Part shown: positions 1 through 24,928 of the stretch, piece after piece
Layout of the letters: every line of letters starts with the position of its first letter
Position numbering within the stretch: position 1 is the stretch's first letter
Source: a virus
Lineage: Duplodnaviria; Caudoviricetes
Length of the DNA stretch: 24,928 nt
Virus record (IMG/VR): IMGVR_UViG_3300025848_000176
Span: 1 to 24,928 of that record
Strand: one strand, 5' to 3'
Notes under the pieces: generated by a model
Seen by the model: only the letters and a program-made list of their open reading frames with translations
The model's database searches: none
Told to the model about the DNA's origin: nothing
Position numbers and translations under genes: made by a program

Positions 1-297
1 GATAGTGAGGGGCGTGTAATTGGTTATTATAGTTATTGGACAGAGATAATAAGTGAGGGTAGAAAGCAAGAGGGCGACCCCTATAATTTGGAAGATACAG
101 GCGAGTTTTTTATGAGTATGTTTGTAAAAGTTTTGGCAGACGGTATAATAATTAATGCAGATTACGCAAAAATGCAAGGTCAGGATTGGTGGGATTTAAA
201 CATTTTAAATTTAACAGAGGAAAATTTAACCAAATATGTGGAAAAAATTAAAGAGAATTATATCATTTATGCCCGAAAAGTATTGGGGGTCGATTGA
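1..297 (+). CDS. 5'-truncated phage tail-completion/neck-like protein
   Basis: The frame is open from base 1 (DSEGRVIGYYSYWTEII...), so the TTG at 88 is probably not the true start. LEDTGEF..S resembles the DTG motif of HK97 gp10-like proteins, and the gene lies upstream of the tape measure. Confidence 0.5.
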   Translation, partial: DSEGRVIGYYSYWTEIISEGRKQEGDPYNLEDTGEFFMSMFVKVLADGIIINADYAKMQGQDWWDLNILNLTEENLTKYVEKIKENYIIYARKVLGVD

Positions 298-709
298 TGA
301 AATGCCACTTTATAACTGGATTAAATGCAACAACGGACATTTGGAGTATGTACGAAATGGAAGAGGAAATAAGGCGAATGATGTAATTAATTGGATGCGG
401 TTGTATAACGAATATTTAGCCACTTTTGGACTAGATAAACGATATAAGAAGTATTTAGAAGTTAAACGTAAAAAAGCTTTATTACAAGCAGAATATGTAA
501 TAAAAAAAGATAGGTTTAAACTTACTGAAATTGAGATACAGGACGCAAAATTAAAAGATTTAGAGGTACATTTTGGCGACGGAAAAAGTATCGAAACAAT
601 ATTAATGTATTTATCTATGCACTTAGGCTACAAATTAAACCCAAAAGAAACAACAGTTAAAGAATATTTTACAATTTTAAACGAATATGGCAAATCAAAT
701 AAAGCGTAG
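236..709 (+). CDS. Hypothetical protein, possible tail assembly chaperone
   Basis: 157-aa ORF directly before the tape measure gene and overlapping its start. The real start may be the ATG at 269 (MPEKYW). Function inferred from position only. Confidence 0.5.
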   Translation: MWKKLKRIISFMPEKYWGSIDEMPLYNWIKCNNGHLEYVRNGRGNKANDVINWMRLYNEYLATFGLDKRYKKYLEVKRKKALLQAEYVIKKDRFKLTEIEIQDAKLKDLEVHFGDGKSIETILMYLSMHLGYKLNPKETTVKEYFTILNEYGKSNKA

Positions 710-3700
710 TGAAATAGCAGAAGAGGATTTATATAAGGAAATCCGAGAAAGTGCTGATAAGACTATTAAAATAGTTGAAACGTTAAATATTAATTTGGAA
801 AAAACTGCAAAAGTTTTACAAACCGAGTTAAAAAAACCGTTGGATAATACCATTGAAAGTATAGAAAAATTGCAAACCTCGAGTAAATTAATGAGTGAGG
901 CAATGGAGCACAGCTTGAAACTTGATAAAGCCAAAGCCGATGCGGTTAAAAGCCAAATTAAGGCTGATGAAAACCTACGTAAAATAGAGCAAGAAAGGAT
1001 AAAGCTTAAAAAACAGTTAACAGATGCTACGGATGAAGAGGTAAAGGCGAAAATTAAGTATCAAAAAGTAAGCGCAGAACAAAAAAAGATTTTAGCGGAT
1101 GAAATAATCCTGAACGACGAAAACGCTGGAACTTTGGAAAAAGTAGCTGCGCAAAGTCGTATTTTAAGAAGAGAGCGCGAAAAGTTAAATCTTGAAACTG
1201 TAGAGGGTAAAAAAAGGCTAAAGGAAATTAACGACCAGTTGGATGAAAATAACGAAATTATCCGAGAAAATTCCGATGCTTTAAAGCAACAAAAGTTAAA
1301 TGTTGGTAATTATACCGATAGCATTAAAGAAGCAACAGGGGAATTAGGCGGTTTAATTGGTGGAATTAAAGACAGTATCGACGCGCTTAAAGGACAGGTT
1401 CAACAATTTGTTGTATTAGGTAAATCGGCAGATACTGCTGGTAAAAAAGTACGTTTATTTGGTAAGGCTTTAAAAGCGATTGGGATTGGTGCTATTATAG
1501 CCTTATTGGGGTCTATGGTTTCCGCTATGGCAGATACTCGAGAGGGTGTTTTGACTATGCAAGGCACTATGGAAAAATTCATGTCCAGTTTAACGATGTT
1601 TGGGCAAAAGGCAATTGATTGGTTTACTATACTTAAATTAAACATCGAAAAAACTAAATTGGAATTTCAACAAATTTTTAGCGTAGGAAAAGAAAGCGCA
1701 ACTATGAAAAAAAGAATTGGAGAAATTAAAGACGAATTAGATAAAATAGATAAAAAGAAGTATGATTTGGGAGCCGTTTTTGAGGGTGTAGATGAAGCTA
1801 TAAATAAGCAATTTGAATACGAAAATGCACTAGCAAAAACAAGTGAAGAGATAGAGCGATTAATGGGTGTTGAAGAGATATTAAGCGACCGAACAGGCGA
1901 TATGACTATTTCATTCGATAAACAACGTATGGCACAAAGCCAGTATAATGAAACAATCGTAAAAAGGATTGGTTTAGAAAAACAATTAGCGGAACAAAAC
2001 CTTGATGTACAGGCTTTAAAATTACGACAAAGTTTGTTAAAAGCTGGCATGGACTACTCTGTTCAACAAGTTAAAAACTTAGAGTTTTTGAATAATGAAA
2101 ATGCTAGCATGAAGATTAATTCCGACCAGTTGGCTGAATTATCGGATGCTAAAACCGCATTAATTGCAAAAGATAACGAGTTGGCTAGTGCCTTAGCAAA
2201 AAACGCAATGGAAGCGCGAAATACTGCTAAGGATGATTTTGAGTTGCAGCTGGATTATGCAGTAGATTATTTTGATACTCAAAAAACAATTAATGAACGT
2301 ATAATCAACATGGAGCGTACAACTTTGGAGCAAAGAAAATTATTAACTGCTAATTTAGAGCGGTTGGCTGATAAAAGTTGGCAAAATCAAATAGATTTGA
2401 TAAACGAATACGCTGAAACAAAAATAGATTTAAATGCTTTAATCGCCTTAGATGATGAACAGCTAGTGAGAGAGCAAATAAAGGGGCAAATTAAAAATGA
2501 AACTTTAGGTATTCGAATTTTACAAACGATTAGAGATAGAAAAACCGCTTTGCAAGACATATCAGATTTGCACACGGAAACTTCCTTAAAGGAAATTGAA
2601 TTAAACAAGGCAGTTGCTACAAGCATACAGGCAATAGATGAAGATAATTTGAGTTTAAGAATTGAAAAAGCAGAGCGCGAATTCGATATCGAAAAACAGT
2701 TAGAAGATAGAAAATTGATTTTACAAGATAAAACTTATGAAAATTTAAAATTACAATTGGATGAAATTAAAAAGTTGAAAATACAGCAATTAATGGACAT
2801 TGCATATTTTGAGCGCGAAACAGCGCAGCAAGAAATTATTGAGCAAGAAGAAAAAACAAAGAAATTAGAGGAAATCAACAGTAAATTGGCGAACGATATT
2901 ATCCGATTGGAAAACGAAACTGCGGACAAAAAGCGCGAGATTGGATTTGAGGAGTTGGACAATGAACGCGAAATAATGGAAATACGTAGAGAAATGGTTT
3001 TGAATGGTTTACAATCGTTAACAGATATAACCAACGAATTAGCCGATAAACGTATTGCTAAAATTGATGAGGAAATTGAAGCAAGTCAAAGACGGTTTGA
3101 TAGTTTACAAAGTTTGGCTGAAAGTGGTAATATTTTGGCTCGTGAAAGTATGGCAGAAGAAGCAAAATTAATGGCTGAACAAAACAGAAAACGCGAACAG
3201 GAAGAAAAAAGGAAGCAAAGAATACAGTTAGCAAGTAGTGTTTTACAGGCTTATGTAACGAATTCAAACAACCCACAAGTAAAAAATCCGTTGCAAAAAA
3301 CCATAACGGATACGGTGTTGCTTACTGAATTTATTAAATCTTTACCTGCATTTTTTGACGGTACGGAGGACACAGGAAAAAACGGAAATGGCATTGATAA
3401 TAAAGGCGGTTTTTTATCGGTTTTGCACCCTAATGAAAGGGTAGTAACTGCAAAGCAAAATGAATTAATCGGTGGAATGAGTAATGAAGAGTTAAGTAAA
3501 TTGGCTTATAACTATCAAAACGGTATGATTAGACCCATAACAGATACTGCCTTAAGCAACGGTTTTGCTGGTGTTGAAATTTTGGCGAAAAAATTGGATA
3601 GTTTGGAACGTACTATTGCAAATAAACCCGAGCACACTATACAAGTAGAACAAATTATAGGCGGTGCAATGGCTATCACTAGGAATACAAAAAAAGGCAA

Positions 3701-3734
3701 TACTAATATTTACAATAGATACAGGGTAAGCTAA
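687..3734 (+). CDS. Tail tape measure protein
   Basis: 1015 aa, coiled-coil-like and E/K/L-rich. Contains an LNVGNY motif followed by a hydrophobic G/A-rich segment (ALKAIGIGAIIALLG) and a C-terminal FFDGTEDTG...LHPNERV block typical of tape measure proteins. Confidence 0.85.
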   Translation: MANQIKRSEIAEEDLYKEIRESADKTIKIVETLNINLEKTAKVLQTELKKPLDNTIESIEKLQTSSKLMSEAMEHSLKLDKAKADAVKSQIKADENLRKIEQERIKLKKQLTDATDEEVKAKIKYQKVSAEQKKILADEIILNDENAGTLEKVAAQSRILRREREKLNLETVEGKKRLKEINDQLDENNEIIRENSDALKQQKLNVGNYTDSIKEATGELGGLIGGIKDSIDALKGQVQQFVVLGKSADTAGKKVRLFGKALKAIGIGAIIALLGSMVSAMADTREGVLTMQGTMEKFMSSLTMFGQKAIDWFTILKLNIEKTKLEFQQIFSVGKESATMKKRIGEIKDELDKIDKKKYDLGAVFEGVDEAINKQFEYENALAKTSEEIERLMGVEEILSDRTGDMTISFDKQRMAQSQYNETIVKRIGLEKQLAEQNLDVQALKLRQSLLKAGMDYSVQQVKNLEFLNNENASMKINSDQLAELSDAKTALIAKDNELASALAKNAMEARNTAKDDFELQLDYAVDYFDTQKTINERIINMERTTLEQRKLLTANLERLADKSWQNQIDLINEYAETKIDLNALIALDDEQLVREQIKGQIKNETLGIRILQTIRDRKTALQDISDLHTETSLKEIELNKAVATSIQAIDEDNLSLRIEKAEREFDIEKQLEDRKLILQDKTYENLKLQLDEIKKLKIQQLMDIAYFERETAQQEIIEQEEKTKKLEEINSKLANDIIRLENETADKKREIGFEELDNEREIMEIRREMVLNGLQSLTDITNELADKRIAKIDEEIEASQRRFDSLQSLAESGNILARESMAEEAKLMAEQNRKREQEEKRKQRIQLASSVLQAYVTNSNNPQVKNPLQKTITDTVLLTEFIKSLPAFFDGTEDTGKNGNGIDNKGGFLSVLHPNERVVTAKQNELIGGMSNEELSKLAYNYQNGMIRPITDTALSNGFAGVEILAKKLDSLERTIANKPEHTIQVEQIIGGAMAITRNTKKGNTNIYNRYRVS

Positions 3735-5446
3735 TGAAACACTATTTAAATGGGGTTGAAGTAGCACCCCGAAATGTTCTTGAAATTGGATTAATTACGG
3801 ATTATACAGGCAATCCCGAAATGTTGCAAGTGGATACGGATACTATTGTTTTGCCTCGTGAAGCAAGGGATATAATAATGCAACACGTAGCAACACAAGG
3901 GGTATTCGAGGGTATTCCGTACACGTTGGAAGTTGGTAATATACAACTTGACTACTATGTGGATCTAACTGAAAGTTTTGCAATCCGAGATTTTGAGGTG
4001 GAAGTTAAAATAAAAAAGCGTAAAGGATTTGATAATTTCTTTGAAAACGCGGAGGGTTTAAGCTTTGAATTAATGGCAAAAAAGGGTGTTAATTTTAACT
4101 TTATTAATTTGCCTTACTTAATAATTCCAGAAAATCAAGTTGAAATAGGGTTAACTTTGTCTTTGGCTATCTACTCACTTACTAGGGAAGCTATACAGGC
4201 CACAAGGGATTTGGTAAGTGCAACAGAAAAATTAATTAGAGCCGTAACACCAAATGTTAGCTTAGTTCCTGTGCCACCATTAGGCGAAATTATAGCGTTA
4301 AGCGTTGCGGTTGTTGCCCAGTTAGCTTATACTTTGGCTATTTATGTTGCTTTAATTAAGTTAGTAAGGCAATTACAAGAATTAATATTTCCAAAAGTTC
4401 GATATTACAAAGGTGCTACAATTAAGGAATTGATTAAAAAAGGGTGTGAGTATTTGGGTTATACTTTAGATAGCAATTTGCTTAATTTATGGGATAAATT
4501 AACCATTATGCCAGTACCGTTAATTAAGGATAAACGAAGCGTATTTAATTTTATTCAAAACGATTTGAATTTTAGCTTTACAAAAGGCTACCCTACTGCA
4601 CAAGATACTGTTAGCACACTAGGGGAATTAATAAATGCGGTTGAAACGTGGTTTAATGCAAAAACAAAGGTGTTTAATGGTGTTGTACAAATTGAACGTA
4701 GGGATTACTGGAAGAACATCACTACTAACACCACTTTACCAGCTTTAAATTTACAATCGGATAGGCAAAATGAGTATAGATTTAATACAGAGGAAGCGTG
4801 GAAGCGTACCTACATACACTATCAAGTCGATTATGCAGATACGCATACTCTGGATAAATTTGACCCAACTGATGCCGAATATAGCACCGAGCCATTGAAT
4901 GTAATTAATGAAGATTTGGTAAGTATTCGAGGTTTTAACGATGTAAATATACCATTTGCTTTGGGTGTAAGAAAGGATGAACTAAGTTATATCGAAATTT
5001 TTGGGCGTACATTTTTACAATTAGCGGATAGTATTATTGGTTTGTTTGGTGTTGATTTAAATTTTACATCATTAATTACAGACCGCTTAGGAGTTACGCA
5101 AATCAGCAGCCAATTTTTTGGAGTTACTAAGGTGCTTTACGCTGTAAATGGAAGACAGCCAAAAAACTACGTGGATAAAATAAAAGCTAGTAATATTTAT
5201 AATCTTTACCACAAAATAAACGAAATTAATGTAAATGGCTTTAAGGTGTATAATGATGCACCAATGCGATTAAATCCGCAAGAATTTATATCTTTGTTAG
5301 ATAATAATTTTGCTTATATTAATGGTGCTTTATGCGAGATTTTGACAGTACGTTTTACGGATGAACAAAGTCAAGCGGTTATAAGCTACCGAGAGCCGTT
5401 TAATTATGCTGAGGGTAAAGTTGAAATATTAACAATAAATGATTAA
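3734..5446 (+). CDS. Virion tail structural protein (hub/baseplate-like)
   Basis: 570 aa, coupled to the tape measure gene (TAATG overlap), in the position usually held by distal-tail/hub genes. Has an internal hydrophobic helix region. Confidence 0.6.
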   Translation: MKHYLNGVEVAPRNVLEIGLITDYTGNPEMLQVDTDTIVLPREARDIIMQHVATQGVFEGIPYTLEVGNIQLDYYVDLTESFAIRDFEVEVKIKKRKGFDNFFENAEGLSFELMAKKGVNFNFINLPYLIIPENQVEIGLTLSLAIYSLTREAIQATRDLVSATEKLIRAVTPNVSLVPVPPLGEIIALSVAVVAQLAYTLAIYVALIKLVRQLQELIFPKVRYYKGATIKELIKKGCEYLGYTLDSNLLNLWDKLTIMPVPLIKDKRSVFNFIQNDLNFSFTKGYPTAQDTVSTLGELINAVETWFNAKTKVFNGVVQIERRDYWKNITTNTTLPALNLQSDRQNEYRFNTEEAWKRTYIHYQVDYADTHTLDKFDPTDAEYSTEPLNVINEDLVSIRGFNDVNIPFALGVRKDELSYIEIFGRTFLQLADSIIGLFGVDLNFTSLITDRLGVTQISSQFFGVTKVLYAVNGRQPKNYVDKIKASNIYNLYHKINEINVNGFKVYNDAPMRLNPQEFISLLDNNFAYINGALCEILTVRFTDEQSQAVISYREPFNYAEGKVEILTIND

Positions 5447-5448
5447 TC

Positions 5449-5673
5449 ATGGGAATTGAAGAAATAGCAAAAAACTTGCAGAATTTAAGCGCGAATGTGG
5501 AGCAATTAGTAAAGCTACAAAATGAAGCTTACAGCAAGTTAGCGCCCGAAGTTTACGAAAAAGTAAAACAACATCAAGTTGATATTAACGAAATGATGCG
5601 AGAGGTTAAGAGTGGGAATTTTTTAGGAATTAATAAATTTGCAGAAAAATATGCCGATATTAATAGAAAATAA
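5449..5673 (+). CDS. Small hypothetical coiled-coil protein in tail module
   Basis: 74-aa ORF tightly packed between tail genes. Confidence 0.6.
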   Translation: MGIEEIAKNLQNLSANVEQLVKLQNEAYSKLAPEVYEKVKQHQVDINEMMREVKSGNFLGINKFAEKYADINRK

Positions 5674-7945
5674 TAACTATACAAACGCGTATGGTTATAG
5701 CGGTCCAACTTATGTAAGTAATGCTGGGGATACAAGCATTTTAACGATTACAGTAGCCGAATTAATCCGAGTTACAACACAGGGTAATCCGTTTAGTTTT
5801 GACCCGATAATGAATATTTTGAGCAGTCCAACGATTAGTTGGATTAGCGAGGGTATAAGAGTTGGCGACATTGTACGAATTAGGAAATATACAAGTGCTG
5901 GGGTGTTAAGCGCAACACACCACGCGAATGTAACAAGCGTAACAGCTACGAACTTAAATCTTGATACGTGGTCGGCTGGTTTGTTTTACGACATTTCGGC
6001 GAACGAGATAATGGAAGTAGTGCCAGTTGTAAGTGTTGGCGGTGTTGCACGTAGGAGGTCGGATTTGTTACTTGAATTTAACCATGCACTAAATAATCAA
6101 AGCGGTAGTTCTGCAAGTTTAATAGACGGAGAAAAAACACAAATATTTTTCGGGCAAGTAAACGATTTAATTGTGAGCGGTGCGCAAGGTGGTTTCTTAA
6201 TTGGCAATCAATCGGGGCAATTCTTAGATAATGCCGAAATTGAGTATTTAGGAACTAATGCAGATGGTTTCCATCAATACGAAATAAGTATTGAGTTTGC
6301 AAATAGTGGGGTATTTAATCAAGAATGGTTCGCAACATCCGATTGTTTGAAAGTATTTGTACGCGGACTTTGGGCGAGTATAGACAATGAAGTGTTTAAC
6401 CGAGCTGAATTTGTATTGGATGAAAGTGCGAACACTGGTTGGTTTAATGAAGCAAATAATATAAGTGTTGCAACTGGTGGAAGTGTAGTGTTACCGATTA
6501 GCGAACTAAAATTTAATACAGTAAACACCGTATCTTTTGAAGTGGATTTAAATGGTACTGATGTAGACGATTTGGCAATCGGAGGGGTTTATATTTCAAC
6601 CGATGATAGTTATTTCAAGAATAAACCTACGAGCCAAAGTAAGTTAAGTTACCTATTACCAACTACGGTAATAACCGTAGGCAATACCTATACATCATTT
6701 GCAAACAATGGTGCTGAATGGGAGGTGCTTGTTTTCGATATTGATGTTGTTTCGGATGTTGCGACGGTAACGCTAGAGGTTACGTTTAATAATGCTTTTC
6801 AAACCTTTATTGATGCGAGGGATGAAGACCGTTTATTTTACATTTGGGCGAAAGTTGGTAACACAAATCATTTAGTTTATTCCGAACAATTAAGCAAAGA
6901 AATGCCAACAGGGGGGGTGTTGACTATGAATAGTAATTTTGGTTACTTAGACCATTCCCAAAATGTAACAAGTGTATCAGGCGACTTAACAGAATTTGAT
7001 GCGGACATTGAAGACGATTTGGCTTATTATAGCACTTTTAATTTAGAGAAATTTAAAACTACCTACGAAAATATAAACGTACGTATTGAAGCGTATAATA
7101 CCACTACAGATGAACGTTTTACATTGCAACAATCAAACTTTAGCTTTGCAAGTGCCATTTATCAAAGTAGTACGGGTAAATACCTACTTAACCAAACTCA
7201 AAATATAAATAATGAGTTGTTAAATACCAGCGAAAAAAGAAACGCAGTTGTACAATTAACAGGTGTTGAAGATAGCGAAAGTTACGAGGTATCTGTTTAC
7301 TATCCTTTTATTATAAATTGGAAATACTGGCTAAGCTTACTAGGTGTAAATACTGATTTTGCTCCTGATTTTAATAATGATTGGTTTCCTTATGCAAATA
7401 CGGGAGCGTGGGAGGTAAGGGCAACAATCGTTTTAACTGATAACGGTTTAAATTTTGAACATTCCAACACTTTAGCAATAAACAACTATGATGCTAATGA
7501 TGATGTTGACACTACTATTGTTTTGCGTAAAGCTTCCGATAATAGCGTGGTTACTTTTATTCCGAAAAACGAGCCGTTAATAATTGAAACTACTCACGTT
7601 TTGAACTCAGGAGTTTGGGATTTACAAAAGATTTGGGGACAAATTACGGTAGAGCCATTCGAGAATTCTCCGAGGTGGATGTTATCTAGTATCATTGATT
7701 TTGATAATAATATAAATAATCCTTTGCGACCAATCTCTGGTTTACTTTTAGATTTTGATTTAATTTCTACAAATATTATAAAATTTTCTTGTAACTTTGA
7801 CAGTAGTAAATTATCTACGGTAAAAAACGTAAAAATAACTGCTAAAATTAAGCAAGGTTTGGAAAATATTGTTACCGTTTTTAAACTTACAACGGCAAAC
7901 GATGATAAAGAAACAACAGAAGACGAACTAAAAATATTAAGTTAA
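5651..7945 (+). CDS. Large beta-rich tail/virion structural protein
   Basis: About 764 aa, rich in N/S/T/V and acidic residues. The ATG at 5651 (MPILIEN) with an A-rich leader is preferred over the ORF-track start at 5639. Confidence 0.65.
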   Translation: MPILIENNNYTNAYGYSGPTYVSNAGDTSILTITVAELIRVTTQGNPFSFDPIMNILSSPTISWISEGIRVGDIVRIRKYTSAGVLSATHHANVTSVTATNLNLDTWSAGLFYDISANEIMEVVPVVSVGGVARRRSDLLLEFNHALNNQSGSSASLIDGEKTQIFFGQVNDLIVSGAQGGFLIGNQSGQFLDNAEIEYLGTNADGFHQYEISIEFANSGVFNQEWFATSDCLKVFVRGLWASIDNEVFNRAEFVLDESANTGWFNEANNISVATGGSVVLPISELKFNTVNTVSFEVDLNGTDVDDLAIGGVYISTDDSYFKNKPTSQSKLSYLLPTTVITVGNTYTSFANNGAEWEVLVFDIDVVSDVATVTLEVTFNNAFQTFIDARDEDRLFYIWAKVGNTNHLVYSEQLSKEMPTGGVLTMNSNFGYLDHSQNVTSVSGDLTEFDADIEDDLAYYSTFNLEKFKTTYENINVRIEAYNTTTDERFTLQQSNFSFASAIYQSSTGKYLLNQTQNINNELLNTSEKRNAVVQLTGVEDSESYEVSVYYPFIINWKYWLSLLGVNTDFAPDFNNDWFPYANTGAWEVRATIVLTDNGLNFEHSNTLAINNYDANDDVDTTIVLRKASDNSVVTFIPKNEPLIIETTHVLNSGVWDLQKIWGQITVEPFENSPRWMLSSIIDFDNNINNPLRPISGLLLDFDLISTNIIKFSCNFDSSKLSTVKNVKITAKIKQGLENIVTVFKLTTANDDKETTEDELKILS

Positions 7946-9541
7946 ATGGCTGGAATTAAAATACATCAATACCCATTAGAGCGCACAAGTATAGGCGATG
8001 AAGATTACTACGACATTGATTACTATACAGGCTCGGGTTATCAATCGGCAAAAATTAAGGGTTCTACGTTAAAAAACGTACTTGGAGCGAACTACATTGA
8101 TATTTCAACCTTTATTTCGGGGTATGATTTAACCAATGTTGATGCTGGGAAATTAATTACTAACTCAAATGCTAATGTAAGGACTTTAGTAATTACAAGC
8201 GGTTTAGCTTTACCAAATAATATGGTAAGTGTTAAGGGTAGGATAGCTATACAACCAGAAACAGGTGTAAATATTACTTTGCCTAATGGTTCAACTATTA
8301 CAGAGCCTACACAGTTTACTTGCGAAGCCGATGAGGTTTATATTTTGCATAAATCAGCATTTACAGGCGACAATTACATTTTAGTTTCCTTAAAAAAATC
8401 CGAAAATATAGGCACAAACGATTTGATAATTTCGGACACTGTAAGAGAATTACAAGTTGCAACAGATGGAACATTCCAAATCGTTACAAATGATGCTAAC
8501 AACTCTGCTATTTTTAAAGTGGGTGAAAATAATAATGAAAGGTTTAGTTTAATAGAATTTAACACGGTTATATTTGATTTAATTAGTAAGTTCCAAAACC
8601 CTGCTATTACAGCTGGTGTAATTGTTGAAGTAAATCCTAATGAGTTTAAATTCATCGTGTTGCCTAATACAAGCAATACATCGGTTTACCATGGATTAAT
8701 AAGTGTAGATGCAAATAAAACAATAATTGAAAAATCAAATGCAGGTAAATTAACATTCAATAGTTCTTTGTCTTCTAACACTTTTGAAGATTTAAGAGCT
8801 ACAAAAAAAGGAATAGAATATAGTGCCGATTATTCTGCTAATTTTTCTGTTCGCAGTTTGGTGGATAAGGGTTATGTTGATAGTAATATTACTGATTACT
8901 ACGATGATGCCGATGTAACACCTTTACCACAAAGAGGAAAATTAAGAGCTTTAGAATACATTGAATTGGTGGATAATCCAACAAGTGAAGAAACCGAAAT
9001 ACAACTAAGAGCCGATAGTATTAAGGATGCTGAGGTAACAAGATTTGGCGAAAATGGTTCGGGTAATGTTGATTTAAAAATCCAAGAAAATAAATTATTA
9101 ACAGGAACTGCTGGGGGTTTTGCAATTGAGTTAAGTTTTGCACAAGAGGGTATTTTAGGATTAGATGTAAATAATGAAGTAAAGGAGTTTGAAGTAGTAG
9201 AAATTTACAACATACTTAAGGAAGAAAGTGTTACAGGCAACAAACAACTTGCATTATTAGATATAAACGGAAATTCTGCAAATGTTAAAGCTAAATTTGA
9301 AATTAGTGCAATAGCAGTTCAAAACACCACCGCCAACGCTGTTACGATTAATATAGGTAGTACGTCTTTAGGCACGGATGTAGTAAATGCTTTTGCATTG
9401 GGAGCGAGTGAAACAAAGAAACTACCTTTGGGCACAACATTTTTTAGCACAACAACAGGACAAAGTTTGTTCATTTCTTCTTCAAGTTGGAATAGTGCAA
9501 ACATAAATATACACGTAACAATTTCAAAGATATGGCAATAG
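7946..9541 (+). CDS. Tail fibre-like protein
   Basis: 531 aa, S/T/N/G-rich. N-terminus MAGIKIHQYP, an internal LVDKGYVD fibre-type motif, and position at the end of the tail module. Confidence 0.6.
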   Translation: MAGIKIHQYPLERTSIGDEDYYDIDYYTGSGYQSAKIKGSTLKNVLGANYIDISTFISGYDLTNVDAGKLITNSNANVRTLVITSGLALPNNMVSVKGRIAIQPETGVNITLPNGSTITEPTQFTCEADEVYILHKSAFTGDNYILVSLKKSENIGTNDLIISDTVRELQVATDGTFQIVTNDANNSAIFKVGENNNERFSLIEFNTVIFDLISKFQNPAITAGVIVEVNPNEFKFIVLPNTSNTSVYHGLISVDANKTIIEKSNAGKLTFNSSLSSNTFEDLRATKKGIEYSADYSANFSVRSLVDKGYVDSNITDYYDDADVTPLPQRGKLRALEYIELVDNPTSEETEIQLRADSIKDAEVTRFGENGSGNVDLKIQENKLLTGTAGGFAIELSFAQEGILGLDVNNEVKEFEVVEIYNILKEESVTGNKQLALLDINGNSANVKAKFEISAIAVQNTTANAVTINIGSTSLGTDVVNAFALGASETKKLPLGTTFFSTTTGQSLFISSSSWNSANINIHVTISKIWQ

Positions 9542-10287
9542 AGCAAAAAATATTGACTTTTGGCACTAACAAGGTTGGAACTATTGGAGGGAAGTTAATG
9601 GGTTATACTGAACCGCCAATACCATTGCAAGTTACAGATATTAGGCTTTGGCTTAATAATGATTTGTCAACAATGACGGTTAACGGCTCAAATAAAGTAT
9701 CACAATGGCGAGATAGTAGTGGGAATTTAAACCATTTTTCGCAAGGAACAGGCGCAAATCAACCGTTATTTGTTGCTAATGGTATAAATGGGCAAAATGG
9801 AGTTAAGTGGGATAATAATTCGGACGAGTTTTTAAATTGCACATTAGGTTCTGCTATTAGCCAAAAATACACAATAATAACTGTATGGAATTTAGACTCT
9901 AACAGTACAAGGAGTTACCCTTATGTTTACGACAGAAATGGGGCTATTGGCGATAGAATACAACTATATTGGTTTAGTGGCAATATTCGTATAGGTTCGC
10001 CAACAGTAGTAACAGCTTATGCAAAAACACGACCTTTTAGCCTTATGAGTAGTGAGGTTTGTTATAATAATACAAGCTCAAAGGTTTATCAAAATGGAGT
10101 GTTACAAGCCACAGTTAACAGCGGTTCAAGTTCTCTAACATCTTTACGTTTAGGACATTTAAACACTTTTGATGCTAACTCTAGATTAAGCGGTTATATT
10201 TGTGAGATGATGGTTTACGCTAAAGAATTAAGCGCAGGAGAGAGAACATTAATAAACGATTATTTAACTTTAAAATATGGTTTATAA
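9532..10287 (+). CDS. Concanavalin A/LamG-like lectin-domain virion protein (putative receptor binding)
   Basis: LWL..D, VSQWRDSSGN.NH..Q....QP, G.NG.NGV and G.I.E...Y...LS..E....I.DYL..KYG pattern, characteristic of phage LamG-like domains. Confidence 0.75.
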   Translation: MAIEQKILTFGTNKVGTIGGKLMGYTEPPIPLQVTDIRLWLNNDLSTMTVNGSNKVSQWRDSSGNLNHFSQGTGANQPLFVANGINGQNGVKWDNNSDEFLNCTLGSAISQKYTIITVWNLDSNSTRSYPYVYDRNGAIGDRIQLYWFSGNIRIGSPTVVTAYAKTRPFSLMSSEVCYNNTSSKVYQNGVLQATVNSGSSSLTSLRLGHLNTFDANSRLSGYICEMMVYAKELSAGERTLINDYLTLKYGL

Positions 10288-10732
10288 AATAGATTTAAGC
10301 GTTTATACAACGCAAATCCAACATTTAAATAATGAATGGATTACGCAACATAGGGCAAACAATCCACAAGACACCGTAACACAACGCTATGTTGATGAAT
10401 GGGTGTGGCGTGGGTTTGGTTACGTTGTTAAAGATGCAATTACAGAGCAGTATATTACTGATTACGTGGAAATAGTGGATGAATTGCCAACACGTTGGCA
10501 CGAAGATAAAGCGGTGCAAATCATACAAAATAAAAGCGGTGTAGTTTGGGGTGCAATGAATGAGCCACAAATAGCATTAGGTTTGGCAATGCACCGACAA
10601 GCAATGAATATGCAAACGTATGAAGAGGGCGATAAGCTTTATTTTTATGCTAATACAATACTGCCCGAACATCAAGCAATTTTTGAAGCATATCCTAACT
10701 TAGAAATTACAGTTAACCATGCAGAAAACTAA
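10277..10732 (+). CDS. Hypothetical protein, possible fibre-associated/assembly protein
   Basis: 151-aa ORF overlapping the end of the LamG-like gene. Confidence 0.6.
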   Translation: MVYKIDLSVYTTQIQHLNNEWITQHRANNPQDTVTQRYVDEWVWRGFGYVVKDAITEQYITDYVEIVDELPTRWHEDKAVQIIQNKSGVVWGAMNEPQIALGLAMHRQAMNMQTYEEGDKLYFYANTILPEHQAIFEAYPNLEITVNHAEN

Positions 10733-10796
10733 CATTGAAAGGTGGGCGGAGTTAGCCTTGTTTATTATTTTTATTTACTTGTTTGTATCTAAATGA
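10719..10796 (+). CDS. Unannotated 25-aa single-TM peptide
   Basis: My translation is MQKTNIERWAELALFIIFIYLFVSK*. It fills the gap between neighbouring genes and its stop overlaps the next start (ATGA at 10793-10796). Confidence 0.5.
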   Translation: MQKTNIERWAELALFIIFIYLFVSK

Positions 10797-11209
10797 AAAC
10801 ACTTATAACTAATATCGTTTTGCTTTTAATTGCAATGATTTTGGCGGTGGTTTTATTTCCCTTTGGCTGGTTACATGGATTGTTTACTTTGCGTCTTAGT
10901 ATGGCACGTTTAAGCCACTATTTTTTGACTATTGCGCTAAGTATTGACCAAATGGGCAATGTTATTTTAGCACCTTTATTTAACGCTATAATGATTAAAC
11001 GAAATGGTTACAAGTTTGGCGACGAGGATGAAACAATAAGCTACGTTTTAGGTAGAAACCAAATAACCGAAACTTTGTCAAAATGTGGAAATTTACTTGC
11101 AAATTTATTAGACTGGATTGACGAAAACCATTGCGCTAAAACTGTTTTAATTGTTTGGCGTAAAGGAAAAAAATACTGTGGCGATAAACCATATTTGAAC
11201 AAATTTTAA
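10793..11209 (+). CDS. Phage membrane protein
   Basis: N-terminal hydrophobic helix followed by SIDQMGNV, FGDEDETISYVLG and LDWIDENHC, a motif set common in small phage membrane proteins near lysis genes. Confidence 0.65.
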   Translation: MKTLITNIVLLLIAMILAVVLFPFGWLHGLFTLRLSMARLSHYFLTIALSIDQMGNVILAPLFNAIMIKRNGYKFGDEDETISYVLGRNQITETLSKCGNLLANLLDWIDENHCAKTVLIVWRKGKKYCGDKPYLNKF

Positions 11210-11222
11210 TAGTTTTGCATAC

Positions 11223-11417
11223 ATGGACACAAACGTAAAAGATATATTAGTTACTAAGATTACAGGAGGGGGCACGTTCCTGTCGATTATCGTTGGCGAA
11301 ATTACCCAAGAAACGAATTTAAAATTAAGCGCGGTTTCTTACATTGTCGGGATTACTTTGGGAATTATAACGATTATAATCAAGTTAGTTGAAGCGTACA
11401 AAACCTTAAAAAAATAA
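11223..11417 (+). CDS. Putative holin-like membrane protein
   Basis: 64 aa with a hydrophobic helix (AVSYIVGITLGIITIIIKLV) and a basic C-terminus, upstream of the endolysin. Confidence 0.5.
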   Translation: MDTNVKDILVTKITGGGTFLSIIVGEITQETNLKLSAVSYIVGITLGIITIIIKLVEAYKTLKK

Positions 11418-11421
11418 AGCT

Positions 11422-11682
11422 ATGTTAAAAGATTTCTTATTAAAAATAAACCCAGTAGCCATAATTAAAGCACTTAAAAAAACTGATACCAACGTAATGG
11501 TAAAAGGAGTTACCCAAATGGGGGGCGGTGGAGTGTTGATTACTTCGGGTATTACGCTAATTACAGATGGAGCAATGAATAAGAGTTGGTACGAAATAGT
11601 AGGAGGTTGTGCCCTTATTATTGCTGGGGTTTACATTGCAAAAAATTTAACGGATAAAATCGAAAAATTACCAAAAGAATGA
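11422..11682 (+). CDS. Putative holin (2 TM)
   Basis: 86 aa with two hydrophobic segments (GVLITSGITLI; IVGGCALIIAGVYIA) and a charged C-terminus. Confidence 0.5.
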   Translation: MLKDFLLKINPVAIIKALKKTDTNVMVKGVTQMGGGGVLITSGITLITDGAMNKSWYEIVGGCALIIAGVYIAKNLTDKIEKLPKE

Positions 11683-12542
11683 TAATTCAAGAACGATTTG
11701 CGCAAGTATTTACAACTGTTGAACTTCCAACAGTTAAGGCAGTTAACGAGTTTAATGAGCCTTTTCGTTGCTGTGATACTAAGCGATTAGTTTTAGCGCA
11801 TTCAATCCAAAATGAAACGTGGAAAAACGATGTAACTAGCGCGTGGATTAAGTTAAGCGAAATTACTGATACTATCGAGTTTAAACTAACAAAAAACGGC
11901 GAAAATATAAGCTATACACCAACACCGATATTATTCCCAAGTGAAGATTTTGCTTGGTACACAACCATTCGTTGGCAAAATGTTTTAAATTCCGATGGTG
12001 CTGGGTGCTATAAATTGGAATTGCTTTATAATATTCAAGGTGTGGAGGGTGTGATTACATGGGGCATTTACGATTTAAAAGCTTATAGTTTAGAAACTGC
12101 TAAATATACGGCACGTTTAAGGGTTAAATTTAACCTTAACCAAACTATTGAGGGGATTAATTTCACAAACGCAAATGTTGAAGATACTATCCGTTTTAAT
12201 GGATTTATCGGTAACAGGCAACCGAATATGGAAATTGATAATTTAATTTATCAAGATAGAGTAATTAAATCCGTTGTTCGCGAAAACCTAAACACCTACG
12301 AAATTAAAACAGACCCTTATACTTCGCCTATTTTGGACCAGTTGAGCAATTTATATTTATTGTCTGAAAACGAATTGTACATTAGTGATTACAACGTTTT
12401 CAACAACTCGCATTCTATTTTGGATTTACCTGTAATTGTAACAGAGAGCCCCGAAATTGATTACTTAGAAGACTTCCAACGTAAAGCGGTGCTTACCTGT
12501 ACCGTTGGCGACAAAACCAATAATAAACGAACACATTATTAA
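11679..12542 (+). CDS. Hypothetical protein, probably virion structural
   Basis: 287-aa soluble, beta-rich ORF with an ATGA overlap to the previous gene. No catalytic motif recognised. Confidence 0.55.
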   Translation: MIIQERFAQVFTTVELPTVKAVNEFNEPFRCCDTKRLVLAHSIQNETWKNDVTSAWIKLSEITDTIEFKLTKNGENISYTPTPILFPSEDFAWYTTIRWQNVLNSDGAGCYKLELLYNIQGVEGVITWGIYDLKAYSLETAKYTARLRVKFNLNQTIEGINFTNANVEDTIRFNGFIGNRQPNMEIDNLIYQDRVIKSVVRENLNTYEIKTDPYTSPILDQLSNLYLLSENELYISDYNVFNNSHSILDLPVIVTESPEIDYLEDFQRKAVLTCTVGDKTNNKRTHY

Positions 12543-12544
12543 TT

Positions 12545-12991
12545 ATGAAACTAACAGCTAATTTTTCTTTAAAGGAGTTCATAGAGGGCGAAATGCCAAA
12601 GGAAGCAATTAAAATGAACTACGATTTATTAACTGATGAACAGCAAAAAAATATCGGCTTAATTGCGGTTGAATTACAAAAACTTAGAGATAAAACAAAG
12701 GCAGAATTTGGCTCTAAATTTACAGGGTTCAAAATTACATCAGGTTTGCGCCAAAAAGAGTGGGAATTAAAGCAAAAAAGGTCTGGAAATAGCCAACATA
12801 CTAAAGGGTGGGCGGTTGACTTTCAGCCAATTTGTGCAAAAGAAGATTATTTAATTATTTTCTACTGGGTATTTAAGCAACTTGAAAACTTCAATGGCGG
12901 TGTGGCACAAAAAAAGCCTGATCTACCTAAAGGAAAAAAGGGATTTATACATTTTGATTTGCGCGGTGTTCGTGCCCGTTGGGAGTATTAA
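12545..12991 (+). CDS. Endolysin, peptidase M15 family (Zn-dependent peptidase)
   Basis: MKLTANFSLKEF N-terminus, ITSGLR, the SQH..G.AVD Zn-binding motif and FIHFDLRG..ARW, all typical of Peptidase_M15_3 endolysins. Confidence 0.9.
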   Translation: MKLTANFSLKEFIEGEMPKEAIKMNYDLLTDEQQKNIGLIAVELQKLRDKTKAEFGSKFTGFKITSGLRQKEWELKQKRSGNSQHTKGWAVDFQPICAKEDYLIIFYWVFKQLENFNGGVAQKKPDLPKGKKGFIHFDLRGVRARWEY

Positions 12992-13013
12992 CTGTTAAAA
13001 TATTATAAAAATT

Positions 13014-13046
13014 AAGGTGTAGCATAAAAAACTACACTTTTTTTTT
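13014..13046 (+). terminator. Rho-independent terminator ending the late/lysis operon
   Basis: AAGGTGTAG (13014-13022) pairs with CTACACTTT (13032-13040), and the T run continues to 13046. Confidence 0.7.
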
Positions 13047-13058
13047 GCATTATGTTTT

Positions 13059-13086
13059 TTTATTCAAAATAACTTTATATATTTGT
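13059..13086 (+). promoter_or_regulatory. Conserved 28-bp phage promoter, copy 1
   Basis: TTTATTCAAA-ATAACTTT-ATATATTTGT. Contains the Bacteroidota -7 element TAnnTTTG (13078-13085) and is repeated at 18622 and 21561. Confidence 0.75.
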
Positions 13087-13128
13087 TTAAAGTTTAAAAC
13101 TAATAACTAACATTTAAAATAAAACGAC

Positions 13129-13548
13129 ATGGAAACTTTAAACACAAAACAACAAGAAATTTTAAAATTAGCTCAATTTGGTAAATGGGTAAAGTACCAA
13201 ATACAATTAAATCAAATAGCTTATACAAGTGAAGATTTAATTGCTATTTTGAAACATATTTCCGAAATGGAAAATGACAGAGGGGCTTGTTTTATTTTTA
13301 CCACGGATTACAAGCACGTTAATGTTTACAACATATCAGGATTTGCAATTTATTTAAACATAAATAAGTATGAAGAGTTTAAACATTTACCTTTTTTCGA
13401 TAAAAATAATGGTAAAGACATTACAACTTACCACACAGCTAAAAAAGAGTTGAAAATTAGATTAGCACAAATGTTAAGATTACCTATTTTTGGTAATGGA
13501 AATTTGTATAAAAAAACAAAATTAGAAATTAATAAATTAGTAGCATAA
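13129..13548 (+). CDS. Hypothetical early protein
   Basis: 139-aa ORF with an A-rich leader, downstream of promoter copy 1. Confidence 0.7.
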   Translation: METLNTKQQEILKLAQFGKWVKYQIQLNQIAYTSEDLIAILKHISEMENDRGACFIFTTDYKHVNVYNISGFAIYLNINKYEEFKHLPFFDKNNGKDITTYHTAKKELKIRLAQMLRLPIFGNGNLYKKTKLEINKLVA

Positions 13549-13557
13549 AACAAATAC

Positions 13558-13597
13558 ACCCTCCATGCCTCTCATGGAAGCACACTTGGGGGGTTTT
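13558..13597 (+). terminator. GC-rich intergenic hairpin, possible terminator/attenuator
   Basis: ACCCTCCA (13558-13565) can pair with TGGGGGGT (13587-13594), followed by TTT. An alternative helix TCCATG/CATGGA is also possible. Confidence 0.4.
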
Positions 13598-13627
13598 CTC
13601 TAATGTAAACAATTAAACCAAAATAGT

Positions 13628-14032
13628 ATGAAAACAGAAATCAAGATTACAGACCACTTAAAGCGCGAACATTTAGTAAGCTTTAATTTCACAGTTAGAA
13701 CCAACGGCTTTCAAAGTTGGAAGATTTACGCCGATGTAAGAAGCAACGGCGAACGTATAAGCTTTGAATATTTGGAGGGCAAAGAAACCATTGATTGGCT
13801 TATGGAAATAAAAGGCTCAAATCATAAGGCAGATTTTTTAGCTACTAATTTACGTGTAAAAGAGCACCAGTTAATCTACTCATGGCTTAGTGACTTTCCG
13901 CGTTGGCACGTAATCGACGCAATAAGCAAGGAAGTGCTAACAGAAGAACGCACATATTCACAGGCTGAGGATATGGCGGAAAGTTTCTATTTTGTTGAAA
14001 ATGTTAAAATAGTTGACACATGGAGCTTATAA
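13628..14032 (+). CDS. Hypothetical protein
   Basis: 134-aa ORF with an A-rich leader, overlapping the next gene. Confidence 0.7.
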   Translation: MKTEIKITDHLKREHLVSFNFTVRTNGFQSWKIYADVRSNGERISFEYLEGKETIDWLMEIKGSNHKADFLATNLRVKEHQLIYSWLSDFPRWHVIDAISKEVLTEERTYSQAEDMAESFYFVENVKIVDTWSL

Positions 14033-14343
14033 GTCCACAAATGTACGTAGGTTTAAAATTTAAGCCTAAGTACAACCATTTAGCGCACATTATGAACGTA
14101 GTTTGCCACTCCTTGAAACTAAATAAAAAGGAAGTAATGGGAAAAACAAGATTTGAACATTTAGTACGTGCAAGGCAAATTTACTGTTATGTTGCAAGGC
14201 AAAATGGATTTACTTTTGATGTTATCGGTAAGTATATTAAACGCGACCATGCAACAGTTATTTATGGATGCAAACTTGTAAAAAATAGACAATTTGACTT
14301 CAAAATGTTAGATGATTTTAACAAAGTAATTGAAAATTTATAA
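14020..14343 (+). CDS. DnaA domain IV (Bac_DnaA_C)-like HTH protein
   Basis: GKTR...LVRARQIYCYVAR...TFDVIGKYIKRDHATVIYG matches the DnaA C-terminal signature (R..ARQ..MY..R; IG..F.RDHxTV..). Confidence 0.8.
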   Translation: MELISPQMYVGLKFKPKYNHLAHIMNVVCHSLKLNKKEVMGKTRFEHLVRARQIYCYVARQNGFTFDVIGKYIKRDHATVIYGCKLVKNRQFDFKMLDDFNKVIENL

Positions 14344-14346
14344 CTT

Positions 14347-14571
14347 ATGGAAATAACGTTTAAAGAGTTAAAAAGCTACGGTGTAAAGTCAAAGGTGCTT
14401 AATGATATTTTACGCTGGGAGAACCAAAATAACAACGGTGTAATTAGAAGCACATTTAATCGCGAATTATATTTAAAAATCTTAAAATTAAAAAACGATG
14501 CTAAAGCAATTGATCAAGGTACAAGATTTTGTGAAAAAATCATTGGAAACATACCCAAAACTAAGGGATAA
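14347..14571 (+). CDS. Hypothetical protein
   Basis: 74-aa ORF that starts 3 nt after the previous stop and overlaps the next ORF by 74 nt. Confidence 0.5.
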   Translation: MEITFKELKSYGVKSKVLNDILRWENQNNNGVIRSTFNRELYLKILKLKNDAKAIDQGTRFCEKIIGNIPKTKG

Positions 14572-14800
14572 TGATGTGCGCCTAGTGGCTACTTACTACT
14601 ATAATAACATCCCTAATATTAACGAAATGAGTGCTATCGAGTTTTTGGAGGTAATGGTAAACGGTAAATTTGCAAGTCCCGACACAATCACTCGAGCCAG
14701 AAGAAAAATACAGGAAAAACACCCCGAATTACGTGGGGTTAAGTACGAGGAAAAGCAAAAGTTTGAAAAACAAGTACGCGAAAATATTAATAAGGTATGA
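14498..14800 (+). CDS. Hypothetical phage protein
   Basis: 100 aa containing LRDND..L and SPDTITRARRKIQEKHPELRG, with an ATGA overlap to the next gene. Confidence 0.7.
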   Translation: MLKQLIKVQDFVKKSLETYPKLRDNDVRLVATYYYNNIPNINEMSAIEFLEVMVNGKFASPDTITRARRKIQEKHPELRGVKYEEKQKFEKQVRENINKV

Positions 14801-15039
14801 TTTACAAGCGAAAAAAAGAAGATTGGAGCGAACAAATTGTCGAAGTTGAAGCGTTTTTTAGCACCGTACCTTTGCCAAAAATACCTATTAAGCTAAATGA
14901 AGCAACTACCATACTAGATTGTAAAAGATTTATTGAAAATCATTTAGGAATTGTTAAAGCAAACGAGGGTAAGACAAGATTTAAACCGTATTTAGAACGA
15001 TTACAGACACTAAAAAATGTATTAGAATGCAAACACTAG
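14797..15039 (+). CDS. Hypothetical protein
   Basis: 80-aa ORF translationally coupled to the upstream gene. Confidence 0.65.
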   Translation: MIYKRKKEDWSEQIVEVEAFFSTVPLPKIPIKLNEATTILDCKRFIENHLGIVKANEGKTRFKPYLERLQTLKNVLECKH

Positions 15040-15176
15040 ATTTAATAAAAGTAAGCAACTACGCAAAAAAAATAGGCAAGAGTGTAACATGGGTTTACAA
15101 ACTTGCTAAAGCTGGAAAAATTGAAATTGTCGAAATCGACGGAGTTAAATTTGTAAAGGAAAAAGAAAAAGATTAA
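15027..15176 (+). CDS. Unannotated 49-aa Xis/HTH-like DNA-binding protein
   Basis: My translation is MQTLDLIKVSNYAKKIGKSVTWVYKLAKAGKIEIVEIDGVKFVKEKEKD*. The YAKKIG.S..WVY....GKI...IDG pattern suggests a winged HTH. Confidence 0.7.
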   Translation: MQTLDLIKVSNYAKKIGKSVTWVYKLAKAGKIEIVEIDGVKFVKEKEKD

Positions 15177-15187
15177 GAATTATTTTG

Positions 15188-15195
15188 TATATTTG
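15188..15195 (+). promoter_or_regulatory. Bacteroidota-type -7 promoter element
   Basis: TATATTTG matches TAnnTTTG and lies just before a structured leader and the replication genes. Confidence 0.55.
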
Positions 15196-15203
15196 CATTT
15201 GTC

Positions 15204-15295
15204 TTAAATGAAGTCGGAAATCATTTAAAAAATTTATTGTAAAAACCTATCAAAAGATGCCTGTCCGACTTGGCTATTTTGTATAGGTTTTTTTT
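15204..15295 (+). ncRNA. Putative structured leader RNA: two hairpins with complementary loops, the second terminator-like
   Basis: Stem 1 is TTAAATGA/TCATTTAA with loop AGTCGGAAA. Stem 2 is AAAAACCTAT-CAAAA..GCC / GGC..TTTTG-T-ATAGGTTTTT with loop TGTCCGACTT. AGTCGGA is the reverse complement of TCCGACT, and a T tract follows. Confidence 0.55.
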
Positions 15296-15337
15296 ATTTA
15301 AAATTTTGCTTGTTTTTTTAAAAACATTCACAAAATC

Positions 15338-15571
15338 ATGGCAAAAGTAAAAACAATTTTTGTAGGTGCGAATGATAGTAACACCAATTTTAGCGAATTA
15401 GAATGTTATTTTGAACATTATTCAAATAACATTATTATTACTATTTTAGATGTTGCCAAAAGCGAATTTCCAATTTCTATTGAATTGGATAAATCAACAG
15501 CTGTAAGGTTATCAAAGGAATTAAGAAGACAAATCGCTTTAATTCAAGGAGAGGAGATTAACAATGGCTAA
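15338..15571 (+). CDS. Hypothetical protein
   Basis: 77-aa ORF overlapping the initiator start. Confidence 0.7.
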   Translation: MAKVKTIFVGANDSNTNFSELECYFEHYSNNIIITILDVAKSEFPISIELDKSTAVRLSKELRRQIALIQGEEINNG

Positions 15572-16313
15572 AGAATTACCTTATTTTAAGTTTGAGCCCA
15601 ACGAATGGGAAAACGGAAATATTCAAATGTTATCGAGAGAGGATAAAGGTTTGTTTATTGATTTATGTTCAATGTATTGGAGTAGGCTCGGAGATGTACC
15701 ATTAAAATTAGCAATACAAAAGTTATGCGGTGGCAATGCGACCGCATTATTGTCGCTTTGCGAAGAAAAAATAATAGATGTAATTGATGATTATATTTTT
15801 ATAAAATTTCTATCTGAACAGTTAGGCGAATTTGAAGAAGTAAGCAAAAGAAAGAGTAAAAACGCTTTAGATGGATGGAAAAAACGTAATGAATTAAAGG
15901 GTTTAAGCGACCGCAATGCGACCGCATCAATATCGCAATGCGAAAACGATGCTATAAGAGAAGATAAGATAAGAGAAGATAATATAATATTAAAAAAAGA
16001 AAAAGTAAAAAAAGAAAGTGCAAGCACTTTGGATTGGGATAAATTTTTGGCTTTTTTTAATCAAACATTTAATAAGCGTGTAACAGTATTTGATACTTCG
16101 ATTAAAAACAAATATAGTGCAAGGATTAAAAGTGGTTATACTAAAGAAAATATTATTGATGCAATGATAACAGTCAGTAAAGATAGTTTTCATGTAGAAA
16201 CTAATTTTAAACATATTGGTTTAGATTTCTTCGCAAGACCTGACAAACTAAGCAAGTATAGTTTTAAAAGCGAAAAAAAAGCAGTTACTAACAATTATAA
16301 CGGTACATTATGA
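15564..16313 (+). CDS. Phage replication initiator (DUF1376/YdaU-like N-terminus)
   Basis: LPYFKFEPNEW..G.IQ.LS.E.KG.FIDL....W N-terminus, a low-complexity linker with internal DNA repeats, and direct coupling to DnaB. Confidence 0.75.
   Translation: MAKELPYFKFEPNEWENGNIQMLSREDKGLFIDLCSMYWSRLGDVPLKLAIQKLCGGNATALLSLCEEKIIDVIDDYIFIKFLSEQLGEFEEVSKRKSKNALDGWKKRNELKGLSDRNATASISQCENDAIREDKIREDNIILKKEKVKKESASTLDWDKFLAFFNQTFNKRVTVFDTSIKNKYSARIKSGYTKENIIDAMITVSKDSFHVETNFKHIGLDFFARPDKLSKYSFKSEKKAVTNNYNGTL
15733..15990 (+). repeat. Iteron-like repeats inside the initiator gene (candidate origin)
   Basis: GCAATGCGACCGCAT at 15733-15747 and 15913-15927, related units GCGACCGCA (15907), TCGCTTTGCGA (15753) and TCGCAATGCGA (15933), then ATAAGAGAAGATAA twice and an A-rich tract. 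Confidence 0.55.
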
Positions 16314-17662
16314 TAGACATTAGAGATAAGGTTTTTGGAGTTTTACTTAATTTAGATAAAAACCAGCAAAACGAGTTTGTAAATAATTTGCGTCCTGAGT
16401 GGTTCGATAGTCGCTTTCATGTAGCTATTTTAAAAGGGGTACAAGCGATTAAAAACGAAAATAGGTATATTGACTTACCGAGTTTAATTAAATGGCTTAG
16501 AGAGGCTAATTTGCTCGAAAAGGATTTTATGGTGCGATTGACTACTTTAATAGCAAATGCAGACTTAACAGAAATATTAAGCAAAAATTCTATTTTAAAC
16601 CAATGTGCATACGAATATTCCATTAAAAAAGTGGCTTTAATGGTTAATAACGTTAATGTTGAAATCACAAAAGACCAGCCGAGCCAAACGCGAATATTGG
16701 AAGAGCTGGAAAAAGTTAAAAATTTGTTTACTGAGAATACAAAAAAGGAGGTAAGCAATGAAGAAAGTATTGATTACATACTAGAGAAGCACCTACAAGC
16801 AAAACAAGGGGTTGTTTTAGGCTTAGAATTGGGGTGGAAATGCTTACATAAGGAAGTGATTTTAGAAAATGATGATGTTATGATAGTAGGAGGTCGTCCT
16901 GCAATGGGTAAAACAGCGTGGGCAATTTCATTAATGAAAAATATTTGCTTTGAGCAGAACAAAGTAATGGTATTTTTTAGCCTTGAAATGGCGCACGATA
17001 GGATATTAAGAAGATTGATATCTAATGTTACTGGTGTAGATAGCAACAAGATTAAATATGGAACATGTGAAGACCACGAAATAAGAAAAATATTAAATTT
17101 CAAGGCTGATGAAAGGTTGAAAAATATAATAATATTCGACGGCTCACATACGACTAAGGACATTGAAAATAAACTACAAAGTGTTAAAAATAGAGGTTTA
17201 GAGGTTGATGTTTTTGTAGTTGATTACATACAGAAAATACTACCTGAAAAATCCGACAATAGGTATCAGGAAGTTACGCGAATATCCAACGATATTAAAC
17301 GAATAGTAATGGCTCACAGAATACCGACTATTTGTTTGGCACAACTATCAAGAGATGCGGGAAAAACTGGTAAGCGTCCAACTTTGCCCGATTTAAAAGA
17401 GAGTGGAGAAATTGAACAGGATGCTAGTATTGTCGCATTTTTGCACCGTCCCGAGTATTATGGGGTTATGGAAGACGAAAATGGTAATAGTTTGGAGGGT
17501 GTTGGTGAATTTCTAGTAGCTAAGAATAGAGATGGCGCAATCGGTGTACATACAATGGATGTTAAGTTGGAAACAAGCGAATGGAACGACTTAACGGATC
17601 GACTGCAAGAACTACGAACAGAGCCTAAATATGCTAACTTTACGCAAAATTTACCTTTTTAA
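16310..17662 (+). CDS. dnaB: Replicative DNA helicase, DnaB family
   Basis: Walker A GGRPAMGKT plus FSLEM, VDYIQ, LAQLSR, DLKESGEIEQDA and KNRDG motifs. Confidence 0.95.
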   Translation: MIDIRDKVFGVLLNLDKNQQNEFVNNLRPEWFDSRFHVAILKGVQAIKNENRYIDLPSLIKWLREANLLEKDFMVRLTTLIANADLTEILSKNSILNQCAYEYSIKKVALMVNNVNVEITKDQPSQTRILEELEKVKNLFTENTKKEVSNEESIDYILEKHLQAKQGVVLGLELGWKCLHKEVILENDDVMIVGGRPAMGKTAWAISLMKNICFEQNKVMVFFSLEMAHDRILRRLISNVTGVDSNKIKYGTCEDHEIRKILNFKADERLKNIIIFDGSHTTKDIENKLQSVKNRGLEVDVFVVDYIQKILPEKSDNRYQEVTRISNDIKRIVMAHRIPTICLAQLSRDAGKTGKRPTLPDLKESGEIEQDASIVAFLHRPEYYGVMEDENGNSLEGVGEFLVAKNRDGAIGVHTMDVKLETSEWNDLTDRLQELRTEPKYANFTQNLPF

Positions 17663-17670
17663 AAATAATT

Positions 17671-18216
17671 ATGAAGAAATGTAAAGTATGCAGTAAGGAG
17701 TTTGAGCCTTACAGGAGTACACAAAAAGTATGTAGTTTTGAGTGTGCAATAATTTTAACCAATTCCGAAACGCAACGTAACTTTAAAAAAAAGGTTGCTT
17801 TTGAACGTAAAAAATTTAACTACGAAAATTTAACTTTGTCGGATTGGAAGAAAAAAGTGCAAACCATTTTTAATAAATACATTCGATTAAGGGATGTAAA
17901 CAAAGGCTGTGTAAGTTGTGGTGTGCCATTGCAAAACCGAAAATTTGACGCTGGTCATTTCTACCCTAGTACATACGAGGGATTAAGGTTTAATGAATTA
18001 AACGTGCATGGGCAATGTGTACCATGCAACCGAGAAAAACACGGTAATTTGCACGAATATCGGAAACGAATATTAACGCGAATTAATCAAGAAGATTTAG
18101 ATTGGTTGGATGCTAATCGAAATACAAAGCTAAAATTAAGCAAAAACGAATTAGAGGACTTATTTATTCACTATACTAACAAAGTAAAAAATGAACAACT
18201 TAAACAAAACGATTGA
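17671..18216 (+). CDS. ninG: NinG/Rap-like recombination endonuclease
   Basis: CKVC..F......QKVCS..CA N-terminus, FN.YIRLRD...CVSCG, DAGHF and LRF.E.NVHGQC..CN motifs. Confidence 0.88.
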   Translation: MKKCKVCSKEFEPYRSTQKVCSFECAIILTNSETQRNFKKKVAFERKKFNYENLTLSDWKKKVQTIFNKYIRLRDVNKGCVSCGVPLQNRKFDAGHFYPSTYEGLRFNELNVHGQCVPCNREKHGNLHEYRKRILTRINQEDLDWLDANRNTKLKLSKNELEDLFIHYTNKVKNEQLKQND

Positions 18217-18613
18217 AGAAATTAACGGAATTATAGAATGGTATCATGATCTGCCTATGGATTACAACGGAATAAATGAGATAATGTTCCAGCGCATCCA
18301 ACTTATAACACATTTAGCTTTTTACAGCTCCGAAATGAGCGAAGCGCGTATAAGGTGGAAAAATGCAGAAGCCGAAACCGAACGTGTAAGGCGCACTGAA
18401 ACCAAAAAAGCAATGAGTTTGAATTTACCAATGGCAAAGGCTGTTGAAATAGGTAAATTTGAGAGTATAGAAGAATATGCAAACGAAAAGCAATGGGATG
18501 GTGTATATTACCAAATGCGAACTTTTTTCGATGTATGCAACGGTATTGTAGACGCAATGAACCAACACATATCTAATTTAAAAAGAGAAGAAAATCAACA
18601 AAAAAGTGTATAA
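18191..18613 (+). CDS. Hypothetical helical protein
   Basis: 140-aa ORF overlapping the end of ninG. Confidence 0.7.
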   Translation: MNNLNKTIEEINGIIEWYHDLPMDYNGINEIMFQRIQLITHLAFYSSEMSEARIRWKNAEAETERVRRTETKKAMSLNLPMAKAVEIGKFESIEEYANEKQWDGVYYQMRTFFDVCNGIVDAMNQHISNLKREENQQKSV

Positions 18614-18621
18614 TATTTTTT

Positions 18622-18649
18622 TTTATTCAAATTAATTTTATATATTTGT
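18622..18649 (+). promoter_or_regulatory. Conserved 28-bp phage promoter, copy 2
   Basis: TTTATTCAAA-TTAATTTT-ATATATTTGT, upstream of the recombination genes. Confidence 0.75.
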
Positions 18650-18678
18650 AAATAATTAATAACTAAAACAAAACAATT

Positions 18679-19074
18679 ATGGAAAATTTAATTCAATTTT
18701 TAGACTTTAGTAAAAGTCGTTTTTCAGGAAAAGCAGGACTTGGAGAAAGTGAATTTTCGGTTTACTATTCAAACCTAAACCAAAACAAAAACTACTGCGT
18801 GACATTTGGGAAAAAATGTAAAGAAGCAAAACAATTTATAAAAGTTGGTTATTTTGCTAACTTTATTGTTTTTCAATTTTTTGACCAAATGGAAAAAGGA
18901 TGCATAAAAGGGCATTTATCAGGGAAAGATAAAACTTGCGTTACATTTACGTCAAAAGATTTGGTTGAATTTATTTTAAATAAATTTGGCGAAAAAGTTG
19001 AAGAGAAAACAAAAAAACGTTTTGTTTATCAGTATGAAAAAAGCGGAGAATATTTAATTGTAAAAATTAACTAA
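18679..19074 (+). CDS. Hypothetical protein
   Basis: 131-aa ORF following promoter copy 2. Confidence 0.7.
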   Translation: MENLIQFLDFSKSRFSGKAGLGESEFSVYYSNLNQNKNYCVTFGKKCKEAKQFIKVGYFANFIVFQFFDQMEKGCIKGHLSGKDKTCVTFTSKDLVEFILNKFGEKVEEKTKKRFVYQYEKSGEYLIVKIN

Positions 19075-19075
19075 A

Positions 19076-19681
19076 ATGGAAAACAAAACAATCTTTGAAA
19101 CGTTAAGTGCTATTAACGTGAACGAAAAAACCGAAAAAAAGAGCGGTTTAACTTATCTTAGCTGGTCTTGGGCGTGGTCTGAATTTCAAAAGGTATGTCC
19201 TGAAGCTACCTACTACATTGTTAAAGATACAAGGGGGTTACCCTACTTTGCTGATGAAAGTGGAGCAATGGTGTACACACGTGTTACTGTTGGTAATATT
19301 ATGCACGAAATGTGGTTACCTGTAATGGACGGTGCAAATAGAGCCATGAAATCCACACCTTACACTTACACCACTAAATTCGGCGAAAAAACAGTTGAGG
19401 CTTATACTATGTTTGATATTAACAAAACAATCATGAGATGCTTAACTAAGAATTTAGCAATGTTTGGTTTGGGGATTTATATCTATGCTGGTGAAGATAT
19501 TCCTGAGGGTTACGAAGCACCAGCACCGAAAAAGCCAACACTTGACAAATCAAGATTTAATAGTGCCTTAGATAGTATTAAAAAAGGCACTTACTCGATT
19601 GAAAAGTTAGAAGAAACTTTTGATCTAAGCGAAGCACAAAGAAAGGAATTAAATAAATTTATTAACGAAAAAGCGAAATAA
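19076..19681 (+). CDS. Single-strand annealing protein, Sak3/DUF1071-like
   Basis: EKK.GLTYLSWSWAW, MWLPVMD..N, FDINKTIMRCL.KN.AMFGLG.YIYAGED.P motifs. Confidence 0.88.
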   Translation: MENKTIFETLSAINVNEKTEKKSGLTYLSWSWAWSEFQKVCPEATYYIVKDTRGLPYFADESGAMVYTRVTVGNIMHEMWLPVMDGANRAMKSTPYTYTTKFGEKTVEAYTMFDINKTIMRCLTKNLAMFGLGIYIYAGEDIPEGYEAPAPKKPTLDKSRFNSALDSIKKGTYSIEKLEETFDLSEAQRKELNKFINEKAK

Positions 19682-19682
19682 G

Positions 19683-20303
19683 ATGAAAATTAGCAATTTA
19701 AAACAGCCTTATAGACGCATGGCGGAGTATTTGGCGGAGAGAAATACCAATCCTAGAAGAAACGATAAAACTTTTTTACTTAATGCTTTTGATTGGGAAG
19801 AAACTAATGATTTGTTTTGGGATGATGTTGATGAAGGCAACTACCCCGAAATAACAGAGGAAATAAAATCTCACTTCCCCCCTGACTTTGATTTTTCTAG
19901 TGAGGAAGAAAACTTAAACAAAAAATACACCCGACTAGCTAAAGAGGGTAAATTTGACCAGTTACCTGATACTTGTGAGTTTTCGGAAGCGGTGGAGTTG
20001 GAGGTGTGGGATGATGAATTGTCGAGAGATTTTCGTAAAATTATAGGTAAATTCAAAGGTAATTATATGGATATTCATTGTATTGGATGGAAAAACGCCC
20101 AACTACCCACCAAAAAAATAGATTTTACGCAATTCCAAACTGGCGATGTTGTGGAGGTAGTGAGTAAAGATGATAGCTTTTTTTTAGGTTATTTTTCAAT
20201 AGAAGCAGAGGAAAATATAGAAATATCTTACGCAAAAAATGAGCGAGTAGGTTTATATCCAATTTTAAAAAAACATATTAAATCAATAACTAAAATCAAA
20301 TAA
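19683..20303 (+). CDS. Hypothetical protein
   Basis: 206-aa ORF with 1-nt gaps to both neighbours. Confidence 0.7.
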   Translation: MKISNLKQPYRRMAEYLAERNTNPRRNDKTFLLNAFDWEETNDLFWDDVDEGNYPEITEEIKSHFPPDFDFSSEEENLNKKYTRLAKEGKFDQLPDTCEFSEAVELEVWDDELSRDFRKIIGKFKGNYMDIHCIGWKNAQLPTKKIDFTQFQTGDVVEVVSKDDSFFLGYFSIEAEENIEISYAKNERVGLYPILKKHIKSITKIK

Positions 20304-20304
20304 A

Positions 20305-20961
20305 ATGGAACTAAAAGTAAGATGTTCGGAACTTAGCAACTTAATGACTAAGGGCAGAAGCAAAGCCGAGCCACTAGGCGAAACCGCTAAATCATACATA
20401 CAAGAAAAAGCAAAATGCGACTTCTACGGTTTAAAACCTATTTTAGAAAATAAATACTTAAGTAAGGGTATAGCCAACGAGCAAATCGGGATTGACTTAG
20501 TTAACCAAGTTAGATTTATGGATTTCGTGAAAAATACCGATAGAATAGATTTAGGGTGGTTGACTGGCGAATGTGATATTAATGCAGATGACAGGATAAT
20601 CGATATAAAATGCAGCTGGTCATTTGATACATTCCCAGCGTATGAAGAAGAAGCACAAAAATCTGTTAAAAAAGCTGGTTACGATTGGCAAATGAGGGGT
20701 TACATGATGCTTTACAATAAAGAAGTTGCAGAAGTAATATATTGCCTTACTTCAACACCTGATCTTTTGTTGACATCTTGGGATGACTTAACCATGCATA
20801 AGGTGGACCACATAGAAGCCGAAAAACGAATTACAGCGGTTCGAATTGAAAGAGATTTGGAAATAGAAGAGGAAATAAAAAAACAGTATCAAATAGGGAA
20901 TGAATATTATAAAGAGTGTATTAATCAATTAACAACTAAAAACCAAAAATCATGGATTTAA
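20305..20961 (+). CDS. YqaJ/lambda-exonuclease-like PD-(D/E)xK nuclease
   Basis: RCS.L..LM, KG...E, LTGECD....IIDIKCSW and Y.WQ..GYM.L motifs. Lies next to the annealase and SSB. Confidence 0.82.
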   Translation: MELKVRCSELSNLMTKGRSKAEPLGETAKSYIQEKAKCDFYGLKPILENKYLSKGIANEQIGIDLVNQVRFMDFVKNTDRIDLGWLTGECDINADDRIIDIKCSWSFDTFPAYEEEAQKSVKKAGYDWQMRGYMMLYNKEVAEVIYCLTSTPDLLLTSWDDLTMHKVDHIEAEKRITAVRIERDLEIEEEIKKQYQIGNEYYKECINQLTTKNQKSWI

Positions 20962-21287
20962 AAGGAGAATTAATCAGAATTTACGACACAAAACAAGTAA
21001 GCGAAAAATTTGCTTTACGTGAATTCGTAATTGAAACGAAAGAACAATACCCTCAGAGTATTGTTTTGCAAGTATCACAAGATAAATGTAAAGTATTAGA
21101 CAATTACAAGCTGGGTGATTTGGTGCAAGTAAGTATAAATGTAAGAGGTCGTAAATGGATCGACAAAAACGGTCAAGATAGATTTTTCAATACTTTGGAA
21201 GTTTGGAAAATTACAAACGAAAGTTCTGCACCTGTAAGTGTACCAGCACCAGAGCCAACAATGGAAGACGATAAATTACCTTTTTAA
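20952..21287 (+). CDS. Single-stranded DNA-binding protein, DUF3127-like
   Basis: REFVIET.EQYPQ, V.VSIN.RGR.W, FNTLEVWKI and an acidic DDKLPF tail. Confidence 0.85.
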   Translation: MDLKGELIRIYDTKQVSEKFALREFVIETKEQYPQSIVLQVSQDKCKVLDNYKLGDLVQVSINVRGRKWIDKNGQDRFFNTLEVWKITNESSAPVSVPAPEPTMEDDKLPF

Positions 21288-21289
21288 TT

Positions 21290-21508
21290 ATGGAAAAGAT
21301 AAAACCAGAGCAATTAATTAACCTGACAAGGGATTGTAAGGAAATTATAAACGATTACATGGCTAAGCATGAGTTAAGCATACACGCGTTTACGAAGCTT
21401 TGCAAATTGAATAGTAACCAGCTTTATTTGTTTTTGAACGATAAACGAGGTTTGAATTTAACAACGATGCAACGTATCGCAGAAATAGTTAGCAAGGAGG
21501 GGGGTTAA
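21290..21508 (+). CDS. XRE/Cro-like HTH protein
   Basis: LSIHAFTKLCKLNSNQLYLFLN.KRGLNL.T..RIA pattern in a 72-aa protein. Confidence 0.7.
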   Translation: MEKIKPEQLINLTRDCKEIINDYMAKHELSIHAFTKLCKLNSNQLYLFLNDKRGLNLTTMQRIAEIVSKEGG

Positions 21509-21518
21509 CCCCTTTTTT
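21494..21518 (+). terminator. Rho-independent terminator
   Basis: AAGGAGGGGGG-TTAA-CCCCTTTTTT, overlapping the HTH stop codon. Confidence 0.65.
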
Positions 21519-21560
21519 GTTAATAAATCTTAATGAAAAATATTTTTATAAACATTGTAG

Positions 21561-21588
21561 TTTATTCAAAATTAATTTATATATTTGT
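21561..21588 (+). promoter_or_regulatory. Conserved 28-bp phage promoter, copy 3
   Basis: TTTATTCAAA-ATTAATTT-ATATATTTGT, with a TTG at 21555-21557. Confidence 0.75.
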
Positions 21589-21620
21589 GTATAGTTATTA
21601 ACAATTAAAATAAAAAGGTT

Positions 21621-21818
21621 ATGTTATACACAAAAGAATTTTACGAAATAATGGATGTTTTTGAAAAAAACGCAAATAAATTAGTATCATTTGGAGCAAT
21701 GGGATTAACTAGAGAAGCGTCAGAAAATTGGACTAATCAGCAATATTATTGCGACGGAAATGTTAACAATGCTTTTAAAATGTTTTTACATGGTGTATCG
21801 TTAGGAAAAATACTATAA
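21621..21818 (+). CDS. Hypothetical protein
   Basis: 65 aa (TKEFYE....FEK; YYCDG.VN.AFKMFL.G), first gene after promoter copy 3. Confidence 0.7.
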   Translation: MLYTKEFYEIMDVFEKNANKLVSFGAMGLTREASENWTNQQYYCDGNVNNAFKMFLHGVSLGKIL

Positions 21819-21829
21819 AAATAAATCTT

Positions 21830-21991
21830 ATGTCAAAAGAAACTAAATTTTTACAAGAATTAGATATTATAGATATCAATTGCAATGATTTAATAATAAA
21901 ACAAAAAAACGGTAGAGAGATAAGTTTATGCACATTACTGAAAACTTATCTTGAAGAAAACACATTGCAAAATGGTAAATCATGCGCCTAA
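21830..21991 (+). CDS. Unannotated 53-aa hypothetical protein
   Basis: My translation is MSKETKFLQELDIIDINCNDLIIKQKNGREISLCTLLKTYLEENTLQNGKSCA*. It fills the gap between neighbouring genes. Confidence 0.55.
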   Translation: MSKETKFLQELDIIDINCNDLIIKQKNGREISLCTLLKTYLEENTLQNGKSCA

Positions 21992-22191
21992 TCCTCCTAC
22001 TCCTACCAATGCAACTAATTACGCACCATTTACCAAGTGTAAGGGTGCAAAAGTTGGAATACTCGGAACACATAAGGCAGAAGCTAAATTCAATCCTAGA
22101 AATACCAGAGGGGAGAAATTACTGGGAGAAAGAATTTAAGACTGTTATTTACGAAAATAAACTTAAACAATACTTACAACATGGAAATTGA
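21982..22191 (+). CDS. Hypothetical protein with short hydrophobic N-terminus
   Basis: 69 aa (MRLILLLLPMQL), overlapping both neighbours by about 10 nt. Confidence 0.5.
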   Translation: MRLILLLLPMQLITHHLPSVRVQKLEYSEHIRQKLNSILEIPEGRNYWEKEFKTVIYENKLKQYLQHGN

Positions 22192-22552
22192 TTTAAAAAA
22201 AGTAAGAAAAGAAATTAGGAAGTTAAAAAAGTTAGTAACTACTGAAGAGCTAAACAAATTTAATGTTGACGCAATTGAAAATGGGGATTTGCGCGGTTTT
22301 TACACTCAATTAACTGGACACTTTTTTAGTGATCGAGCTCAAAAATTGATTAATGAAAGTGCCACTTTGTTTTACCAAGATAATGGTTTGGGGTTAACTC
22401 CTAGAAATAAAATTATTCCACCAAACTTTATGACTTATCCAAACTCAAGAAACTTTACACTATTGGAAGTTTACATGGCGTATAATCACGATAAAATAAA
22501 CCACATTTTAAAATTTTTAAAGTCGGAAATTAAACAATTAAATATAAAATGA
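22181..22552 (+). CDS. Hypothetical protein
   Basis: 123-aa ORF with an ATGA overlap to the next gene. Confidence 0.7.
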   Translation: MEIDLKKVRKEIRKLKKLVTTEELNKFNVDAIENGDLRGFYTQLTGHFFSDRAQKLINESATLFYQDNGLGLTPRNKIIPPNFMTYPNSRNFTLLEVYMAYNHDKINHILKFLKSEIKQLNIK

Positions 22553-22854
22553 AAGTAGAACTACACGATTACAACATAGGATCACAATCAGGAGATGCAA
22601 CGGTATTGGTTTATGATAATCCAACAGATTTAAATAGCGTTGTTTTCGACGGCACTGTAAATTTTGAATTTAGCGTGGACAAGTACGAAACAGGGGATGG
22701 ATATTTAACACCTATTGAAAATTGGATGGATGTTGAGATTACGGATATCGAATTTTTTGATACTGAAAACCGCAGAATTAAGCCGAAATACGAGATTAAG
22801 GAAGCAATAGAGTATAATTTAATTGAAGAAATAAAAGATAAGGAAAATGAGTAA
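22549..22854 (+). CDS. Hypothetical acidic protein
   Basis: 101-aa translationally coupled ORF. Confidence 0.7.
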   Translation: MKVELHDYNIGSQSGDATVLVYDNPTDLNSVVFDGTVNFEFSVDKYETGDGYLTPIENWMDVEITDIEFFDTENRRIKPKYEIKEAIEYNLIEEIKDKENE

Positions 22855-23197
22855 AGAAGAAAAAGACAATATCACACGTTTAAGCGCATTATGTGCTATA
22901 ACTAGCCTTTATATTAAAGGGTGTAAAAAAACGATACAGGAAGCAAATATACAAGTATTGAAGCAACAGTATAAGTACGACCAGTTAAGCATTCCAAACA
23001 AAAAAGTAATTGATAAGCGAATTCAGGATGCAATGAAAAATTTAAACCTTACAATGGATACAACTACGATAGTTTTAGGTAGGATTGAAAAAAGTATGCG
23101 AAATACGTTAACAGATGAAGTAACAGACGCTTTAATCGACAAACTCGATGCGGTGCTTGATAGTGTTGATTTGGAGGGGGTGTTGAAGAAGAAATAA
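22847..23197 (+). CDS. Hypothetical protein
   Basis: 116-aa translationally coupled ORF. Confidence 0.7.
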   Translation: MSKEEKDNITRLSALCAITSLYIKGCKKTIQEANIQVLKQQYKYDQLSIPNKKVIDKRIQDAMKNLNLTMDTTTIVLGRIEKSMRNTLTDEVTDALIDKLDAVLDSVDLEGVLKKK

Positions 23198-23393
23198 CGA
23201 AGTAAATTAAAAAGATTAGATATGATAAAGCTAAAAACAGAGGTTAATAAAAGTGCGATAATGAAACAATTACGCAAAGAAGCAACTGAAATGTACGATG
23301 CTGCATACGAAGGTGAATATGCAATTGAACAATTTCTATACGGAGCAGAAAGGCTTTTTAATTTATTGCGTTTACCACGTGTTAGCGGTAGTT
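23196..23393. repeat. attC-like site A (degenerate left end, large coding loop)
   Basis: AACGAAGTAAATTAAAAAG (23196-23214) matches the reverse complement of CTTTTTAATTTATTGCGTT (23354-23372) at 17/19 positions, followed by GTTAGCGGTAGTT (23381-23393). Confidence 0.5.
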
Positions 23394-23569
23394 TATCGAT
23401 TGAACAACTTGAAAAAGCTGATATGTGGTATTGTCTACATAAGAATCATGTAAATAAGTTGTACCACTTAGCGGAAAACTCTTTACCACCAACACTTAAT
23501 GAAGATAAAAACAACCCCTCACTTTGGAAAGCAGGACATTGGAAGTGGTACTTAGACAATTACCGCTAA
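23222..23569 (+). CDS. Hypothetical protein spanning the site A/cassette 1 junction
   Basis: 115 aa. Codon 54 is the GTT at 23381 (…LRLPR-VSGS…) and the stop TAA lies inside CGCTAAC. Confidence 0.7.
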   Translation: MIKLKTEVNKSAIMKQLRKEATEMYDAAYEGEYAIEQFLYGAERLFNLLRLPRVSGSLSIEQLEKADMWYCLHKNHVNKLYHLAENSLPPTLNEDKNNPSLWKAGHWKWYLDNYR

Positions 23570-23700
23570 CGTTGACAATAAGAATGTATGGGAATTAGAA
23601 GCAGTAACCTATCCACATACACCTAACTAAATTAAAGGTAAAACTGCACAGTTTGGTACTAACACCCATATATTTTTTATTGTGTGTTATAGCTAGTTAA
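23558..23700. repeat. attC-like site B
   Basis: AATTACCGCTAAC (23558-23570), arm CAATAAGAATGTATGGG (23576-23592) pairing imperfectly with CCCATATATTTTTTATTG (23665-23682), then GTTATAGC (23686-23693). Confidence 0.65.
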
Positions 23701-23710
23701 TTTTTATGTT

Positions 23711-23911
23711 ATGAAACTTTATACTGAAGAACAATTATTTGATATTTGTCAATCTGTATCAGAAAAAATGTGTGCTAATTCTTTACCACGAGAAAGTGTG
23801 ATTGATAAATGTATGTATTACGGACACTCTAAAATTGAAATAGATATTGATACAATACAGAAGTTAATGGAAGATGATGATGTTGATGTTATAAAGGTTG
23901 CTGTCGTTTAA
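23711..23911 (+). CDS. Hypothetical protein, cargo of cassette 2
   Basis: 66-aa ORF bracketed by GTTATAGCTAGTTAA (23686-23700) and TTAATTGGCTATAAC (23908-23922). Confidence 0.7.
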   Translation: MKLYTEEQLFDICQSVSEKMCANSLPRESVIDKCMYYGHSKIEIDIDTIQKLMEDDDVDVIKVAVV

Positions 23912-23914
23912 TTG

Positions 23915-23996
23915 GCTATAACGTATGGTGCTTTGCTTCAGTTGTGCCTATGCGGTGCGTATGTTCGGCACAATTGAGCAAAACACTTGTTATAGC
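23915..23996. repeat. attC-like site C
   Basis: GCTATAAC (23915-23922) and GTTATAGC (23989-23996) are perfectly complementary. Inner arms GTGCTTTGCTTCAGTTGTGCC (23928-23948) and GGCACAATTGAGCAAAACAC (23967-23986) pair with one extra base. Confidence 0.7.
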
Positions 23997-24022
23997 ACGT
24001 TGTTTAATTAAAAAAATATAAT

Positions 24023-24913
24023 ATGAGAATAGAAGAAAATGGTAAAATGATTACAGATTGGTTAAAAAAAAACGGTAATCCTGCAATTGAAAAACAAGTT
24101 GAAAGAGAATTAGAAAATATGTTTAAAAATAAAATATTTAATGAAAATTGTTTAGAAACAATGAATAGAATTCCTGATGATTTCATTGACTTGACAGTTA
24201 CTTCGCCACCATACGACAATTTAAGAACTTACAATGGGTATAGCTTTGACTTTGAAAGTATAGCAAAAGAACTTTATAGAGTAACAAAACAAGGTGGTGT
24301 AGTTGTTTGGATTGTTGGTGATTCAACTATTAAAGGAAGTGAAACAGGAACAAGTTTTAAACAAGCATTGTTTTTTATGGAATGTGGCTTTAATTTACAT
24401 GACACTATGATTTGGATAAAACCAGACCCAATACCATTGACACATAATAGATATGAACAATCTTTTGAATATATGTTTGTGTTAAGTAAAGGCAAACCTA
24501 AAACTTTTAATCCTATAAAAGTAAAAACAAAATATGGTGGTAAAGTAGAAAATATGAAAAATTGGAGTAGTAAAGATAAAAGCCAAGCAAAAAGAATTAG
24601 AGATGAAGATATAATTAGAAAAGAATTTAGAATAGATTATAATAATTGGAATATAAGTGTTAATGATGGTGTTAAAGTAAAACATCCTGCAAAATTCCCA
24701 GAAGGATTATGTGAAAGACATATATTATCTTGGTCTAATGAAAATGATTTAGTTTATGATTGCTTTATGGGAAGTGGTACAGTAGCAAAAATGAGTATTT
24801 TAAATAAACGTAATTGGATAGGTAGTGAAATATCTTTTGAATATTGCGAGATTATTAATGAACGAATAAAAAAAACGTTGGAAGAAAAAAGAAAAGAAAA
24901 AGATTTAACGTAG
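24023..24913 (+). CDS. DNA amino-methyltransferase (N4-C/N6-A), beta class
   Basis: Motif IV TSPPY precedes HPAKFP and motif I DCFMGSGT, followed by IGSEIS.EYC. This is the beta-group motif order. Confidence 0.92.
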   Translation: MRIEENGKMITDWLKKNGNPAIEKQVERELENMFKNKIFNENCLETMNRIPDDFIDLTVTSPPYDNLRTYNGYSFDFESIAKELYRVTKQGGVVVWIVGDSTIKGSETGTSFKQALFFMECGFNLHDTMIWIKPDPIPLTHNRYEQSFEYMFVLSKGKPKTFNPIKVKTKYGGKVENMKNWSSKDKSQAKRIRDEDIIRKEFRIDYNNWNISVNDGVKVKHPAKFPEGLCERHILSWSNENDLVYDCFMGSGTVAKMSILNKRNWIGSEISFEYCEIINERIKKTLEEKRKEKDLT

Positions 24914-24928
24914 AAAACTCTATTCGGA

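Follow-up and report, generated by a model that had tools for sequence, protein, structure and literature searches.

A small array of hairpins and genes closes the window

The window, by which we mean the whole analysed stretch of 24,928 nt, comes from a phage: a protein family scan found late-type genes in it together with DnaB, NinG, Sak and an exonuclease, and it is estimated to cover about 72% of the full genome. Freshwater metagenomes were its best-matching sequencing runs, and because hairpin C of the array described here matches 41 records of cultured Flavobacterium phages, the host is probably a member of Bacteroidota. At the right end of the window, boxes TAAC (at 23195, 23567 and 23919) alternate with boxes GTTA (at 23381, 23686 and 23989), and between and after them lie two small genes and a methyltransferase gene (Table 1). 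A second contig, L001, is identical to the window at 8,081 of 8,082 bases; it represents the window's own array and continues past the window end.

Table 1. Array features and recombination genes, in window coordinates
Feature	Position	Strand	Remarks
Sak	19076-19681		annealing system of the phage
Exonuclease	20305-20961		alongside Sak
Anchor gene	22847..23197	+	116 aa, no family; ends in the TAA of the first TAAC, the box that forms the constant left border
Element A	23195..23384	+	damaged hairpin site; TAAC..GTTA with 182 nt between boxes; contains the start of gene 1
Gene 1	23222..23569	+	115 aa; begins within A and continues across its GTTA; stop codon is the TAA of the box that opens B
Cassette 1 cargo	23381-23570	+	self-complementary ends
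Hairpin site B	23567..23689	+	115 nt between boxes; head of cassette 2
Cassette 2 as moving unit	23571..23922	+	hairpin B and gene 2, closing at TAAC
Gene 2 (ORF)	23711-23911	+	66 aa; stop 11 nt ahead of the box end
Hairpin site C	23919..23992	+	66 nt between boxes; head of cassette 3
N6/N4 DNA methyltransferase gene, cassette 3	24023..24913	+	PF01555, E 2e-45
Start of right border	24914..24928	+	read on in L001

Profile and structure searches gave no family and no reliable fold for genes 1 and 2, and the first 45 residues of the methyltransferase had no relative among the collected loci. Sigma-70-like promoters occur at chance level (22 observed vs 18 expected). The earlier note on this DNA had allowed that the hairpins may behave only as terminators or RNAs; however, no intrinsic terminator (a short G+C stem followed by a T run) was found within 21400-24928, and none of the Rfam 15 covariance models matched the array, even at E values as high as 5. 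In seven phage loci, Rfam produced just one weak miRNA match (E 0.67), and in six bacterial loci and one phage locus nothing at the gathering score. The Flavo-1 RNA motif, taken up as a candidate, had no match either, and a literature search for it came back empty.

Hairpin sites of one family keep their structure more than their sequence

Sites were sought with a strict detector (TAAC-G, a stem, then A-N5-T-GTTA), which requires G after TAAC and scores G.T pairs. Its only hits in the window were B and C, and 60 shuffled versions of the window gave 0 sites. Three inverted repeats had been described here; this description, including the TAAC..GTTA form, holds for B and C, whereas A is a damaged site with an incomplete left arm. 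The arms of A lie at 23196-23214 and 23354-23372; its right end is of the family type, while the left arm is shortened and lacks the 5-7 nt spacer and the first stem, and its folding is no better than chance (z -0.41 against shuffles, minus strand only). In an independent study, one contig (X4 record 10) runs across the junction between the anchor gene and A. No intact relative of A was found, the sole match being the near-identical contig. Hairpin B has a good basal stem and a long loop, and as a whole site folds no better than shuffles (z -0.78); for hairpin C, folding is much stronger than in the shuffled sequences (z -4.75 on the + strand, -3.95 on the - strand).

Throughout the family only TAAC-G and A-N5-T-GTTA are conserved. 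The stem begins 4-6 nt after TAAC and ends 1-2 nt before GTTA, and it is maintained while its sequence varies and the loop ranges from 40 to 210 nt; conservation concerns structure more than sequence, much as the earlier note had it.

The complementary cassette ends reported earlier were recovered as well. The ends of cassette 1 match at 12/13 positions, and this is the only such pair among the 1,360 GTTA..TAAC pairs in the window that lie 50-1500 nt apart; those of cassette 2 (23686-23922) match at 13/15, or 11/13 on the shorter count, where 4/1,360 window pairs score 11. On the + strand, every one of the three mismatches forms a G.T pair. In 168 phage segments, end complementarity averaged 5.8/8 within a cargo vs 2.8/8 across a hairpin. 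Stop codons do fall in or next to the TAAC boxes, as had been noticed (Table 1).

Relatives carry empty, filled and reshuffled alleles of the same locus

With the anchor gene as query we retrieved 13 viral loci, in all of which this gene is constant while the sequence beyond its TAAC varies. Two of them (L010, L011) are empty alleles, in which the anchor's TAAC directly abuts ACCCATGTTAACG. Five others (L002, L003, L004, L012, L013) carry 2-4 differing hairpin-gene units between the same TAAC on the left and the same site on the right; L002 differs from L003 by one extra unit, which adjoins the right-hand site and has TAAC at both borders. As for the rest, L008 (with a hybrid hairpin) and L009 are without the right-hand site, L006 has lost the left half of a hairpin, and L005 and L007 stop at or shortly past the anchor. 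This bears out the proposal of a site-specific gene-cassette array in a phage of Bacteroidota type.

The window's own cassettes recur elsewhere. Contigs of two other studies (X7, X10) match positions 6713-7078 of L001 and diverge 2 nt past the closing TAAC, as expected of cassette 2 as a unit; gene 2 is also found in L286 and L287, with no cassette borders there. Hairpin B is 88% identical to a hairpin of the integrase-adjacent array L225, and the arms of hairpin C are identical to those in another such array, L226; in these arrays the kin of B and C (88% identical) are joined to other genes. The cargo of cassette 1 appears in L004 (at 100%) and in L281-L284 with other hairpins on both sides, which a simple unit of hairpin and gene does not explain, and one contig of run X6 joins the anchor to this cargo without A. 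Joints of excised circles were sought in assembled contigs (not reads) of 8 runs; none going back was seen, which is neutral as evidence.

The moving unit appears to be a hairpin with its downstream gene

A comparison of 585 units from 147 loci gave 59 pairs with the same cargo, 46 of them in identical context. Among the 13 discordant pairs, the upstream hairpin had been kept in 10, the downstream one alone in 0, and both had changed in 3. Breakpoints were then counted in six cultured Flavobacterium phages, 9 kb each, as distinct breakpoints between near-identical blocks, not all of which are independent events. At TAAC we found 25/37 of them, TAAC windows making up 4.3% of positions. The 12/37 away from TAAC run contrary to our best explanation; they comprise 3 at GTTA, 5 inside hairpins and 4 elsewhere. 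Partner sites have about 5-9 nt in common.

With breaks falling at TAAC on the + strand, read as G/TTA on the other, each hairpin moves together with its downstream gene, and the entry site would lie at the right end of the array; it is this moving unit that the comparison shows. The earlier note had placed the crossover at the + strand G/TT, so that the hairpin would move with the upstream gene in the style of ordinary integrons. On one hand, self-complementary cassette ends are compatible with either polarity, 3/37 breakpoints do fall at GTTA, and for some cargos the hairpins on both sides have changed. On the other hand, relatives gain, lose and reorder cassettes at the + strand TAAC, the downstream hairpin alone was kept in 0/13 discordant pairs, arrays start with a hairpin and end without one, the end and hairpin predicted to follow the methyltransferase are absent (see below), and 3/37 is close to the 3.2% of positions that GTTA windows occupy. 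The G/TT polarity is thus refuted as the main route and seems extremely improbable, although it may persist as a minor route using the other strand. That exchange at GTTA or inside hairpins occurs too follows from the cargo of cassette 1, flanked elsewhere by different hairpins left and right, and from the X6 contig, which lacks A.

The right border is a hairpin-free site

It had been predicted that the methyltransferase cassette would close with an end matching its own start, followed by another hairpin. In L001 the last letters of this cassette are TATTACTGACAAC, with no match to its start; cassette 3 closes at the window equivalent of 24950-24953, and next comes a hairpin-free site, ACCCCCG TTAACG. 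The prediction therefore fails. This terminal site at the right end is reminiscent of attI and would serve as the point of entry. Because the two ends of cassette 3 do not match, and because other cassettes sharing its 3' end have different starts in 3/3 cases, cassette 3 is likely a chimera of two cassettes.

It is conceivable that the hairpins are nothing but recurring boundary sequences, and that Sak and the exonuclease, both encoded in the window, shuffle genes via short homology; the hybrid hairpin in L008, the chimera-like cassette 3 and the 5/37 breakpoints inside hairpins would all fit. This idea, however, leaves unexplained the cassette-specific complementary ends, the fixed TAAC breakpoint with less than 10 nt shared, the terminal site, and the link of 53/54 loci to one recombinase family described below. 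We regard it as very unlikely for the array as a whole; annealing of the Sak type likely accounts for minority events only.

A tyrosine recombinase family lies beside related phage arrays

No integrase was found among the 37 window proteins scanned, in agreement with the earlier reading. PF00589 likewise had no match in 5 close relatives (completeness 90% or more in 4), and a tyrosine recombinase was absent from 5 cultured phages with arrays. In 50 phage records drawn from 124 loci with the hairpin motif we found nine tyrosine recombinases, eight of which form one family of 267-289 aa and are encoded directly after the array on the same strand. We then retrieved relatives by the enzyme only and kept the best 80 of 398. 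Around these 80, sites on the enzyme's strand numbered 394 upstream and 7 downstream, and those on the other strand 0 and 2, respectively. Where 2 kb of upstream sequence was at hand, a site was present within it in 53/54 loci, as compared with 0/74 downstream. A tight link between the hairpins and this recombinase family is thus shown by comparison, although by position only.

Beside the enzyme, the last cassette closes on TAAC-N5-TATAT, 33-94 nt ahead of the enzyme's matched start. Ends distant from an integrase have T at +7 in 93% and TWWACG in 10/43 (vs 0.9% background); the terminal site of the window's phage group fits this latter pattern loosely and departs from the consensus beside the integrase. 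Since this group carries no such gene, the recombinase would have to be supplied in trans, by the host or by a co-infecting phage. Relatives of 63 and 70 kb encode a serine resolvase next to a second array; this resolvase is absent from two 34 kb relatives and from the window, and was rejected as the general enzyme.

The linked enzymes consist of an N-terminal Phage_int_SAM_4 domain and a Phage_integrase domain. All eight phage enzymes fall below the cut-off of the integron integrase model TIGR02249 (136-168 bits, cut-off 265), and they score best on NF040815, the model of archaeal XerA (178-206 bits, cut-off 220), every NCBIfam score being below its cut-off. The best structural match is PDB 4A8E. 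When aligned to 2A3V, the enzyme has 33 residues where VchIntIA has 81, so that the insertion of about 48 residues is missing. In a quick, midpoint-rooted tree built without IntI or Xer outgroups, 14 phage enzymes make up one side of a branch with support 88. A search of 50,697 phage records at E 1e-40 found no match to this enzyme family.

Bacterial arrays share the strand polarity of the hairpins and reverse that of the genes

The enzyme profile matched, at E <=1e-62, 40/121 genomes from the phylum of a Flavobacterium genome and 37/61 from its genus. A second protein in these genomes matches more weakly, at about E 1e-43 to 1e-47, and is likely their own Xer. We fetched 45 bacterial regions (40 of the 49 profile matches and 5 others) and obtained the frame in 44. 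An array stood beside the enzyme in 35/44: in 25 regions the sites lay downstream on the opposite strand, in 10 upstream on the same strand, and in 0 in either of the other two combinations. The remaining 9/44 integrase regions had no site in the DNA fetched, an observation contrary to our best explanation.

Genes are on the TAAC-G strand in 154/168 phage segments and on the opposite strand in 46/48 bacterial segments; this comparison shows that gene direction in the phage arrays is, to judge from these segments, reversed relative to the bacterial ones. The G.T pairs do not follow the genes. T precedes GTTA in 98% of 592 hairpins, which places a G.T pair on the TAAC-G strand, and at +10 a G stands opposite T in 279/324 phage and 30/40 bacterial cassettes, again with G.T on the TAAC-G strand in both. 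Folding energies are likewise biased toward this strand (488/567 and 365/371), a bias that, like the strand label, is partly built in through the detector's requirement for G after TAAC and its scoring of G.T pairs. Since the detector itself defines the strand, what these counts probe is how the strand relates to genes and enzyme, and not whether it exists. As G.T stays on the TAAC-G strand though gene direction flips between phages and bacteria, the polarity argues for folded DNA as the probable substrate and not for an mRNA structure.

The same recombinase family might instead act on double-stranded TAAC cores in the manner of Xer, with the hairpins serving in RNA, for translation start or processing. 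The enzyme's best score on the archaeal XerA model and its lack of the IntI insertion would suit this possibility, a coding-strand G.T would become G.U in mRNA, and the longest ORF begins in the hairpin in 200/543 units. We nevertheless find it unlikely: the bacterial arrays have the same G.T polarity on the non-coding strand, partner sites have so little in common (only about 5-9 nt), and the stems are kept despite varying sequence and loops of 40-210 nt.

The array resembles an integron in reversed polarity

Several traits recall integrons: a tyrosine recombinase with a Phage_int_SAM_4 N-terminal domain, a simple entry site that in other phages adjoins the enzyme gene, cassettes with complementary ends, and sites conserved in structure with AAC/GTT cores. 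On the putative cut strand G follows AAC, the G that marks the R' box of most attC sites (PMC2727003). In the window's locus, the empty alleles and the constant hairpin-free end correspond to a simple site of attI type, presumably used for entry, and cassettes with complementary cores are exchanged as units at AAC/GTT.

The differences are as plain. The linked enzyme has no IntI-type insertion, and no integrase stands beside the array in the window or its 5 close relatives. Judged on cores and spacers, the sites do not have attC geometry (R/L boxes, near-symmetric spacer, RYYYAAC/GTTRRRY cores), the spacers being asymmetric, 4-6 nt after TAAC vs 1-2 nt before GTTA. Phage genes are on the putative cut strand, so that a hairpin stands ahead of each gene and the transcript reaches the entry site last, while in integrons attC follows the gene on the top strand, an order that the bacterial arrays do keep; in 25/44 bacterial loci, however, the array is in tandem after the enzyme gene. 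By these traits the window array, which is real and looks active, is integron-like in reversed polarity and, as read from sequence, outside the integron family in enzyme, site geometry and gene direction.

A comparison with the Xer-type enzymes (archaeal XerA, XerC/D) is equally mixed, since they too have a short catalytic domain without the IntI insertion. However, all scores of the linked enzyme are below cut-off, and its sites are long variable hairpins, not dif. Dif sites are 28 bp long.

It might be asked whether these are ordinary attC sites, as in a CALIN, served by the classical IntI of some host. A cluster of sites without an enzyme is indeed present, and the AAC-G and GTT cores resemble the attC bottom strand. 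One hairpin of this TAAC-G family, P12002L_attC1 of a Polaribacter phage with methyltransferase cargo, was called attC by HattCI and is treated as a classical attC in the available part of Qi 2023 (PMC9892861), where the strand called bottom is the phage's coding strand; it is also the one of six sites there that IntI1 did not recombine. In our reading, attC2 of that phage is the terminal site of the array. That part of the paper says nothing of a separate enzyme, of breaks at TAAC, of reversed polarity or of a counterpart in chromosomes. The enzymes adjacent to our sites reach only 136-168 bits on TIGR02249 (cut-off 265), and IntegronFinder 2.0, in what is accessible of PMC9024848, names just one complete integron in Bacteroidetes proper; Bacteroidota are among the phyla listed with integrons in PMC8618304. 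With no IntI insertion in the linked enzyme, and with no recombination by IntI1 at the only hairpin of the family assayed so far, the window sites are probably not attC of a classical IntI, and service by such an enzyme is highly improbable. The accessible parts of PMC8352920 and 10.1101/2024.07.02.601686 hold nothing on this hairpin-recombinase system. In the literature covered, which includes few subscription papers, neither the pairing of enzyme and site nor the break at TAAC nor arrays of reversed orientation turned up.

Proposed mechanism and its meaning for Bacteroidota and their phages

We consider it quite probable that the window ends in an array of cassettes, each a hairpin with its downstream gene, which are exchanged at TAAC; the likely catalyst is a tyrosine recombinase of Bacteroidota that has no IntI insertion and would come from the host or a co-infecting phage. 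It needs to be said that the missing insertion is contrary to this reading in so far as it has been published as essential for integron function (PMC8138268). In the mechanism we propose, the coding (+) strand would be the one folded and cut, equivalent to the attC bottom strand. A cassette would be excised as a circle, its matching ends extending the hairpin stem, and inserted through exchange at TAAC between two hairpins or between a hairpin and the terminal site. Rarer use of the other strand, with a cut at GTTA, would swap hairpins between genes; the choice of strand in integrons decides which box is targeted (PMC2727003), which here would yield the GTTA-side exchanges. The array would be transcribed from the upstream phage operon, with the start codon often provided by the hairpin.

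Methyltransferase cassettes may protect against host restriction. In the mumin9-2 stretch annotated methyltransferase genes lie between sites in 4/4 cases, and Nilsson et al. (PMC7077304), in the available part of their text, report that the phages which plated poorly on LMO6 were missing one methyltransferase.

A broader reading, toward which we lean only slightly, is that these arrays constitute a second class of integrons, native to Bacteroidota and missed by current detectors, in which an insertion-less recombinase would act on folded single-stranded hairpins. Hosts would carry conventional arrays, and lytic phages mirror-image ones, mostly without an enzyme, which would be borrowed in trans, with cassettes reshuffled fast enough to alter plating efficiency between sibling isolates.

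All this suggests a gene-swapping system, scarcely described so far, that Bacteroidota bacteria have in common with their phages. Bacteroidota have been held to be nearly empty of complete integrons, according to the accessible part of PMC9024848, yet one third of the sampled genomes carry the recombinase. Should this insertion-less enzyme prove to recombine folded single strands, a rule of integron chemistry would need revision. What the window contributes is a single locus seen both empty and filled, together with access to phages and hosts in culture; as cultured Flavobacterium phages carry such arrays and differ by whole cassettes, the proposal is testable. For the mosaicism of phage accessory genes, it would offer a concrete mechanism with a known breakpoint.

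Terminal sites and additional arrays

Among sibling cultured Flavobacterium phages, L335 and L337 differ from L336 and L340 by four letters directly past the GTTA that opens one shared cargo of the same cassette, and the cassette ends consequently match in two of these phages and are mismatched in the other two. The terminal site, the attI-like right border of the array, is in most relatives a small symmetric inverted repeat laid out as TAAC, 6 nt, GTTAACGA, loop, TCGTTAAC, 5 nt, GTTA. Only the left half of this repeat is retained in L001 (the contig matching the window) and in the viral relative L006, and the entire insert (about 45 nt) is absent from two further relatives, L008 and L009. L006 and L008 (63 and 70 kb) both carry a second array, placed immediately 3' of a serine resolvase gene; its cassettes differ between the two phages and its terminal site is shared.

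A chromosomal array of 10 sites, each of 148-216 nt, was observed in the bacterial region L289, downstream of a gene for a 384 aa relative of the tyrosine recombinase. Compared with the phage enzymes, many of the chromosomal ones are extended at the N-terminus by about 70-130 aa.

Positions of the features described in this section
Sequence	Position	Feature
L006	4908-5560	second array, 3' of serine resolvase gene
L008	8484-9136	second array, 3' of serine resolvase gene
L010	1081-1125	terminal-site inverted repeat
L012	741-786	terminal-site inverted repeat
L289	G057:C1:3781000-3797000	chromosomal array
Window	13559-13594	abiF-like match
Window	24023-24130	methyltransferase N-terminal extra residues
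Window	24911	T (C in L001)
L286	2501-2695	gene 2 relative
L287	2501-2695	gene 2 relative

Other features of the window and a possible origin of cassette genes

The sole mismatch between the window and L001 creates a stop codon nine codons ahead of that of the L001 methyltransferase gene. Since the L001 letter is also present in metagenome runs X1 and X2, the T could represent variation or an error close to the contig end. The methyltransferase has about 35 additional residues at its N-terminus, for which no relative was found among the loci compared; they are possibly a leftover of another cassette's gene. Elsewhere, an intergenic, G+C-rich region gave a weak Rfam match to abiF RNA (34.3 bits against a gathering threshold of 37, E 0.008).

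Gene 2, the 66 aa ORF of cassette 2, has relatives with 74-75% protein identity in L286 and L287, where it is an ordinary operon gene with neither a hairpin nor matching ends. DNA similarity to the window cassette begins at the ATG and ceases near the gene end. It is possible that these two loci offer a glimpse of how cassettes originate from phage genes.

What the first reader, a model, noticed from the sequence alone, without database searches (positions are those of the whole stretch)
23196..23570. A gene starts inside the hairpin loop and is fused in frame to the next cassette
Seen: the 19-bp inverted repeat of site A encloses the ATG at 23222 and about 44 codons. The frame runs through the right arm (LFNLLRLPR), reads the GTT at 23381 as codon 54 (VSGS), and stops in the TAAC of cassette 1. 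Inference: the site supplies a start and an N-terminal segment to whichever cassette follows, so cassette exchange would generate chimeric proteins, unlike classical self-contained cassettes.
Basis: partly seen in the sequence, partly recalled or inferred. Interest (0 to 1): 0.72.

Follow-up and report, generated by a model that had tools for sequence, protein, structure and literature searches.

The report
Phage hairpin swaps protein halves
A small gene of a freshwater phage starts inside a folded, integron-like DNA site and reads through the site's GTT foot, and related phages carry its front and back halves with many other partners joined at that same codon, so these sites likely act as swap points that build new small proteins, although the usual mobile unit is the whole gene.

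Summary
The anatomy is confirmed: ATG 23222 lies in the loop of a 17/19 inverted repeat, GTT 23381 is codon 54, and the stop is the TAA of TAAC. The halves reassort: 28 head and 31 body hits share only this protein, giving 18 tail families and at least 8 head families.

Sibling phages show the empty site and a one-unit insertion. The inserted unit is hairpin plus downstream body, so site A is this gene's own attC-like site and routine exchange moves whole genes. Swaps at GTT are a second, frequent event, and three reading phases occur. This copy of site A has lost about 14 nt of its left arm and is probably locked.

Matching hairpins form arrays in Bacteroidota genomes beside a Xer-like recombinase that scores below the integron-integrase cut-off. 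Genes there face the canonical way; phage genes are inverted. The head also occurs as a roughly 52-residue protein without a tail. Recombinase activity and translation are untested. This scan noted the same system before on other DNA.

The parts
22847..23197 (+). Backbone gene (116 aa, no family); its TAA stop is the left border of the cassette array
   Evidence: in empty siblings this TAA is followed directly by the attI-like site
23195..23384 (.). Site A: attC-like hairpin, here missing about 14 nt of the outer left arm; remnant arms 23196-23214 and 23354-23372; right foot GTT 23381
23222..23380 (+). Head: codons 1-53, in the loop and right arm of site A; the family also occurs as a tail-less protein of about 52 aa
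23381..23570 (+). Body 1: start-less coding piece (codons 54-115 and stop) with complementary ends
23222..23569 (+). Fused 115-aa ORF; no Pfam or PHROG family
23567..23689 (.). Site B: hairpin (GTT 23686) with no long in-frame loop ORF; travels with body 2
23686..23922 (+). Body 2 with its own ATG (ORF 23711-23911, 66 aa)
23919..23992 (.). Site C: short hairpin (GTT 23989); best match in the window to the chromosomal right-arm profile
23989..24928 (+). Body 3: DNA methyltransferase (ORF 24023-24913); in the overlapping contig the attI-like site follows about 24 nt beyond the window end

Best explanation
The 115-codon gene is a mosaic of a hairpin-borne head and a start-less body joined at the GTT foot of an attC-like site, within an integron-like phage array whose inserted unit is hairpin plus downstream body, and a host Xer-like recombinase acting in trans likely moves whole genes at the left foot (AA|C) and likely swaps heads and bodies at the right foot. 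Shown by sequence comparison: the empty site, the insertion unit, the position of the breakpoints, reassortment of the halves, phase matching between head and body, and the inverted gene orientation in phages. Inferred: the coding strand folds and is cut at AA|C as a canonical bottom strand is; the opposite strand is also used often, because these sites lack the canonical same-arm extrahelical bases and the host enzyme appears about 40 residues shorter where integron integrases have their extra domain; selection keeps the in-phase fusions. The copy in this window has lost its outer left arm and is probably fixed.
For: Empty site in L027, L028 and L068; arrays that begin with a hairpin and end with a body in L018, L019, L020, L021, L029 and L030. 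L019 equals L020 (1463 of 1464 nt) plus one hairpin-and-body unit of 517 nt next to the attI-like site. Runs X6 and X8 hold exactly hairpin B plus body 2 (23559-23924) with other flanks. Linkage: of 13 near-identical hairpin pairs 0 share the upstream neighbour and 3 the downstream body; of 25 pairs with the same body start 4 share the hairpin in front; of 23 pairs with the same body end 0 share the hairpin behind. Window versus sibling L006: the identical block is 23379-23571 only; contigs of X12, X14 and X15 also join at 23379. 28 head hits fall into 18 tail families with V at the junction in 27; 26 of 31 body hits keep the junction, with at least 8 head families. Long hairpins whose body is open from GTT have a loop ATG in the same phase in 29 of 33 cases against 3 of 66 in the other phases. 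Head pN/pS is 0-0.06 among close copies and 0.29-0.38 to L002; body 0.03-0.31. No PF00589 match in 5 phage records, 3 of them complete. A phage-derived hairpin pattern hits about 1100 genome stretches, nearly all of the 80 titles listed being Bacteroidota; 7 distinct places have a tyrosine recombinase, all at the AAC-foot end of the matched hairpin, and 2 of 2 homologues fetched by protein search lie beside arrays. Gene orientation inverted/canonical: 56/6 in viral loci, 18/74 in genome loci.
Against: No recombination or translation was measured. In canonical integrons the other strand recombines about 1000-10,000 times less often (PMC5027507, passages), so frequent GTT exchange needs relaxed strand choice, which is untested. 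Only 11 of 126 genome loci (7 places) showed the recombinase, and 1 of 5 genomes had no homologue at E 1e-40. Sites A and B match the chromosomal profile poorly (right arm of A rank 34 of 543; left arm of B rank 115 of 544). The simple frame-bias test was borderline (19 versus 8, p = 0.052). Pair counts are not independent and are dominated by one body family. The phage encodes Sak, exonuclease and NinG, which could also exchange pieces. 15 of 112 head relatives have a long tail without V54; 4 of 31 body hits lack the junction and 1 had no anchor. pN/pS to the distant copy L003 is 0.68-0.79.
Confidence: 0.62

Rival explanations
1. Whole cassettes move by site-specific recombination, but head and body swaps are made by the phage's Sak annealing protein using the short shared sequence around GTT and similar hairpin arms.
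For: Sak, exonuclease, SSB and NinG genes lie in the window; no tyrosine recombinase in 5 phage records; hairpin arms share a loose consensus.
Against: Shared sequence at the swap is 2 nt left of GTT against L006 and 6 nt right of it against L015-L017, short for homology-driven annealing (own knowledge). Three more runs break at the same base.
Confidence: 0.2
2. Swaps happen, but the fusions are by-products: the head is a complete small protein, and tails are tolerated read-through or borrow a start codon without gaining a joint function.
For: 42 of 112 head relatives lack V54 and end within 12 residues of that position. Body 1 accepts heads of about 11-53 aa with no likeness. The single-sequence model has a low-confidence stretch at 51-58 (mean pLDDT 55). 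This reading is compatible with the best explanation and concerns function only.
Against: 48 of 52 relatives with V54 have tails of 20 or more residues; phase matching 29 of 33; both halves are under purifying selection. Some short hits may be cut by contig ends.
Confidence: 0.3
3. One reading: the site stays in place and donates its start to whichever cassette is inserted behind it, like attI-encoded ORF-11.
For: At the first array position the sibling L006 and this phage both have a loop start fused to body 1; the head has many bodies.
Against: Empty siblings have no hairpin at this position. The first hairpin differs among siblings, the same head sits mid-array elsewhere, and new units enter at the far end of the array with their own hairpin.
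Confidence: 0.1
4. Body 1 is translated from its internal Met (MWYC, 23423) and the upstream frame is chance.
For: The Met is present in 22 of 30 hits; the search excluded proteins under 63 aa, so internal-start forms could not appear.
Against: 8 of 30 hits lack that Met; residues upstream of it are conserved; the head shows 4-6 synonymous against 0-1 non-synonymous changes among close copies.
Confidence: 0.05

Closest known systems
Integron gene cassettes and phage CALINs (Qi et al. 2023, PMC9892861)
   Same: Arrays of hairpin-bounded small genes including a DNA methyltransferase, AAC/GTT feet, crossover at AA|C, no integrase in the phage; Qi et al. list a Polaribacter phage and show IntI1 recombining phage attC sites.
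   Different: Genes lie on the strand opposite to the canonical one (56 of 62 classified bodies), so the start codon rather than the stop sits in the hairpin. Spacer asymmetry is 2-4 nt, bulges are staggered or absent, and heads and bodies reassort. 'Start codon' and 'in-frame' occur 0 times in that paper's main text; its supplement was not read.
attI1 ORF-11/ORF-18 and fused cassettes (review PMC8876359, passages)
   Same: A reading frame that starts in a recombination site and crosses the crossover point; protein fusions between cassettes; short ORFs inside attC sites.
   Different: There the ORF is in a fixed attI and works mainly by translational coupling, or fusions follow loss of attC. 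Here a 53-codon conserved domain sits in a mobile hairpin and joins start-less bodies.
Synthetic attC sites embedded in coding sequence (Nivina et al. 2020, PMC7439510, passages)
   Same: An attC hairpin can be translated as part of a protein and was proposed as a tool for module shuffling.
   Different: Engineered; the present case is natural, with population evidence of reassortment but no assay.
Integron integrases (TIGR02249) and XerC/D recombinases
   Same: The host enzymes have PF00589, score on PF13495, and have NF040815 or TIGR02249 as best NCBIfam model.
   Different: All 6 score below the TIGR02249 cut-off (99-213 bits against 265) and match it in two pieces, which by lengths suggests the IntI-specific domain is missing.

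Membership tests
attC site / integron cassette | Hairpin with AAC and GTT feet, complementary R boxes | tested here: met
   Intact copies pair AAC with GTT in the comparative structure; body ends 10 of 11 complementary. The window's own site A fails: pairing probability 0 (0.14-0.39 in intact copies).
attC site / integron cassette | Crossover between A and C of AAC | tested here: met
   Empty versus filled sites and the 517-nt extra unit
attC site / integron cassette | Extrahelical bases on one arm and canonical spacer lengths | tested here: not met
   Site A family has one bulge on each arm; spacer difference mostly 2-4 nt, +4 in 238 of 317 genome-locus sites. The canonical 5/6-nt spacer is recalled.
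attC site / integron cassette | Recombining strand folds more stably | tested here: inconclusive
   Coding strand folds better in 80 of 94, but the detector rewarded G-T pairs on that strand
attC site / integron cassette | Gene on the top strand, upstream of its attC | tested here: not met
   Viral loci 56 inverted, 6 canonical, 6 unclear; genome loci 74 canonical, 18 inverted, 18 unclear
attC site / integron cassette | Self-contained mobile unit of one gene plus one site | tested here: met
   Unit is hairpin plus downstream body
Complete integron | Adjacent IntI with its specific domain | tested here: not met
   No PF00589 in 5 phage records; host enzymes below the TIGR02249 cut-off, 6 of 6
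Complete integron | attI site at the insertion end | tested here: inconclusive
   A conserved non-cassette site reads TAAC-N6-GTTA on the minus strand and is where the extra unit sits; binding untested
Complete integron | Integrase-catalysed recombination of folded single strands | not testable with these tools
   Needs a recombination assay
CALIN | Two or more attC sites called by the IntegronFinder or HattCI models, no integrase | not testable with these tools
   Those models are not on hand; Rfam gave no match at gathering score in 8 sources

The most novel reading that the evidence does not exclude
Bacteroidota and their phages share an integron-like system run by a Xer-like recombinase with relaxed strand choice. 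Phages use it in mirror orientation, so hairpins become DNA-level exon borders with phases. Free-standing small genes are captured into hairpin loops, their own leader and C-terminal codons forming the arms, and are then spliced to start-less bodies. This would be a natural combinatorial protein-fusion device and a visible route by which genes gain or exchange attC sites.
Probability: 0.35. Interest if true: 0.85.

Novelty: new variant of a known kind. Interest (0 to 1): 0.62.

Why it matters
How cassettes arise and acquire attC sites is named as an open question (PMC8618304, passage), and a survey with IntegronFinder 2.0 reported only one complete integron in Bacteroidetes proper (PMC9024848, passage). 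This locus offers a testable set: empty and filled phage sites, a one-unit insertion, intact and truncated copies of one hairpin, a candidate host enzyme, and a gene whose halves reassort at one codon. If the enzyme uses both strands, attC swapping and protein fusion are one reaction. It would also help explain why many small Bacteroidota phage proteins look like orphans, and would be a natural version of the engineered attC-in-protein idea.

Tried and rejected
Function of either half: no PHROG, Pfam, Atlas or phage-collection match; the single-sequence AlphaFold model is too poor to search (pLDDT 55). Rfam: nothing at gathering score and one chance match. Body 1 in named genomes: none. Sigma-70 and terminator scan: at chance level. 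Helicase search for a named relative: best listed hits about 30% identical. A single fixed reading frame across sites: rejected. L004 was a chance hit. Four doubtful sites (L004, L036, L047, L055:3858) were dropped before the frame, folding and phase counts (98 to 94); the linkage count dropped only the first three and added 6 head-A sites by hand. Three contigs with phage-like orientation (L111, L115, L153) were left out of the profile but kept. The right-arm rank of site B was not read because I gave a wrong coordinate. L-box cleavage as the cause of the truncated arm: considered and not supported, since it would cut the other arm (own reasoning). Paper searches listed no paper describing start codons inside phage attC loops with reassorting halves; the library lacks most subscription journals.

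Full report
Setting. The window is a 24.9-kb phage contig, 33% GC, with endolysin, DnaB, NinG, Sak, exonuclease, SSB and DNA methyltransferase genes and no integrase hit among 38 ORFs scanned. Runs that hold the locus are mostly freshwater, runoff and drinking-water metagenomes. A Bacteroidota host is inferred from where related hairpins occur.

ORF 23222-23569 starts in the loop of a 17/19 inverted repeat (23196-23214 / 23354-23372), reads GTT 23381 as codon 54 and stops in TAAC. The repeat is unique in the window and absent from 20 shuffles, and the arms covary in 6 copies (6 of 26 pairs change on both sides). The 19 bp are a remnant: L015, L016, L017 and a contig of run X18 have 13-14 more nt of left arm, which place AAC opposite GTT. 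In the window that pairing has probability 0, against 0.14-0.39 in intact copies. Contigs from a separate 2023 study bridge the junctions.

The halves reassort. Searches with residues 1-57 and 54-115 gave 28 and 31 proteins with only the query in common (candidates limited to 63-202 aa). The 28 fall into 18 tail families with V at the junction in 27. Of the 31, 26 keep a V/F-S/I-x-S/I junction and fall into at least 8 head families; 4 lack it and 1 had no anchor. At DNA level the sibling L006 carries the same body behind the same backbone gene with another hairpin in front and another behind, and the identical block is 23379-23571. Contigs of X12, X14 and X15 join at 23379 too. Near-identical heads in L015, L016 and L017 carry two other bodies. 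A profile search found 112 head relatives at 50% clustering, none with the body 1 motif. Of these, 52 have V at position 54 (48 with tails of 20 or more residues) and 60 do not (42 end within 12 residues, 15 have long tails). The head is therefore also a tail-less protein of about 52 aa; some short hits may be contig-cut.

The frame is probably translated. Close head copies differ by 4-6 synonymous and 0-1 non-synonymous changes (one pair: 0 and 1); pN/pS is 0.29-0.38 to L002 but 0.68-0.79 to the distant L003. The body gives 0.03-0.31. The internal Met is kept in 22 of 30 hits. No expression data bear on it.

What actually moves. Thirteen loci with the backbone gene were fetched. L027 and L028, and L068 from a later scan, are empty: the backbone TAA runs directly into a conserved site. 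L018 (this phage), L019, L020, L021, L029 and L030 have, between that TAA and the site, arrays that begin with a hairpin and end with a body. L022 is cut within the first hairpin, L024 ends at the stop, L023 is a fusion, and L025 and L026 lack the site. L019 is L020 plus one 517-nt unit of hairpin and body next to the conserved site, and runs X6 and X8 hold hairpin B plus body 2 with other flanks. The unit is thus hairpin plus downstream body, cut at AA|C on the coding strand. Read on the minus strand this is integron geometry: an attI-like site (TAAC-N6-GTTA), then body, then attC, with the gene on the strand opposite to the usual one. Site A is cassette 1's own attC-like site, and insertion or excision moves an intact gene.

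Exchange at GTT is still common. Among 101 site contexts, near-identical hairpins share the upstream neighbour in 0 of 13 pairs and the downstream body in 3 of 13; the same body start has the same hairpin in front in 4 of 25 pairs; the same body end has the same hairpin behind in 0 of 23 (pairs are not independent). Linkage to the downstream body exists but is weak. The frame is not universal: among 50 long non-anchor hairpins a loop ATG crosses GTT for 25 or more codons in frame 0, 1 and 2 in 20, 9 and 5 cases (19 versus 8, p = 0.052). What is strong is phase matching: of 67 sites with a complete body, 33 long hairpins have a body open from GTT (phases 22, 8, 3), and a loop ATG lies in the same phase in 29 of 33 against 3 of 66 in the other phases. 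Sites B and C are followed by bodies with their own ATG.

Candidate enzyme. Five phage records, three of them complete, have no PF00589 match. A degenerate pattern from phage hairpins matched about 1100 genome stretches; 126 loci came back, 80 with long flanks, and nearly all of the 80 titles listed are Bacteroidota. A motif scan found a tyrosine recombinase in 11 loci at 7 places, each beyond the AAC-foot end of the matched hairpin, 6 pointing away and 1 pointing towards it. Two homologues fetched by protein search both lie beside arrays, one in each geometry; 1 of 5 genomes had no match at E 1e-40. All 6 proteins scanned match TIGR02249 in two pieces below its cut-off; by lengths about 40 residues are missing where IntI has its extra domain (inference; the domain is named in PMC4792948, passages). 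With a strand-symmetric detector, genes are canonical in 74 and inverted in 18 genome-locus bodies (18 unclear), but inverted in 56 and canonical in 6 viral bodies (6 unclear). Site C ranks first of 543 GTT sites in the window against a chromosomal profile; site A ranks 34th, so its link to the host family rests on structure and array context, not on sequence.

Mechanism. Most likely (0.62) the host recombinase acts in trans on the folded coding strand at AA|C to insert whole genes next to the attI-like site, and on the opposite strand at the other foot to exchange heads and bodies, with selection keeping in-phase products. Canonical attC sites use the other strand about 1000-10,000 times less, and removing extrahelical bases raises that use (PMC5027507, passages). 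These sites lack the canonical bulge pattern, which fits relaxed choice but does not show it. The window's arrangement could arise from an L006-like ancestor by insertion of a head-A cassette and loss of the piece between two GTT feet, plus deletion of the left arm (inference). Sak-mediated exchange (0.2) and functionless tails (0.3, compatible with the main reading) remain open.

What is known. Phage-borne attC clusters without integrase, including a Polaribacter phage, are in print (PMC9892861: parts 1 and 3 of 7 and passages; supplement not read, and it lists 17 CALINs that may include such phages). ORFs across attI, short ORFs in attC and fused cassettes are reviewed in PMC8876359 (passages). 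Coding attC sites were engineered in PMC7439510 (passages). IntegronFinder 2.0 reported one complete integron in Bacteroidetes proper (PMC9024848, passages). Cassette formation is named as open in PMC8618304 (passage). PMC13616975 (passages) was not relevant. Nine searches listed no description of the inverted, loop-coding form. Earlier notes of this scan describe the same system on other genomes; they are leads and were not counted as evidence.

Verdict. The feature is real. It works like an integron cassette array but fails three membership tests (bulge and spacer pattern, gene orientation, IntI). New variant of a known kind; interest 0.62. The fusion claim stands at the population level, but as a second reaction and not as the routine one, and this particular site is probably inactive.

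Noticed in passing
L023:2131-2766: The backbone gene has lost its stop and reads in frame through a hairpin right arm and GTT into a body (about 212 aa): a backbone-to-cassette fusion at the same valine codon.
   Followed up: partly
window 13051-13116, 18614-18679, 21553-21618: Three copies of a 66-nt AT-rich repeat before gene blocks, each with a TATATTTG motif like the Bacteroidetes promoter consensus (recalled); the third may drive the block that holds the array.
   Followed up: no
window 24911-24913 versus L001:4690-4720: The methyltransferase stops at TAG here, while the overlapping contig has CAG and reads 10 codons further; a one-base difference near the contig end.
   Followed up: no
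window 23989 onward; L018: The two ends of the methyltransferase body are not complementary in this phage, whereas the methyltransferase body of L021 has matching ends (9 of 10), suggesting recombination within the gene.
   Followed up: no
L087, L091, L117, L118, L121, L126, L131, L202, L203: Hairpin arrays in bacterial genomes, mostly Bacteroidota, beside a Xer-like recombinase that scores below the integron-integrase cut-off in the six scanned; the recombinase points away from or towards the array.
   Followed up: partly
L111, L115, L153: Genome-collection contigs with phage-like (inverted) cassette orientation; L111 is filed under an archaeal bin and may be a mis-binned phage.
   Followed up: no
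L017: A 21-kb metagenome contig with 19 detected hairpins plus a head-A site within 8 kb, mixing phases 0, 1 and 2 and short non-coding sites.
   Followed up: partly
proteins: 28 of 112 head relatives carry a CxxC motif after residue 50, so many tails look like small zinc-binding pieces.
   Followed up: no
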